Source of the DNA: an uncultured Bacilli bacterium
Lineage (GTDB): Bacteria > Bacillota_I > Bacilli_A > RFN20 > CAG-288
Assembly (NCBI GenBank): GCA_944349335.1
Contig: CALVMW010000001.1
Location: 493,965-557,964 of the forward strand
Length of the DNA stretch: 64,000 nt
Reading direction: 5' to 3'
Under the pieces are notes generated by a model. The model did no database searches. It was given only the letters and a program-made list of their open reading frames with translations, and had not been told where the DNA came from. Positions within the stretch are counted from its first letter, which is position 1; each line of letters starts with the position of its first letter. The position numbers and the translations under genes are program-made. This document shows positions 1 through 64,000 of this stretch, in pieces.

Positions 1-1286
1 TGAACCATACCTCAAGCGACCATCCTTGGTTTAAAGAGGCCATCAATAATAAAAATTCACCTTATAGAGATTATTATTTCTTCCGTCAAGGAAAAGAAAA
101 TATAAATAACTGGCAAGCGACAATGTCAGGTTCAGCTTGGACTGAATTAGATAACGAAAAAGGGACATATTACCTCCACCTTTATTCTGATAAACAACCT
201 GATTTAAATTGGCAAAATCCTGCTGTTTATAATGAATTTAAAAATATCTTAGAATTTTGGTTAAAAAAGGGTGTATATGGTTTCCGACTTGATGTTATTA
301 CCCAAATTTATAAAGAAAGTTTAGAAGATGGTAAAAAAGGAAAAATTGGTGAACAAGTAGGAAGAGAACACTATTTAGCTACAGAAGGGTGTCATAGAGT
401 TTTAAGAAAGTTAAGAGAAGATGTTTTAGATAAATATAATGGAATTTTTATTGGAGAATGTTACGGGATCGACCACAATATAGCTAAAAGTTTTTTAGAT
501 AATGAATTAGATACTCTCTTTTTATTTGAACTTACTCATACCTCTCTATTAAAAAATAAGATAAATATGAGAAAATTTAAAAAGAATCTAATTCAAGTTC
601 AAACAACCTTAGATTACAATGGCAACTTTTTAGAAAACCACGATCAGCATCGTTCTATCGGTCGTTATGTTAAAGATAAAAAGGGAGCCAAGATGCTTTT
701 AACTCTCCTCTTTACTTTAAAAGGTATCCCTTTTATCTATCAAGGAGAAGAATTAGCCTTACAAGATTATCAAAACTTTTCTCCTTCTGATTCACAAGAT
801 ATGGTTTATAAACATGTCTATAAACTATTAAAAAGTTACCACCTTCCTAATTTTATAGCTAAAAAGATTTCTCGTCTCTTTGGAAGAGATGATGCTAGAT
901 ATCCTTATCCTTTTAACAATAGTGTTTTCAATGGATTCTCTTCAGTTAAACCTTGGAGCAAAGTATATGATGGAAAAGAAAATAGAGAAGAAGCTTTAAA
1001 TGATAAAAATTCTTCTTTATATTACTTAAAAGAACTTTATAACTTAAGAAAAAATGATGATGTGTTATGCTTTGGTAACATTTCATTTCTTAAAGATAAT
1101 AAATTAATATTAAGTTATATAAGAGAATATCAAAATAAAAAGAGACTCATCATTTTAAACTTATCAAACAAGAGAAAGAATATATCTAATAAAATTAAAA
1201 ATCTAAAAAAAGAACTTTTGCTCTCTACTTCAAATAAAGAAAAAGATTATTTACAACATTATGAAGGAAGAATTTATTCACTCTGA
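1..1286 (+). CDS. GH13 alpha-glucosidase / oligo-1,6-glucosidase, 5'-truncated by the window edge
   Basis: Frame is open from position 3 (NHTSSDHPWFKEA, GH13 region I). QPDLNW, GFRLDVI, GE, ENHDQ and YQGEE motifs present. Confidence 0.9.
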   Translation, partial: NHTSSDHPWFKEAINNKNSPYRDYYFFRQGKENINNWQATMSGSAWTELDNEKGTYYLHLYSDKQPDLNWQNPAVYNEFKNILEFWLKKGVYGFRLDVITQIYKESLEDGKKGKIGEQVGREHYLATEGCHRVLRKLREDVLDKYNGIFIGECYGIDHNIAKSFLDNELDTLFLFELTHTSLLKNKINMRKFKKNLIQVQTTLDYNGNFLENHDQHRSIGRYVKDKKGAKMLLTLLFTLKGIPFIYQGEELALQDYQNFSPSDSQDMVYKHVYKLLKSYHLPNFIAKKISRLFGRDDARYPYPFNNSVFNGFSSVKPWSKVYDGKENREEALNDKNSSLYYLKELYNLRKNDDVLCFGNISFLKDNKLILSYIREYQNKKRLIILNLSNKRKNISNKIKNLKKELLLSTSNKEKDYLQHYEGRIYSL

Positions 1287-1774
1287 TCTTTCTTTTTAAT
1301 TAATTGTCTTTCATCTTCAGAAAGATTAATTTTCAATGTTAAGATAATAGCTAAAAATATAAAAGATAAAACAGGGGCAATAAAAGAACCAAAAGATAAT
1401 TCTATATTCGTATCGTTATAATTCATCAAGATGGTATAAACTATCTCAGCTATCAGTTTTAAAGCGAAGAAAACTACTAATGCAAAAGATAACTTTTTAT
1501 GATTTTCATCTTTTAAAAATGGATAAAGGATAGAAGGAATAAAAGAACAGATTGAAAAAATAAATGAGAATAATAACATTACAATTGAATAATGTAAATA
1601 AGTTGTCGGATCATTAAAATAAGCAAAGGAACTAAAGCCTGAAACATATTGGTCGCCTGTTACTAAATATGGTGCTAAAAAGAATAAAATAGAAGTGATA
1701 GAAAAAAGAAAAGAAAAATAGAAAATCAAACTTCTCCTAATAGTAAGACGCTTTTTAATACTTGATGATTCCAT
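1274..1774 (-). CDS. hypothetical membrane protein (~4 TM)
   Basis: Hydrophobic ORF; GGAGG-like RBS before the ATG at 1774; overlaps the upstream ORF. Confidence 0.7.
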   Translation of the reverse strand: MESSSIKKRLTIRRSLIFYFSFLFSITSILFFLAPYLVTGDQYVSGFSSFAYFNDPTTYLHYSIVMLLFSFIFSICSFIPSILYPFLKDENHKKLSFALVVFFALKLIAEIVYTILMNYNDTNIELSFGSFIAPVLSFIFLAIILTLKINLSEDERQLIKKKDQSE

Positions 1775-2303
1775 TTTCACCCTCCAATAAATATGTTATT
1801 TTTGATTCACTAGAATTAATACCTAAATCAACTATGTGTTTTAAATATTTATTTTCAAACCGTAAATACTTTCTAATATTTAGATAATCATCCTCATCTT
1901 TATATTTATATATATAGTAAAAATAAAATTCTACCTTACCTTTTAAGCCTCTTTCATTTCTTAAAAAATCAAGGAGCATCTTTTTTTCTACTAAAGCATG
2001 AAAGTGATCGCTCATCTCAATATAATCTTTTAAAGCTTCATCATAATCTTTCACTCTTAAAAATGATAATTTTTTATCATCATAAGGGAAAATGATTGAG
2101 ATTTTATTATCTATATAGACGTCACCTTTAAAATATTTGTCATCTTTTACATAAGGAAAAAGAAGATGAAGATCACTGATTAAAATCTGATAATCCTTTT
2201 CATCTATAAGTTTTTTTTCTAGTAAAAAAGAGAAGTTCTCTTCATCAGGAAGAAAAGAATAGTCATCTTTTAAGCTAAGAGCAACTTTAATATTTTCACT
2301 CAT
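1755..2303 (-). CDS. hypothetical protein
   Basis: 182-aa ORF, no motif recognised. Confidence 0.65.
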   Translation of the reverse strand: MSENIKVALSLKDDYSFLPDEENFSFLLEKKLIDEKDYQILISDLHLLFPYVKDDKYFKGDVYIDNKISIIFPYDDKKLSFLRVKDYDEALKDYIEMSDHFHALVEKKMLLDFLRNERGLKGKVEFYFYYIYKYKDEDDYLNIRKYLRFENKYLKHIVDLGINSSESKITYLLEGENGIIKY

Positions 2304-2449
2304 ATTGATATTTTACTATTTAAGAAAGATAAAATTAAGCAAGAGAACAAGAAAAAATGAAAATAAATCACCTTTTTACATAAGCATTTAAAAATAGCGA
2401 TAAATTAGCTTTTTTTTAGATTTTTAAGCGTTTTCTTTCATTTATTATC

Positions 2450-2476
2450 TTTACAATCTCTTAACACTTCTTAATA
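2450..2476 (+). promoter_or_regulatory. Pho box (PhoP-binding direct repeats)
   Basis: TTTACA (2450), TTAACA (2461) and TTAATA (2471) at 11/10-bp spacing upstream of pstS; matches the B. subtilis TT(A/T/C)ACA PhoP repeat. Confidence 0.7.
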
Positions 2477-2545
2477 AGTCTTTGCTTTTTTTTAATTTGG
2501 AAATTCATTAAATTACTCATGAACTTAAAAAAGAGGAAAATTAAA

Positions 2546-3538
2546 ATGAAAAAAACATTAAGATTCGTTCCGTTATTCGCTTGCTTAACTCTCTTAGCTA
2601 GTTGTGGTGGAGAATCTACTAATACTTCTAATACTGGTGCTAGCTCTTCTCAAGATACTACTGTAGATTTCGATACAACTCAGGAGATTACTCCTTTAAC
2701 TAGAGATACAAACTCTGGTACAAGAGAAGCTTTCTTTGGTCACATCGACTTAGAAGATGCCGCTAGTGATGATTCGTTATTAACAACCAGCGCTTCTGTC
2801 GTGGCTTCTAATGGCGATATGATCTCTAATCTTGCTACTGATGAATATGCTATCGGTTATTTCTCCTTTGATTCAATAACTAGTGCTACTGATGAAGGAG
2901 TTAAAGTTGTCTCCTTTGAAGGAGTCACTCCTAGTGAAGACACCATCGTCTCAGGTGAATATTCATTAACAAGACACTTTAATTACATTGTCCGTAATGA
3001 TTTTGGTGGTGACAGTGTTAAAGAGACAATCGTCGATGCTTTTGTCGCTTATATGGGTACTGCTGAAGGCTTAAATATCATCCAAACAAATGGTGGTGTC
3101 GTCGATCCTGAAACTATCAATAACGCTCCTACATGGGCAGAAATTTCTGCTAACTATCCTGGTATTTCTGATGACCATTCTGATGTCACTATCAACTTCG
3201 GTGGTTCTACTTCTGTCGAAGAGATCGCTAGACAACTTTCTGCTAGTTTCTCTACTTTAGCTGGAAACTTTATCGCTCATCATGACCACACAGGTTCTGG
3301 TGCTGCTTATAGTGGAACTCAAGGAGACGATGCTGGCACTTTAGATATCGGCTTCTTATCTCGTGAATTTAACGATAGTGAAGTTCCTGCTGAAAATACC
3401 TCTGGTGTCATTTGTACTGATGCTGTCATCATCGGTGTTAATGAAGCTAACCCTCTTACTAATATCACTGCTGATCAGTGCCATAACATTTACGCTCTTG
3501 ATGGAACTATCGACACTTGGGATGATATCTTAGGCTAA
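2546..3538 (+). CDS. pstS: phosphate ABC transporter substrate-binding lipoprotein
   Basis: Lipobox LLASC; RDTNSGTREAF and GGSTSV motifs; first gene of the pst operon. Confidence 0.9.
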   Translation: MKKTLRFVPLFACLTLLASCGGESTNTSNTGASSSQDTTVDFDTTQEITPLTRDTNSGTREAFFGHIDLEDAASDDSLLTTSASVVASNGDMISNLATDEYAIGYFSFDSITSATDEGVKVVSFEGVTPSEDTIVSGEYSLTRHFNYIVRNDFGGDSVKETIVDAFVAYMGTAEGLNIIQTNGGVVDPETINNAPTWAEISANYPGISDDHSDVTINFGGSTSVEEIARQLSASFSTLAGNFIAHHDHTGSGAAYSGTQGDDAGTLDIGFLSREFNDSEVPAENTSGVICTDAVIIGVNEANPLTNITADQCHNIYALDGTIDTWDDILG

Positions 3539-3539
3539 A

Positions 3540-4622
3540 ATGCAAAGCGATATCATTAAACAGGCAAGGATTGAAATTCAAAGAAAATCGGCATTAAATG
3601 CTGAAAAAAAGAAAAGGAAGGATAAAATCGTCCGCCTTTTCTTTTTTTTCATAACTTGTATCTGTTCTTTAATCATCGTCATCGTCGCTGGCTTTATCAT
3701 CATCAAAGGCCTTACACCATTCTTTAAAATTTATACTGAAAATGGTCACACTGGTTCAATGTCCTTCTCCTATTTCTTTACCGGCTTACAATTTAATCAT
3801 GGTTATGATCAAGAGACAGGCACATTTATGTATGGTGTCGGTTTTCTAGTTGTCAATACTCTTTATATCAATCTTATCTCATATATCATCTCAATCCCTA
3901 CTTCAATTTTAACTTCTTTATTCATCGCAAGAATCGCTCCAAAACCATTAAAGAAAATAATATCGACTGGTGTTGATCTTCTTGCAAGTATCCCTTCAGT
4001 TATCTTCGGTATGTTTGGCTTAGGTGTTATTGTTCCTCTTGTTAGAAGCATAGGAAGAGCGATGGGCTTAGCTGGTACATCTGGCATATCTCTATTAGCC
4101 GGTGCGATCATCTTAGCTTTAATGTCTATGCCGACCATGATTTCAGTTATGGTAACTTCCCTAAATGCAATAGATGAATCACAAATAAAAGCTTCTCTTG
4201 CTTTAGGAGCATCTAAAACACAAACCAACTTTAAAATAGCACTTAAAAACGCCAAGTCTGGTATCTTTGCTGGTATCATCTTAGGAATCGGAAGAGCACT
4301 AGGAGAAGCTACTGCAGTTACAATGGTTACTGGCTCTCCTATCTATGGTATAACCGCTAATCCATTTGATCCGACAGTAACTTTAACAACACAGATGCTA
4401 TTAGCAATCGGTGAAGCGACACCAAACTCTTTAAACTATGATGCTCGTTTCTCAGCAGGTTTAGTCTTATTAGTTATAATCATCCTCATAAATTTCCTCT
4501 TAAATAACATAAAAGATATTGTCTGTTCTATCGATAGAAAACCTTCTAAAGCTATCATCTTCCTTAAGCAACTATTTACTAATTTTAGGAATCCATGTTA
4601 TGACCTTAAAAAGCTTAAATAA
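3540..4622 (+). CDS. pstC: phosphate ABC transporter permease PstC
   Basis: [18 protein letters not shown] and GRALGEATAV motifs. Confidence 0.92.
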   Translation: MQSDIIKQARIEIQRKSALNAEKKKRKDKIVRLFFFFITCICSLIIVIVAGFIIIKGLTPFFKIYTENGHTGSMSFSYFFTGLQFNHGYDQETGTFMYGVGFLVVNTLYINLISYIISIPTSILTSLFIARIAPKPLKKIISTGVDLLASIPSVIFGMFGLGVIVPLVRSIGRAMGLAGTSGISLLAGAIILALMSMPTMISVMVTSLNAIDESQIKASLALGASKTQTNFKIALKNAKSGIFAGIILGIGRALGEATAVTMVTGSPIYGITANPFDPTVTLTTQMLLAIGEATPNSLNYDARFSAGLVLLVIIILINFLLNNIKDIVCSIDRKPSKAIIFLKQLFTNFRNPCYDLKKLK

Positions 4623-5847
4623 CGAAGCTATCTTCGAAAAAAAGAAAAGATTTAGAGAAAGAGTCAAAGATTTCTTCTCTGTCACTTCAACATATATCTT
4701 CTCTTCTTTTACACTTATAGCTTTAATAGCTATTATCGTTTTTATCTTCTCAAGGGGTTATTCGACACTCTCTTGGGATTTTATAACTGGAGATTATAAT
4801 CCCACTACCTATGTTATTAGAACTGATACTGAAAGTGATGCTGATAGACTAGATAATACTTTTGATTATACCCCAAGAGAAGGAGAATACTTTTCTTCTT
4901 TATGGGGAATAGGATTTATGGATGAAGAAAACAATGTCGGAGAAAAAATAGTCATAATCTCATACGTCGACCCTAATGCTAACATCAATAATATCGTCGA
5001 TGCTGATAATAATCCTTTTACTATCGAAGCAGGAACAACTGTCAATAGCGCATTACTTTATAATGATGAAGGAAGAGTTTCAATCCGTATCGATAAAGGG
5101 GCTCAAGAAGTCGCTAAGCGCTTTGATGAATGTCCTTATATTCTCCAAATGTCACTGACAACAGGAGGAGATGGTATCCGCGGCTCATTTATTTCCACTC
5201 TCTACATGATAGGCATAACAATGGTTATCGCTCTTCCCTTAGGTATCTCAGCTGCTATTTATTTAGGTGTCTATGCTAAAGAAAATAAAATTACAAAAAT
5301 GCTTAGAAATATGATCGACATGATTTCAGGCATCCCTTCCATTATCTTCGGTTTAGTCGGAGGTATTATATTTTTACCGATAGTTGGTGGTAATGGAAAT
5401 TTAATTTCTGGATCACTAACTATGGCATTTATGATTTTGCCATTAATTATTAAAACCACCCAAGAATCAATAAAAACAATACCTAAGTCTTTATCTGACG
5501 CTTCTTTAGCTTTAGGAGCTAGTCAAACACAGACAACATTTAAAGTGATTTTACCTAATTCTTTACCCGGAATCTTAACTAGTGCTCTCCTTGGTATTTC
5601 TCGTGTTATCGGTGAAAGTGCCGCTTTAATCTATACATCTGGTGTTGCGATACTCGACACTGTTTCTCCTACCCAAGGAAGCGCAACCTTAGCTGTCCAT
5701 ATCTGGTCTCTTATGAGCGGAGAAACTCAAAATTATGAGGCATCTTGCGCAATATCAATCATCATTCTAATAATCATCTTAGTATTATCAATAATTATCA
5801 AACTGATATCATTCATAACTGAAAGAAAGAAAAGGAGGAGAGGCTGA
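4600..5847 (+). CDS. pstA: phosphate ABC transporter permease PstA with an extracytoplasmic insertion
   Basis: [26 protein letters not shown] and TLAVHIW motifs; ATG at 4600 with AGGA RBS. Confidence 0.92.
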
Positions 5848-6632
5848 TGGAAATAAATAGCACCCAGCTTGAAGAAAATAAAGAAGAAGTAGTTTTCAAA
5901 ATAAAAGATCTCAACCTCTTCTATTCAAATAAACAAGCTTTAAAAAATATTAATATGAATATCTATAAGAATAAAGTGACGGCTCTTATAGGTCCTTCTG
6001 GTTGTGGTAAGTCCACTTTCCTTCGCTGTTTAAATCGTATGAATGATTTAAATGATGAATGTAAGATAACTGGTCTTATCGAATATGAAGGACAAGATAT
6101 CAAAGATATGAACACGATATTATTAAGAACAAAAGTCGGTATGGTTTTCCAGCAACCTAACCCTTTCCCAATGTCAATTTATGATAATATCGCCTATGGA
6201 CCTCGCTGTCAGGGATTAAAAAATAGAGCGACATTAGATGAAATTGTTGTCACTTCATTAAAAGAAGCAGCTTTATATGATGAAGTTAAAGATCGTCTTA
6301 GGAAGAGTTCTCTTTCTTTATCTGGAGGTCAACAACAAAGGCTATGTATCGCTAGATGCTTAGCTTTAGGACCGGATTGTATTTTAATGGATGAACCAAC
6401 TTCTGCTCTTGATCCTATCGCTACTAGCAAAGTGGAGGAACTTATCGCAGAGTTAAAAGAAAATTACACAATAATAATAGTCACTCATAATATGCAACAA
6501 GCGACAAGAGTTTCTGACTACACCGCTTTCTTTATGTTAGGTGATCTTATCGAATTTAATAAAACAGAAGAATTTTTCTCTCATCCTAAAGAGAAAAAAA
6601 GTTATGATTATATTACGGGTAGATTCTCATAA
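5847..6632 (+). CDS. pstB: phosphate ABC transporter ATPase
   Basis: [30 protein letters not shown] and YITGRF motifs. Confidence 0.96.
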
Positions 6633-6643
6633 GGAGGAAGAAT

Positions 6644-7291
6644 ATGAATATCGATGCTGAATTAAAGATAATCACTGACTCTCTTTATCACATGTATGAC
6701 TACACTTTAAATAATTTAAAAGTAGCATTAACCTACTTCCTAGGGAGAGATAATTATGACCCGAATCTCAAAATAGATGATGATATCATCAATGATTTTG
6801 AAAGAGATGTTGAATCGCTCTGTATGCAGATCCTCTTAAAAGAAAGAGCTTATGCTGGTGATTTAAGAGCGATTTTAGGCTATTTAAAATTAGTTGAAGA
6901 TATTGAAAGGATAGCTGATCAAGCTTACGATATAAAAAACTTTGCTGACGATATTAAGAAAAACGATAGAGATGATAAAGTTGAAGAGATCAATAAAATG
7001 GTCGATATCGTTTACTCGATGGTTAAAGAAGCTTTTGAAGCATTAGTAAGAATGGATGTAAAAACCGCTGATAATATTATTAAAAGAGATGATATTGTCG
7101 ATAAGATGTATTTAGATATTGAAAATGCTTTAATAGAATTAACAGAGAAAAAAGTTATTACTCCTTATGAAAGTATCAAACTTATCTCTGTTACCAAATA
7201 TCTAGAAAGGATAGCTGATCAAACAACAAATATATCTGAATGGACAATCTATATTGTCAACGGATTCCATAAAGATAAGGTGGTAATATGA
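6644..7291 (+). CDS. phoU: phosphate signalling protein PhoU
   Basis: Duplicated ERIAD motifs (IERIADQ, LERIADQTTNISE); follows pstB. Confidence 0.93.
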   Translation: MNIDAELKIITDSLYHMYDYTLNNLKVALTYFLGRDNYDPNLKIDDDIINDFERDVESLCMQILLKERAYAGDLRAILGYLKLVEDIERIADQAYDIKNFADDIKKNDRDDKVEEINKMVDIVYSMVKEAFEALVRMDVKTADNIIKRDDIVDKMYLDIENALIELTEKKVITPYESIKLISVTKYLERIADQTTNISEWTIYIVNGFHKDKVVI

Positions 7292-7977
7292 GCAAACTAA
7301 TATATTCAGTCGAAGATGATAAAAACATCGCTAAAATTATTCGTCTCACACTTTCTAAACAAGGATACGAAGTTGAAACTTTTGAAGATGGTACTAGTTT
7401 TTTAGATGCGATAAATAAAAGAAAACCCGATTTAATTCTCCTTGACTTAATGCTTCCTGATATCGATGGAAATGAACTTATCAAAAAAATAAGAGATAAT
7501 AAATTTTATGATGATGTTCTCATCATGATAATCTCCGCTCGTAATAACACTTTAGATAAAGTTGACTCCCTAGATTTAGGAGCAGATGATTTTTTAGAAA
7601 AACCTTTCGATTTACTAGAATTAATAAGCCGCGTCAATGCTAAATTCCGTCGAAAGAAAGATAGCAAAATCATAACTATCGGCAATGTTTCCTTAGATAC
7701 AGATCGTTTAATTTGTTATGTCAATAATAATGAAGTTAACATAACAAATGCTGAATTTAAAATTCTCTTAACTTTAATGCAGAGAAGCGATGAAGCTGTT
7801 TCTAGAGAAGAATTATTAAAAATTTTATGGAAAACCGATCAAAATGTTGAAAGTAGAACTATCGATGTCCATATAAATAACATCCGTCAGAAGTTAAAAA
7901 AGGAAGGAAAAAGGATAGTATCTGTCTACGGATACGGATATAGGTATTTAAATGACGAAAAAAAGAATAATCATTGA
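7288..7977 (+). CDS. phoP: OmpR/PhoP-family response regulator
   Basis: EDD, LLDLMLP, GADDFLEKPF and SRTIDVHI motifs; pst context. Confidence 0.85.
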   Translation: MSKLIYSVEDDKNIAKIIRLTLSKQGYEVETFEDGTSFLDAINKRKPDLILLDLMLPDIDGNELIKKIRDNKFYDDVLIMIISARNNTLDKVDSLDLGADDFLEKPFDLLELISRVNAKFRRKKDSKIITIGNVSLDTDRLICYVNNNEVNITNAEFKILLTLMQRSDEAVSREELLKILWKTDQNVESRTIDVHINNIRQKLKKEGKRIVSVYGYGYRYLNDEKKNNH

Positions 7978-9637
7978 AACTATCACCTTTTCACTTATTC
8001 TTATCATCTCCTATATTGCAATTTTCATTGTTCTCTTTTTCTCCTCAAGAGATCAGATGAGAATAAACTTACAAGCTGACTGTCAAGTAGCTGAACGTAT
8101 TTTTGATGGTTCAAATCCGACAGTAACGGGAAAGGAAGTCACCTCTGCCTTTAAAGATAATGACTACCGCATCTCTATTATCACTAGAGAAAAAGATGGA
8201 GAATATACAATTATCTACGATAATCATAATATGTATCAATCTAATGAAGATGCCGATGAACTAGACAATATCGACGATTATACAACTAGAAAATCATCCT
8301 ATGGTTATAGTATGGTTTATTATGTGATGCGCGATGAACAGAACCCTTCTTACTATATTAGAGCGGCAATTCGTGAATCAAATGTGTCAGAATTATCATA
8401 TGATTTTCTTCTTTATGGTTCTATAGCTTTAATTATCATTCTATTTTTCTATGGCTTATATAAATATAAAGCCTATATCAATGGAATTAAACCTTTGAAA
8501 GAAGAAGTACAAAGATTAGCTTATATTTCAAATATTGACGATACAGGAGAAGAAGACTTACAAGCTTTGACTGAATCAATCGATGTCATTTCTAACAAAT
8601 TAGTAGATGATATTAAAGCTTTAACAAACGAAAGAGAAAAAACAAAGAACATTTTAGATTCAGTCTCCCAAGCTATCATCGCTATCTCAAACTCTGGTAA
8701 TATCGCACTATATAACCTCTCTGCTTCTAAATTATTTAATTATGAAGAAAAAGAAGCTATAAATGAAAATTATCATATACTTAACATCGGTGATGAGTTT
8801 AATAAAAATCTCGATTTAGTCTTACAAGGCAAAATTAAAACTTCCACTTTTGATTGCGTTATAAGAAATATCATCTATAGCTGTGAAATAATTCATACTG
8901 ATTCTTCTTGGCTAGATTCTGGCAAAATTGGTGCTGTCATTCTCTTCTCTAATGTTGATGAAGAGAGAAGAATAAATAAAATAAAAAATGACTTTTTCTC
9001 AAATGCTAGTCACGAATTAAAAACTCCTTTAACTTCTATCCTCGGGTACTTAGAACTTATAGATAAAGGTATCTTACAGAATGAAGATGAAAAAGAAGCG
9101 ATAAGCGAAAGCATCAAAGAAGCTAAAAAGATGAAAGATCTCTTAAAAGATATGCTTATCATAAATAATTTAGATAGTAATAAACAATTAAAAAAAGAAG
9201 AAGTTTCACTTAAAGAAACAATTGATGAAATAGTTTCTTCACTGCGTCCATTATTATTAAGTAAAGAAATCACAATAACAACAAATGAAGATGACTTTAC
9301 TATTCTTGCTGATAAAAAAGATATTGAAAGACTTCTGATCAACTTGATTGAAAATGCTATTAAATATAATAAAGACAAAGGTAAAATTACTATCACTCTT
9401 AATTCCAGCGATAAAACCTTTAAAATTGAAGATACTGGTATCGGTATAGCTAGTGAAAATATCAATCGTATTTTTGAAAGATTCTATCGTGTAGATAATT
9501 CAAAAACTGATAAAAATATCGAAGGAACTGGTTTAGGCTTAGCAATCTGTAAACATATAGCTCAACTTTATGATTATCAAATTGAAGTTCAATCAAAACT
9601 AGCTATTGGAACCACTTTTACAGTCCATTTTAAATAG
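7952..9637 (+). CDS. phoR: PhoR-like sensor histidine kinase (TM, PAS, HisKA, HATPase)
   Basis: SHELKTPL, NLIENAIKY, DTGIGI, FERFYRVD and GTGLGL motifs. Confidence 0.88.
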   Translation: MTKKRIIIETITFSLILIISYIAIFIVLFFSSRDQMRINLQADCQVAERIFDGSNPTVTGKEVTSAFKDNDYRISIITREKDGEYTIIYDNHNMYQSNEDADELDNIDDYTTRKSSYGYSMVYYVMRDEQNPSYYIRAAIRESNVSELSYDFLLYGSIALIIILFFYGLYKYKAYINGIKPLKEEVQRLAYISNIDDTGEEDLQALTESIDVISNKLVDDIKALTNEREKTKNILDSVSQAIIAISNSGNIALYNLSASKLFNYEEKEAINENYHILNIGDEFNKNLDLVLQGKIKTSTFDCVIRNIIYSCEIIHTDSSWLDSGKIGAVILFSNVDEERRINKIKNDFFSNASHELKTPLTSILGYLELIDKGILQNEDEKEAISESIKEAKKMKDLLKDMLIINNLDSNKQLKKEEVSLKETIDEIVSSLRPLLLSKEITITTNEDDFTILADKKDIERLLINLIENAIKYNKDKGKITITLNSSDKTFKIEDTGIGIASENINRIFERFYRVDNSKTDKNIEGTGLGLAICKHIAQLYDYQIEVQSKLAIGTTFTVHFK

Positions 9638-9671
9638 TATTCTTACTCTTTATAGAGTATAATTATAAAGT

Positions 9672-10700
9672 ATGAAAAAGGCAGTAACTAAGTTAGTATT
9701 CTTCTTTAAATACCTCTTATCTTGTTTTCTTCCTTTACTAAAAGGTTTTTTAGTTGGCCTTTTTTCTAGTTTACCTTTTATTAATAGTCACGATGTTTCT
9801 CACCTTGTCGCTTTAAAAGAGGAAGAAGAAAACGAAGGAAGTATCTTTAAAAACTTTTTAACTCATTTAAAAAATACTTGGCCTATCTTATTAGGTGGTT
9901 TACTTGGTATTATCTTCTTTTTCCTAATTTCCGTTGAATATTTATATACTAGTTATGGTTTTGCAATCTCTTCTTCCTTAGCTTGTTTATCCCTTATTTT
10001 TCTTATATCTGAAATTTATTCTTTATATTGTTCAGTAAAAAAAGATAAAAATATTAAATCTTATTTATTCGCTTTAGTTTCTGCTCTTTTAACTTTAATA
10101 GTTCTCCTTATCTTTTATTTTATACCTTCATACTCTGCTATCAAAGTTTTCTTCATTTCATTCATCGCTAGTTTCTCCTTATTCTTCTCTGGCATAAGTT
10201 TTGGCTCATTATTCTTGGTTAGCTCTTCTTATATTGCTTTATCAACAAGGATGAACGACGCCTGTTATTTAATAATTAATTCTAATAATATGAGCACAAT
10301 TATCACTCTTTTATTAGGTTTAATATTTGGTTTTATTGCTAGTTACATCTTAACAAATAAATTTAAAAATTTAACTAAAGAGAAAAACTCAAGTAACATC
10401 GTCTACTTCTTATTTGGCTTTATTATAAATATGATTGATACAATAAATACACCTCTTTACACTAACATAAATACTTCTGAACTAGCTCAATTATTCGTTA
10501 TATTAACGATGATTCTTGCAAGCATTGGTATCGGCATCGGTTTAACATTCCACAAATATAAGAAAGTTACAATAACTGCGGAAGAAAATAAAAATGAAAT
10601 AAAAAAAGAAGAGAAGAAAGAAAATGTTTCTTTTGAATCCTCCTCTGGAATCGATATAAGTAAGCTTAAGGAGATAAAAAATATAGACGATGAGGCTTGA
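9672..10700 (+). CDS. divergent DUF368-like membrane protein
   Basis: LLKGFLVGLFSSLPFINSHD and FSGISFGSLFLV resemble the two DUF368 PGxSG repeats but are degenerate. Confidence 0.55.
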   Translation: MKKAVTKLVFFFKYLLSCFLPLLKGFLVGLFSSLPFINSHDVSHLVALKEEEENEGSIFKNFLTHLKNTWPILLGGLLGIIFFFLISVEYLYTSYGFAISSSLACLSLIFLISEIYSLYCSVKKDKNIKSYLFALVSALLTLIVLLIFYFIPSYSAIKVFFISFIASFSLFFSGISFGSLFLVSSSYIALSTRMNDACYLIINSNNMSTIITLLLGLIFGFIASYILTNKFKNLTKEKNSSNIVYFLFGFIINMIDTINTPLYTNINTSELAQLFVILTMILASIGIGIGLTFHKYKKVTITAEENKNEIKKEEKKENVSFESSSGIDISKLKEIKNIDDEA

Positions 10701-11409
10701 CCGCTTTCTCTCACAACAAGGATTAGGCACAAGAAAAGGTGTAAAAAAAATAATTAATGCCTGCCGTGTAAAAGTAAATAATAAAATAGTTACTGATAAC
10801 ACTATCTACATATATGGGGATGATATTATAACTGTCGATGATAAACAAATAGAAAATCTCCCCTATATAACAATACTTTTAAATAAACCAGAAGGGTATA
10901 TCTCTTCTTTAATTGATGAAACTTATCCCTCAATTTTAAATCTTATCCCTGATAGATATAAAAAGCGTGTAAAAATTGTTGGCCGTCTAGATGCTGATAC
11001 TACTGGACTTATCTTACTTACTGATAATGGTGTTTTAAATGCTCGTTTAACTAATCCTAATTATCATATTCAAAAAAGATATAAAGTAGTTGTTAATCAT
11101 ATTTTAAAACCATCATTAGTTGATATCTTCTCCTCACCGATCGATATTGGAAGAAATGAAGTAGTTCAGCCTGATAAGCTTGAAATAGTTGATGAATATA
11201 CTGCTTATCTTACTATACATGATGGAAAATATCATGAGGTGAAAAGATTATTTGGAAAATTTTCTTATGATGTAGTATCTTTAGAAAGAGTAAACTTAGC
11301 TACTCTATCTTTAGGCGATTTAAAAAGAGGAGAATGGCGACTCATTCAAGGTGATGAATACATCTCTCTTCTTTCTTCTGTACATCTAAAAAAGGAGGAT
11401 ACTCTATGA
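10690..11409 (+). CDS. rsuA: RsuA-family rRNA pseudouridine synthase
   Basis: S4 domain MRLDRFL; NKPEG; GRLDADTTGL; GKYHEVKR. Confidence 0.85.
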   Translation: MRLDRFLSQQGLGTRKGVKKIINACRVKVNNKIVTDNTIYIYGDDIITVDDKQIENLPYITILLNKPEGYISSLIDETYPSILNLIPDRYKKRVKIVGRLDADTTGLILLTDNGVLNARLTNPNYHIQKRYKVVVNHILKPSLVDIFSSPIDIGRNEVVQPDKLEIVDEYTAYLTIHDGKYHEVKRLFGKFSYDVVSLERVNLATLSLGDLKRGEWRLIQGDEYISLLSSVHLKKEDTL

Positions 11410-11894
11410 TCTGTCCAAAATGTGGAAGCATGAGCATAGAATACTGTGATGATAATGAAAATAAAGGTTATCATTGCATAGATTGTAATAAATTATTTGG
11501 TTTTTTAAGTGATGAAGAATTTAAAACACTATATGAAAAACTTGTTTCCTTAAAAATAATCAGAAAATATGTAGATGGTAAAACATATATTGTTAACTTT
11601 ATACAAGAAGAAAAAAATAAAATAATTATGCAATCAAGTATCAGTTATCCTAATTACTACATCCCTTATTCAGTCATGGATGTTTCCTTGATGGCTTATC
11701 AAATCATGGATATCTTATTTAAAAAAATGTACCTTCTTGACTGGGAAGATGATGAGAAAAAAGAAGATTATTACGAAATTACGATAACTTTTAAAGATAA
11801 AACGATCACAAAGATTGGAAATTCATTAACAACAACATATACTGCTGATTTAGATGAGATGTTCTACGCCTTATTTAAAGAGAAAGAAAAATGA
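11406..11894 (+). CDS. hypothetical protein with N-terminal Zn ribbon
   Basis: CPKC...CIDC; AGGAGG RBS. Confidence 0.75.
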   Translation: MICPKCGSMSIEYCDDNENKGYHCIDCNKLFGFLSDEEFKTLYEKLVSLKIIRKYVDGKTYIVNFIQEEKNKIIMQSSISYPNYYIPYSVMDVSLMAYQIMDILFKKMYLLDWEDDEKKEDYYEITITFKDKTITKIGNSLTTTYTADLDEMFYALFKEKEK

Positions 11895-12241
11895 ACAATA
11901 TCATATCTATCGATTTTTGGAAAAGAAGTCCTCTTTCTGTAGATGAAATATTGAAACTTAAAATTGAAGCTAAAGATCAAATTATTCTTAGTTTAAAAGA
12001 TAAGAAAAAAATATTAACTGCTGAAGAGTATAAAGATATAGTTGATCATCTTATTAAAGATATCGATATTTTTGCAAATGATCGCTGTTTTAATTACGAA
12101 GATAATCCTGAAGATTACAGTATATCTTTCTTTATCAACTTGCACTTTGATAATATGACTTATTTTGCTGTTAAAGGTCAAAAGAATAAAACAAAGAATT
12201 TTGATATACTTCTACATTATTTTGATAAATATTTACAATAA
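11891..12241 (+). CDS. hypothetical protein
   Basis: 116-aa ORF overlapping the previous stop (ATGA). Confidence 0.7.
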   Translation: MNNIISIDFWKRSPLSVDEILKLKIEAKDQIILSLKDKKKILTAEEYKDIVDHLIKDIDIFANDRCFNYEDNPEDYSISFFINLHFDNMTYFAVKGQKNKTKNFDILLHYFDKYLQ

Positions 12242-12680
12242 AAAAGGACCCAATTACCATTCTATCTGCGAAAGATAACTGGGTCCTATCTAGCTGAACT
12301 ATCTGATGAAATTGCCGTAATAATTGTTCCTCCTAATAGTACAAAATTGACGAACCAACACGACTTATTGCTAAGAACAAAATAGCTACAATCGACTCGA
12401 CTAACAACAATCAACTAACAACAAACGAATAACACCTAAACAACACGTAACAACTAAACTTCGTTCAGCTAGCTTCCTTTAAACTATTTATGCCATGGCT
12501 TTCTTCTAAATAGTCTCTTAGCATTTCACATCCTTTGTTTACAAATTCATCAACTAACGATTTTTTGGGCTTTTACCCTGTGAGCTTAACACTCGATTTA
12601 AGTAATTTAGAATAGTGCAAACAAATAATTTAAGAAGATGTAACCTTCCCTATCCGGAAGCAGATAAAGAAGATGCTGTA
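12241..12680 (-). ncRNA. candidate large structured ncRNA of unrecognised family
   Basis: At least 8 nested or serial helices; five contain G-U pairs that form only on the minus strand; ends in a 14-bp stem followed by U5. Confidence 0.6.
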
Positions 12681-12724
12681 GTCTATATCATACAAGTATG
12701 ATATATCGAAATTAGACAATGGTG

Positions 12725-12991
12725 TTAGAAGCTGTACTCATTGCAGAGCTTTTCGAATCCAGCTTTAGCTGAATCCTCATCTTCGCCAGAAAAAGTAATA
12801 GTCAAGACTGCTCCGCGTGAAATTGGAGCTAAAGCAAAAACATTCATGATCGACTTGAGATCACATTCATCACCATTCTCTAGTTTCAGACGAATATCGC
12901 ACTTGTGATGATTAGCTTCTTCGACTAATTCAGCGCTAGAGCGAGAAGTTAATCCGCCCATATCGTTGATTTTAATTGTGTAGCTTGTCAT
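12725..12991 (-). CDS. HPr-family protein lacking His15 (Crh-like)
   Basis: HPr fold and length; GLTSRSS replaces GLHARPA; Ser46 motif KSIMNV retained. Confidence 0.85.
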   Translation of the reverse strand: MTSYTIKINDMGGLTSRSSAELVEEANHHKCDIRLKLENGDECDLKSIMNVFALAPISRGAVLTITFSGEDEDSAKAGFEKLCNEYSF

Positions 12992-13007
12992 ATTTCTTAG
13001 CACCCTT

Positions 13008-13036
13008 ATTATAATCGATTGTGGAAGCGATTACAA
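13008..13036 (-). promoter_or_regulatory. sigma-A promoter of the HPr-like gene with an overlapping cre-like site
   Basis: TTGTAA-17nt-TATAAT on the minus strand; TGGAAGCGATTACA (13022-13035) fits the CcpA cre consensus. Confidence 0.65.
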
Positions 13037-13106
13037 GTAATATTTGCAATCTTTATAATATCTCTAAAATAAAAAATCCTGGTTGTACCAGGAATAATTT
13101 TCAAGA

Positions 13107-13183
13107 TGGTGGGTCTTAGTAGGCTTGAACTACCGACCTTGCGCTTATCAAGCGCACGCTCTAACCAACTGAGCTAAAGACCC
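13107..13183 (-). tRNA. tRNA-Ile(GAU)
   Basis: GGGTCTTTAGCTCAGTTGG...TGCGC-TTGATAA-GCGCA...GTTCAAG...ACCCACCA cloverleaf. Confidence 0.97.
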
Positions 13184-13343
13184 GTTTAAGCGAAAATAAT
13201 TTTATCGCATACTGATGATAATGTCAATAATAATAAATATTTTTTTATAAATCTATCTTACTACAATTATTTGAGGTCTTTTTTCTATCCTTGATAAATA
13301 CATATTAAAATAATAAAATAAAAAGGACTCGGAGGTCAAAAAT

Positions 13344-13535
13344 ATGGCAAAAAAAGTTAGAATCGATGAAGAAGCTTGCATCGGTTGCGGTGCTTGCACA
13401 GGTATCTGCCCTGACATCTTCGCTATCAACGATGCTGGTAAGGCTGCTGTAGTTGCTGAACCTACAGATGCTGATGACGCTTCTGTTGATGAAGCTGTCG
13501 CTAGCTGCCCTGTCTCAGCTATCTCTGCTGAATAA
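13344..13535 (+). CDS. single-cluster 4Fe-4S ferredoxin
   Basis: CIGCGACTGICP...CPVSAI; GGAGG RBS. Confidence 0.93.
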   Translation: MAKKVRIDEEACIGCGACTGICPDIFAINDAGKAAVVAEPTDADDASVDEAVASCPVSAISAE

Positions 13536-13540
13536 GCTAT

Positions 13541-13565
13541 AAGCTGCTACTTAGCAGCTTTTTTT
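13541..13565 (+). terminator. intrinsic terminator after ferredoxin
   Basis: AAGCTGCTA-CT-TAGCAGCTT followed by a T-run. Confidence 0.75.
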
Positions 13566-14287
13566 GTGCACAATTTACTTAAACTAAGTATTTCTTCTTT
13601 TGTTAATTCTTTAAATTCGCCAGGTTTTAAATCTTCTAAAAAGATATTTCCGATCCTTACTCTTTTTAAATTGATCACTTCATGATGTAATGTCTCCATC
13701 ATGCGACGAACTTCTCTTTTCTTTCCTTCATGAATAATAATAGAAAAAGTTAAACTATCCCGATGCTTTTCTAGTAACTTTGCTTTAGCAGGATAAGCTT
13801 TATATGCATACTTAGCTATATACAAACCTTTAGCTAATTTTTCAATCTCGTCACCTTTATATTCTCCTAAACAAGTTACAATATACTCTTTTTCTGGAGA
13901 TGTAGAAGGATGCATAATTAAGTTAGAAAAATTACCATCATCAGTTAGTAAAATCAAACCTTCAGAATCATAATCTAATCTTCCTATTGGAAAAAGGCGA
14001 CCATAACTTAGAGGAATTAAATCTATAATAGTCTTTCTTCCTTGCGGATCATCGCAAGTAGTAATATAGCCACGAGGTTTATAAACTTTTAAATAATGAT
14101 GATCCTTTCTTATTTGAAGCACTTTACCATCAATAGCAACAACATCATCCACTGAACAAGTCGAACCTAATTTATCGATTAAAATACCATTTACTGTTAC
14201 TTTTTTGTTAACAATATATTCCTCGGCTTTTCTTCTTGAGCAAAAGCCACTATCTGCAATAAATTTCTGTAATCTTACTTTTTCCAT
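13547..14287 (-). CDS. rluB: RluB-like 23S rRNA pseudouridine synthase
   Basis: VRLQKFIADSGFCSRRKAE, GRLDYDSEGL and EGKKREVRRM motifs. Confidence 0.85.
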   Translation of the reverse strand: MEKVRLQKFIADSGFCSRRKAEEYIVNKKVTVNGILIDKLGSTCSVDDVVAIDGKVLQIRKDHHYLKVYKPRGYITTCDDPQGRKTIIDLIPLSYGRLFPIGRLDYDSEGLILLTDDGNFSNLIMHPSTSPEKEYIVTCLGEYKGDEIEKLAKGLYIAKYAYKAYPAKAKLLEKHRDSLTFSIIIHEGKKREVRRMMETLHHEVINLKRVRIGNIFLEDLKPGEFKELTKEEILSLSKLCTKKAAK

Positions 14288-14385
14288 ATATAAATAGTTT
14301 AATTGATACTAAATTGATAAACAACCTTTGGATAATACTAAAAAATATGCAATAATAATCATACCATCAAGGTGGAGGTAAGCAT

Positions 14386-15108
14386 ATGAAAAACAAAATT
14401 TTAGTGATGATTCCTTGTTTTACAAAAAAAGACTATCCTCAAGATAATATTTATTGTCCTATTGAAGTTGGTGCTTATTATAAAAAGATTCATTTTCTTT
14501 CTTTACGCGACGATCAAGGAACAAACATCTCTGATAGATTTGAAACTTTTCAAGGTCTCTCTGCCCTTTATTTTGCTTATCAAAACCTCACCTATGATAC
14601 TTTAGGCGTTTTATATGATAATTATTACTTTACTAAAAATCACAAAAGGGATTTAAATAAAGTTATTACTGAAAATGATATAGTTACTTATTTAAATAAT
14701 TATTCACTTATCTTCCCTAAAAAGAAATTACATTTAAAAACAACAAATCATCAATTATTAGATGAATATTATTCTGAAAAAGTTATTCTAGCTATCTCTA
14801 ACTTAATAAATAAAGAATACAATGATTACTTCGAATTATTTAAAAAATATTTAAAAATGCGCTCATCATATCAATATCCTTTATTTATCATTAAAAAAGA
14901 GGAAGTCGAAGAATTTTTAACTTTCTTCTTCGGTATTCTTTTTAAAATTGAAAAGATCACTTCTGATAATCTTAATCAAATAGCCACAATGATAATGTAT
15001 CTTTACATAAAGAAGAATAAGAAAAAATGTAAGCATGTCCCTATTATCAATATGTCCAAAACTCCACTTATTGATAAAATTTATAACGCTTTAAAGAAGA
15101 AAAAATAA
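14386..15108 (+). CDS. DUF4422-like glycosyltransferase fold with degenerate motifs
   Basis: PIEVG and DDQGTNIS match DUF4422; the CELT and HYRR motifs are replaced. Confidence 0.65.
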   Translation: MKNKILVMIPCFTKKDYPQDNIYCPIEVGAYYKKIHFLSLRDDQGTNISDRFETFQGLSALYFAYQNLTYDTLGVLYDNYYFTKNHKRDLNKVITENDIVTYLNNYSLIFPKKKLHLKTTNHQLLDEYYSEKVILAISNLINKEYNDYFELFKKYLKMRSSYQYPLFIIKKEEVEEFLTFFFGILFKIEKITSDNLNQIATMIMYLYIKKNKKKCKHVPIINMSKTPLIDKIYNALKKKK

Positions 15109-15109
15109 A

Positions 15110-16174
15110 ATGAAGAACATTCTTATCTTCATCGATATTCTCGGAGTATATAAGGCGAGTGATAATAGAATCCTTAACATTATTAGTTTAGCTGACTATA
15201 CGAAATATCGATTTACTATTTTTGCTAATATAATCACCAAAGATATGTTAGAAAAATTAAAAGAACAAAACGTCGAATACTTTATCTTCTGTGACCAAGA
15301 AGAAAAAAGCATTTTTAAGCGAGCAAAAATAGCTAAGGAAAAAATCGAAGCAGCTATAACTAAGAAAAATTATACTTGCGCTGATCTTTATTTAAATTCT
15401 TCATTATTTTTCCCTATAGCTAAACTATGTAAAAAAGCTTCATTAAATACAATTATTCATAAAATTGAAAATCGTGACTTAAATCCTCTTCTACATATAC
15501 TTGATAAGTTTCTCACTTTATTTAAAATGCCTAAAGCTGATCGTTATATTGCAACTAGTAAAACCGAAGGTAGAAAGTTATTCTTACCCCATATTATTAA
15601 ATCTAATAAATTTACTGTTATCCCTGATGCTATTGTTGCAAATGATTATTGTTTCTCGGAAAAGAATAGAGTGGAATATCGCCATATCTTAAATGCTAAA
15701 CTTGATACACTTCTAGTTTTGTGTGTTACTAAAAATTATCATAGTGCATTAAAAATAGTTGAATTATTTAAAAGTATTAAAGCGAATCGGCCTGATTCTC
15801 TTCTTTATATTTATTGTAAAGATAATAAAAAGATAAAGGTAGATGATGAAAATATCGTAATTCAAAAACTAAAATTCTTTAATCGAATTTATGATCCTTT
15901 TGATTGTTTAGTTTTACTTGATGATGATTATCATCTTAATCCCTATTTAATCGAAGCTCAAACTAATGGTTTAAAATGTATCGTCAATCAAGATTTTTCT
16001 TTCCATTTAACATATTCACCTTTAACTGTTACTTGTAATATTAAAGATACGGATAAATTAATAGATCACATTCTCTCTTCTCGTATCTGTTCACATATCG
16101 ATTTAGTTCATTTAACACGTGAACAAGGCTTTGATGCTTGTGCTCAAGCTTTAAAAATCATCTCTTATTACTAA
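15110..16174 (+). CDS. GT4 (GT-B) glycosyltransferase fold, degenerate
   Basis: VIPDAI and LIEAQTNGLKCI motifs; the first Glu of EX7E is absent. Confidence 0.6.
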   Translation: MKNILIFIDILGVYKASDNRILNIISLADYTKYRFTIFANIITKDMLEKLKEQNVEYFIFCDQEEKSIFKRAKIAKEKIEAAITKKNYTCADLYLNSSLFFPIAKLCKKASLNTIIHKIENRDLNPLLHILDKFLTLFKMPKADRYIATSKTEGRKLFLPHIIKSNKFTVIPDAIVANDYCFSEKNRVEYRHILNAKLDTLLVLCVTKNYHSALKIVELFKSIKANRPDSLLYIYCKDNKKIKVDDENIVIQKLKFFNRIYDPFDCLVLLDDDYHLNPYLIEAQTNGLKCIVNQDFSFHLTYSPLTVTCNIKDTDKLIDHILSSRICSHIDLVHLTREQGFDACAQALKIISYY

Positions 16175-16202
16175 TTTCATGTTATACTTACAGAGGTTAA
16201 AC

Positions 16203-17114
16203 ATGCAAAAAATAAAAAAACAATATAAAGCTATCACAAAATATTTCAATATAAAAACAACAATAAAATATCTTTTTTTTAAGTTTTTTATAGAAGATAC
16301 TCGAAAAAATGAAATATCATTTTTTGCTTCTTCAGCTGAGAAAAAATATGGATATATCGGTGAAAATAATCATAAAAATTCCTTTAATCCTTCACAAGTA
16401 GAAGGAAAAAATATTTACGTCTTCTATTATGAAGGAATTGATAAAGCGAGCGACACTGTTAAATTATGTTTAAAATCGATCGGTCGTTTTAACTCATCAT
16501 ATCAAATCAAAGTTATCGATAAAAATAATATAACTTCTTATTTAGAAGATGATGATTTAGTTTATCGATATTTTAAAGAGGGAGATATTCCTTTAAAAGC
16601 TTTTAGCGATTATTTTAAATTTACAATATTAGAAAAATATGGCGGTTACTTTATTGAGCCTGACCTCCTCTTCTTAAATAGTTTTAATCTCTCTTCTCTT
16701 TTCCCTAAAGATGGTGATTTTGCTTGCTTATATTCAGAACCAGCTTCTATTCAGATTATAAAAGGTAATAAATTTCCTTATTTGCCCTATATAATCGGAG
16801 CTAAAAAAGGTAGCTTATTAGTAAAAACAATTAGAAAAACTCTTTATGATTATTATAAAAACTATCATTATCTTTACTCCACTTATATCGCTGATTTAAT
16901 TATTTATACTTTTTATAATCATCAAGTAGATGGAGATGTTTTAAAGAAAATAAAACCTTATAAAGATGATATCTTCTATGCAAAAAAACATAATTATATA
17001 ATCAGCGAAGAAGATCAGCTTTATTATTATAGAAAGATACCTCAAAAATTAGATAAATCTATATCTTTGGATGACAAAACACAGAAGATGATATCTTCTG
17101 CTTTAGAAAGATGA
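16203..17114 (+). CDS. capsular polysaccharide synthesis (Caps_synth/GT32-like) protein, degenerate
   Basis: VKLCLKSI, FSDYFKFTILEKYGGYFIEPD (compare SDxxRxxLLxxYGGIWxD). Confidence 0.65.
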   Translation: MQKIKKQYKAITKYFNIKTTIKYLFFKFFIEDTRKNEISFFASSAEKKYGYIGENNHKNSFNPSQVEGKNIYVFYYEGIDKASDTVKLCLKSIGRFNSSYQIKVIDKNNITSYLEDDDLVYRYFKEGDIPLKAFSDYFKFTILEKYGGYFIEPDLLFLNSFNLSSLFPKDGDFACLYSEPASIQIIKGNKFPYLPYIIGAKKGSLLVKTIRKTLYDYYKNYHYLYSTYIADLIIYTFYNHQVDGDVLKKIKPYKDDIFYAKKHNYIISEEDQLYYYRKIPQKLDKSISLDDKTQKMISSALER

Positions 17115-18058
17115 ACATACTTATAACAGGGGCAGCCGGTTTTATCGGTAGTAATTATCTTCGTCATTTTTATAACAATAAAGATAATTTTATCATTGTC
17201 GATCTTTTAACTTACGCTGGCAATATCAATAACATAAAAAACTTATTAGAGAAGAAAAATATCTTTTTTAATAAAGCAGATATTGCTGATTCAGTAAAGA
17301 TGGCTGAAATATTTAATGAATATCCTATCGATATTGTGATTAATTTTGCAGCTGAAAGCCATGTAGATCGTTCTTTTAATTCTCCTTTACTTTTCTTTAA
17401 AACAAACACGTATGGAACTGGTGTTCTTTTAGAAGAAGGAAGAAAACACATGATTAAACATTTTCACCAAGTATCTACTGATGAAGTATATGGTGAAAGT
17501 GATTATGATGATAAAGTTAAAAAAGATGAATCTTCTTTTCTTAATCCAACCTCACCTTATGCTAGCTCAAAAGCTGCAAGTGACCTCTTAGTTCTTTCTT
17601 ATTATCATTCCTATAAACTAAATGTTACTATTTCACGTTCTTCTAATAATTATGGTCCTTATCAAAATAAAGAAAAACTAATACCTCTTATAATCGATAA
17701 AGCTCTTAAAGAAGAAAAGATACCTATTTATGGTAAAGGAGAAGAAAAGAGAGATTATATTTATGTTTTAGATCATTGTTTAGCAATAAATAAAATAATT
17801 ACAGAAGGAAAAATAGGTGAAATATATAATATTTCTAGTGAAAAAGAAATTTGTAATCTAGATTTAGCAAAATATCTTTTAAAAAAATTAAATAAGAAAG
17901 AAGAACTTATCGAATTTGTTAATCAACGAAAATTTAATGATAAAAGGTATAATATATCAAGTAAGAAGATTAAAGAGGAATTAAACTTTACTCTTCTTAC
18001 ATCTTTTGAAGAAGGCCTCGATAAAACAATTCAATTTTATATAAATGAGAATAAATAA
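17111..18058 (+). CDS. rfbB: dTDP-glucose 4,6-dehydratase
   Basis: GAAGFIG, LTYAGN, FAAESHVDRS, STDEVYG, YASSK and NNYGPYQ motifs. Confidence 0.95.
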   Translation: MNILITGAAGFIGSNYLRHFYNNKDNFIIVDLLTYAGNINNIKNLLEKKNIFFNKADIADSVKMAEIFNEYPIDIVINFAAESHVDRSFNSPLLFFKTNTYGTGVLLEEGRKHMIKHFHQVSTDEVYGESDYDDKVKKDESSFLNPTSPYASSKAASDLLVLSYYHSYKLNVTISRSSNNYGPYQNKEKLIPLIIDKALKEEKIPIYGKGEEKRDYIYVLDHCLAINKIITEGKIGEIYNISSEKEICNLDLAKYLLKKLNKKEELIEFVNQRKFNDKRYNISSKKIKEELNFTLLTSFEEGLDKTIQFYINENK

Positions 18059-18069
18059 AAGGAGGATGT

Positions 18070-19038
18070 ATGAAAATTCTTAAAAAGGTATTAACAGTTA
18101 TCGTATCAATTCTAGTTTTTATTTTAATAGCAATATTCCTCTGGTTTGCTGTTTGGAATAGTGTTAAATTTGCTGTATTTTCTGATTTCTATAATATTCA
18201 GCATTCAGTTACAAAAATACCTGGCATCAATGATAACTTTGTTCCTCAAGGCATCACAGTTACTGATGAATACTACATAACAAGCGGATATATGTCAACT
18301 GATGAAGCTAGCCGCATCTATCATACTGATACTGAAGGAAATTATGCATTTACTGAAATATATAAAGATGGAAAACCATCAAGAATGCACGCGGGTGGAA
18401 TCGCTGATTATAATGACACTTTATTTATCGCTAATAGTGAACAAATTCATCTTTTATCTTTAGATGAAGCCTTAACTTATCAACATACAGAAATTACAAA
18501 ATCTGTTCCTGTAAACAACGCTGCTTCTTTTGTTTTTATCAAAAATGATTATCTCTTTGTCGGAGAATTTAATGATAATGAACATTATATAACTTCCAAT
18601 CCTTATGCAAGCGCTGATGAAGATGAACATAGAGCAATAGTTTCTCAATATACAATAAGCTCAATATTAGAAGAAGAAAACCCTGATCCTGTCGCTATCT
18701 ATAGTATTCGTGATAGAGTGCAAGGATTTGCAATTACAGATGAAGGAAAGATCGTTTTATCTACTTCATGGGGAACTTCTGCTTCTCACTTCTATGTCTA
18801 TGATTTAGGTTTTGATCCTTCAAAAGAACTACTTTTACCTGATATAGAAGATAATAATACCCCTGTATATATCTTAGATAAAAATAACCTTATTGAAGAT
18901 ATTAAAGCTCCTTCAATGAGTGAAGATTTAGACTATTATGATGGATATGTTATATCTTTAAGTGAATCAGCTTCTAATAAGTATATCTATGGAAAATTAT
19001 TCTTTTATACAGATATTTATGCTTTAGATATCAGATAG
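18070..19038 (+). CDS. membrane-anchored extracellular protein, probable beta-propeller
   Basis: N-terminal TM; blade-like VPQGI, HAGGIA, VQGFA and SEDL segments. Confidence 0.65.
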   Translation: MKILKKVLTVIVSILVFILIAIFLWFAVWNSVKFAVFSDFYNIQHSVTKIPGINDNFVPQGITVTDEYYITSGYMSTDEASRIYHTDTEGNYAFTEIYKDGKPSRMHAGGIADYNDTLFIANSEQIHLLSLDEALTYQHTEITKSVPVNNAASFVFIKNDYLFVGEFNDNEHYITSNPYASADEDEHRAIVSQYTISSILEEENPDPVAIYSIRDRVQGFAITDEGKIVLSTSWGTSASHFYVYDLGFDPSKELLLPDIEDNNTPVYILDKNNLIEDIKAPSMSEDLDYYDGYVISLSESASNKYIYGKLFFYTDIYALDIR

Positions 19039-20662
19039 TTACATCTTTATTTAATAGATATGAAAATGATTTCTTAACTAAGAAATACAATAAAATATCT
19101 ATTCCTAAGTAGAAAACTATATCAATAACTACTGCTAAATATAACATATTCGGTAAGAATAAAGAAAAAGTGATAATTGTAATTAAAGATAAAGCCGGGA
19201 AAAGATAATTTGCAATTATAACAATAGCATTTCCCCAACCTTTTTGTAGTATTTCAATTGGATTATTGTAATCAAAATGAGAGAAAAATATTGAGATTAA
19301 TAGATAAAGAAGATTGGAAGAAAAAGAATAAACAATTGAAAAAGGAATAGAAAGAATAATTGTATAAATATCAAAAGATAATAGGGGAAGAAACACAGAA
19401 AATAAAATGATATTTATAAGACCAGTATAAATAAAACCAAAAGCTATCTTAGAAAAAATATAACTTGAACTTTTAAAAGGCATAGTTTTAATCAAATAAA
19501 AACTTTTTCCTTCTAATGGTAAAGATATATAAGATAAATATGGTTGTAAAGAAGCGGTTAAGACTAAAGCAAAAACAACTATAAATAATATATTTTTAGG
19601 AAGAGCTAACTCTTGAGAAAATGCAAAAAACGAAAGTAAGCTGATTCCTGATATTAACATAATAATAGAGTATATTAAGGAGCTAATAAAAAGTTGAGAA
19701 TTTCTTGATAAAGAATAAAATTCTCTTCTTATAAAGAATAAGAAAGGATATTTCATAGCTAAAGAAAATACTTTATCTATATGGCTAGCCTTTTTCTTCT
19801 TATGATGTGAACTTGTAGAATATAAACTTGTAAGATAGAACTTATCAGCCAAAAGAAAAGTGATAATTCCTATGACAACTAAAACAATTAACCCATATCC
19901 AACAAATTGTAAATCTATAGGAGAATTAACAAGTATTACTTTACTAGGAATATAAGCAATCCAGTTTATAAAAGTTAAATTGCTATAAATTGTATGTATG
20001 CTATTTTCAATAGAAGTTATATCGTTACCTTCGATTGAAAAAAATATGCTAAAGATAAAACCTAAAACACCGATAAGAGCAAAGATTGTTGAATATAAAG
20101 ATAAAGCGACTTTGCTAGTTTTAAAATGAATAAAAATTGAAAAGAATAAAGCAACTATAAAACTAATAAATGAAAGTAAAAGAGTTTCGATAATCGAAGC
20201 TAGAATACCAATAATATAACAATAAAATGGTAAATTAAAAGAGATGCAGGTGATAATACTTAAAGCGAGTAAAGAAGTCCCTCCATAAATAAATGAATAA
20301 TAAATATTTATTAAATACTTCGCTAAAAATAGTTCTCGTCCTTTAATCGGTAAAGGTAAAAAAGCTTCATCACCTTTATAAAAATAAATAGAAGGAGAAA
20401 TAGCGATAGACATAAATAAGCCGAAGAAAATAATACAAGTAAAATAAATATCAACATATTCAAAAATAGATTGGTTAGAAATATTTAATTTGCCTAAATT
20501 ACTTGCGGACTCATAAAATAAAAATGCAAAATAAAAAACTAAAATGAGACCTGATATTAATTGAGGAATAAAAGGATTTCTCATTTTCTTTTGTCGTTTA
20601 GAAAAAGAGATAGAGAGAGAAGAATAATAAGTCGCTTTTAAAATAGAAAGAAATCTTTTCAT
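19031..20662 (-). CDS. ABC-2 type exporter permease
   Basis: Multi-TM; LPLPIK..LFLAK and LEGKSFYLIKTMP motifs; overlaps the ATPase gene. Confidence 0.85.
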   Translation of the reverse strand: MKRFLSILKATYYSSLSISFSKRQKKMRNPFIPQLISGLILVFYFAFLFYESASNLGKLNISNQSIFEYVDIYFTCIIFFGLFMSIAISPSIYFYKGDEAFLPLPIKGRELFLAKYLINIYYSFIYGGTSLLALSIITCISFNLPFYCYIIGILASIIETLLLSFISFIVALFFSIFIHFKTSKVALSLYSTIFALIGVLGFIFSIFFSIEGNDITSIENSIHTIYSNLTFINWIAYIPSKVILVNSPIDLQFVGYGLIVLVVIGIITFLLADKFYLTSLYSTSSHHKKKKASHIDKVFSLAMKYPFLFFIRREFYSLSRNSQLFISSLIYSIIMLISGISLLSFFAFSQELALPKNILFIVVFALVLTASLQPYLSYISLPLEGKSFYLIKTMPFKSSSYIFSKIAFGFIYTGLINIILFSVFLPLLSFDIYTIILSIPFSIVYSFSSNLLYLLISIFFSHFDYNNPIEILQKGWGNAIVIIANYLFPALSLITIITFSLFLPNMLYLAVVIDIVFYLGIDILLYFLVKKSFSYLLNKDVTI

Positions 20663-21378
20663 TCTTTTGTAAGCTCCAAAAACAAAGTTTCTAAAGAACT
20701 ATTTTCATTCTTTAACTGTCTCAATTCTTCTAAAGTACCTGTAAAGATAATTTTTCCTTTATTAATAATTGCTAATTTATCACAGATTTTCTCTGCAACA
20801 TCTAAAACATGTGTAGATAATAAGACAGTTTTTCCCTCTAAAGCATTTTCTCGCATTATTTCTTTTAAAGTATAAAAAGATTCAGGATCTAAACCGGTTA
20901 AAGGTTCATCTAAAATAAGATTATGAGGAGAATGTAATAACATACCGATAATCATTATCTTCTGTCTCATACCATGAGAATAATTTATTATATAATCACC
21001 TAAATTATCTTTAATATTGAATCTTTCAGCTAATTTTTCCGCTTTTTGAAGACCTTCATTTTTATCAATATTATAAATAGCTGCTATAAAAGCTAAATAA
21101 TCCTCCCCTTTCATTCCTAAAAACAAATCGGGTGAATCAGGAACATAACCAAAATTTTGTTTTGCTTTAAAAGGATCATCTTTTAAAGAGATATCATCGA
21201 TAAAAATATTCCCTTTATCAGGTCTCAAAATACTAGTTATCATCTTTAATGTAGTTGATTTACCGGCACCATTAGGACCTAATAAACCAAAAATCATACC
21301 ATCTTCAATAGTTAAAGATAAATTATCAACAGCGATAAGATCACCAAATTTTTTACTTATCTCTTCTAATCTAATCAT
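20659..21378 (-). CDS. ABC exporter ATP-binding protein
   Basis: GPNGAGKS, YSHGMRQK and DEPLTGLDP motifs. Confidence 0.95.
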   Translation of the reverse strand: MIRLEEISKKFGDLIAVDNLSLTIEDGMIFGLLGPNGAGKSTTLKMITSILRPDKGNIFIDDISLKDDPFKAKQNFGYVPDSPDLFLGMKGEDYLAFIAAIYNIDKNEGLQKAEKLAERFNIKDNLGDYIINYSHGMRQKIMIIGMLLHSPHNLILDEPLTGLDPESFYTLKEIMRENALEGKTVLLSTHVLDVAEKICDKLAIINKGKIIFTGTLEELRQLKNENSSLETLFLELTKE

Positions 21379-21982
21379 GTTTTATCCCCATCGAATCTTT
21401 TTCACTAATTTCTCTATAAACTTTACAAGGATTACCAAAAGCAAGAGAGAAAGGAGGAACATCTTTTGTCACAACCGAACCAGAACCTATAACTGATCCT
21501 CTATGAATAGTAACTCCACCATTTATAACAACATTTCCACCTATCCAGCAATCATCTTCAATAGTGATTGGTTTTCCATATTCTAAATTATGATATGAAC
21601 CATCTTCTTTCATAAATATATTTCTTTCTTCATAACGAAGAGGGTGAAGAGGAGTAAGAAGTGAAACATTAGGACCAATAAAAACATTATTACCAATCTT
21701 AACTGGCAAAACATCTAAAATAGTTAAGTTGAAATTAGCATAAAAATTATCACCGATAGTCGTATTAATGCCATAATCAACAAAGATCGGTCCCTGGAAG
21801 AAAACATTTTTACCGGCATTAGGGAAAAGGTCTTTAATTATCTTTTCTCTTTCATCAGTCATTGTCTCATCACTTTCACTATAATGCCTAGCTAAAAGAT
21901 GCGCTTTTCTTCTTAATCGAACTAATTCTTCATCACTTGAATCATAGAGATAGCCAGCTATCATTTTTTCTCTTTCAGTCAT
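21371..21982 (-). CDS. maa: maltose/galactoside O-acetyltransferase (hexapeptide repeat)
   Basis: EREKMIAG, DYGINTTIG, WIGGNVVI and GSVVTKD motifs. Confidence 0.88.
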   Translation of the reverse strand: MTEREKMIAGYLYDSSDEELVRLRRKAHLLARHYSESDETMTDEREKIIKDLFPNAGKNVFFQGPIFVDYGINTTIGDNFYANFNLTILDVLPVKIGNNVFIGPNVSLLTPLHPLRYEERNIFMKEDGSYHNLEYGKPITIEDDCWIGGNVVINGGVTIHRGSVIGSGSVVTKDVPPFSLAFGNPCKVYREISEKDSMGIKHD

Positions 21983-22099
21983 AATTTCACCCTCTAAAAT
22001 TATATATTATGTGTGAATAAAAGAAAAAGGGAGGAAAAGCAATAATTATTCTTGATTATTATTTAACAATCTAATAAAATACTTTGTGCGTCTATTAAT

Positions 22100-22176
22100 G
22101 GCTGTGTAGCTCAGTTGGTTAGAGCGTCCGGCTCATACCCGGTATGTCAAGAGTTCGAATCTCCTCACAGCCACCA
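22100..22176 (+). tRNA. tRNA-Met(CAU), elongator
   Basis: G1-C72 pair; loop CTCATAC; encoded CCA. Confidence 0.9.
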
Positions 22177-22183
22177 TCGTTAT

Positions 22184-22260
22184 GGATCAATAGCTCAATT
22201 GGTTAGAGTCCACGGCCCATAACCGTGTTGTTACAGGTTCAAGTCCTGTTTGATCCACCA
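22184..22260 (+). tRNA. tRNA-Ile2(CAU, lysidine-type) with C33
   Basis: GGA-start acceptor and ACGG-[loop]-CCGT arm as in Bacillus tRNA-Ile2; loop is CCCATAA. Confidence 0.8.
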
Positions 22261-22308
22261 GTATTAAAAACAAAAGCAAAAGATAGAGTAGATAAGCATT
22301 AAATATAT

Positions 22309-22335
22309 TGCCATCCAAAGCGGATGGCATTTTTT
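22309..22335 (+). terminator. terminator after the tRNA pair
   Basis: TGCCATCC-AAAGC-GGATGGCA followed by a T-run. Confidence 0.85.
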
Positions 22336-22433
22336 AATTGCAAAGAATAATTAACAAACGATACATTGTAAAATTTAATAAAAAAAGATACAATATGTAC
22401 TAACAACACAGCTACCTACGACTTGGAGGGTAT

Positions 22434-23531
22434 ATGAATAATATTTCTATCATCGCTTCTGTTGTAGCTTGTATACTTCTTACCATCTTTTTTATTGCTG
22501 TTTTAAGCATAGTTTATAAAAATAAAAAGAGTCTTATTTTAGCGCAAAAATTAGATGGTGACATCAAAGAAAACATCGCATACGAATACAGCAAGTATAA
22601 TGAAAAAACTGCAAAATATTCCTCTTTTGAAGAATATATTAACAAAAAAGCTTCTTGTAAATCTGTCCGCACAATTATAACTGATGCGATTTTAATACTT
22701 ATTGAAATAGTTGCCCTAGCCATTTTAGTTTTAGCTATTAGTTATAGAGCGATGAATGAACAAATATTTATCAATGATACCTGCTTTTTAGTAGTTGAAA
22801 CTGGTTCCATGGAAGAAAAGAATACAAGTAACCAATATTTGATAGAAAATAATTTAAATGATCAAATTCCTACTAATTCTTTCGTCTCTATAACAAATTT
22901 AAAAGATAATGAAGAGCCTGAATTATATAAGATTTATGCTTTCTATTCTGCTGAAGATGAAGTATTAATTCATAGGCTTATCGGAATCAACGAAGATGGT
23001 AATTATATCTTTAGAGGAGATAGTAACTCTCTTTCTTTAAAAGCGGAAATAGACGTTCCTCTAGGTGATATCATCGGTGTTTATAATAATGATGCTAATC
23101 AAGCTTTAGGTACTACTATTGTTTTCTTCAAATCTCCTATGGGATTAGTTGTACTCTTCTTAATTGCTGTTTTATTAATTTCTAATAATGTTTATTCTTG
23201 TAAGCTCAATAAACTTATTCAAGAACGCTACAATGCTCTTTATCCTCACGCTAGCGATATTTATTTACAATATCTTGCTATCGATGAAGAAAGAGAAAAA
23301 TCTGCTCATATTCTTAATGATATAAGAGAGTTTGAAAGTGGTGATATATGCTTAGTTTTAAGTAGTAAAAATAATCTTCAAACTGGAGATAAAGTAAAAA
23401 TAATTCAAATTATTGATGAAAAGTATGTTCTTTGTTCCTTAATAAACAATCAAGATTATGAGGCCTCTGCTATCAAGGTAGCTAAAAACAATCTCGTTAA
23501 AACATCTGGTAATACCACTGTAAATAAGTGA
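22434..23531 (+). CDS. SipW/ER-type (S26B) signal peptidase I with N- and C-terminal extensions
   Basis: VVETGSME (Ser), LIHRLI (His) and FRGDSN motifs. Confidence 0.8.
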   Translation: MNNISIIASVVACILLTIFFIAVLSIVYKNKKSLILAQKLDGDIKENIAYEYSKYNEKTAKYSSFEEYINKKASCKSVRTIITDAILILIEIVALAILVLAISYRAMNEQIFINDTCFLVVETGSMEEKNTSNQYLIENNLNDQIPTNSFVSITNLKDNEEPELYKIYAFYSAEDEVLIHRLIGINEDGNYIFRGDSNSLSLKAEIDVPLGDIIGVYNNDANQALGTTIVFFKSPMGLVVLFLIAVLLISNNVYSCKLNKLIQERYNALYPHASDIYLQYLAIDEEREKSAHILNDIREFESGDICLVLSSKNNLQTGDKVKIIQIIDEKYVLCSLINNQDYEASAIKVAKNNLVKTSGNTTVNK

Positions 23532-23569
23532 TTACATATTTTTTTGCAAATTATTGAAAGGAGATTAAA

Positions 23570-25684
23570 ATGCAAAAGAAAAAAGTTGGCGGATCTCTCT
23601 TACTTACTTCTTTAGCAGCATTAACAGTTGTCGGTGTCGGCCTTGCAGCTTTTACTGCCACTACTGGTACAGCAGATTTTGCTATTGAGTTCATCGATGA
23701 TTCTTCCACGGGAACTATAGTAGTAGATAGTAGTTCAGCTGACACAACCTTACAGGTTATTGAAGAAACAAGAATCGCTCAATTCTCCAATAACATTCAA
23801 TTCAATTACACTGCCCCTGAAGAATTCGTTTTAACTGAAGATATTCAATTAAAATGGACTGTCACTCTCCCCTCTGACTTCGATACTTATTTTGATGTCA
23901 CAACAACCACTGGTGTCTTAGATCAAGATGTTGGTGCTTTCAATTCTGAAACAAATTCCACACATTATACATTACCTTATAACGCTTTAGGTGCTTCATT
24001 AAAAGAAGAGGCTGATTATGATGCAGCTAAAACAGCCTTCAATGGTGAAAAAGTCACTATTACTGTTGAAACAGTTGAACCTACATCAACTGATGTACCT
24101 GTTTCCTCAATCGAAATCAATAGTGAAAACCTCACCTTAAAAGTCGGTGATACAACTACATTGACAGCCACTGTCAATCCTGATAATGCAACTGATAAAA
24201 CTATCACCTGGTCTAGCTCTACACCTGCTGTCGCTACAATCAGTGATGCTGGTGTCATCAATGCTTTAGATGTCGGTCAAACAACCATCACTGCTAAAGC
24301 TGGTGAACAAACAGATTCTATCACCTTAACAGTTGAAGAAAAATCTTCTCAAACTGAGACAATAGTCGAAACTGGTAAATTAGGTCTCTGGCAGACTGGT
24401 TTAAATAAAGCTCTCTACTTTACTGGAGCAATGGATGGTTATTACTTCGGTACTACAGAAACTTATAATGATGGTGTAACTATCGATGTTATTGAAGCTG
24501 CTGAAGGCGTCTATTTAAAAATCCAAGATGGACAATATATCGCTGCTCGCTTAAATGAAGGTCATAATAATATCATCATGCAAGATGATCCATATGCATG
24601 GAGCTATAATGATGAATATGATGCCTACTACACTAATTTAGGTGCAAATGATCTTTGGATCGGTAATTCTAAAAGTTATGATACTCTTTCTTTAAATGAT
24701 TGGGATTACATCGCTAATGCTGGTAACAACGTCGCTCACGTCGTTCAAGCTGAAATTGAAGCTCCGGAAATTGATGTACCTGTCGATGTTGATACAGGCG
24801 TTGATTTAGCCGAAGGTACATTCAAACTTGGCTTCTATCAAAAAACTTTAAAAGAATACTATTACTTTACTGGTGAAGCAGCCAATACTTATTATGGTGG
24901 ATCAACAACTAATATTGCAGAAGCTGCTGATATCACAGTCGATGTTCTTGATGATGCTGCTAATACATTCACCATGCAATTAGATAATGGAAAATATCTC
25001 GGTGCCACAGTCAGTGGAACTTTTACTAACTTTGTTTTCAATTTAGATGATCCTTTCACTTGGACTTATGATGATGAAACTCATATGATCAGTGCTACTG
25101 TCGATACAACAGAACTTTATATTGGCACTTATGGTTCATTTAATACCTTCTCTGTTTCTACAATGGACCACCTTGAAAACTCTGATACTTGCCTCGCTCA
25201 CTTATATGCTTCTTCAACTGATCCTGATCCTGAACCAGAGCCTAGCGATGCATTAGCAAGCTATAATATTACTGCACCCGGTAGCAGCAATACTGAAATA
25301 GATGGCTCAGCTTTATTATCTATATTAACTAGTGCCTGCTCTAGTGGAACTAATATTATTACCGAAATCACAGCGACATCTAAAGTATATGAAGGCTATT
25401 CTAATTATCTGAATTTAGGTCTTAAATTTGGAACTAGTAGTAAAGCTGGAACCTTCACTGCAAGTTTAAATACTAATGTTTCGAAAGTTGTTGTTAAAGC
25501 AGCTGGTTGGAAAACAAGTGACACCTTATCCGTTAATGATGTTGCTCAACCTACTCCCTTTACAGTTACTTATGAAGATGCAGATCCGCTTCTTGAATTA
25601 ACTTACACATTCACTGCTACAAATACTGTCACTTTCGATTTTGCTAATCGCGGCTTCATTCAAAGCATTGAATTCTACGCTTAA
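23570..25684 (+). CDS. secreted surface protein with SipW-cognate-type signal peptide, Big_2 Ig domain and two repeated domains
   Basis: MQKKK...VGVGLAAF signal; VPVSSIEI...LKVGDTTTLTATVNPDNATDKTITWSSS (Big_2). Confidence 0.8.
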   Translation: MQKKKVGGSLLLTSLAALTVVGVGLAAFTATTGTADFAIEFIDDSSTGTIVVDSSSADTTLQVIEETRIAQFSNNIQFNYTAPEEFVLTEDIQLKWTVTLPSDFDTYFDVTTTTGVLDQDVGAFNSETNSTHYTLPYNALGASLKEEADYDAAKTAFNGEKVTITVETVEPTSTDVPVSSIEINSENLTLKVGDTTTLTATVNPDNATDKTITWSSSTPAVATISDAGVINALDVGQTTITAKAGEQTDSITLTVEEKSSQTETIVETGKLGLWQTGLNKALYFTGAMDGYYFGTTETYNDGVTIDVIEAAEGVYLKIQDGQYIAARLNEGHNNIIMQDDPYAWSYNDEYDAYYTNLGANDLWIGNSKSYDTLSLNDWDYIANAGNNVAHVVQAEIEAPEIDVPVDVDTGVDLAEGTFKLGFYQKTLKEYYYFTGEAANTYYGGSTTNIAEAADITVDVLDDAANTFTMQLDNGKYLGATVSGTFTNFVFNLDDPFTWTYDDETHMISATVDTTELYIGTYGSFNTFSVSTMDHLENSDTCLAHLYASSTDPDPEPEPSDALASYNITAPGSSNTEIDGSALLSILTSACSSGTNIITEITATSKVYEGYSNYLNLGLKFGTSSKAGTFTASLNTNVSKVVVKAAGWKTSDTLSVNDVAQPTPFTVTYEDADPLLELTYTFTATNTVTFDFANRGFIQSIEFYA

Positions 25685-25699
25685 TTAAACTTAATAAAT

Positions 25700-25732
25700 A
25701 AAAAGGGTTAGGAGAAATCCTAACCCTTTTTT
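25700..25732. terminator. bidirectional intrinsic terminator
   Basis: AAAAAGGGTTAGGA-GAAA-TCCTAACCCTTTTTT between convergent genes. Confidence 0.9.
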
Positions 25733-25759
25733 AATTTATAAATAGAAAAAACAACTTCT

Positions 25760-26551
25760 TTAACGATATTGAACTTTTTTAGCTTTCTTCAATGAATAAT
25801 TATTTACTTTTTGAATACAATTTAAATCATTTTTCTTCAGCTCATCTAAAGCATCAGAAATACGGTTCTCAACTAAATCAGCAAGATTTTGAGGTGATAA
25901 ATTTTCATATTCAGAAGGATAAATGGGCTTCAAATAATGAACTTGAACAGGATATTTTTTATAGTGATATCTCTGATTTAAAATACGATCAGTAAAGTAA
26001 ATAGCCATTGGAACAATAGGAAGAGAAGCTTTAGTAGCGATCTTAAATGAGCCTGGATGAAAAGGAAGAAGATTAAAATTATTCTTTTTAGAACGCGTTC
26101 CTTCTGGGAAGATACAATAATTTAAATCAGGATACTTTTTAAGAAGTTTATTTACATTAATAAATACTTTAATTTCACTTCTTAAATCTTTTCTGTCGAT
26201 ATAAGAGGAATCTAACACAGTTGCAATCTTAGCGACAAAAGGCATTTTCAAAGTCTCTTTTTTAGCAAGAAAACCAAAATTAGGAGATACAGTAAAAAGA
26301 GGGATAAGCGGATCTAAAACTGAGACATGATTTCCAAAATAAATAGCTTGCTTAGGAAGCTCAGCATCCTTGCTTACAATATATTCGATATGAAAAGCCT
26401 TTTTATTCACATCTTGTAATAAGTTAAAAGCATAATTATGCCTCTCTTCAAATGAATACTTATCAAGATTCTTCGCCATCTTTTGAATCTTTCTAAACTT
26501 GATAAGAAGAGAGGGGCCTGCCATAAGACCCATTCTTAAATATTTAATCAT
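25760..26551 (-). CDS. plsC: 1-acyl-sn-glycerol-3-phosphate acyltransferase
   Basis: NHVSVLD (HX4D), IDR and FPEGTRS motifs. Confidence 0.9.
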   Translation of the reverse strand: MIKYLRMGLMAGPSLLIKFRKIQKMAKNLDKYSFEERHNYAFNLLQDVNKKAFHIEYIVSKDAELPKQAIYFGNHVSVLDPLIPLFTVSPNFGFLAKKETLKMPFVAKIATVLDSSYIDRKDLRSEIKVFINVNKLLKKYPDLNYCIFPEGTRSKKNNFNLLPFHPGSFKIATKASLPIVPMAIYFTDRILNQRYHYKKYPVQVHYLKPIYPSEYENLSPQNLADLVENRISDALDELKKNDLNCIQKVNNYSLKKAKKVQYR

Positions 26552-28694
26552 CTTCGCTCTCTTTTTCTTCCTTGCTTACTAAGAAAACATTGATAGATAA
26601 AGCATTGATAATAGCTAAATGAACATATACTTCATGTGAAGTAACTATACCGGTATCATTAAAGATTAATGAAGCATAATCTTTAAATTCATAAGTGAAA
26701 GTGTTTTTAGATGGATTTAGGATAATATAAACATAACAATTCTTTAAATCGTAGTTAATTTTAATAGCGCCGCAAGGAAGGTTATCAAATGAAATATTTA
26801 CGTTTGTAGGATCGACACCTTCCATCTCAATAAAGCGTTTCTTTAAAGTGATCGCATCTTTAAAGAAAACATACATATCTTCGCGCTCATCTAAAACACT
26901 ATAATCAAAACCATTTATATCATCACCAGAGTTATAAGAATTACCATTACCTTTTTTAGAAAGACCAATCTCTTGTCCAGCATGAAAGAAAGGTATACCA
27001 CAAGCGATTAAAGTCGAGAAGTTTATCATCTTAATTCTTTTAAGAATATCTTCTACACTTTCATCATAGCAACAGCATTTAAGCTTATCAAATAGCACAT
27101 GATTATCATGGCATTCAACATAATTAAGAGATTGTTTAATGGAAGTAAACATCGGAGCAAAAGCCAAAGCGACAGAAGAACCGAGCATAACATGTTTAAA
27201 ACCATCAAGGTAGTTAGGATCACCAGAAAGATAACCTTTAACAGCTAAAGTTGTTGTCTTACCCTTAACTATGTCGCGGAAACGATCATTAAAGAAGGCA
27301 ACATTAGGAAGCTTATTATAGTTATAATGATTAGCCTTTAAATCAGCGGGGAGATTAGTTGGAAGATCCCAACCTTCTCCATAAAACATAATATTATTCT
27401 TCTTTTCAATACAGGCCTGATATCCTCTATTAACAGTTTCAACATCTAAAATACCCATCAAATCAAAACGGAAACCATCGACATCAAAGAAATCGATACA
27501 ATGTAAAAGAGAATCGATAATCATCTTTCTACACATATAATTTCTTGTTTCTAAATCGTTACCACAGCCAGATCCATTAGAGAAAGAGCCGTCGTGATTT
27601 AAACGAACATAATAATTAGGAACCAAGATATTAAAAGAATTATAGGAAGTATCAAAAACATGATTATAAACGACGTCCAATGTTACTCTTAATCCCTTCT
27701 TATGTAACATACCTACTAAATTACGTAGTTCGATAATTCTGCTATAAGCACTATCGGGATAAGAAGCATAAGAACCTTCAGGAGCAAAGAAGAAAGAAGG
27801 ATCATAACCCCAGTTATAAGATTGACGAGGATTATCATCATCTATCGTTTGGAAATCTAACACTGGTTGAAGTTGAATATGCGTAACACCTAATGAACCT
27901 AAGTAGTCTAAACCCATAGGATTGTTATTCTTTGTAAGATATCCTTCTTTAGCCAAAGCATTATAAGTCCCTTTATCAGGAAGATTAGTCTTACTTGTCA
28001 TATCCCTAACATCGCACTCATAAATGATAGCCTTCAAAACATCATCAAAAGGAGGTAAACAATCATCGTGAGTATCTACAGCATAAATTTTCTGAGGGTC
28101 TATAACATAAGAATAACGAGAATTTGAACCTAAAGCATAAGAATATGGATCTGGTACATCATAAGTTTCATCAAAAATAGTAGCAGAATAAAGGTATTTA
28201 GCCTCATCTAAATCACCATCAATCGTTATTTCAAAAATACCGACATCTAAATTATGATCCATGACAAAAGCTTCAATCTTATCATGGTCTTTTCTTTTAA
28301 GTTTGAGGATTACTGAAGTAGAAAATGGAGAGAAGACACGGAAAGTTGTTTTTTCTTTAGAATAAATAGCACCTAACTTACCATCGTAACGATATTTCTT
28401 TTCAAATTCTTCAGTTTTAGCTAAGAAAGAAATATCGACAGGAACAAAAAAGTTATTAAAAAGTTTTATCTCGTATTTATAACCTGGTTTGAAAGTAAAA
28501 TTTTGATAAAGTAAAGTAAAAATATAACTCGAATTAGATTCTGAAATAGAAACAGGAGAGATAACCATCACAGCTTTTCCATCTTGATATAAAGAAAAAT
28601 ACTTTTGAGAATTAGCTCCATAATATTCTTTACTTATTGCAACTTCGATAACATTTCCACTTTTAGCAACCGCTTGAAATAATGATTTTTTCAT
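26544..28694 (-). CDS. pulA: type I pullulanase (GH13)
   Basis: YNWGYDP, DVVYNH, DGFRFDLMG, YGEGW and NYVECHD motifs. Confidence 0.93.
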   Translation of the reverse strand: MKKSLFQAVAKSGNVIEVAISKEYYGANSQKYFSLYQDGKAVMVISPVSISESNSSYIFTLLYQNFTFKPGYKYEIKLFNNFFVPVDISFLAKTEEFEKKYRYDGKLGAIYSKEKTTFRVFSPFSTSVILKLKRKDHDKIEAFVMDHNLDVGIFEITIDGDLDEAKYLYSATIFDETYDVPDPYSYALGSNSRYSYVIDPQKIYAVDTHDDCLPPFDDVLKAIIYECDVRDMTSKTNLPDKGTYNALAKEGYLTKNNNPMGLDYLGSLGVTHIQLQPVLDFQTIDDDNPRQSYNWGYDPSFFFAPEGSYASYPDSAYSRIIELRNLVGMLHKKGLRVTLDVVYNHVFDTSYNSFNILVPNYYVRLNHDGSFSNGSGCGNDLETRNYMCRKMIIDSLLHCIDFFDVDGFRFDLMGILDVETVNRGYQACIEKKNNIMFYGEGWDLPTNLPADLKANHYNYNKLPNVAFFNDRFRDIVKGKTTTLAVKGYLSGDPNYLDGFKHVMLGSSVALAFAPMFTSIKQSLNYVECHDNHVLFDKLKCCCYDESVEDILKRIKMINFSTLIACGIPFFHAGQEIGLSKKGNGNSYNSGDDINGFDYSVLDEREDMYVFFKDAITLKKRFIEMEGVDPTNVNISFDNLPCGAIKINYDLKNCYVYIILNPSKNTFTYEFKDYASLIFNDTGIVTSHEVYVHLAIINALSINVFLVSKEEKESEDD

Positions 28695-28761
28695 ATTGAT
28701 CCTTTATTAACTACTACTATCTTCTTTATTATAACAATAATTCTCCATTACTCATATTATA

Positions 28762-29091
28762 TTAAATACTTTCATCATCAATAATAATAACAGCAAAGAC
28801 AAAAATATCATGAGAAATCGATATTAAACATGAGACTTTGTTTCCATCCTTATATAAGAAAGGCTTCCCATTTTCGTCATCTAAAATAGATAATGAACGA
28901 TAATCAATAGCCTTATCACCAGTAGCTTTAACATAGCATTCTTTACATGCAAAGCGAGAAGCTAAAAAAGTAGCGCTTTTCTTCTTTTGATAATAAATAT
29001 CTAGCTCTAAAGGAGAAAGAACTCTTTTAGCTAGTTCTTCTTTATTTTCAAAACGCTCTATTAAAGTTACGTCAACACCTAAACCTTTCAT
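28762..29091 (-). CDS. acpS: holo-ACP synthase
   Basis: GLGVD, RFACKECYVKA, GKP and SISHD motifs. Confidence 0.9.
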   Translation of the reverse strand: MKGLGVDVTLIERFENKEELAKRVLSPLELDIYYQKKKSATFLASRFACKECYVKATGDKAIDYRSLSILDDENGKPFLYKDGNKVSCLISISHDIFVFAVIIIDDESI

Positions 29092-30314
29092 ATCTTCTTC
29101 ATTTGAACAGAAGCTTTAGGGAACTTAGAGATTTCCTTCAATAATTCTTTATATGATTTAAAATTCATTTTACTTGTCGATACTAATAAAGCTGTATATG
29201 GGAAATTATTAGCATATGAACGAGCAAAATTTCTAATAGTATCTTTAGGACGAGAAAGATTAGCTAAAGAACGTACATAATAATTATCGACTATTTCTGT
29301 AAATCTTTTAGAATCGATCCTCTTGCTAAGATCAGAAAAATAATCTGTTAAAAAAGAAAGTAAAGCAACACTTCTCTTTGTTTTGAAAGTTAAAAGAAGA
29401 GAAGTATCTTCTCCACCCTCTAATAACTCTGCCTTTAAAAAGTCCGCTCCTACTTTATAAACTCCTTTTTGAAACTCCTCATTTTTATTAAATAAGCAGT
29501 CACATAAAACCTCATAAGAATAAAAAAGAAGTTGACCAAAATGTTCAAAAAGTTCTTCACGACGACAAAATTTAACACCGTACATTAAAATATCGTCTTC
29601 GCCTTCAATCGTTTCAAACTCCTCTTTTACATGAGCATAATCTTCATCAAAAACTAATTCCTCACTATATGTAGGTGCATTAGAAGGAAGAGGAAGTTTC
29701 TTCACTTTTTCAATAACTTCGCTTGGTGCTAAGCTAGCTAAAATGATTAAAGTTACCCTAGGAGGAACATAATAATGAGACATAAACTTTTTTAAAGCAG
29801 TTGTATGAATCAAAACACTCTCTTTTTCATCAGGAACGTAACCATTTTTAATTGGAGAAGAAAAATAGAGATTATTTAATAATCTTCTTTTAGTTACATC
29901 ATAAGCGGTTTTAGGAAGATGAGTTACACTTTTAATTTTATCTAACTCTTCTTCATCAAAACGCATAGAAGATAATCTATTCATTAAAAGTGTCAAAGGT
30001 GTAAAAATATCATCTTTCTTTGTCACTTGAAAACAAGTATAAGAATAATCACTTGCGCTATAGCTATCTGTATCTAATTTTTTTAACTCATCTTTAAATT
30101 CATCATCCATAATCATCTTTTCAACATAGTAAGAAGTTCCAAAAGGAATTTTAGATGATAAAATCTTTGAAGAATGAAGATAACCACCTTGAGAAAGATA
30201 AACTATCGCACTTTCATTAACTCCATCATATGGAATAAAGATAACCTTAAGTCCGTTATCTAACTTCTGCTCATAAAATGGATAATTGATATGTCCATAA
30301 TCACTTTTAATCAT
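29088..30314 (-). CDS. YmfH-like M16 peptidase fold, catalytically degenerate
   Basis: LDNGLKV, T.Y.F and F..YY.P features; HXXEH replaced by YYVEK. Confidence 0.7.
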   Translation of the reverse strand: MIKSDYGHINYPFYEQKLDNGLKVIFIPYDGVNESAIVYLSQGGYLHSSKILSSKIPFGTSYYVEKMIMDDEFKDELKKLDTDSYSASDYSYTCFQVTKKDDIFTPLTLLMNRLSSMRFDEEELDKIKSVTHLPKTAYDVTKRRLLNNLYFSSPIKNGYVPDEKESVLIHTTALKKFMSHYYVPPRVTLIILASLAPSEVIEKVKKLPLPSNAPTYSEELVFDEDYAHVKEEFETIEGEDDILMYGVKFCRREELFEHFGQLLFYSYEVLCDCLFNKNEEFQKGVYKVGADFLKAELLEGGEDTSLLLTFKTKRSVALLSFLTDYFSDLSKRIDSKRFTEIVDNYYVRSLANLSRPKDTIRNFARSYANNFPYTALLVSTSKMNFKSYKELLKEISKFPKASVQMKKI

Positions 30315-31354
30315 AGTTGTTTCCTCACATAAGAGATATTTTTTATCGTAAGAGAAGACAAGAAAGCATAGATAGCTTCATTGATATTTAAAACTTCCTT
30401 ATTTTCTGTTAAAACTGCTGACTGCAATAACTCTTTTTCAAAAAGATCAATATCTTCTCCAGTAGAAATATCTCTAATATTTTTCTCTCTTAAAGCCTGC
30501 ATAATATATTCATCTTTAAACTCAAGCTTAAAAGTAGATGAAATAGGTAATTGTTTATCTAGTAAAGAAAGATTAGAAGATTGGAAAGTAAAATAAAGGA
30601 GAGTCTCTTTTTCTGAAATATATTGATAATCAAAAGCTATCTTTCGATACATTTTATCCTTCATATAATTTGAAAAAGCAAAATGAAGAACTAAATAAGA
30701 TAAGTCAGAAACATATTTATTTATATCCATGCTCATAACATCTATAACTAATAATTCATTTTGAATACTATTAGAAAAGATGTTTTTACTTTTAACTTCA
30801 TCTAATTCTATATTATTAGAAGTTTTAATATCTGGAATATTTTCACCTATATTTATCGTAATATAAGAAGTGAAATCTATATATTCTTTAGCTTTTTTTA
30901 CATCTTCTATACTGATTGAGCTTAAATCAAAAGACACTTCCCCAAAATCAAAAATAAAACGAGGATCAGTTAAAAGAGCAATCAATTTATCTGATAAACG
31001 AGATTTCAAAATCTCAAAATAATCTTTATCGCCATAAATTTCATTTTCAAAAATGTGGGCAAAAATATAGTCAGCTTCTTTATAAGGATCAGAAAAAATA
31101 AAATGTAACCTTTTAGATTCTGCTTGTTCAAGAGATAATTTAAGAAAAAATTTAGACCCTAATTTAAGAATATCAAAACTTATATTCATATCAGCTAAAG
31201 TATATAATGGTTTATCTTTTTTAGTTTTTAATCCTTTTATCAAGGCAGATAAATATAAAGATAAAATAGAATAAGAAAAATTATCTTTTAATAAATATAG
31301 ATAAGTCTTTTTTCTTTTACCATAGATAGATGTTTTATATGATAAAGAATTCAT
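30311..31354 (-). CDS. hypothetical protein, probably a highly diverged YmfF-like M16 partner
   Basis: Lies between ftsK and the ymfH-like gene; no motif recognised. Confidence 0.5.
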   Translation of the reverse strand: MNSLSYKTSIYGKRKKTYLYLLKDNFSYSILSLYLSALIKGLKTKKDKPLYTLADMNISFDILKLGSKFFLKLSLEQAESKRLHFIFSDPYKEADYIFAHIFENEIYGDKDYFEILKSRLSDKLIALLTDPRFIFDFGEVSFDLSSISIEDVKKAKEYIDFTSYITINIGENIPDIKTSNNIELDEVKSKNIFSNSIQNELLVIDVMSMDINKYVSDLSYLVLHFAFSNYMKDKMYRKIAFDYQYISEKETLLYFTFQSSNLSLLDKQLPISSTFKLEFKDEYIMQALREKNIRDISTGEDIDLFEKELLQSAVLTENKEVLNINEAIYAFLSSLTIKNISYVRKQL

Positions 31355-33655
31355 CTACATCTCCTTTCTTTGAACAACAACATTCTTGCCATTTGCTGAA
31401 GACATTATTATACCTTCTTCTTTTAAACTATTTAAGACACTTTCAGCTTCTTGATAAGAAATAGAAAAATTACGCATAATAGCTGACTTACTAGCAATAC
31501 CTGTATCCATAACATAATCTTTAATCTCATTATAAATATCAAGCTCTTCTTCTGTTTCTAAAAAATCAGGATTATAGATAGGACCACCAGCTTCCTTCTT
31601 TAAATAATCTAAAACTTCCATCATATCTTCATCAGAAATAAAAGAAGATTGAGCTCTAATCATCGATTTTTTACCCGGTATCTTAAATAATAAATCACCT
31701 TTACCTAATAAAGTCTCGGCACCATTTTCATCTAAAATAACGCGAGAATCAACCGCAGTAGAACAAGAAAGACCTATTCTACAAGCAATATTAGATTTAA
31801 TAACCATCGGAATAACATCTTTAGATGGTCTTTGTGTAGCAATAATTAAATAAATACCTGCTGCTCTAGCTTTTTGAGAAATTCTTTGAACAGCCTCAGC
31901 AACCTCATTTCCTCCAGTCTGCATCAGATCAGCAAATTCATCAATAACGCAAACAATATCTGGCATAGGAGGTAAATCTTTTTCATGTCCTCTTCTCTTC
32001 TTTCGATAATCAGCAACTTTAACGACACTATTTTGTCTTAAGATCGTATAGCGATGTTCCATTTCCTCACAAAGCTTTCTCAGTATTGTTATCGCTTCTG
32101 AAGACTCATTAACAACAGGACAAAATAAATGAGGTTCATCAGAATATCTTTCAAATTCTACTTGCTTAGGATCGATAAGAATAAGTTTTAAATCATCTGG
32201 ATAATTTCTCATGATAAGAGTCATAATAAAAGTTTGAATAAGAACAGATTTACCAGAACCAGTAGTACCTGCTACTAATAAATGTGGCATCTTATCTAAA
32301 GGATAAGAAATAATATTTCCAGATATATCTTTACCAATAGGTAATAATAAATGCTCCTCTGGGTATTTTTGCAGTTCTTCAAAACACTCCTTAAAAGAAA
32401 CAGCCATCATTGTTTTATTTCCTACTTCAATACCTGAAGTAGTCCTACCTTCAACAACCGTCTCAATTCTCACAGATTTATCACCTTTTAATGCGATCTG
32501 CAACTCATTTAAAACAGAATTTATCTTTTCACTTTTAACGCCCGGTTCCATCTGAATATTAAATCTTGTAACAGAGGCACCGACCGTAAAAGAAATAGCT
32601 TTTCCTTGAATTTTAAAGTCCTCAAAGACTTGATTTATAATCCTTGCTTTTTCTTGAGCAGCTTCATTGTTAATAATAATTTTAGATGAATCATTAACTT
32701 CAGAAAGGAATGAAGAATCAGGAAGTTTATAAGTATAAAATATGTTCTCAATAGTTGATGTCTTCTTTTCTTTCTTAAGAGAGAGTATTCTCTCTTCTTC
32801 CTTCTTTCTTTTCTCTTTTAAATAAATATCTTCTTTATCTTCACTTTCTTCTAAAGAAGCATCCTCTTTAGCTTTTAAAGCAAAATCATAAGCAGCAGAA
32901 CTGACTTTATCATCAACTAAAATAGTATTACCTTTTCTCTCATCAACCTTATATTCATTAGTCGTCTCTTCTAATTTAGCATCAACTGCTATATCTCCCT
33001 TAAAATTAATACTTCTAGGCTTACTATCTTCTTGTTTTTGATAGGGAGAAGAATAACTATTAGGCTTACTTTCTCTCTCCTTTTCTTTAGGCTTTTTAAA
33101 TGAAAGAATAAGTGATTTAATAGGAGAAAATAATAATAATCCTAAAGAAACAAATAATATAATTGAATAAACGGAAATTGAACCAGCTAAAGTCATAAAA
33201 GAAGAGAACATAGTTAAAAATAATAAACCGATTATACCTCCACCTAAAGAAGAAATAGAAGAATAATCTTCAACTAAAAAGGGCTGAGAAGAAAAAGCTA
33301 GCATCCTCGTATTATAAAATTGAATAAACTGAGAAATATCATCAATATCAGCTGCTAAAGAATAAGAAGAAATGGCTGTAATAGAAATAAATAAAAGGAT
33401 AGAGATAACTATATTAATCGGTTTGATTTTATGATTTTTTATTTTATTTATAAATAAAAGTAAAATAGCAAACAGAAAAATTAAAACTAAAATAAATGGT
33501 GATAAAAAACCAAACAAATAAGCAAAGGAATAAAAGAAAAAAGAGCCTACTGGGGGTAAAGCAATAAAAGTAATAATAACTAAAGCTAACAAAATGATAC
33601 CAAGAACAATAGTTAGAAAACGTTTTAAAGATACATTTTTAAACTTTTCAAGCAT
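31355..33655 (-). CDS. ftsK: DNA translocase FtsK/SpoIIIE
   Basis: N-terminal TMs; PHLLVAGTTGSGKS, IDPKQVE, IDEFADLM, ATQRPS and LLGKGD motifs. Confidence 0.95.
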   Translation of the reverse strand: MLEKFKNVSLKRFLTIVLGIILLALVIITFIALPPVGSFFFYSFAYLFGFLSPFILVLIFLFAILLLFINKIKNHKIKPINIVISILLFISITAISSYSLAADIDDISQFIQFYNTRMLAFSSQPFLVEDYSSISSLGGGIIGLLFLTMFSSFMTLAGSISVYSIILFVSLGLLLFSPIKSLILSFKKPKEKERESKPNSYSSPYQKQEDSKPRSINFKGDIAVDAKLEETTNEYKVDERKGNTILVDDKVSSAAYDFALKAKEDASLEESEDKEDIYLKEKRKKEEERILSLKKEKKTSTIENIFYTYKLPDSSFLSEVNDSSKIIINNEAAQEKARIINQVFEDFKIQGKAISFTVGASVTRFNIQMEPGVKSEKINSVLNELQIALKGDKSVRIETVVEGRTTSGIEVGNKTMMAVSFKECFEELQKYPEEHLLLPIGKDISGNIISYPLDKMPHLLVAGTTGSGKSVLIQTFIMTLIMRNYPDDLKLILIDPKQVEFERYSDEPHLFCPVVNESSEAITILRKLCEEMEHRYTILRQNSVVKVADYRKKRRGHEKDLPPMPDIVCVIDEFADLMQTGGNEVAEAVQRISQKARAAGIYLIIATQRPSKDVIPMVIKSNIACRIGLSCSTAVDSRVILDENGAETLLGKGDLLFKIPGKKSMIRAQSSFISDEDMMEVLDYLKKEAGGPIYNPDFLETEEELDIYNEIKDYVMDTGIASKSAIMRNFSISYQEAESVLNSLKEEGIIMSSANGKNVVVQRKEM

Positions 33656-34075
33656 ACTCCTCTTCCCTTCTAAAGAAGTATACCATAAATAAGCCTAATT
33701 TATCGCAAAAAATAAGTTTTTAACACCATTTTTTATCTTCCATATTTACAATCTTATTTTGAAAAGATATAAAACAGATTAGTCCTAATAAAAAGATAAA
33801 AAGGGAAATAATTCCACCTGTATATATATCAAATATTCGATAATCTACTTAAGGTGAAAAAAGAAGCATATGAATCTGTAAAGATAATAATTAAACTAGA
33901 GCATCTACTAAATTAATATTTCTCAAAGATTAAAAAAATCATCATCTCTTTTATGAGCTTTAATAAAATTAATAATAGAAAAAGTCATTTTATAAGTAGT
34001 ATAACAAGCAGAATAATAAATAAAAATTATAAAAAGTTATATAAGCTAAAATTTAGTTACTTCTTTAAATAATAT

Positions 34076-34110
34076 AAAAAAGGATACTTAAGTATCTAAG
34101 TATCCTTTTT
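34076..34110 (-). terminator. terminator after galT
   Basis: AAAAAGGATACTTA-N6-TAAGTATCCTTTTT. Confidence 0.85.
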
Positions 34111-34134
34111 AATAACTTATTAAAAATTAAGCTT

Positions 34135-35637
34135 TTATAATGAATTAACTTTGTTTACAAAGCGTAAGAGACCTTCCTTACCTTTCTCATCTTGCTTATA
34201 CACGCCTGCGCATTCAAGAACTTTCATGAAAGTCTTACCGATCTCAGCTTTTAACATATCCTCGATATTCTTTTCAGTAGAAATATCGTATTTATCTATG
34301 AAGTTATCTAACCACTCTTTATGTTTTAAAGTATCAGGATCAGAAGCTATATCTTTACCTTCTTTAATTAAAGTAGTCATCTTTTCAATCTCACCTTTCA
34401 AACGAGAAGGTAAAACTGCTAATCCCATAACTTCAATGAGTCCGATATTCTCTTTTTTGATATTCCAATATTCTTGATGTGGATGATAAACACCTAAAGG
34501 ATATTCTTCAGTCGTTATATTATTGCGGAGAGTTAAATCGATGATAAAAGTATCTCCTCTCTTATGTACAATAGGAGTAATAGTATTGTGGGGAGTATCA
34601 TCAGTATAAGCATAAATAAAGCTTTCCTCATCAGTATATTCACGCCAACAATTTAAAATCTTCATCGATAAAGCTATAAGTTTCTCTTTATCTATACTCT
34701 CTAAACGAATGACAGATAAAGGCCACTTTAAGAAAGAAGCTTTAACATCTTCATAACCTTTAAACTCTAACTCACAAACTTTATCAGCTCTAAACATCGG
34801 GAAGACATAAGCGCCACCTTGATAATGATCATGAGTTAAAATTGAACCACCAACAATAGGAAGATCAGCATTAGATCCTAGCATATAATGAGGGAATTTA
34901 GAGACGAAAGCAAATAGATGCTTTAAGGCAGGCTCATTAATTACCATGGGAATATGCTTTTCATTAAATACGATACAATGTTCATTATAGTAAGAATAAG
35001 GAGAATACTGGAAATAGAATTTATCGCCTTCTAAATCAAGAGGAATAATTCTTATAGTCTCTCTAGCTGGATGATTAACTCTACCGCGATAACCTTCATT
35101 TTCTACGCAAAGCATACATTTAGGGTAGCTAGATTGCTTCATAAGTTTAGCAGCAGCGATAGCTTTAGGATCTTTTTCTGGCTTAGAGAGATTGATTGTA
35201 ATATCTAAATCGCCATAAATAGTCGGACTTGTCCATTTAAGATCTTTCTTGATTCTATAGTCGCGTACATAATCAGTATTTTTAGCAAAAGCGTAATACC
35301 AATCAGTCGCTTCCTTAGGTGAATCTTCATATAAAGAATAAAACTTATCGATGACAGATTGCGGCCTAGGAGTAAAGCAATTCATAACCTTCGTGTCAAA
35401 TAAATCACGATAAACAACAGAATCATTCTCTAGAAGATTGTTGCTAGCAGCATAGTCTAAAATTTCTTTTAAAGTGCTCTCTAAGTCAACATTAACATAT
35501 TCTTCACTTGGTTCATCATATTCATCAAGATTCAAAACATCTAAAAGAAGATTGATAGAATACGCTCGTTCTTCTTCAGTAATCAACCCTTTTTCTAAAG
35601 CATAAGTTGCTAGTTTTTTGATGGTATTATAAATCAT
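34135..35637 (-). CDS. galT: galactose-1-phosphate uridylyltransferase (type II)
   Basis: TINLSKPEKDP, GSNADLPIVGGSILTHDHYQGG and KKENIGLIEVMGLA motifs. Confidence 0.95.
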   Translation of the reverse strand: MIYNTIKKLATYALEKGLITEEERAYSINLLLDVLNLDEYDEPSEEYVNVDLESTLKEILDYAASNNLLENDSVVYRDLFDTKVMNCFTPRPQSVIDKFYSLYEDSPKEATDWYYAFAKNTDYVRDYRIKKDLKWTSPTIYGDLDITINLSKPEKDPKAIAAAKLMKQSSYPKCMLCVENEGYRGRVNHPARETIRIIPLDLEGDKFYFQYSPYSYYNEHCIVFNEKHIPMVINEPALKHLFAFVSKFPHYMLGSNADLPIVGGSILTHDHYQGGAYVFPMFRADKVCELEFKGYEDVKASFLKWPLSVIRLESIDKEKLIALSMKILNCWREYTDEESFIYAYTDDTPHNTITPIVHKRGDTFIIDLTLRNNITTEEYPLGVYHPHQEYWNIKKENIGLIEVMGLAVLPSRLKGEIEKMTTLIKEGKDIASDPDTLKHKEWLDNFIDKYDISTEKNIEDMLKAEIGKTFMKVLECAGVYKQDEKGKEGLLRFVNKVNSL

Positions 35638-36800
35638 CAGAACAATCTCCTTCCACCTTCACCAACTTCTAACTCATAAATACTAGTATCTAGACCAGTA
35701 ATAGCTTTATATGATTTAGAAACGTTAGCCTTAAAAGAGGCAACATCTTCATCCTTAACGATAGAGACAGTATTTCCGCCCCAACCGCCACCGGTTTCTC
35801 TTGAACCTAAAACACCAGCTTGTTTTCTAGCTAATTCAACTAAAGTATCGATTTCAAAGCAAGTAGCATCGTAATCATATTTAAGAGAATCACCAGATTC
35901 ATTTAATAGACGACCAAAAGTAACTAAATCATCTCTCTTTAAAGCTTCGACAGCTTCTTTAGTTCTCTCTTCTTCATAAACTGCATGCTTTGCTCTTCTT
36001 AAACAGAACTCATCTTTAATAGCAGATTTATATTGTTCAAACTGAGCGACAGTAAGATGACAAAGAGCATCAACTTTAACAACAGATTGCAAATCAGCTA
36101 AAGCTTGTTCGCACTCTTTACGACGATCATTATAGTGAGAAGTAACTAATGAGTGAGGCTTATTAGAATTAGAAACAATAATCTTATAACCTTTAAGATC
36201 TAAAGGTACATATTGATAATCTAAAGTCGCACAATCTAAGAAAATAGCTTTATTCTCTTTACCCATAGCAGAAGCAAATTGATCCATGATTCCGCAATTC
36301 ATGCCGATGAAATCATTTTCTGCTCTTTGACCTGCTAAAGCAATATCGATAGGTGTGATATCAAAATCAAAATAGTCTTTTAACATCGTACCAATAACTA
36401 CTTCCATAGCAGCAGAAGAGGAAAGACCAGAACCAGGAATATTACCCCAAATATAGATATCAAAGCCGTGAGTAACCTCGAAGCCTTTTTCTTTTAATGC
36501 CCAGATGACACCTAAGGGATAATTTGTCCAACTATAGTCATGTTTTCTTAAATCATCTAATGAAGTTTCATAAACTCCACCCTTATGATAATTAGCAGAG
36601 TAAAAACGAAGTTTTCGATCATCCCTTTTTCTAACAACAGCATAATTACCATTTTTTAAGGCACAAGGGAAAACATGTCCACCATTATAATCGATGTGTT
36701 CACCGATAAGATTGACTCTTCCCGGACTCATGTATCCTCTTATTTCGCCTTCATCACCATAGATTTTGATAAATCCTTCTCTTAATTCTTCATTTGTCAT
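35637..36800 (-). CDS. galK: galactokinase
   Basis: PGRVNLIGEHIDY, GLSSSAA, CGIMDQF and GGGWGG motifs. Confidence 0.96.
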   Translation of the reverse strand: MTNEELREGFIKIYGDEGEIRGYMSPGRVNLIGEHIDYNGGHVFPCALKNGNYAVVRKRDDRKLRFYSANYHKGGVYETSLDDLRKHDYSWTNYPLGVIWALKEKGFEVTHGFDIYIWGNIPGSGLSSSAAMEVVIGTMLKDYFDFDITPIDIALAGQRAENDFIGMNCGIMDQFASAMGKENKAIFLDCATLDYQYVPLDLKGYKIIVSNSNKPHSLVTSHYNDRRKECEQALADLQSVVKVDALCHLTVAQFEQYKSAIKDEFCLRRAKHAVYEEERTKEAVEALKRDDLVTFGRLLNESGDSLKYDYDATCFEIDTLVELARKQAGVLGSRETGGGWGGNTVSIVKDEDVASFKANVSKSYKAITGLDTSIYELEVGEGGRRLF

Positions 36801-36816
36801 AGTTGAGCTCCTTTTT

Positions 36817-36830
36817 TGAATGCGCTTACT
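36817..36830. promoter_or_regulatory. cre / LacI-family operator upstream of galK
   Basis: TGAATGCGCTTACT between the promoter region and the galK RBS. Confidence 0.6.
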
Positions 36831-37391
36831 AATAAAATAATTATACCATTTTAATAATTAAAATAAATGTTTAAATCATTAAGAGATTACATGAAAAATA
36901 AAAACTAAACTAAAATAAATAAAATAAATGAAAATTAAATAATTTATATTATTTTTATAATATCAATCTTTATAAATGAATTATTTATATAAAATTAATA
37001 CTTTAAACAAAATAATCGGTTATTTTAATTCCATAAATAAAAAACATATAAATAAGTTATCTACAAACAATTTATTATATTTATTAAAGGTTTTCTTTGT
37101 AAAATAATATTATGCTTTTAGAGTATACCAACAAAAATGATTATGTTAATTACTAGTAAATAAATGAGACTTTAATGTTTTATTTAAAATGATTAAGTAT
37201 TATTTTTATAGTATAAAAAATCAATGAAAAAACAAAAAACAACATTTAAAAAATAAAACATAAAATTACTTAAATAAAAATTATTTATAGAATATCTTTT
37301 TATATTTACTATAAAAATAAAAGTTTTCAATATTTTCATTATCTATTTTTATCTAAATAGTTTAATATATATAAGTTTATAGAGGTAATTT

Positions 37392-38450
37392 ATGTTAAAG
37401 TTTATCGCAACGATAAAAAATAAAGCCAACGATACTCTTCTCGATCATCCTCACTTAAAAAATTGGTCGGTTTGGACGGGCAAGTTCATTGTTGAAATAA
37501 TCTCTGCTTTCATCTTTGCTTATGGTTTTAGAGCCTTTATCTCCCCGACTCTAAACTGTGTTCAGCACTGGGTCTCTGCTGATACAACTTATGTTCAATC
37601 TCTAATATCAGGTGGGGCCTCCGGTATTTCTCAAGCTATTATTAAATTTATAGAGATATTCCCTTCAGTCAATCTTATTGAATGGGAGAAAACCTTAATT
37701 TCTATTTTATACTTCTTGATTAACGTCCCTCTGCTTTTACTTTCTTATTTTAAAATTTCAAAACAGTTTACTATCTTTACATTAATAAATGTTGGTTTCG
37801 TTTCTTTATTTAACCAAATCATCCCTGATTCCTGGATTTATAATGTCATTAATATTTATGATGATTTGCTCGCTCGTACAATATTCGGTGGCATAACGAC
37901 TGGAATATCGTCAGGTTTAGCTGTTTTAGTAGGAACTTCTTCAGGCGGTGTTGATATTATCTCTATCTACATTTCTGAAAGAAAATCAACTAATGTAGGT
38001 AAATATTCAACTTTTGCCAACTGTATGACTGTTATTTGTTATGTGATTTTCTCTGTTATTGCTCTTACTACTAATCCTGTTTATGCAAATTCTAATCAAG
38101 ATAGCAATACTATTGTCACTACTGCTCTATACACCTTAGTTTACTTCTTTGTCTCTGGTAAAGTGATCGATGTTCTAAATACTAAGCATCGAAAAATTGA
38201 ACTACAGATATTTACTTCATCCGAAATACTGCCTCAAGTTCTTATTAGAGCATTCCCACATTCCTGTACTATTGTGGAATCAAAAGGGGCATATACTGGA
38301 AGAAAAAATACCATACTTTATATGGTGATTTCTCGCTCTGAACGTAAAAAAGCTGTTAAAATGATACGTGCAGTTGATAAACTATCTTTCATCACTGTCA
38401 TTGACCTCTATCAAGTTTACGGACGATTCTATATAAAACCGATCGAATAA
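37392..38450 (+). CDS. YitT family membrane protein (with DUF2179)
   Basis: SGGASGIS, INVPL, SSGGVDII and GAYTG motifs. Confidence 0.88.
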   Translation: MLKFIATIKNKANDTLLDHPHLKNWSVWTGKFIVEIISAFIFAYGFRAFISPTLNCVQHWVSADTTYVQSLISGGASGISQAIIKFIEIFPSVNLIEWEKTLISILYFLINVPLLLLSYFKISKQFTIFTLINVGFVSLFNQIIPDSWIYNVINIYDDLLARTIFGGITTGISSGLAVLVGTSSGGVDIISIYISERKSTNVGKYSTFANCMTVICYVIFSVIALTTNPVYANSNQDSNTIVTTALYTLVYFFVSGKVIDVLNTKHRKIELQIFTSSEILPQVLIRAFPHSCTIVESKGAYTGRKNTILYMVISRSERKKAVKMIRAVDKLSFITVIDLYQVYGRFYIKPIE

Positions 38451-38461
38451 AGGAGTATAAA

Positions 38462-40135
38462 ATGTCTACTTACAAAGATTTAGCTGAACTTATCTTCCCC
38501 GACGTCAAAAAAACTATCAAAGATTTAGAAAAACAATATCCGCCAAGAGATTTAAAAGAAGGTGCTTATGTCACACGTTTTGCTCCTTCACCTACAGGTT
38601 TTTTACATACTGGTTCACTTTTTACTGCTCTTATCGCCTATCGCTTTGCTAAACAAACTGGTGGTGTTTATTTTTTCCGTTTAGAAGATACTGATCAAAA
38701 ACGTGAAATCAAAGGAACTGGAGAAGATTTAGTAAACCAATTACAAGTTTTTGGTATCAAGTCTGATGAAGGATATATGGGTGATCATGAAGAAGGAAAT
38801 TATGGTCCTTATCAGCAATCAAAAAGAGCTGATATCTACAAAATAGTTATCAAAGAACTTCTTAAGAAAGGACGCGCATATCCTTGCTTCTGCACTAAGG
38901 AAGAGCTTGATCAATTAAGAGAAGTTCAAAATGCTAATAAAGTTATCCCAGGTTATTATGGTGAATACGCTAAATGTCGCCATTATTCTATCGATGAACA
39001 GATTGCTCTAATCAAAGAAGGAAAACCGTATGTTATCCGCTTTAAGAGCAAAGGTAATCATCTTAATCATGTCAGAGTTCATGATGAGATAAGAGGCGAT
39101 ATGGATTTAAGCGAAAATGATCAGGATATTGTAATCTTAAAATCTGATGGTTTACCTACCTATCACTTTGCTCATCTTGTAGATGACCATTTTATGAGAA
39201 CTAACCTTATCACTAGAGGTGAAGAATGGATCTCTTCTCTTCCTATCCATATCGAATTATTTGATACTATGGGATGGGCTAGACCAAAATATGCTCATCT
39301 TCCTGTCATTATGGTTAACGATGCTGAAACTAATAATCGCCGTAAACTTTCAAAAAGAAAAGATAAAGAAGCTGCAACAAGTTATTTCCTTGAGAGCGGT
39401 TATCCTATCAAAGGTTTTATTGAATATCTATTAACCATTGCTAATTCTGATTTTGAGGCATTCCTTTTAAATAACCCTAAAGCTGACATCGATACATTTA
39501 ACCTTTCATTTGAAAAATTCTCTTTAGATGGAGCTCTTTTTGACTTACCAAAACTCAATAATATTTCAAAAGAAGTCTTAGCTAATATGGATAAAAAGAC
39601 TTTTACTGACCAATGCTTAGATTATGCGAAAAAATATAATTCCGAACTTTATGAATTAATCAATAAAGATCGTGATTATTTTGAAAGTATTATCAATATT
39701 GAAAGAGAACAAGAAAAACCTCGTAAAGATTATGAGAAATTTTCTGATGTCCTTCCGAAAATTCTTTTCTTCTATCCTGACCACTATGATCAGCTTATCA
39801 AAAATGAACTTCCCTTTAATGAATTTATTAAAAAAGATGTTATTATCGAACTCTTAAAAGATATGAAAGAAAATATCTCTTTAGATACAGATGAAAACAC
39901 CTGGTTTAATAAAATGAAAGAGATCGGAAAACAACATAACTTTGCTGATGATCGCAAAGAATATAAAAAGAATCCTCAAGCTTATAATGGTTGGTATGCA
40001 GATGCTATCTCTATCTTACGTATTGCTATCTGCGCTTCCACTCAATCCCCTAAACTCTATGATGTTTTAAAAATTCTAGGTTTAGAAGAAATAAGAAGAA
40101 GGATTGATAGTGTAGTCGCTAAATTACAAGGTTGA
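38462..40135 (+). CDS. gltX: glutamate--tRNA ligase
   Basis: TRFAPSPTGFLH, RLEDTD, DGLPTYHFA, RGEEW and KLSKR motifs. Confidence 0.97.
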   Translation: MSTYKDLAELIFPDVKKTIKDLEKQYPPRDLKEGAYVTRFAPSPTGFLHTGSLFTALIAYRFAKQTGGVYFFRLEDTDQKREIKGTGEDLVNQLQVFGIKSDEGYMGDHEEGNYGPYQQSKRADIYKIVIKELLKKGRAYPCFCTKEELDQLREVQNANKVIPGYYGEYAKCRHYSIDEQIALIKEGKPYVIRFKSKGNHLNHVRVHDEIRGDMDLSENDQDIVILKSDGLPTYHFAHLVDDHFMRTNLITRGEEWISSLPIHIELFDTMGWARPKYAHLPVIMVNDAETNNRRKLSKRKDKEAATSYFLESGYPIKGFIEYLLTIANSDFEAFLLNNPKADIDTFNLSFEKFSLDGALFDLPKLNNISKEVLANMDKKTFTDQCLDYAKKYNSELYELINKDRDYFESIINIEREQEKPRKDYEKFSDVLPKILFFYPDHYDQLIKNELPFNEFIKKDVIIELLKDMKENISLDTDENTWFNKMKEIGKQHNFADDRKEYKKNPQAYNGWYADAISILRIAICASTQSPKLYDVLKILGLEEIRRRIDSVVAKLQG

Positions 40136-41496
40136 TGACTAAAACAAAACATAAAAAACTTATCCGTTCTTTACTCAACGTCTTCTTAATTTTCATCATT
40201 ACAATTTTAGCTATCTATTACATCTTAAAAGATGATCCCCAGAAAACCTTTTCTCTTTTCAAACAGGTTAATCTTTACTATGTAATTCTTTCATTTGTCC
40301 TCTTTTTTATAACTGTTATCATCGAAGGTTTCATTCTCTTTTTTGAAGGAAGGTTATTTAATAAAGAGTATAGCTATAAAGATGGCTTAATAAATTCGAT
40401 CACCTCCTCTTTTATGACTGTCCTTTATAAGTCTGCTTCCTTTGTAATCCAAGGATATACTTATTCTAAACAAGGTATCGATAAGTCGACATCTGCCTCT
40501 TTAGCAACTATGCGCTTTTTAATATATCAAGCTGCATTTACTATCTTTTCAACAGTCATGGTATTTATCGGCTACAATTATGTAAAAGATATCCCTATCG
40601 AATTATTAGGTGGAATAAAAATCCTTACTTTTGCTATCATAGGACTCATCATCGCACTCGCTTTTCTCATATTTTTAATAACGATAGCCTTCTCGACAAC
40701 TATTCATCAGAAAGCGATATCATTCTTCGTAAATATACTATATAAAATAAAACTAATTAAAAACCCTGAAGAACGTAAATATAAGTATTTTCTTACATTA
40801 GCAACTTATAAAGTTAATTTAAAAAGTATATTTAAACATAAAACTGCTCTCTTCTTTTTAGTAATCTTAGATATATTAAAAATAGCTCTTTTAACTTCTC
40901 TTCCCTATTTTGTCTTTCTATCTTTTAATATACCTTCTTCATCATTAGATTTTCTTTCAATATTTTCTGGTAACTCTTATTTATCTCTCATATCTTCTTT
41001 TTTAATAGTCGGTGCCCCCGAAGTCGGTTTTCAAAGTATTTTTTCTACTTTAATCAGTATCGACAATATATCTAATTACGTTTCAGCTAGCAACTTATTA
41101 TGGAGAACTATTACTTTTTATACTCCTCTTATCTTTGGTGGTATCAGCTTTGTATTATATAAGGGAAAAAGAACAAGATTACTCTTATCAGATACAAAAA
41201 CTCTATTTGATATCGTACCTTTATATCCTACCTTTTCACCGATTAAAATTGATTTATTAGATATAAATGGAGTTGAAATATCTTTTAAAGAATTAAGAGA
41301 AGAAATATCTCAAAGAGATAAAGTAAAAACTATATATAATATAGATAGCTCATTAACTGAGCAGAAAAAAGTTTTAGCTGATGTCTATAAAGAAGCTCAG
41401 AAACTAAAAAAGCACACTATCAACAAAGAAGTAGATATTGAATTAAATAAAGTGATCAACAAAGAGAAAAAAGATGAAAATAGGAATATTCACTGA
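40135..41496 (+). CDS. lysylphosphatidylglycerol-synthase-TM (YbhN/flippase-like) protein
   Basis: Multi-TM; GAPEVGF and LLWRTITFY motifs; next to a GT4 gene. Confidence 0.75.
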   Translation: MTKTKHKKLIRSLLNVFLIFIITILAIYYILKDDPQKTFSLFKQVNLYYVILSFVLFFITVIIEGFILFFEGRLFNKEYSYKDGLINSITSSFMTVLYKSASFVIQGYTYSKQGIDKSTSASLATMRFLIYQAAFTIFSTVMVFIGYNYVKDIPIELLGGIKILTFAIIGLIIALAFLIFLITIAFSTTIHQKAISFFVNILYKIKLIKNPEERKYKYFLTLATYKVNLKSIFKHKTALFFLVILDILKIALLTSLPYFVFLSFNIPSSSLDFLSIFSGNSYLSLISSFLIVGAPEVGFQSIFSTLISIDNISNYVSASNLLWRTITFYTPLIFGGISFVLYKGKRTRLLLSDTKTLFDIVPLYPTFSPIKIDLLDINGVEISFKELREEISQRDKVKTIYNIDSSLTEQKKVLADVYKEAQKLKKHTINKEVDIELNKVINKEKKDENRNIH

Positions 41497-42643
41497 TACT
41501 TATTATCCAGATATTAATGGTGTAGCTAGTGCTACTATGATGCAAAAAGAAATCTTAGAAAAGCATGGTCACCAAGTAGTAATTGTTACTACTGGTTTAA
41601 ATAAGCAAAAAAAAGTAACTTTTGAAGATGGAATATTAAGGATACCTGGTCTTCCTCTGAAATTTATTTATAACTATCGTCTTGCTTTTTTCTTTTCTAA
41701 AGGAGCATATGATATTTTAAAAAAGATGAATTTTGATATCATCCACGTCGAACAAGAATTCGGAATATCACTTTTTGGAAGAATCTGTTCAAAAATATTT
41801 GATACTCCGTTAGTCTATACTTATCATACTAATTATAGCGACTATTCAAAAATGTTTACAAAAGGAAGAAAAGTTCCCGATAATATCTATAAAAATACTG
41901 TTAAATTTTTAACTAGAAAAATAACTGAAAATAAAAATCTTATAGTTACTCCTTCTTATAAATCTAAGTCAATTTTAAGAAGTGCTGGAATTAATAAACA
42001 TATTTATGTCATACCAAACGCTATCGATCTAGAAGACTACCTTAAAGAAATAACACAAGAAGATAAAAATAAATTTTATGAATACTATAACTTACCTAAA
42101 AATAAAAAACTTCTGCTTTATTTAGGTAGAATAGGTGTTGAAAAGAATATAGATGAAGTCATCGCTATCTTTAAACTTTATCAAAAAGAAAAAGATGATG
42201 CTGTTCTTCTCATAGTCGGAGATGGACCTTACAAAAATGAACTTATCAAAAAATATGGTGAGGATAAAAACATCTATTTTGTAAATAAGATCCCACATCA
42301 AAAAACACCAATTTTTTACAAGATGGCTGATATATTTCTCAATGCTTCTACTTCCGAAACGCAAGGCTTAACTTACATTGAAGCTGCTACATCAGGTGCT
42401 ATTATTTTAGCTAAATATGATTTTAATCTTGATACAGTTATTCAGCATAATAAAACAGGTTTCTTCTTTGATACTATTGAAAATGGCAAAGAAACATTAA
42501 AAAGAATTCTCTCTTTAAGTGATGATAAAAAAAATATAATCAGGAAGAATGCTCAAGAAAATTGCTTGTCATTATATAGTGAAGATAATTATTATCAAGA
42601 GGTGATGGATGTCTACAATAAAGCCCTCAGAGACAACTTATAA
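41474..42643 (+). CDS. GT4 glycosyltransferase, monoglycosyl-diacylglycerol synthase-like
   Basis: IFTDTYYPDINGVA, YTYHT and SETQGLTYIEA motifs. Confidence 0.85.
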   Translation: MKIGIFTDTYYPDINGVASATMMQKEILEKHGHQVVIVTTGLNKQKKVTFEDGILRIPGLPLKFIYNYRLAFFFSKGAYDILKKMNFDIIHVEQEFGISLFGRICSKIFDTPLVYTYHTNYSDYSKMFTKGRKVPDNIYKNTVKFLTRKITENKNLIVTPSYKSKSILRSAGINKHIYVIPNAIDLEDYLKEITQEDKNKFYEYYNLPKNKKLLLYLGRIGVEKNIDEVIAIFKLYQKEKDDAVLLIVGDGPYKNELIKKYGEDKNIYFVNKIPHQKTPIFYKMADIFLNASTSETQGLTYIEAATSGAIILAKYDFNLDTVIQHNKTGFFFDTIENGKETLKRILSLSDDKKNIIRKNAQENCLSLYSEDNYYQEVMDVYNKALRDNL

Positions 42644-43406
42644 GATAGAAGATAGTTATCTAAAAAATAAAGAATGCCACCTTTTAATCAATAATGTAGA
42701 ATATATAATAACTATTTCTGATTATACAGAATACCTTTTTTATAAAGGTAAAGAGATAACTTTAAAAGATATAGAATTGATCAGTTCTTTAGCTAAGGAA
42801 TTTACATATAAAAAATATCTATCGAGACTTCTAGCTAATAAAAGATATACCATCTATGAAATAAGCAATAAACTAAAAAAGAAATTCCTCTTATCAAAAA
42901 AGGAGATTGATAAACTTTTAGATTCTTACATAAACTCAAAGATTTTAGATGATAAGGCTTATGCTATTGATTATATTGAGAGCAATAATCATAAATATGG
43001 AAGAAAGAGACTTCTTTCTGAACTTAAAAAGAAAGGAATTAGTGAGAATATTTTAAATTCCCAAGAAGTTTTAAATAGCATCGATGATACTATCGATGAA
43101 GAAGTCATTATTAAACTAGAAAAAAGATATCGTTCACTTCCTTTTAATAAAAGATGTGAAAAAATTAAAGAGATTCTCTATAAAAGAGGATTTATAACAA
43201 GTGAAATAAATAAAATTAAAATAATAGATACGGCAAAAAATGATAGTTCTCTTCTAATAAAAGAAGCAAAAAAATGTTATAATGCAATAGCAAGTAAAAA
43301 GGTTGATAAAGAGAAGATGAAATCTCTATTTACCACAAAGTTACTTCGAAAAGGCTTTTCTTACGAAGAGATTATAAAATTGAAAGAGGAATATTTTAAT
43401 GATTAA
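42609..43406 (+). CDS. recX: RecX regulatory protein
   Basis: LDDKAYA, YGRKRLLSELKKKGI and LLRKGFSYE motifs. Confidence 0.8.
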   Translation: MSTIKPSETTYKIEDSYLKNKECHLLINNVEYIITISDYTEYLFYKGKEITLKDIELISSLAKEFTYKKYLSRLLANKRYTIYEISNKLKKKFLLSKKEIDKLLDSYINSKILDDKAYAIDYIESNNHKYGRKRLLSELKKKGISENILNSQEVLNSIDDTIDEEVIIKLEKRYRSLPFNKRCEKIKEILYKRGFITSEINKIKIIDTAKNDSSLLIKEAKKCYNAIASKKVDKEKMKSLFTTKLLRKGFSYEEIIKLKEEYFND

Positions 43407-44343
43407 AGATCTGATTGAAAAAGAAGGACCCGTCAATTCTATTTTTATGATAAAAAGTGCCGTTAAAGCAACTAGTAGCACTGGTGCTTTTTATCTCTCT
43501 ATCGTCCTACAAGATATGTCAGGTACTTTAGATGCAAAGATGTGGCAGATTACCGAAGGTGACATAGAATTAGCAAAACCTGGTACCTTAGTACGCATTG
43601 AAGGAATAATGCTTAATTATAAAGGTCATCCTCAATTAAAAATCAATTCATTAGATTTAGTATATGATGATACTATTGATATCTCTAAATATGTCCCTGT
43701 TGCCCCTATTAAAATTGAAGATTTAAAAGTCACTTTAGCTGACTATATTAATATGATTGAAGATAGTGACTTAAAAACTCTTGTCGAGAAAGTCATCAAT
43801 ACTAACTATGAAAAATATACAACCTACCCCGCAGCAGTCAGCATACATCACGCATATTATGGTGGAATCCTTTACCACTCTCTTTCAATATGTAAAATGG
43901 CACTAGATATGTGTGATCACTATCCTTTCTTATCTAAAGATTATATGATTGCTGGATCTTTACTTCACGATATCGGTAAAATTTATGAATTATCTGGAAC
44001 AAGAGCAACCACTTACACTACTGAAGGTAATCTTTTAGGTCATATCGCTTTAGGTGCAATGATTGTCTACCACGAAGGTAAAAAATTACATACTGATAGT
44101 GAAAAATTAGAGGTCCTTGTTCATATGATTCTCTCACATCATGGAGAACAAGAGTTTGGTTCTCCCAAAACTCCTCTAACAAGAGAAGCCTATACTCTCC
44201 ACGTCCTCGACAATTTAGATGCTAAACTTGACTGTATCAATAATTACTATAAAGGTGTTGAAGAAGGTCAATTAACTTCTAGAATCCCTTGGATGGATAA
44301 TAATATGTTCTATAAGCCATATAAAACAAAGAAAGGAGAATAA
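43399..44343 (+). CDS. yhaM: 3'-5' exoribonuclease YhaM (OB + HD)
   Basis: PAAVSIHHA, LLHDIGK, GHIALG and ILSHHGEQEFGSP motifs. Confidence 0.92.
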   Translation: MIKDLIEKEGPVNSIFMIKSAVKATSSTGAFYLSIVLQDMSGTLDAKMWQITEGDIELAKPGTLVRIEGIMLNYKGHPQLKINSLDLVYDDTIDISKYVPVAPIKIEDLKVTLADYINMIEDSDLKTLVEKVINTNYEKYTTYPAAVSIHHAYYGGILYHSLSICKMALDMCDHYPFLSKDYMIAGSLLHDIGKIYELSGTRATTYTTEGNLLGHIALGAMIVYHEGKKLHTDSEKLEVLVHMILSHHGEQEFGSPKTPLTREAYTLHVLDNLDAKLDCINNYYKGVEEGQLTSRIPWMDNNMFYKPYKTKKGE

Positions 44344-44344
44344 G

Positions 44345-45217
44345 ATGAAAAAGATTACAAAAGCTATCATTCCGGCTGCTGGATTAGGTACAAGATTTTT
44401 ACCTGTTACTAAATCGCTTCCTAAAGAGATGCTTCCGATCATCGATACTCCTAATATCTATTACATCATTAAAGAAGCGGTCTTAGCTGGTATTACTGAT
44501 TTCCTCATCATTGTTTCTAGAAATAAAACAGCTATCGAAGATTTTTTTGACATCAATTACGAATTAGAAATGAGGTTAAAAAACTCGGGTAAAGAAAAAG
44601 AATTAGAGATGATTCATGAGGTAGCAAATATTGCTAATATTCAATACGTTCATCAAAAAGAACCTGCTGGATTAGGTGATGCTATTCTTTATGGTGAATC
44701 TTTTATCGGTGACGATGATGCTTTTGCTGTCTTATTAGGTGATGATCTTATCTCATATGAAGAAAAATCCGCTATCGGAGAATTAATTGACGCCTATAAT
44801 AAAACTCAAGGTACTATCTTAGGTTGCAAAGAAGTTCCCTTAGAGATGACTAAAAAGTATGGTATAGTCACACCTAAAGATGATCCTTCTAAAGAAATAT
44901 TTGAAATTAAAGATATGGTTGAAAAACCTAAAGAAAATCCACCATCTAATATTGCAGTTTTAGGTCGCTATATTTTACCTAATGAAATTTTTAAAATCTT
45001 AAAAGAAACAAAGATCGGTGTAGGTGGAGAATTGCAGCTGACTGATGCTATAAAAAATAGTCTAAATAATCGCTCTTGCTACGCATGTAAGTTTACTGGT
45101 GAAAGATACGATATCGGCGATAAATTTGGATATATTAAAGCAACTATCGACTACGCATTAAAAAGAGATGATTTAAAAAATAAAGTCTTAGAATATTTAC
45201 AACAACTTTTAAAATGA
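44345..45217 (+). CDS. galU: UTP--glucose-1-phosphate uridylyltransferase
   Basis: PAAGLGTRFLPVTKSLPKEML, VEKP and GELQLTDA motifs. Confidence 0.96.
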   Translation: MKKITKAIIPAAGLGTRFLPVTKSLPKEMLPIIDTPNIYYIIKEAVLAGITDFLIIVSRNKTAIEDFFDINYELEMRLKNSGKEKELEMIHEVANIANIQYVHQKEPAGLGDAILYGESFIGDDDAFAVLLGDDLISYEEKSAIGELIDAYNKTQGTILGCKEVPLEMTKKYGIVTPKDDPSKEIFEIKDMVEKPKENPPSNIAVLGRYILPNEIFKILKETKIGVGGELQLTDAIKNSLNNRSCYACKFTGERYDIGDKFGYIKATIDYALKRDDLKNKVLEYLQQLLK

Positions 45218-45816
45218 AACGATATACTTTCTTTATCTACTTAAAAAATGAAGAAGCTAAGATAAATAGAACCATTAAGATCGATGACTACAATCTCAAT
45301 TTTTTAGCTTATTCAATCATGATCGCTTTTAATTCTCAATGTGATGCACTATATTCTTTTATTATTAAAGATATTCGATATGTTTCAAGAATCGATTATC
45401 CTCTAGCCCATTCTCTAGATGAACGCTATAAAAAAGATGAAGAATACATTTTATCATCTCTGCACTTACACATCGGAGATTCTTTTATTTTTAACTACGG
45501 AAAAAATGAATGGTTTTCTTTCATTATAAAAGTTATAAATATTGAAGATTGTGAAGAAAAAGAACTCCCCAATATTATTGATGGCAAAGGTTATGGAATC
45601 TATGAATTAAATCCGTTACTTTTAAAATATTATTTAGAAGTAGATGATGATTATCTTTATTCACCAAAACTAAAAAGAAAAGTAAAAAGAGAAGATTATC
45701 TACCTTTTAATTTTGATGATTGCGACATTGCTAAAATAAACGAAAAAGTTAAACAAGACCTCAATAAAATAGCTTCATTTTATTCAAGTCAAAAAGAAAT
45801 GTTACCTGCATATTAA
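45214..45816 (+). CDS. pRiA4b ORF-3-like protein (divergent)
   Basis: RTIKI...LAYSIMIAF...FIFNYG..W.F.I...IIDGKGYGI pattern. Confidence 0.6.
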   Translation: MKRYTFFIYLKNEEAKINRTIKIDDYNLNFLAYSIMIAFNSQCDALYSFIIKDIRYVSRIDYPLAHSLDERYKKDEEYILSSLHLHIGDSFIFNYGKNEWFSFIIKVINIEDCEEKELPNIIDGKGYGIYELNPLLLKYYLEVDDDYLYSPKLKRKVKREDYLPFNFDDCDIAKINEKVKQDLNKIASFYSSQKEMLPAY

Positions 45817-45825
45817 GGAGGAAGT

Positions 45826-46965
45826 ATGGATAAAAAAATCATTTTAACTGCTGATAGGCCTACTGGAAAACTACATATTGGTCACTACGTTGGTTCACTT
45901 AAAAGAAGAGTAGAACTTCAAAATGAAGGTAACTATGATGAACTTTATATCATGATTGCAGACACCCAAGCTCTCACCGATAATTTTAAAGACCCGATGA
46001 AAGTTAAGGATAACGTGATCGAAGTTGCCTTAGATTATTTAAGTTGTGGTATCGACCCTACAAAATCAACTATATTTATCCAATCACAAATCCCCGAATT
46101 ATTTGAACTTACAACCTATTTTCTCGACTTAGTAACTCTCTCTCGTCTTGAAAGAAATCCAACAGTTAAAACTGAAATGAAAACTAAAGATTATGATACT
46201 TCTATCCCTGTCGGATTTTTATGTTACCCAGTTTCTCAATCTGCAGATATCGCTTTATTTGATACATCGATTGTTCCTGCTGGAGAAGATCAATCTCCCA
46301 TGATTGAACAATGCCAGGAATTAGTTCATAAATTTAACTCATTATATGGTGAGACTTTAGTTTCACCGACTATTATGCTTCCTGAAAATAATTCATGCCG
46401 TCGCTTACCTGGTATTGATGGAAAAGCAAAGATGAGTAAGTCACTAAATAATTGTATTTATCTTTCTGATGATGAAACAACAGTCAATAAGAAAGTAATG
46501 TCCATGTATACTGATCCAGAACATTTAAAAATTACTGATAAAGGTCATACTGAAAACAACCCTGTTTTTATCTATCTTGACGCTTTTGCTACTGATGAAG
46601 ATTTTAAAACATATTTACCTGAATATAAAAATTTAGCAGCTTTAAAAAAGCATTATGAAGATGGTGGATTAGGTGATACAACAGTTAAAAAATTCTTAGC
46701 TAAAGTATTAAATGCTAAGCTAGAACCCATCAGAAATAGACGTTACGAGCTTGAAAAAGATATTGCGAGCGTTTATAACATCTTAGACGAAGGAAATAAA
46801 AAAGCTAGAGAGCACGCTAAGAAAACAATCACAAGAATAAGAAGAGCGCTTAAGATCGATTACTTTAGTGATAATACTTTTGTAACAAAGCAACAAAAAA
46901 GATTTAATAACGAGCATAAAAAGAGAGAAGAATACCTTGCTTACCTTGCGAAAACTCGCAAGTAA
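45826..46965 (+). CDS. trpS: tryptophan--tRNA ligase
   Basis: DRPTGKLHIGHY, GEDQ and KMSKS motifs. Confidence 0.97.
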   Translation: MDKKIILTADRPTGKLHIGHYVGSLKRRVELQNEGNYDELYIMIADTQALTDNFKDPMKVKDNVIEVALDYLSCGIDPTKSTIFIQSQIPELFELTTYFLDLVTLSRLERNPTVKTEMKTKDYDTSIPVGFLCYPVSQSADIALFDTSIVPAGEDQSPMIEQCQELVHKFNSLYGETLVSPTIMLPENNSCRRLPGIDGKAKMSKSLNNCIYLSDDETTVNKKVMSMYTDPEHLKITDKGHTENNPVFIYLDAFATDEDFKTYLPEYKNLAALKKHYEDGGLGDTTVKKFLAKVLNAKLEPIRNRRYELEKDIASVYNILDEGNKKAREHAKKTITRIRRALKIDYFSDNTFVTKQQKRFNNEHKKREEYLAYLAKTRK

Positions 46966-47067
46966 GCGATTTCAAGAGTTTTAAATTAAATGTCGTGAAT
47001 CTTATTTATTTACCACATTTTTCATAAAAAATAACAAAATAACTTCATTTTTTACGTTTAATTTTCT

Positions 47068-47081
47068 TGCAAGCGCTTTCT
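47068..47081. promoter_or_regulatory. cre-like site upstream of the lipoprotein gene
   Basis: TGCAAGCGCTTTCT; a second copy, AGTAAGCGATTTCA, lies at 46961-46974. Confidence 0.5.
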
Positions 47082-47177
47082 TTTTCTATGGTAAAGAAAC
47101 CTCTTAACTAAAAAATTTTTTAGTGTAAAAAAGCAGTTTATTTATAATTTTTATAAATTGAAAGGGGGTCTTCACCT

Positions 47178-48899
47178 ATGAAAAAAAGTTTACTTTTTTT
47201 GCCTTTTTCGTTACTTATCGTCTCTTCTTGTTCTGAAACTTCTAGTTCCCTAGAACCATCAACTTCTCTACCTTCAACTACACCTCCAATATCTTCTTCT
47301 ACTTCCTCTATACCTGATCCAACAATCACTCTTGAGGATTATCCTGAAACATTATATTTAAACGAAAGTTATAAAATTAGTTATACAGTAACTGATTATG
47401 AAGATGAAGTAATAATAACTTCTTCTGATGAAAGCGTTGTTAAAGTTGAGGGCGATGTTTTGACCTCTCAAGACATTGAAGGTAGTGCGACTATCGCTAT
47501 TCAAGCTGGTGAAACTCGTGAGGAGTTCACTGTAACTGTCAGTCCTACTTTACCTGATTTAAAAACCGCTATAAGTAATTTAGTAAATACACAAAACTAT
47601 ACTTTAAATGTCACTAAAAATGGTGACGCTTATGAAACGCTATACTATACTCCTTATGCTATAAATTTAACTTCTACTGCTTCAGAAGAAGTTAAAAGAT
47701 ATGCTTTATCTAGTATAGATGGTTTAGCATTCACTTATGAGATTGAAGATGGGGCGATTGTTCCCGGTGAGAGAATGGTTGATTTATCTGGATATATCAC
47801 ACAAGAAACTTTCCATGGCAATAGTTCTAATCCATATTACTTCCCAATAGTCGGATTAGGCGCTGTTGATACTTCATATCTTCCTACAGAAGGAGTAGAT
47901 AATATTTATCAAATCGAACTTCCTTATGCCGATTCTGATCGTGATAGTAGTAATCAAATCTTACTTTGTATGATAGGTGATTATGACACCTATGATATGC
48001 TTTTTAGTCGCCCGTACAACATTACTATGTCTATCGAAGTCAAAGGATATTATGATTTAACAATAACTTATACATGTGGACTTCGCGGAAAAGAAACAAG
48101 CGATTATGTTATCGAAGTAGATGACATTACTCAGACAGAAATAGATGACGGAATAAAAGATTATATTAAGGTCGGTACTGGCTTAGATAGAGTGGTTCCT
48201 TCAGCTTTAACAGGTAGTGTTAATCAATTAAAAGAATATAACAACTACTGTATAACTGATGACTATTCTTATCAATATATTGTTACAGAGAATTACACCG
48301 CTTTCTCTTATTTAGATGATTATTTTGGGCCATATTATGATCCTGAAAATTATAACTACAATGGTAGTGGATATATAAAATTAGAAGATGGCATCTATTC
48401 ATATATAATACCGACAACTTACGATATTGATAGTGACGTAATAACTAGAGGTGATATCGTCTTAGGTGAAAAAGTTGAGGGTACAGATTCTAATAGTTCA
48501 TTAATTGATACTCTCTGTTACTTCTCTACTTGGTCTGCTCTAGAAGATGAAAAAGTATTTTCAGATACAACTGAATATATGGCTGCAACTTTCTTAGGCT
48601 ATGCAAATGGAAATAAAGAATTAGCTAATGATACTTATGAAAAAGCTTCTAAATTCTTCCCCGCTGATATATTTGCTCCGTGGGGAGCTGAAGAAGGTCA
48701 ATCATATGTTGGTTATCGCACTCATGTTTTAACTTCAAATTATAATGAAGATCCTTCTTTATCAACAGTAGGAATCATGGTCGGTTATCAAGTAAAAGAA
48801 GTTCAGGAAGATAAATCCTCCTCTTATAACTATATGACTTATTATGTGAGAGATTTTGGAACAGCAAAAGACGATACTCTCGAAGATTATTTAAGCTAA
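47178..48899 (+). CDS. acidic surface lipoprotein with Ser/Thr/Pro linker and Ig-like domain
   Basis: Lipobox IVSSC; SSDESVVKV..G Big_2-like segment. Confidence 0.75.
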   Translation: MKKSLLFLPFSLLIVSSCSETSSSLEPSTSLPSTTPPISSSTSSIPDPTITLEDYPETLYLNESYKISYTVTDYEDEVIITSSDESVVKVEGDVLTSQDIEGSATIAIQAGETREEFTVTVSPTLPDLKTAISNLVNTQNYTLNVTKNGDAYETLYYTPYAINLTSTASEEVKRYALSSIDGLAFTYEIEDGAIVPGERMVDLSGYITQETFHGNSSNPYYFPIVGLGAVDTSYLPTEGVDNIYQIELPYADSDRDSSNQILLCMIGDYDTYDMLFSRPYNITMSIEVKGYYDLTITYTCGLRGKETSDYVIEVDDITQTEIDDGIKDYIKVGTGLDRVVPSALTGSVNQLKEYNNYCITDDYSYQYIVTENYTAFSYLDDYFGPYYDPENYNYNGSGYIKLEDGIYSYIIPTTYDIDSDVITRGDIVLGEKVEGTDSNSSLIDTLCYFSTWSALEDEKVFSDTTEYMAATFLGYANGNKELANDTYEKASKFFPADIFAPWGAEEGQSYVGYRTHVLTSNYNEDPSLSTVGIMVGYQVKEVQEDKSSSYNYMTYYVRDFGTAKDDTLEDYLS

Positions 48900-49033
48900 T
48901 AATTTCTACTCCAAATATTGCTGTGCTGTCATGGGAACATGGCAGCTTTTTAATGCATGTAAATACCAACTTTATCTCTTACTAAATAAATTGTTAAATT
49001 AATAAATAAAAAATAAAGCGGAATTTATCCGCT

Positions 49034-50152
49034 TTATAATTTTTTCACGTATGATCTTCTTCTCTTATGAAGACGGTTGTTGAATCTATTCCAATTATTT
49101 GTGATAGCTTTATTATCTTCTAGATTAAGATTAGTTTCACAATACTTAATTCTACCTGATTTTAGCATTCTCATCACTTCAAGAAGAATAGCACCATGGA
49201 TACCTGAATTACGATATTCATCTTTCACACCGATAAGTCCAAAATCTAACACTTCAGGATCCTTTACTTCTTTTAAAATACGGATGATAGTTGGTAAAGT
49301 AAGATGACCCCTAGATTTTTGCAAAGCTTTTCCAATGGCAGGAAAACATAGTCCAAAAGCAACTAATTTATCATTTTTATCAACAATAAATCGGCAATAG
49401 AAAGGAGAAAGAATAAGGCGGAAAGTAGAAATCAACTCTTTTCTTTGCTCAGGTAAGAAGTTAACAGTTCCATATAATTTAGAATAAGATTCATCTACGA
49501 GATCAAAAAATTGATCACCATATCTCTTAATAATCTTACTCATGCTCTTTAAATCAACAAGATGAAGATTCTCTTTAGTCATAATTCTATCGACAAGTTT
49601 AACTAAAGCTGGTGAAATTTCATCAGGAGCAAAGATCTGTCTTTCAGTCCAATCAACGTCCTTCTTAAATCCTAATTTCTCAATAAGTTCAGGGTAATAA
49701 GCATAATTATATTGTTCTTCAAAAGTGGCAATTTCTTCAAAGCCTTCAATTAAAAGGCCTTCTCTTTCCATATCTGAATAACCTAAAGGACCACAAATTT
49801 CTTCTAATCCTCTTTTTCTACCCCAATTTTCAACGGCATCAAAAAGAGCTTTAGCAACTTCTAAATCATCAATGCAATCAAAACGGGTGAAACGAACTCT
49901 CTTCTGTTTCCATTTATCATTACTAGCTTTATGGATGATTCCAGAAATACGTCCGACTATCTTTCCATCCTTATATGCATTAAAGAAAACTGAATCGGAA
50001 AACTGATGATAAAAATAATCAGGAGAAAATATCCTCTTTTCATCAGAATAAATAGGAGGAACAAAATAAGGACAATCTTTATAAAGATTCAAAGGAAAAT
50101 CTAAGAATTCCTTCTTTTCTTTAGTAGTTTTAACTTTTCTTATTTCAATCAT
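49034..50152 (-). CDS. tandem-GNAT N-acyltransferase, YghO / bacterial ceramide synthase-like family
   Basis: FLDFPLNLY..CPYFVPP, GKIVGRI, GPLG....EGLLIEGF and YNYAYY motifs. Confidence 0.75.
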   Translation of the reverse strand: MIEIRKVKTTKEKKEFLDFPLNLYKDCPYFVPPIYSDEKRIFSPDYFYHQFSDSVFFNAYKDGKIVGRISGIIHKASNDKWKQKRVRFTRFDCIDDLEVAKALFDAVENWGRKRGLEEICGPLGYSDMEREGLLIEGFEEIATFEEQYNYAYYPELIEKLGFKKDVDWTERQIFAPDEISPALVKLVDRIMTKENLHLVDLKSMSKIIKRYGDQFFDLVDESYSKLYGTVNFLPEQRKELISTFRLILSPFYCRFIVDKNDKLVAFGLCFPAIGKALQKSRGHLTLPTIIRILKEVKDPEVLDFGLIGVKDEYRNSGIHGAILLEVMRMLKSGRIKYCETNLNLEDNKAITNNWNRFNNRLHKRRRSYVKKL

Positions 50153-50153
50153 A

Positions 50154-51044
50154 TTAGCGACTCTTAGAATGGAAAACAACACCTAAACAAAATGGACCAG
50201 CATGGACACCAGCAGTCGGATTAATAGGAACAACTGTAATATTTAATTCTTTACCAAATTTATCCTTTAAAAGATCTTCCATTCTCTTTACAAGGTTAGG
50301 GCAATCAGAATGACAGATAAAGATAGGATGAGAAGAAATATCATCACCTAGTTTAACAATATAATTCATAATTTTATCTAAAGCACCAAAACGACCGATA
50401 GCTTTAGAGATAGCATCCATTTTACCATCATCAGAAATAGAAATAATGGGCTTCATATTTAAAATTGTACCCATAGTTGCAACAGGTCCAGATAATCTAC
50501 CAGAATGTTTAAAAAACTCTAAACCATCAGCAAAAGCATAGAAAGCATAATGCTTTAATAAATCATTTTCAGCGATCTCAATTATCTCTTCAATCGATTT
50601 CTTCTCTTCATAAAAGAGTTTAGATATTTCAATTAAAATAACTAAAGCTAATGCTGTAATAGCACGAGTATCTAAAAGATAAATCTTTCTCTCTGGATAT
50701 TTTTCTTTTAACTCTTCAATCGCAATGTTCATCGCATTAAAAGTAGAAGATAATTTTTCAGAAAAATGAGCATAGAAAATGTCGTTACCTTTCTTTAATT
50801 CAGGCTCAAAATATTCAACATATTTCCGCGGTGAAAGAGCACTTGTCTTAGGAATAGTTCCCTTTCTTAAAATTTCATAGAAAGCATGATCATCAAATTC
50901 CTTAAAACTTTCATAAGGAAAGACTTCTTCTCCATTTAAAGTATAAGGCATTGAAATAATCTTATAGCCATACTTTTCTGCGATTTGAGGACTAATATCG
51001 CAGTCAGAGTCGGCAAATAACGTGACGTTAGGATTATATGACAT
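50154..51044 (-). CDS. DegV family fatty-acid-binding protein
   Basis: DSDCD, PKTSA, SEKLSST, SGRL and VHAGP motifs. Confidence 0.93.
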   Translation of the reverse strand: MSYNPNVTLFADSDCDISPQIAEKYGYKIISMPYTLNGEEVFPYESFKEFDDHAFYEILRKGTIPKTSALSPRKYVEYFEPELKKGNDIFYAHFSEKLSSTFNAMNIAIEELKEKYPERKIYLLDTRAITALALVILIEISKLFYEEKKSIEEIIEIAENDLLKHYAFYAFADGLEFFKHSGRLSGPVATMGTILNMKPIISISDDGKMDAISKAIGRFGALDKIMNYIVKLGDDISSHPIFICHSDCPNLVKRMEDLLKDKFGKELNITVVPINPTAGVHAGPFCLGVVFHSKSR

Positions 51045-51548
51045 ATTTGTCTCCTTTTTTCATCTATTTATTATACTAAAAATAGTTCTATAGTGTAATT
51101 TCTACCTGCAGAAAGAGAGAAAATATCTAATATTATTTATATTTGATAAATATTATTCTTTCTTAATTTTCTTTTTCTCAAAATTAAATAAATTAATTCT
51201 AAAAAAACAAATTTGTAAATCTTAAAAATAATTAAAAAAATAGACTGAACTATGATAACTAAACTCCCTTAAATATAGTAGTCGGAATAATAGTACTATC
51301 AATATAAACTAAAGCCATTTATAAACTAATTACAGCTAGCACTATATTTTTTACCAAACTGAACTGGTGACATATGTTAGATAACAGAATATAGTAGTCC
51401 TCTTCCTAAACCAATAATTAAAAAACTAGACAATACTAAAAATAACTCGTATTTTAAATAATTAGCTACGCTAAACCTAATAATAATCAAGTAAGCTAAT
51501 AAAAACTAACAATAAATTAGAAGCTATATTTATACTTAATAATCACAA

Positions 51549-51577
51549 AAAAAGAGCAATTTTATTTCAATTGCTCT
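51549..51577 (-). terminator. terminator after jag
   Basis: AGAGCAATT...AATTGCTCT stem followed by a T-run on the minus strand. Confidence 0.75.
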
Positions 51578-51587
51578 CTATTATTTA

Positions 51588-52190
51588 TTATTCTACGTAT
51601 TGAATAGTAATATGACGCTTATGACCAGTTCCAATAGATTGAGTTTTAATATGTGGATAATCTGTTAATGCCTGATGGATGATTCTTCTTTCATCAGAAG
51701 TCATCGGATCCATGACAACTGTAATATGAGTTCTCATAACATCATCCGCATATTTTCTTGCGATAGCGATGAATTTATCATATTTATTTTCTTTATAACC
51801 ATCGCAATTAAGAAGGATACGATAATGACCCCCAAAACGATTAAAACAAGCAGAGCGTGTTAACTCGTTAATAGACCTTAAAGTATCACCATTTCTTCCA
51901 ATAACATTCTTATTATAGGAACAAACAATATTAAGTTTAATAACACCATCTTCGTACTTAGCTTCTGTTGAACCTTCTAAACCTAAAGCGCGTAAGCAGC
52001 GACGAATATAATCATCTGCAAAAACAATAACATCGTTAATAGAATAAATACCGATTGTAACAACGCTTGAGAAAAGAGTTTTTTTAACAGAAATAACCTG
52101 ATAATTAAGAGATTTAGGATCAGCGATACCTAATTCTTCACAAGCTTTTAAAACTGCTTCTTCTTCTGTTTTACCTTCAAATTTATTCAT
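51588..52190 (-). CDS. jag: Jag/EloR (KhpB) RNA-binding protein
   Basis: Jag_N (GKTEEEA), KH (IGRNGDTL) and R3H (ERRIIH) domains. Confidence 0.92.
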   Translation of the reverse strand: MNKFEGKTEEEAVLKACEELGIADPKSLNYQVISVKKTLFSSVVTIGIYSINDVIVFADDYIRRCLRALGLEGSTEAKYEDGVIKLNIVCSYNKNVIGRNGDTLRSINELTRSACFNRFGGHYRILLNCDGYKENKYDKFIAIARKYADDVMRTHITVVMDPMTSDERRIIHQALTDYPHIKTQSIGTGHKRHITIQYVE

Positions 52191-52193
52191 AAC

Positions 52194-53762
52194 TTACCTC
52201 CACATCGGTTTATCTTTCTTTTTCTTTGAATCTTTCTTAGTTGAAGTACGATGATGAGCACTTCTTCTCACAATAGCAAGATTAGAACCATCTCCCGTCT
52301 CAGCTGCTAACTTATGACGAGAATGTGTCTGAATAACTTCGGTAATAAGAGACTGCATTATAGAAAGTAAAGAACCGAAGATCCAATAAATACCCATACC
52401 AGCAGGTAAAGACCAACCCATGATGATAATAAAGACAAGCATGACATAAGTCATAATCTTGGTTGTCTTCTGAGGATCCATCGATCCTTGTTCAGGATTG
52501 ACCTTAGAAATAGTACCAAAATTCTTCGTGCGCCAATTAGTAAACCAAAGACTAGTAAATGATGAAAGGACATTAGATAAGGTCATGAAGATAAAAATCA
52601 TGATACCTGTAAGAGCACCTGGAGTATCAGCAAAGCTCATAAAGCATTGAGAGACAGGTGTAGTTAAAGCTAATCCCCAAAGATTACTAGCAGCTAAAGA
52701 AGCATTACCCTGTAAAGCTGACCAGACACAAATGAAGATCGGGAATTGAATAATTAAAAAGATAAGAGGCAAAACAGGATGAACTTTAGCTTGTTTAATT
52801 AATTTAGCTTGTTCAAAAGCTAACTGCTGTTTCTGCTCTTTATCATAAGCAGCATTAGGATACTTAGCTTGTAAATCATTGATCATCGGCTGAATCTTCT
52901 GCTGCTTCGCTTGTGAACGTCCTTGTAAAACAGTTGAGACGACTGTGACTAATCTAGCGATCAAAGTAACAGTAAAAATAGCTAAGATTTGAGCCCAACC
53001 ATTATTTCCTAATCCTTCAGAAATAGTGTGAACTAACCAAGAGAAAGGATAAACAAAGAGGCCTTCTAAAAAACCATATTCAGAAAAAGCTTCACCCCAA
53101 GTTTTACCTTGAATATAAATAGTGACACCATTCTGATTAAAATAGCTATCTTCTGGAGTAATACAAGCAGTGTTAGAAGCGATAGTCGCATTAACTTGAG
53201 CTTGGAAAGCTGAGACAAAAGAATTAGAAGGAGCTAAAGAAACACCTAATGTCTCATCTTCTAAACTTGCATCATACCACTCATTATAATTAGTCCATAA
53301 AGGAGCGACAATAATATCTCCATCTTCATCAGTTGTAATACCAGCATAGATAGCGACGTGTAAAGCGTTATCGTTAGCTAAACTAACTTCATCTGGATCA
53401 CTTTCATCATAAGAAGCAAAAGTTCCATCAAACCAATAATGAACATTATCAGAAGCAAAAGTTGTAGCTTGTTCATTCATATAATTATTGAAGGCTTTTG
53501 TAGGACGTGAGAATCCATTTGTTTCTAAAGTACCATAAAGAGTCTCACGATTTTCATTTTGAACAGTGATATTATCTAAAGCAGAGCCGTTTGAGACATC
53601 GACACTATCTTCAAAAATATTGCCATAGTAGCCATATAATTGATTAGCTTGATCTTGAGGCGTACAAAAAGATTGTGTACAACTCGTAAACATAAAAGCG
53701 CCAACGATAGCTACAAAGCATACTGCTAATCTTTTTAAAAATCGATGTGAGTGTTTCCTCAT
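52194..53762 (-). CDS. yidC: membrane protein insertase YidC
   Basis: IQFPIFICVW and PAGMGIYW motifs; rnpA-yidC-jag synteny. Confidence 0.92.
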   Translation of the reverse strand: MRKHSHRFLKRLAVCFVAIVGAFMFTSCTQSFCTPQDQANQLYGYYGNIFEDSVDVSNGSALDNITVQNENRETLYGTLETNGFSRPTKAFNNYMNEQATTFASDNVHYWFDGTFASYDESDPDEVSLANDNALHVAIYAGITTDEDGDIIVAPLWTNYNEWYDASLEDETLGVSLAPSNSFVSAFQAQVNATIASNTACITPEDSYFNQNGVTIYIQGKTWGEAFSEYGFLEGLFVYPFSWLVHTISEGLGNNGWAQILAIFTVTLIARLVTVVSTVLQGRSQAKQQKIQPMINDLQAKYPNAAYDKEQKQQLAFEQAKLIKQAKVHPVLPLIFLIIQFPIFICVWSALQGNASLAASNLWGLALTTPVSQCFMSFADTPGALTGIMIFIFMTLSNVLSSFTSLWFTNWRTKNFGTISKVNPEQGSMDPQKTTKIMTYVMLVFIIIMGWSLPAGMGIYWIFGSLLSIMQSLITEVIQTHSRHKLAAETGDGSNLAIVRRSAHHRTSTKKDSKKKKDKPMWR

Positions 53763-54106
53763 TAATAACTCCCCTCATGCTTTTGTAGCGGAAGAAAGGC
53801 TTTCATTAAAAGCTCAAGATTCTCTGAAAACTTTTTCTTTAAATAGTTAGGTTTCACAATGATGACAACATCTATATGTAAAGAATATATGTTACACTGA
53901 GCTATTTGAGCTCTAAGTTGCCTTTTCACCCGCGTTCGGATAACAGCATTGCCTATTTTAGTAGAAACTGAGAGACCGATGCGTGCATTAGTTAATTCAT
54001 TAGGTATATAGAATATCGAAAAAGAATCACTCCGATGCAAACATCTTCTTTCATCTAATACTTTTTTAAAGTCTTCCGATCTTTTCAATCGGTAGATTTT
54101 TTTCAT
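53762..54106 (-). CDS. rnpA: ribonuclease P protein
   Basis: RIGLSVSTKIGNAVIRTRVKRQLR. Confidence 0.95.
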   Translation of the reverse strand: MKKIYRLKRSEDFKKVLDERRCLHRSDSFSIFYIPNELTNARIGLSVSTKIGNAVIRTRVKRQLRAQIAQCNIYSLHIDVVIIVKPNYLKKKFSENLELLMKAFLPLQKHEGSY

Positions 54107-54114
54107 ACTAAATA

Positions 54115-54252
54115 TTAGGCTTGAGTAAGTCTAACTCTTCCTTTAGCTCTTCTTCTAGCTAAAACCTTACGACCATTTTTAGTAGCCATTCTAGCTCTAA
54201 AACCGCATGTATGTGTTCTTTTGATTTTACTAGGCTGATAAGTTCTTTTCAT
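54115..54252 (-). CDS. rpmH: 50S ribosomal protein L34 (not in the ORF track)
   Basis: Translates as [45 protein letters not shown]; GGAGG RBS. Confidence 0.97.
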
Positions 54253-54379
54253 AATCTTCCTCCATTTTCAAAATAGATGCGCAAAAAACGCATGTAGAAT
54301 TATTATAGGTTTTAGACCCTTCTAAATCAATAAATAATTTTATATTTAACAACAAAACAACTATAATAAATAAGTTGAT

Positions 54380-55063
54380 ATGAAACTAAAAAATAAAAAT
54401 ATAAATATACGCATGATAGTCGATATCGTTAAGGCGATAATAATGATACTTTATGGTATCCTCTTTTTAGCTTTTTCTTTAATAGTTAGAGAACAAGAAT
54501 CTAAAAGTTTATTAAATTATCTAATAGCTTCTTTCTTCTTATTTATGGCTGTGTTAGAAGCGATGATCGGACTTTTAGCAAAAGAAAAGAAAATTCTTTT
54601 AGTCCCAGCTGTTTTATGTGCTTCTGGTATCTCAATTATACTAGCTGAACCATATATTTATAATTTTTTAGGTATATTTATTCTTTCCTTCTGCTACGCT
54701 TTTTCTTGCTTTGTTATAATTAGAGAAATCTTATTTATAAAAAATAAAGATGCCACATGGAAAAAAATAATTTCTTTTATTCCTTCGGGAATTTTATTAA
54801 TTTTATCAATAACAGCATCTATATTTATTAATGATCATGCTGATCAAGTTTCTTTCTATCTCATTTTATTATTAGGTATGGTCATAGCTTGCTACGGAGC
54901 TTTCTCTTTATTTATGGTTAAAAATAAAGTAGACGAAAAAGAAGATAAAATTTTTCAAGAGAAAATGATGAGCAAAGTAAAAAAAGAAGAAATAGACGAA
55001 AAAGCGCGAATTATTCCTCTTGAAGAATTAAAAAAAGAGATGAAAGATAATGAAAGAAATTGA
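54380..55063 (+). CDS. hypothetical membrane protein (~6 TM)
   Basis: Hydrophobic ORF with a charged C-terminus. Confidence 0.7.
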   Translation: MKLKNKNINIRMIVDIVKAIIMILYGILFLAFSLIVREQESKSLLNYLIASFFLFMAVLEAMIGLLAKEKKILLVPAVLCASGISIILAEPYIYNFLGIFILSFCYAFSCFVIIREILFIKNKDATWKKIISFIPSGILLILSITASIFINDHADQVSFYLILLLGMVIACYGAFSLFMVKNKVDEKEDKIFQEKMMSKVKKEEIDEKARIIPLEELKKEMKDNERN

Positions 55064-55262
55064 TTTTAGTTCACTTCTTAAAATTTTATTAAGAGACTAT
55101 TCTCTTTCTATTTCGGAATTTGCTTCTTCTGTCCATTCAAGTGAAGAAGAAATAAACGCCTGCCTAAATGGTTCTAAACCTTCTCACCATCTTTTACATC
55201 ATATAGAAGAAGCTTATGCTATCCCCAAAGAATTATTAGAGCGTTATGAAAGAGAGGAATAA
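55050..55262 (+). CDS. small XRE-like HTH protein
   Basis: LSISEFASSV..S...I....NG..PS pattern. Confidence 0.6.
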   Translation: MKEIDFSSLLKILLRDYSLSISEFASSVHSSEEEINACLNGSKPSHHLLHHIEEAYAIPKELLERYEREE

Positions 55263-55265
55263 TAT

Positions 55266-56105
55266 ATGTCGCAAAAAAGATGCCTTACTATTCAAGATTA
55301 TTCATGTTTAGGACGTTGTTCATTGACCGTCGCTTTACCGACAATCTCAGCTTTTGGAGTAGAAACTGTCGGATTACCTACAGCAATTTTATCTAATCAT
55401 ACTGCTGGTTTTAAAAATTGGACATATGTGGATTTAACTTCCTATATGCTCGATATAGTTGATCACTGGAAGGAATACGATCACAATTTTGATGCTATCT
55501 ATACTGGTTACTTAGCGAGCGAACAAGTCGATATAGTTTTAAAAATATTTAACAAGTTAAAAGAAACCAATACTAAGATCATCGTTGATCCAGCTTTTGG
55601 AGACAATGGAACTTTATATAAAGCTTTTGATTTATCCCATGTTGAAGAGATTAAAAAACTAATAAAAGAAGCTGATATTACTATGCCTAATTTAACAGAG
55701 GCTTGTTTTTTAACTGGTACAGAATATAAAAAAGATTATGATGAAAATTATATTCAAGAGCTAATTTATAAACTCTCTTTACTAGGTCCCAAACAAATTT
55801 GTATCTCGGGAATCTCATTTAAGGAAGGTATAGTTGGTTGCTATATCTATGAAAATAATAAATTTAGCTATTATTCAACACCTTCTTATCCTGGTAAATA
55901 TCATGGAACTGGTGATATTTTTGCTTCTAGTGTCGTAGGTGGCATATTAAGTAATCTCACTTTTTATGATGCCTGCTCCTTAGCTCATGATTTAGTACAC
56001 TTATCTATCTATTACTCAATAAAAGATAAAAGAACTGATTTAACTCAAGGAGTTGAATTTGAAAAGGCCCTTTCGCTTATTCCCCAAAGAATAGAACATA
56101 AATAA
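55266..56105 (+). CDS. pdxK: pyridoxamine/pyridoxal kinase
   Basis: LPTAILSNHT, IYTGYL, VDPAFGDNG, PNLTEA and HGTGDIF motifs. Confidence 0.9.
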   Translation: MSQKRCLTIQDYSCLGRCSLTVALPTISAFGVETVGLPTAILSNHTAGFKNWTYVDLTSYMLDIVDHWKEYDHNFDAIYTGYLASEQVDIVLKIFNKLKETNTKIIVDPAFGDNGTLYKAFDLSHVEEIKKLIKEADITMPNLTEACFLTGTEYKKDYDENYIQELIYKLSLLGPKQICISGISFKEGIVGCYIYENNKFSYYSTPSYPGKYHGTGDIFASSVVGGILSNLTFYDACSLAHDLVHLSIYYSIKDKRTDLTQGVEFEKALSLIPQRIEHK

Positions 56106-56118
56106 AAAAGCTTCAGAA

Positions 56119-57126
56119 TTAACTGAAGCGGAAACGCCAACGTAATTTTTTATCTTCATTTGGATATTTAATATCCATCTTTTCACGAATCTTATCTAAC
56201 ATAGCCATCATTTCTAATGTCTCGTCATGAGGCATCGATATAGGTTCGATCGCTCCTTGCATAATAGCATCGCGGCATTCTCTAAGCTCATACTCATATC
56301 CAGAGATCTGACTTTCTCTTCTCATTTCTCTAATAAGATGATTATTTACATCATAAATAGAAATTTTTTCAGGATTATTGATATTATTAACCACAATATA
56401 TCCATTATTACCATTAATAGTACCAATTCTCGAAGTAGAAGAAGACATTGAACAAGTCAAGGTCGCAATAGTATTATCTGAATAAACTAAAGTGATACTA
56501 TCACTATCATCAAGATGCTTATCAGTATAAGTACATATGGCTTCAACTTTAGTAACATTGTTACCTAAAAACATTGAAGCAAAGTTTAAAGGATAAATTC
56601 CAACATCGAGCAAAGCTCCACCTGCTAAATGTGGATCAACTAATCTTTTCTTTTTATTGATAACATATCCTAAATCAGCTGTGACAGATTTAACTTTACC
56701 AATAGTATTATTAGCAATAAGATCATTTATAACCTTACGTATCGGCATATAGCGAGTCCAAATAGCCTCAGCTAAAAATATTTTTTTCGAACGAGCATAA
56801 TTGATAACTTCTTTAGCTTGTCTTTCATTAACAGTGAAAGCTTTTTCACAAAGTACATTTCTACCATTTTCAAGGCAAAGCATAATATTTTTGTAATGCT
56901 CTGAATGTGGGGTTGCTATATAAACTAGATCAATATCCTCGTCTTTAACCATATCTTCATAAGAAGAATAAGCTTTATCTACATGATATTGTTCTTTAAA
57001 AGCAAGGGCTTTATTTTCATCTCTAGAAGCACAAGCAAAAAGGTGGATGTCTTCACTTTCCATCCTATTCATCGTTTCTGCAAGTGTATGGGCAATTGCT
57101 CCTAGCCCCATTATTCCTATATTCAT
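56119..57126 (-). CDS. Gfo/Idh/MocA oxidoreductase
   Basis: GLGAIA, YIATPH, LCEKAF and GGALLDVGIY motifs. Confidence 0.92.
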   Translation of the reverse strand: MNIGIMGLGAIAHTLAETMNRMESEDIHLFACASRDENKALAFKEQYHVDKAYSSYEDMVKDEDIDLVYIATPHSEHYKNIMLCLENGRNVLCEKAFTVNERQAKEVINYARSKKIFLAEAIWTRYMPIRKVINDLIANNTIGKVKSVTADLGYVINKKKRLVDPHLAGGALLDVGIYPLNFASMFLGNNVTKVEAICTYTDKHLDDSDSITLVYSDNTIATLTCSMSSSTSRIGTINGNNGYIVVNNINNPEKISIYDVNNHLIREMRRESQISGYEYELRECRDAIMQGAIEPISMPHDETLEMMAMLDKIREKMDIKYPNEDKKLRWRFRFS

Positions 57127-57182
57127 ATTTCCCTTACCCTTTTTATTATATAACAACTTATTAAAAGATTAAAAGTAGTAAC

Positions 57183-57935
57183 TTAATTATCCTTTAAAAT
57201 CATAACATAATAAAGAACGCGAATAAAAATAAGGATAAAATCACTATATAACATGAAGGCACAATAAATGCACATGCTATTAATACTAGAAAAATTCTTA
57301 TTTTTAATTAATCTATTAATATTATTAAAATCAATAGCTGTTATAAGTAAAATAACACCAAAAATTACAAAATCTGTAATCCAATAAATAATATCGTTAA
57401 AAAAGAAGAAGTTGACTAAAGTTAATATTAAAGCACCAATACTTGCTGTTAAAAGGATAGGCCAAAGAATACTATTTAAATTTTTCTTAAAAATAGCACC
57501 AAATAGACCCATCAATATAAAACAACCAGCAGTAATAAAGAAAGAAATAGCAATAGTACTTAAAGCAGAACCTTGATCTTCCCACAATAAATAGATAAAA
57601 ACCGAAGAAAGTAAAGCACCGATACAAATTGCATAAACTATATAGCAAATCAGGGAAACCTTCATCTTCGGACTCATCGCTTTAAACATGACAACAAAAG
57701 ACAAGGGAATTGAAATGATGCTAGAAACAATCATCAAAACTAAAGAAGTAGTATTAATAACATTTGGATCATTAGTAGCTGTAAAAAGAATCTGAGGAAT
57801 AGAAAAAGAGACTATACCAGTAATCAATAACCCCAAACCTAAAAATAATAATATTTTAGTAAAAGGTAGCATCTTTTTTTCTGGAGTGATTTTACTCTTT
57901 TTTATTTCAAAAGAATCAATATTATATTCTTCCAT
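57183..57935 (-). CDS. Bax inhibitor-1/YccA family membrane protein
   Basis: Seven TM segments; TAIDFNNI and LYSDFILIF motifs. Confidence 0.85.
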   Translation of the reverse strand: MEEYNIDSFEIKKSKITPEKKMLPFTKILLFLGLGLLITGIVSFSIPQILFTATNDPNVINTTSLVLMIVSSIISIPLSFVVMFKAMSPKMKVSLICYIVYAICIGALLSSVFIYLLWEDQGSALSTIAISFFITAGCFILMGLFGAIFKKNLNSILWPILLTASIGALILTLVNFFFFNDIIYWITDFVIFGVILLITAIDFNNINRLIKNKNFSSINSMCIYCAFMLYSDFILIFIRVLYYVMILKDN

Positions 57936-58090
57936 AAACAACCTCCTTTTAATTCAATATTAAGTATAAAACAAATAAATAGAATTGCAAGAAAAATCTC
58001 ACAATGTGAAACTTTTTAAAAAAGTATTAAATATTCTTTACTATTAAAAATTAAACAATTTCATTCACTCTTAATTATCTAGCAAACAAA

Positions 58091-58585
58091 TCATAAATTA
58101 TTTTTCTTTCTATTTTTAATTATTTTAATTAAGCAAAAAACTATTCCAACAATAGCAGCTATATTTAAAACCTGAAAAACGATTAATTCTGGATCACTAG
58201 AATAAAAAGGAATATACCAATTATAAAATCCTTCACCAAAAGTTGGACTACTTCTTTTATCTAGTAAAGACCAAACAAAACATAATATTATCACTAAAAA
58301 AGAAAAAGCTAATAAAATGTAATATAGAATATCATTAAACTTATTATGCTTTATAGAAGAATTAGTGTTTTTTGATAAAGAATCAGATCCCTCACCATTA
58401 AGTAAAAATTCATAATCAACTTGAAAATAAGAAGCTATAAATTTAATCGTATCAATACTTGGCTCATTAATATCTTTTTCCCACTTTTGAACCGCTTGTC
58501 TAGAAACATTTAATGTTTTAGCTAATTGTTCTTGTGATAAACCATTCTTTTTTCTCAATTCCTTAATTTTTTCACCCAAAGACAT
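58091..58585 (-). CDS. XRE-family HTH protein with two C-terminal TM helices
   Basis: LGEKIKELRKKNGLSQEQLAKTLNVSRQAVQKWE. Confidence 0.88.
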   Translation of the reverse strand: MSLGEKIKELRKKNGLSQEQLAKTLNVSRQAVQKWEKDINEPSIDTIKFIASYFQVDYEFLLNGEGSDSLSKNTNSSIKHNKFNDILYYILLAFSFLVIILCFVWSLLDKRSSPTFGEGFYNWYIPFYSSDPELIVFQVLNIAAIVGIVFCLIKIIKNRKKNNL

Positions 58586-58759
58586 ACTAATAACCTCCAC
58601 AACAATTATTATAAAAATTAAATAAATATTTATAAGCAACATAAAATAGCATATCAGATATTTATCGTAGCAATTTATTATTTAAGAAGACTGATGATAA
58701 TTATCCAAAAGCAATTAGCTGATTTTAAATTAATAGCTCAGATATTCATTACAATATTT

Positions 58760-60328
58760 CTATTTTAAAATGATAACTTTAGCTAAAGGAAACTCTTCAT
58801 AAATCATTTCAACTATCTGATTTTGCCTTTCAAAAATATATTTTTCTTTTTCACTCTCAAACTTAGTAAAATCAACAGTATTCATCGCGGTTTGTAGTGT
58901 GATATCTCGTGGGATTATCCGGTTATATTCGTTCAATTTTTCATCTAAATATTTATTTTTGATTTTTTTGTTAACTGACTCATTTAACAATAAATAATTA
59001 CCTATATTTTGAGTCAAAATCCCTCTATCGGCATTACTTGTAGGCCAGCCATTCATAGCCCATTTTGGTGCGGGTTTTTGAGGATATATATGTTCTAAAT
59101 TTATACAATCCATATTCAAATCACTCGAAGAAGTATGTAAAATAACATCCATAATTAATAGTGCTTCTTTTAATTTTGTAGATGTTTCTTTTTTTCCTAG
59201 GCACTCTTTAAAATCTTCGAAAGAAATCTTACACATTTCAGCATTATCATTGATAAACGATGCAATCTTTTCACTAATTATTTGGCTATTTTTACAATCC
59301 TTAATTAATGAAATAACTGAGGAATACAGTGAACGAATTATTCCACCAGGATTAGATTTTTTCATCGTCATAGCTACACTTAAAAGACATAATGGAAACA
59401 TTACATCAGTTAAATACTCCCGTTTCTTATTTACATCTATATTTTTAATTGCCATTATGTTGAGAATATCAAAAAGTTGGCTTCTATTTATATAATCAAT
59501 AATGTGATAGATTGAATATTTAGATATTTTAGAAAGACTTTGAAGATAATTAGCAAAATTAGTAAAAGCTTGCTTGTTAATTACTATGTAATTTTTTAAA
59601 AATCCCATTATCGAAATAGAATCGAAATTGGAATTGTAAGATGAATTAAAAAACTTATAATAACTACTTATCGCTTTACGAAGCTGCTTAATACCATTAT
59701 TTATAGGAACCTGATACAATGTTGAATATTGATCAATAGCAGTTTTTATTACTTCATCTTTTGTCAGTGGCTTTCCTCCAGTATTAATTTGTGTAAAGAT
59801 TGTAAATGCAGCATCAGGAGATTCTGTTTCCTTCATATATATATAAATTTTATTTTTTATAGTATTTATAAATGAATTCAAGTTTTCTTTATGCTTATCA
59901 ACAAAATCATATATATACAGATACATTTTTTTGAATGGTGCAACAATATAATTTGTAAATGCTTGATCATACTTTTTTTGATACTCAAAATTGTCATAAG
60001 AGATATCAAAAAAATTGATATCATCAATACTAATATTATTAACAGCAGCATAATCTTTAATTGCTTTAATAATTAGATTTATTGAAACAATTCTCTGTTG
60101 TCCATCAGCCAATTTAATCTTTTCATCTTCTTTATACCAAATAAAATCAAGAAGATATATTTCTTTATCAGCATAGTTTATGCATTCTAATAAATCATTT
60201 AGAGTCTCATATATTTGTTTTTCTTTCCATGAATAAAATCGCTGAAAAATAGGAATGCCTATACTTTCTTTTGAAAGTGAATAAAGATTCACATAATTAA
60301 ATTTAATACTATCCTTATCAATCAACAT
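58760..60328 (-). CDS. DUF262 + DUF1524 (GmrSD/SspE-like) nuclease
   Basis: IPIFQRFYSW, DGQQR, FTQINTGGKPL; LEHIYPQ...IGNYLLL HNH-type motif. Confidence 0.88.
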   Translation of the reverse strand: MLIDKDSIKFNYVNLYSLSKESIGIPIFQRFYSWKEKQIYETLNDLLECINYADKEIYLLDFIWYKEDEKIKLADGQQRIVSINLIIKAIKDYAAVNNISIDDINFFDISYDNFEYQKKYDQAFTNYIVAPFKKMYLYIYDFVDKHKENLNSFINTIKNKIYIYMKETESPDAAFTIFTQINTGGKPLTKDEVIKTAIDQYSTLYQVPINNGIKQLRKAISSYYKFFNSSYNSNFDSISIMGFLKNYIVINKQAFTNFANYLQSLSKISKYSIYHIIDYINRSQLFDILNIMAIKNIDVNKKREYLTDVMFPLCLLSVAMTMKKSNPGGIIRSLYSSVISLIKDCKNSQIISEKIASFINDNAEMCKISFEDFKECLGKKETSTKLKEALLIMDVILHTSSSDLNMDCINLEHIYPQKPAPKWAMNGWPTSNADRGILTQNIGNYLLLNESVNKKIKNKYLDEKLNEYNRIIPRDITLQTAMNTVDFTKFESEKEKYIFERQNQIVEMIYEEFPLAKVIILK

Positions 60329-60329
60329 G

Positions 60330-60716
60330 TTATTTTACTCCTTGATAAACAATCCTTTCTCCTTTTTTATCTTCATTTATTTCTTTATATGCTAATATTT
60401 CTTTTTGATTAGCTAAACCATTAGGATGAAATGCATTACTTGACCACAAATTTCTATTTATTACTCTATATCTTTCTTGATGATTGGAACTCAATTTTTC
60501 TAAAAAATAAGGGGGAATCTTATCTTTATTTTCATCTAAAATTTGATAATAAATTGGTATAGCAGTATCACTATCAATCTTTGCTGGATATATACTTAAA
60601 ATATCTTGAACTGCTATACTTCTTAAAATTTCCCAAAAAGCATCTGGGCCAACTTTTTTTCTAGAAGCATTTTTCAATAGATAAATATTCCTTCTTAAAT
60701 AATCACCAAAAGCCAT
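60330..60716 (-). CDS. hypothetical 128-aa protein in the defence cassette
   Basis: ATG at 60716 with GAGG RBS, overlapping the MTase stop; its stop is 1 nt before the nuclease ATG. Confidence 0.7.
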   Translation of the reverse strand: MAFGDYLRRNIYLLKNASRKKVGPDAFWEILRSIAVQDILSIYPAKIDSDTAIPIYYQILDENKDKIPPYFLEKLSSNHQERYRVINRNLWSSNAFHPNGLANQKEILAYKEINEDKKGERIVYQGVK

Positions 60717-61839
60717 TATAAATACCTCTACGCTTATCAAGAAAAAATAAAAATTCATTTGTATGTATGGTTCTATTTTGTAAATTTCTGCTCCCTCTAA
60801 ATGTATTATAAATAATTTGCTTTGATTCAACTTTTCCATATTTTTTTAGCATAGTTTCCATTTCATCGTAAGAAATAAAACCCTCGTTGTTATATGAAAT
60901 TAAAGCAAATTTAGTATCTAAATTTTTAATAATTTGCTCCATAGAAAGTAAAGCATATTTTTTCTTATTAAAAACTGAACGATTCCAACCATCTGGAATA
61001 CCTGACACCTTTGAAATCGATTCAGGTATTTTATTATCAATTATTAAATTTAACATAAAATAATTAGATCCATAAGGATGCTGATTATAGGGAGGATCTA
61101 GATAAACAAAATCGAGATTCTTTAATAAGGAGGAAATACTAATAGCATCTTGTCGGTATACAAGATAATCTGTTGATATATTAGAAAGAATAGGTCTTCT
61201 TAATTGAATTTTTCCTTTTATCCTTGAAAGTGCATTTTCTGCTGAACCTCCAAATTTACCAATACCAGTATTTTTATCTTTATAAAAACCTTTAAAAACA
61301 CCGCTGGTATTAACATGAATTGAAGCTTCAGTAATTAAAGAAACTAAAAAGTACTTTTTTAGATCTGTATGGGGGGGGGGTACAAGTTTATCAATATAAT
61401 GTCGATAACTATCAATTAAAACGGCATTATCATGAGTATAGAACACTCTTTCACCTAATTTAATATCATCATCATTTTTAGGTGAATAAAGATGTGTAAT
61501 AATTCCTTCAACAGGCTTTAATTTTACTGCTTCGTTTATTTGTGTTAGATAAAAATCAAATAGATCATAATCAAACTCATTATTATTGGATAAAAACACA
61601 CTATTAATTAATTCAGAATATTTTTCCAAATCATTAGCTATAACTAAGCTAGAATATTGCTTTAAGAGGCGAGCAACAATACCACTACCAGAAAAAATAT
61701 CTAATGTAACCAGTTTTCTTTTATGTAATTTTTTTAAAACTTCATTTATAAAAAAATCTATTTCCCTTAAAAGTGAGCGCTTATTTCCCAAATATGTTAT
61801 TATTTGTTCATTAAAATATGGTGATTCAAAATCAATCAT
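60703..61839 (-). CDS. N6-adenine DNA methyltransferase (D12 class, M.NlaIII/M.HpyI-like)
   Basis: YLGNK, DIFSGSGIV, NDLE, YLDPPYN and SYNNEG motifs. Confidence 0.9.
   Translation of the reverse strand: MIDFESPYFNEQIITYLGNKRSLLREIDFFINEVLKKLHKRKLVTLDIFSGSGIVARLLKQYSSLVIANDLEKYSELINSVFLSNNNEFDYDLFDFYLTQINEAVKLKPVEGIITHLYSPKNDDDIKLGERVFYTHDNAVLIDSYRHYIDKLVPPPHTDLKKYFLVSLITEASIHVNTSGVFKGFYKDKNTGIGKFGGSAENALSRIKGKIQLRRPILSNISTDYLVYRQDAISISSLLKNLDFVYLDPPYNQHPYGSNYFMLNLIIDNKIPESISKVSGIPDGWNRSVFNKKKYALLSMEQIIKNLDTKFALISYNNEGFISYDEMETMLKKYGKVESKQIIYNTFRGSRNLQNRTIHTNEFLFFLDKRRGIYNGFW
61371..61380. repeat. G10/C10 homopolymer inside the MTase
   Basis: GGGGGGGGGG on the + strand; reads V-P-P-P-H in frame on the coding strand. 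Confidence 0.95.
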
Positions 61840-62131
61840 ATAATAGCCTCTCAATCAAACCAAATTTTAACACGGGATTTCTTCTTTTACTATACTTTTA
61901 AACAAAATACTTATAGCATTATTTGAAATAACTTTGAGAACAAATTGATAAAAATCAAAAGATAAAAATTAAATTTAGATAATAACAAATTTCTTTTTCT
62001 ACTATACCCATTTAAAAAACTATCAGTTAAGCTCTAATAACGAAAAACTAAACATAAAAAAATGCCCGATTTCTCGAGCATTTATTTTCTATTTTGATAC
62101 CATTATTCGTATCAAAATATTAATTATAAAC

Positions 62132-62221
62132 TGGCGGAGCAAGAGAGATTTGAACTCTCGCTGAGATTACTCCCACTAAGTCCTTAGCAGGGACTCCTCT
62201 TCACCACTTGAGTATTGCTCC
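62132..62221 (-). tRNA. tRNA-Ser(GCU)
   Basis: GGAGCAATACTCAAGTGG...AGTCC-CTGCTAA-GGACT, long variable arm, GCCA end. Confidence 0.96.
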
Positions 62222-62301
62222 AAATAAGCCCGCAGGCTTATTTATTATCGCTTTTTTTTAGAAAAAGTCAAGCGTTGCGGGCTTAATCAATATAATTTAG
62301 T

Positions 62302-64000
62302 TTACAAAACGATACCAGTGATCTGAGGAGTGCCATTGTAAGGAGCATAATAGACTAACATACTGACTTCAGAACCGATAGTAAGAGAACTTGTCTTTTC
62401 ATCAGTTAAGAAGTCTTTAGGATTGCTGAAGTAATAAACATCGCCTTCATTACGATCAGAAATCTTGATAGTTCCGTTAGCACTAGCACCGTAAACTAAG
62501 ATATCATCAGTGCAACCTTCACTGACAAGATAGAAGTTACCATATTGGGTACCATCTGTTGAATCAGAATATCTCCAAGAAGTGATAGTACCAGAGACTT
62601 CATAGACACCGAAAGTCTTAACCATCTCATTGTTGAAATCATCAGTAGTCTTTGAACCATTGACAATTGTTTCACCATTAACAGCTAAGATGACAGCACT
62701 GATCTCTTTTGTAGATCCATAATCAGCACGGATACAAGCAACTGTTAATCTATCACCATCTTTAATATCCTTTGTATATTCATTAGTATTGAAGTCTTTA
62801 GCATTCTCGTATGAATATCTTTCAGTAGCATTATCGAAAACGATAGCATCAGCACTTGCACCAGAGCCATAGACTTGGATACGAGTATCTCCATCTTCAA
62901 GATACATATTACCATATTGGTCGCCTTTAACATCAGAAGCGGTACCTTCAGTGATATAGATAAACTTACCATCAGTATCATCAGCATTGAATACGGTAGC
63001 TAAATCAGCAAACTGAAGTTCAGGTTCACCGACAGCGGTTAAAATATCGATGACACAAGTAGCAGTAGCTTTACCATATGTAGCAGTGATAGTAACTTCG
63101 CCTTGAGCAAGTAAGTTAACTGTAGCTTCACCAGTAGGATTACCTTCACTGTCGACTGCGGGAGTGACTGTAGCTAAAGTATCATCAGAAGAAGACCAAG
63201 TGAGCGCACCTTCACTAGTACCAGCATAAGCGGCAGAGATAGTAAGTGTAGAACTTGTATATCCTGAAGTTTCATTAACGTTTAAAAGGATCTCATCTTC
63301 AGTGACTTCTCTAGGTTCAACAGAAGTAATAAGTAAAGCCGCATAAGCATTGCTTGTAGAATAACCGACAAAGAAACCTTCGATATCATAAGCAGTATTC
63401 TTTTCGAAAGTGAACATATCAGAATCGAGGTAAGAAGGTTCGATAGTGACATTAGCACCACCTAAAGAGAGTGTTGTATATCCACCTAATTCACCGGCGA
63501 TTGTAGAATAAGAATACTTCTTAAGTTCAGTCTGATCGAAAGAAGTTTTACCGACCCAAGCCTCAGCAACATCAGCAGTAAGAGGAGTAGCTTCAGGAGC
63601 AGTAAGTTCATCAGTAGCTTGTAATTTAGTGACTACAGCAGCGGCTGTAAACTGATAGAAACCACTATATGAACCAGAAATAGTTTCTCTAATACGGAGA
63701 TGATCACCGATTTCATAATCAGTAGGTTTAGCATTAAGATAGTACATAGCAGTAGCTGTACCATCATAAATTAAGACAGAACGAGCATTCTTAGCGACGA
63801 CAATAGCATCGACAACAGCATCTTGACCTTTAGCAAGAGTATTTAAAGTGGTTGTTTTATCTTCAGTAGCAACATAGAAATCAAATGAGCAAGAGGTGAT
63901 TGCAGAATCTTTAGCAGTAGCTGTAATGGTTACTTTGGAATCACTAGCAGCAACACCTGTGACAACACCATTCTCATCGACAGTAGCTAAAGTTTCATCA
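62302..64000 (-). CDS. large surface protein with Big_2 Ig domains and OB-fold-like repeats, 5'-truncated by the window edge
   Basis: Frame is open to the window end (DETLATVDENGVVTG); WSSSDDTLATV; repeated QYGNxYL...VYG units. Confidence 0.8.
   Translation of the reverse strand, partial: DETLATVDENGVVTGVAASDSKVTITATAKDSAITSCSFDFYVATEDKTTTLNTLAKGQDAVVDAIVVAKNARSVLIYDGTATAMYYLNAKPTDYEIGDHLRIRETISGSYSGFYQFTAAAVVTKLQATDELTAPEATPLTADVAEAWVGKTSFDQTELKKYSYSTIAGELGGYTTLSLGGANVTIEPSYLDSDMFTFEKNTAYDIEGFFVGYSTSNAYAALLITSVEPREVTEDEILLNVNETSGYTSSTLTISAAYAGTSEGALTWSSSDDTLATVTPAVDSEGNPTGEATVNLLAQGEVTITATYGKATATCVIDILTAVGEPELQFADLATVFNADDTDGKFIYITEGTASDVKGDQYGNMYLEDGDTRIQVYGSGASADAIVFDNATERYSYENAKDFNTNEYTKDIKDGDRLTVACIRADYGSTKEISAVILAVNGETIVNGSKTTDDFNNEMVKTFGVYEVSGTITSWRYSDSTDGTQYGNFYLVSEGCTDDILVYGASANGTIKISDRNEGDVYYFSNPKDFLTDEKTSSLTIGSEVSMLVYYAPYNGTPQITGIVL

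Follow-up and report, generated by a model that had tools for sequence, protein, structure and literature searches.

The window, a stretch of 64,000 nt, comes from the genome of an uncultured Bacilli bacterium (1.23 Mb, 31.6% G+C). A gene for a His-less HPr lies on its minus strand, followed on the same strand by a trailer located between this gene and a convergent operon of small proteins. The elements of the locus, in the direction of transcription, are as follows.

13008..13036, minus strand: promoter-like site TTGTAA-17-TATAAT ahead of the HPr gene
12725..12991, minus strand: HPr-family gene, 88 aa from the ATG (PF00381, E 7e-15)
12240..12724, minus strand: trailer RNA in full, 485 nt, beginning directly after the HPr stop codon and ending with the U-run of the terminator
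12684..12705, minus strand: 5′ hairpin, a perfect 10+10 stem, UAUAUCAUA/UAUGAUAUA, which is that of the RNA family described below
12520..12677, minus strand: species-specific multi-helix domain (H1-H6), pair probability 0.87-0.98 for H3-H6
12481..12516, minus strand: hairpin H7, a 10-bp stem with a 16-nt loop displaying AAAGCCAUGGCA, pair probability 0.91
12463..12472, minus strand: 5′ arm of H8, CUAGCUGAAC, 10/10 complementary to its partner at 12290-12299
12380..12459, minus strand: G/U-rich, C-poor repeat block (GUUGUUA, GUUGAUU, GUCGAG, GUCGAU), periodic at roughly 7 nt
12329..12334, minus strand: AGGAGG, resembling a Shine-Dalgarno sequence, some 40 nt upstream of the terminator stem
12290..12299, minus strand: 3′ arm of H8, GUUCAGCUAG, pairing with 12463-12472
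12240..12287, minus strand: intrinsic terminator composed of an outer stem of 14 bp (GACCCAGUUA... / ...UAAUUGGGUC; probability 0.99), an inner hairpin and U6

The HPr gene is the only member of its family in the host genome. Its product has threonine at the position of His-15 and retains the Ser-46 motif (LKSIM), and is a purely regulatory form of HPr; the motifs GLTSRS and DLKSI are present in all 43 HPr copies found in the genus. HprK is encoded in the host genome, and Enzyme I was not found there. A GTG at 13003 is an alternative start that would give a protein of 92 aa. The promoter-like site at 13008..13036 is likely to be the start of a transcript that comprises both HPr and the trailer. 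An earlier note on this DNA had proposed a link between the downstream RNA and carbon catabolite control. The one basis for that link is co-transcription with the sole HPr, in a genome with HprK and no detected Enzyme I, and the trailer may have a role in carbon control.

The trailer begins at the HPr stop (12724) and reaches the U-run at 12240-12245. The earlier note had placed its 5′ limit at 12680; the actual start is higher, and the perfect 5′ hairpin at 12684-12705 belongs to it. No ORF of at least 60 aa is present in the trailer under genetic codes 11 and 4, and no stop-to-stop ORF longer than 79 aa in the trailer region, even under code 4. A 42-aa ORF at 12286-12414 had no Pfam match, and, as read from the sequence, AGGAGG is followed by no AUG, GUG or UUG at a usable distance. 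The upstream tRNA-Ile was all that ARAGORN found in the region. Searches with Rfam models agreed with the earlier impression that the RNA belongs to no known class: four tRNAs were the only matches at the gathering score in the window, and nothing relevant reached it at 12 related loci. In E-value mode (E ≤10), the region 12100-12800 produced four matches at E 0.54-6.7 and 15-20 bits, far below their gathering scores of 45-91.

Assembled contigs from RNA libraries of three studies cover positions 12266-12990, 12348-12991, and 12615-12976 at a word depth of 25-36, confirming that the trailer is transcribed, although these contigs carry no information on strand, ends or processing. The two longer contigs are continuous with the HPr coding region, and contigs of all three libraries bridge the stop codon at 12725, a continuity at the level of contigs rather than of single molecules. 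Cover is missing from 12240-12265 in run X17, from 12240-12347 in X16, and from everything below 12615 in X20. The same RNA runs do not cover the flanking genes (11400-12213 or 13250-13600), while a DNA run covers the locus throughout at about 3-5. From the HPr stop to the terminator, no promoter-like site was called on the minus strand. Since the contigs join the trailer to the HPr coding region and omit the flanking genes, and no internal promoter-like site was called, the form of this RNA that is seen is a 3′ trailer of the HPr mRNA. Thus, the "novel large ncRNA" of the earlier note stands as a minus-strand RNA that belongs to no curated family, but the form seen is not the free-standing one. 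The ends of the contigs from two of the studies, at 12990 and 12991, are a weak hint that the 5′ end of the transcript is nearby.

All nine helices named in the earlier note proved to be complementary at the coordinates given there: H1 (5/5 pairs), H2 (5/5), H3 (9/9, two of them G-U), H4 (10/10, one G-U), H5 (4/4, one G-U), H6 (4/4, one G-U), H7 (10/10, one G-U), H8 (10/10), and the terminator (14/14, two G-U). In the full-length ensemble, H3-H7 and the terminator are paired with mean probabilities of 0.87-0.99 and also occur in the minimum free energy (MFE) structure, whereas H1, H2 and H8 are low-probability alternatives (0.03, 0.00, and 0.04, respectively), with H2 giving way to a longer hairpin. 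The long-range 10-bp helix H8, which in the earlier note encloses some 160 nt, is not favoured by the ensemble; forcing it costs 3 kcal/mol (-121.2 vs -124.2). As the minus strand, the 489-nt region folds at -124.2 kcal/mol (z -3.67), and none of 100 shuffles did as well; as the plus strand, it folds at -73.8 kcal/mol (z -0.19), which 40 of 100 shuffles equalled. Because the minus strand folds beyond its shuffles and the plus strand does not, the asymmetry read from G-U versus A-C pairs, with RNA structure in one orientation, holds. Folded alone, the 5′ domain (12517-12680, minus strand; -43.1 kcal/mol, z -3.93, none of 200 shuffles as good) adopts exactly the structure drawn earlier, H1 included. 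The trailer contains two perfect inverted repeats of at least 10 bp; 500 dinucleotide shuffles average 0.134, and 1.0% of them reach two. In nine relatives, the z values of the whole RNA were mixed, ranging from -0.7 to -4.1 vs -0.3 to -4.2, and were not strand-asymmetric, as estimated from only 12 shuffles each.

HPr was found in 43 of the 45 genomes of the genus, and at 39 of the 42 evaluable loci an ORF-poor RNA of 170-820 nt separates the His-less HPr from the same convergent gene, whose C-terminus is recognisably the same in relatives. Conservation, on which the earlier claim depended, therefore extends genus-wide at the level of the family. A 5′ element was found at 39 of the 42 evaluable loci, and a covariance model of it, R1, matched 22 of 26 other genomes of the genus, once each and always beside HPr, and none of 124 genomes from 46 other genera of the order. 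The RNA is missing from the three HPr loci furthest from the rest (L051-L053), where a terminator comes immediately after the stop codon. The HPr-trailer RNA is a new family restricted to one genus. Its modules are a 5′ hairpin with the loop UUGGCCA, a GCCAUGGCA hairpin in some members, arrays of G-R-K-A-H pentamers, and a covarying two-tier terminator (outer stem GRCCYAG.../...CURGGYC, inner hairpin AAUU-GUUG-AAUU, then a U-run). The 5′ stem is 86% paired, with UA/UG/CG exchanges. In relatives, with the window's copy left out, the terminator is 93.3% paired and 10 of its 15 pairs change on both sides; its covariation score of 0.401 compares with 0.213 ± 0.017 in shuffles, none of 500 being as high, and with at most 0.133 in slid controls. 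A CCCUUUCU hairpin is also seen among the family modules, with possible pairing to AGAAGGGAG.

The pentamer arrays are a regular feature of the relatives. Autocorrelation of G at lag 5 is positive in all 29 relatives (0.05-0.35), GAGACG occurs 57 times vs 3.2 expected, and periodic units number 650 vs 137 in shuffles. Positions G1 and A4 are the best kept, and one RNA may contain up to 58 units. A four-unit pattern had 48 matches in the 45 genomes vs 2 for a reversed control, 36 of the 48 being in trailers. Outside trailers, four-unit arrays were found in 10 places, only 4 of them upstream of genes and 2 of these 4 orthologous. The genome of the window has no four-unit match, and its two three-unit matches lie in coding sequence. 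A few pentamer-like runs in relatives precede genes of carbon metabolism; the PEP carboxykinase gene has an upstream array at only 1 of 21 orthologous loci, so it is not a conserved member of any "regulon". Two array-carrying genes of relatives have no homologue in the window's genome by tblastn. As partners of the arrays, TRAP (PF02081; B. subtilis control positive) and CsrA (PF02599; E. coli, B. subtilis, and T. maritima controls positive) were rejected, each being found in 0 of the 45 genus genomes.

The copy in the window is much changed. It retains the 5′ stem, the GCCAUGGCA hairpin and the outer terminator stem, and it lacks the UUGGCCA loop and the pentamer arrays, having instead a 160-nt multi-helix domain of its own and the G/U-rich block. 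Searched as DNA against 40 relatives, the 489-nt region matched its own genome only; sensitive blastn against 29 downstream regions gave nothing below E 0.06, and in metagenome contigs searched for nearer relatives the closest HPr had 77% identity. Shared words are in excess on the same strand: the interior has 111 8-mers in common with the RNAs of relatives (shuffles, 76 ± 9.9; reverse complements, 72) and 19 10-mers (shuffles, 6.8 ± 3.6, with one of 300 reaching 29; reverse complement, 5). We conclude that the trailer in the window is a much-changed copy of an undescribed RNA family that is near-universal in this genus of uncultured gut Bacilli.

The individual parts differ in how closely they follow the family. 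The 5′ hairpin has the stem UAUAUCA/UGAUAUA followed by G that identifies members, and this pattern occurs once in the 1.23-Mb genome, here; its loop is CUUG vs UUGGCCA in the family. The hairpin is also the best match to R1 within the window (model positions 8-31; 12.4 bits, E 0.21). R1 had no match here at E ≤0.001, and a search of the host genome placed five other sites at 14.6-20 bits, with the hairpin at 12684..12705 unlisted. As for the multi-helix domain, the folding described in the earlier note was borne out, but the domain is species-specific: a covariance model built from this single sequence (R2) found no counterpart at 48 related loci (158,065 bases; best E 0.064, elsewhere). The loop motif of H7, the window's GCCAUGGCA hairpin, has a 13-nt exact match in L015 and matches of 9-11 nt in L012, L013, L017, L043, and L044, and in five relatives it sits on a different stem. 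The closing stems of this hairpin in relatives are GCAGCCUC/GAGAGCUGC, GGCAGUC/GACUGCC, and GACAGUC/GACUGUC, and that of the window's copy is AGACUAUUUA/UAAAUAGUUU; the differences from the stems of L012, L013, L015, L043, and L044 were judged from printed sequences and folds. In this hairpin, as in a subset of members, the displayed motif (A)AGCCAUGGCA adjoins the 3′ arm.

The G/U-rich block lies where relatives have their pentamer arrays. It is the only 80-nt segment of the genome, on either strand, with G+T of at least 80% and G of at least 25%, and it contains direct repeats (D1 and D2) with a spacing of 14. In the window's copy, autocorrelation of G reaches 0.14 at lag 7, compared with 0.00 at lag 5. 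Sequences complementary to the block, or copies of it, in its own genome amount to chance matches of 11-13 nt. The motif CUAGCUGA of the 5′ arm of H8 recurs in RNAs of relatives as CTAGCTGA (L018, L030, L034, L037, and L045). Either AGGAGG or AGAAGGGAG occurs at a similar place in relatives, the latter in L012, L013, L015, L016, L020, L037, L043, and L044; the window's copy shares AGGAGGAACA with L044, and AGGAGGAA with L029 and L035. The outer stem and U-run of the terminator match the family, and GACCCAGUUA is identical in L016, as is GACCCAGTTA, which occurs once in the genome. The inner hairpin is AUCU-UUCGC-AGAU here vs AAUU-GUUG-AAUU in the family.

Comparison of four strains revealed 10 variants in the 485-nt trailer vs 2 in the 267 nt of coding sequence, a density compatible with weak constraint. 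Of the eight substitutions in the trailer, five are unpaired, two change U-G to C-G (12591 in H5 and 12301 in the helix joining the two ends), and one breaks a long-range pair of the MFE structure. Variants at 12579, 12580, and 12561 are located in linkers of the multi-helix domain, and none is listed within the G/U-rich block.

Taken as a whole, the locus is probably best explained as a 485-nt 3′ trailer of the sole HPr mRNA, a remodelled copy of the family, for which action in trans as a decoy or scaffold is the most likely mode. Transcription would begin at the HPr promoter, pass the HPr stop and the 5′ hairpin, and end at the two-tier intrinsic terminator. In the window, the private 160-nt domain and the G/U-rich repeats take the place of the pentamer arrays. 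The trailer, whole or cut from the mRNA, may then act in trans, its displayed loops and single-stranded C-poor repeats binding a putative RNA-binding factor, and the amount of decoy would track HPr transcription. Processing and binding of the trailer are presumed in this scheme, and the trans-acting mode itself is put forward tentatively. The window's copy lacks the very pentamer arrays that motivate the idea of a decoy, an observation that goes against it. A more ambitious version, which we regard as rather unlikely, is genus-wide post-transcriptional control with a modular RNA in the tail of the sole HPr mRNA (HPr-Ser, no PTS) as its hub. The 10-58 G-R-K-A-H sites, in a strict 5-nt period, would titrate a putative ring-like or otherwise multimeric protein that also binds short runs of pentamers upstream of genes for sugar uptake and gluconeogenesis. 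The species of the window would then represent natural variation, its array having given way to a G/U heptamer block and a private folded domain.

It is possible, with a smaller chance than we give to action in trans, that the trailer works in cis only. It would then be an extended, structured 3′ UTR without a target in trans, governing how stable the HPr mRNA is or how its 3′ end is processed by keeping 3′ exonucleases out and shielding the message from the convergent operon. Continuity with the HPr coding region at equal word depth speaks for this, as do the strong terminator, whose flanks in many relatives (an A-run and a U-run) make it look bidirectional, an interior that changes fast between species while length and ends are kept, and a copy in the window that works without pentamer arrays. 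On the other hand, a bare terminator suffices in L051-L053, so the 170-820 extra bases are unneeded for HPr expression itself, and the conserved loops (UUGGCCA and GCCAUGGCA) and periodic arrays exceed what a stability element needs. Nor do we favour a decaying relic, in which function was lost in a reduced lineage and the remainder is a drifting spacer with chance helices, an improbable account of the locus. The loss of the UUGGCCA loop, the pentamer arrays and the inner terminator hairpin of the family, the lack of homologues here of the two array-carrying genes of relatives, and the density of strain variants fit such decay. However, the fold is strand-specific and well above shuffles, two perfect 10-bp inverted repeats are present vs 0.134 expected, pairing is strengthened by two of the three variants that fall at paired sites, the G/U-rich block is unique in the genome and invariant among the strains compared, and a spacer of 485 nt has been retained in a compact genome.

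A free-standing small RNA with its own promoter is very unlikely. On this reading, the 5′ hairpin would supply an extended -10 box with its 3′ arm (TG-N-TATAGT in relatives), the palindrome surrounding that box would serve as an operator, and transcription of the RNA would start at about GUCGAG. Most relatives do have TGATATAGT or TGGTATAGT; the 12-nt TGATATAGTCGA, preceded by TG, lies 25-35 nt ahead of the PEP carboxykinase start in L160, L161, L162, and L164; and the sequence conservation of the stem exceeds its covariation. Yet the box in the window is TATAGA and was not called as promoter-like, RNA contigs cross the hairpin unbroken, and 4 of 33 rows show U-A exchanged for C-G. Moreover, L048 and L049, and likewise L047 and L050 to judge from printed sequences, keep the hairpin and its loop on a stem that does not resemble a promoter (CUUCCA/UGGAA). 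Least probable of all, to the point of being negligible, is a divergent member of a described class, such as an RF39-clade variant of OLE, ROOL, GOLLD, raiA, 6S, RNase P or tmRNA. In its favour, an OLE "variant 2" is reported as common in RF39 gut organisms (PMC11332333), and 6S RNA was not found anywhere in the genome with the Rfam model, which leaves the 6S role unassigned. Against it, none of these families appeared at threshold in the window or at the 12 related loci, or even at E ≤10 in 12100-12800, and the RNase P RNA and tmRNA are located on contig 3 (G000:C3:20525-20848 and C3:52997-53384, respectively).

Few large bacterial RNAs are known outside the classical set, and each has so far opened a line of work. 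The trailer RNA is expressed in gut metatranscriptomes, and its host message encodes the central carbon-signalling protein of a gut lineage with a reduced genome and no PTS. Most species have in it a remarkably even array of short sites, for which the known RNA-binding proteins of these genomes offer no explanation; a protein bound by that array would be a new regulator awaiting discovery. If the trailer acts in cis only, a segment of 0.2-0.8 kb has been kept across a genus of compact genomes despite near-complete turnover of its sequence. The copy in the window illustrates that extensive rebuilding of such an RNA can leave its ends and one internal hairpin in place. The hub version, if true, would be a Firmicute counterpart of CsrB/CrcZ with a new motif and a new protein.

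Several known systems invite comparison. The obligatory partner gene of OLE RNA is oapA. OLE variant 2, which is reported to lack P7-P8 and to be common in RF39 gut organisms, is likewise a large structured RNA of uncultured, genome-reduced gut Bacillota; many highly conserved nucleotides are described in the OLE variants (PMC11332333), whereas the trailer RNA is poorly conserved in sequence between species. In addition, the Rfam model of OLE (RF01071) matches neither the trailer region at E ≤10 nor the genome at E ≤1, the latter a weak test, as the 14 control genomes contain no OLE.

In Staphylococcus aureus, the mntABC transcript releases a long sRNA, RsaC, from its 3′ end. RsaC is reported to be long and to have internal repeats that vary its length between isolates, beside a more conserved structured part (PMC6765141); the trailer RNA, too, is long, varies in length between species with its internal repeats, and is made as the tail of an mRNA. 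Unlike RsaC, to which it has no sequence or Rfam relation, the trailer has repeats of 5-nt G-R-K-A-H units (relatives) or G/U heptamers (window), its host gene encodes HPr rather than a manganese transporter, and it is known here joined to its mRNA.

CsrB/RsmZ and CrcZ are RNAs that act as protein sponges, CrcZ being part of catabolite control. Relatives of the window's RNA similarly string together many short, degenerate, purine-rich sites (GGGAAG, GGGAUG, GGGACG, and GAGACG). These sites are strictly periodic at 5 nt instead of being displayed in separate hairpin loops, CsrA is missing from all 45 genomes, and the window's copy has no such sites. TRAP recognises 9-11 units of (G/U)AG in the trp leaders of Bacillus. 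The pentamers resemble these in having triplet-like units every 5 nt in single-stranded RNA, the register expected for a ring of identical subunits, and differ in that G1 and A4, not an adjacent A-G, are best kept, in numbering up to 58 vs 9-11, and in the absence of a TRAP gene throughout the genus genomes. Finally, the trailer is the tail of an mRNA, as in 3′-UTR-borne regulatory RNAs, and it may share with them release as a stable, separate RNA and action on targets in trans.

The minus-strand region that follows the HPr stop codon, here termed the trailer, lies in the following setting (window positions):

12240-12724, minus strand: trailer, 485 nt, with no credible ORF
12725-12991, minus strand: HPr-family gene, the 5' neighbour of the trailer
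13036-13008, minus strand: promoter-like site of the HPr gene, TTGTAA-17-TATAAT
10690-12241, plus strand: convergent three-gene unit, its end adjoining the trailer
10690-11409, plus strand: S4-domain pseudouridine synthase gene (PF00849 + PF01479) flanking the locus
13547-14287, minus strand: S4-domain pseudouridine synthase gene (PF00849 + PF01479) flanking the locus on the strand opposite to the other

A tRNA-Ile(GAU) with its own terminator precedes the HPr gene, and the trailer itself contains no minus-strand promoter-like site. Downstream of the plus-strand pseudouridine synthase gene, two small overlapping ORFs of 162 and 116 aa (11406-12241, plus strand) converge on the trailer; neither has a Pfam match. 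The former carries two N-terminal CxxC pairs, and the C-terminus of the latter is recognisable at the same position in relatives, RNA present or not.

Sequencing runs holding this stretch are labelled chicken gut, bird, feces, and gut metagenomes. RNA contigs from three libraries of three studies, together with one DNA run, were compared over 11400-13600. The RNA contigs cover 12266-12990, 12348-12991, and 12615-12976 (word depth 36, 32, and 25, respectively) and include neither the convergent genes nor the genes past the tRNA, whereas the DNA run covers the entire interval at a depth of about 3-5. DNA carry-over as the source of these contigs is therefore unlikely. Thus, the trailer is transcribed, joined to the HPr coding region, as is known from contigs that cannot give strand and from which ends and processing are not resolvable either.

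The trailer fits no known RNA class: at the gathering score, Rfam 15 yields only tRNAs in the window. In E-value mode the only four matches of the region were weak (E 0.54-6.7) and fell well short of their gathering scores, and 12 related loci returned nothing. Identity with RNase P RNA or tmRNA was rejected, because both genes are located on another contig of the same genome. The 6S RNA was found nowhere in this genome by RF00013, while RNase P RNA and tmRNA were detected normally. OLE gave no match in this genome in a search without a positive control; one paper (PMC11332333) reports an OLE variant as common among RF39 gut organisms.

All helices drawn in the earlier note (H1-H8 and the terminator stem, where H1-H6 form a 5' multi-helix domain and H8 is a 10-bp long-range helix) are truly complementary where they were placed. 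The folding ensemble supports H3, H4, H5, H6, H7, and the terminator (pair probability 0.87-0.99), but H1, H2, and H8 are minor alternatives; forcing H8 into the fold of the full RNA costs 3 kcal/mol. Folded alone, 12517-12680 reproduces exactly the nested domain as drawn (-43.1 kcal/mol, z -3.93, 0 of 200 shuffles as good). The argument that irregular pairs are G-U on the minus strand and would be A-C on the plus strand is borne out by the z-scores of the whole region, -3.67 on the minus versus -0.19 on the plus strand. The region also holds two perfect 10-bp inverted repeats, where 0.134 would be expected, and one hairpin had been missed:

12684-12705, minus strand: perfect 10+10 hairpin

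No counterpart of the 160-nt multi-helix domain could be detected among 48 related loci, and the helices that were so striking at first are mostly private to one species.

Relative to the window, the contigs differ in the trailer by 8 substitutions and 2 indels of one base each, and in the HPr coding region by 2 substitutions; this variant density does not indicate strong constraint on the trailer. On the minimum free energy (MFE) structure, five of the eight trailer substitutions fall at unpaired positions. Two convert a U-G pair to C-G, at 12591 in H5 and at 12301 in an end-to-end helix (12714-12720 with 12298-12304), and the one at 12680 disrupts a long-range MFE pair outside the earlier proposals; of the two indels, one falls in an A-run and the other in a linker. 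These variants agree with the helices and are too few for proof.

Across the genus, 39 of 42 evaluable loci have a region poor in ORFs, about 170-820 nt long, downstream of HPr; BLAST does not align these regions, though several blocks are common to them. The family 5' hairpin has a nearly invariant UUGGCCA loop on a stem with 86% pairing, in which one pair alternates between UA, UG, and CG; L048 and L049 have a wholly different stem (CUUCCA/UGGAA), as do L047 and L050 in their printed sequences. A model of this hairpin finds matches in 22 of 26 other genomes of the genus, one per genome and always adjoining HPr, and none in 124 genomes of 46 other genera of the order. The two-tier terminator is 93.3% paired, with changes on both sides in 10 of 15 pairs and a covariation score of 0.401 versus 0.213 +/- 0.017 for shuffles; none of 500 shuffles reached this score, and slid controls stayed at or below 0.133. 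In the three most distant HPr loci, the terminator directly follows the stop codon and there is no trailer RNA. Five relatives present GCCAUGGCA in a hairpin loop with differing closing stems.

The relatives' trailers also contain arrays of degenerate G-R-K-A-H pentamers. All 29 of 29 relatives show positive autocorrelation of G at lag 5, periodic units number 650 versus 137 in shuffles, and hexamers of the arrays exceed expectation (GAGACG, 57 vs 3.2; GAUACG, 43 vs 3.5; GGGAAG, 43 vs 4.4).

Two further elements were observed in relatives (e.g., L012 at about 105-135 and 735-745; L043, L044, L016, L020, and L037): CCCUUUCU, conserved near the 5' end, and AGAAGGGAG, conserved about 60-100 nt before the terminator behind a covarying small hairpin. 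They are complementary over 6-7 pairs, and pairing between them might bring the two ends of the RNA together. Displayed loops are self-complementary (UGGCCA, UGCGCA in L055, and GAUC in L019 in the 5' hairpin; GCCAUGGC in the central hairpin), which would permit loops to pair with one another, in the same molecule or in different ones.

Judged by its sequence, the window copy is a true, strongly remodelled family member, given what is kept and what is lost. It retains the 5' hairpin stem (a pattern occurring once in the 1.23-Mb genome), the GCCAUGGCA hairpin (13-nt identity with L015), the outer terminator stem (a 10-mer that occurs nowhere else in the genome and that L016 shares exactly), and AGGAGG where relatives carry AGGAGG or AGAAGGGAG. 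Its interior has 111 8-mers in common with relatives' RNAs, versus 76 +/- 9.9 for shuffles and 72 for the reverse strand, and exceeds both controls in 8- to 10-mers. Because the UUGGCCA loop is lost, the window copy reaches no more than 12.4 bits (E 0.21) with the family model; searched against the whole genome, it lists five other places at 14.6-20 bits and not the window hairpin. All pentamer arrays are lost as well. In place of the lost parts stands an 80-nt G/U-rich, C-poor block with repeats of about 7 nt, the only segment of such composition in the genome.

The adjoining HPr protein was found in 43 of 45 genus genomes (56-82% identity), and all 43 copies have Thr at the position of PTS-HPr His-15 and the Ser-46 motif. 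The genome holding the window has a single HPr-family gene, also with Thr, and an HPr kinase (C1:719359-719862), and a search of this genome, 91% complete, did not detect an Enzyme I N-terminal domain. Together, these suggest a PTS-less organism that retains HPr-Ser signalling.

The relatives' arrays look like binding sites for a putative multimeric RNA-binding protein. A four-unit pattern has 48 matches in the 45 genomes versus 2 for the reversed control, with 36 of the 48 inside trailers; of 10 places outside, 4 closely precede a gene on their own strand, 5 lie inside ORFs or antisense to them, and 1 is ambiguous. Runs of 4-8 pentamers on the sense strand closely upstream of genes were seen at:

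L125, about 2000-2030, and L143 (reverse strand), about 1572-1610: between sugar ABC permease and lipoprotein (binding-protein) genes of two close species
L144, about 1497-1517: ahead of an unknown gene
L123, about 2025-2060: ahead of PEP carboxykinase, in a single species

Of 21 PEP carboxykinase loci, the remaining 20 lack the array. None of the 45 genomes encodes TRAP or CsrA. The leading reading, at modest odds, is therefore that the trailer would serve as a decoy or scaffold whose production is coupled to transcription of HPr. For the window copy, a cis-acting trailer and a relic are both serious rivals. As another rival, the family 5' element may also act as a promoter of the extended -10 type: the 3' arm of the relatives' hairpin reads TG-N-TATAGT, and TGATATAGTCGA, the 12 nt of this arm and its tail, recurs ahead of the PEP carboxykinase gene, 25-35 nt from its start codon, in L160, L161, L162, and L164, preceded by TG in an extended -10-like arrangement. 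Its presence at both places would fit either a hairpin arm doubling as promoter or a common binding site. However, the window box reads TATAGA, and the RNA contigs run across the window 5' hairpin.

A limited literature search found no description of such an RNA downstream of ptsH/HPr. The novel large RNA proposed in the earlier note stands as a new family, which we rate as confined to one genus and as belonging to a general kind already known; it is bridged by contigs to the HPr coding region. Among the closest known systems are the sponge RNAs CsrB/RsmZ and CrcZ, unrelated to the trailer RNA in sequence; the defining partners of the compared systems were tested and are absent from the genus genomes. 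Also among the closest, and likewise without sequence relation, is RsaC, which is reported to be long, repeat-bearing, and derived from an mRNA tail.
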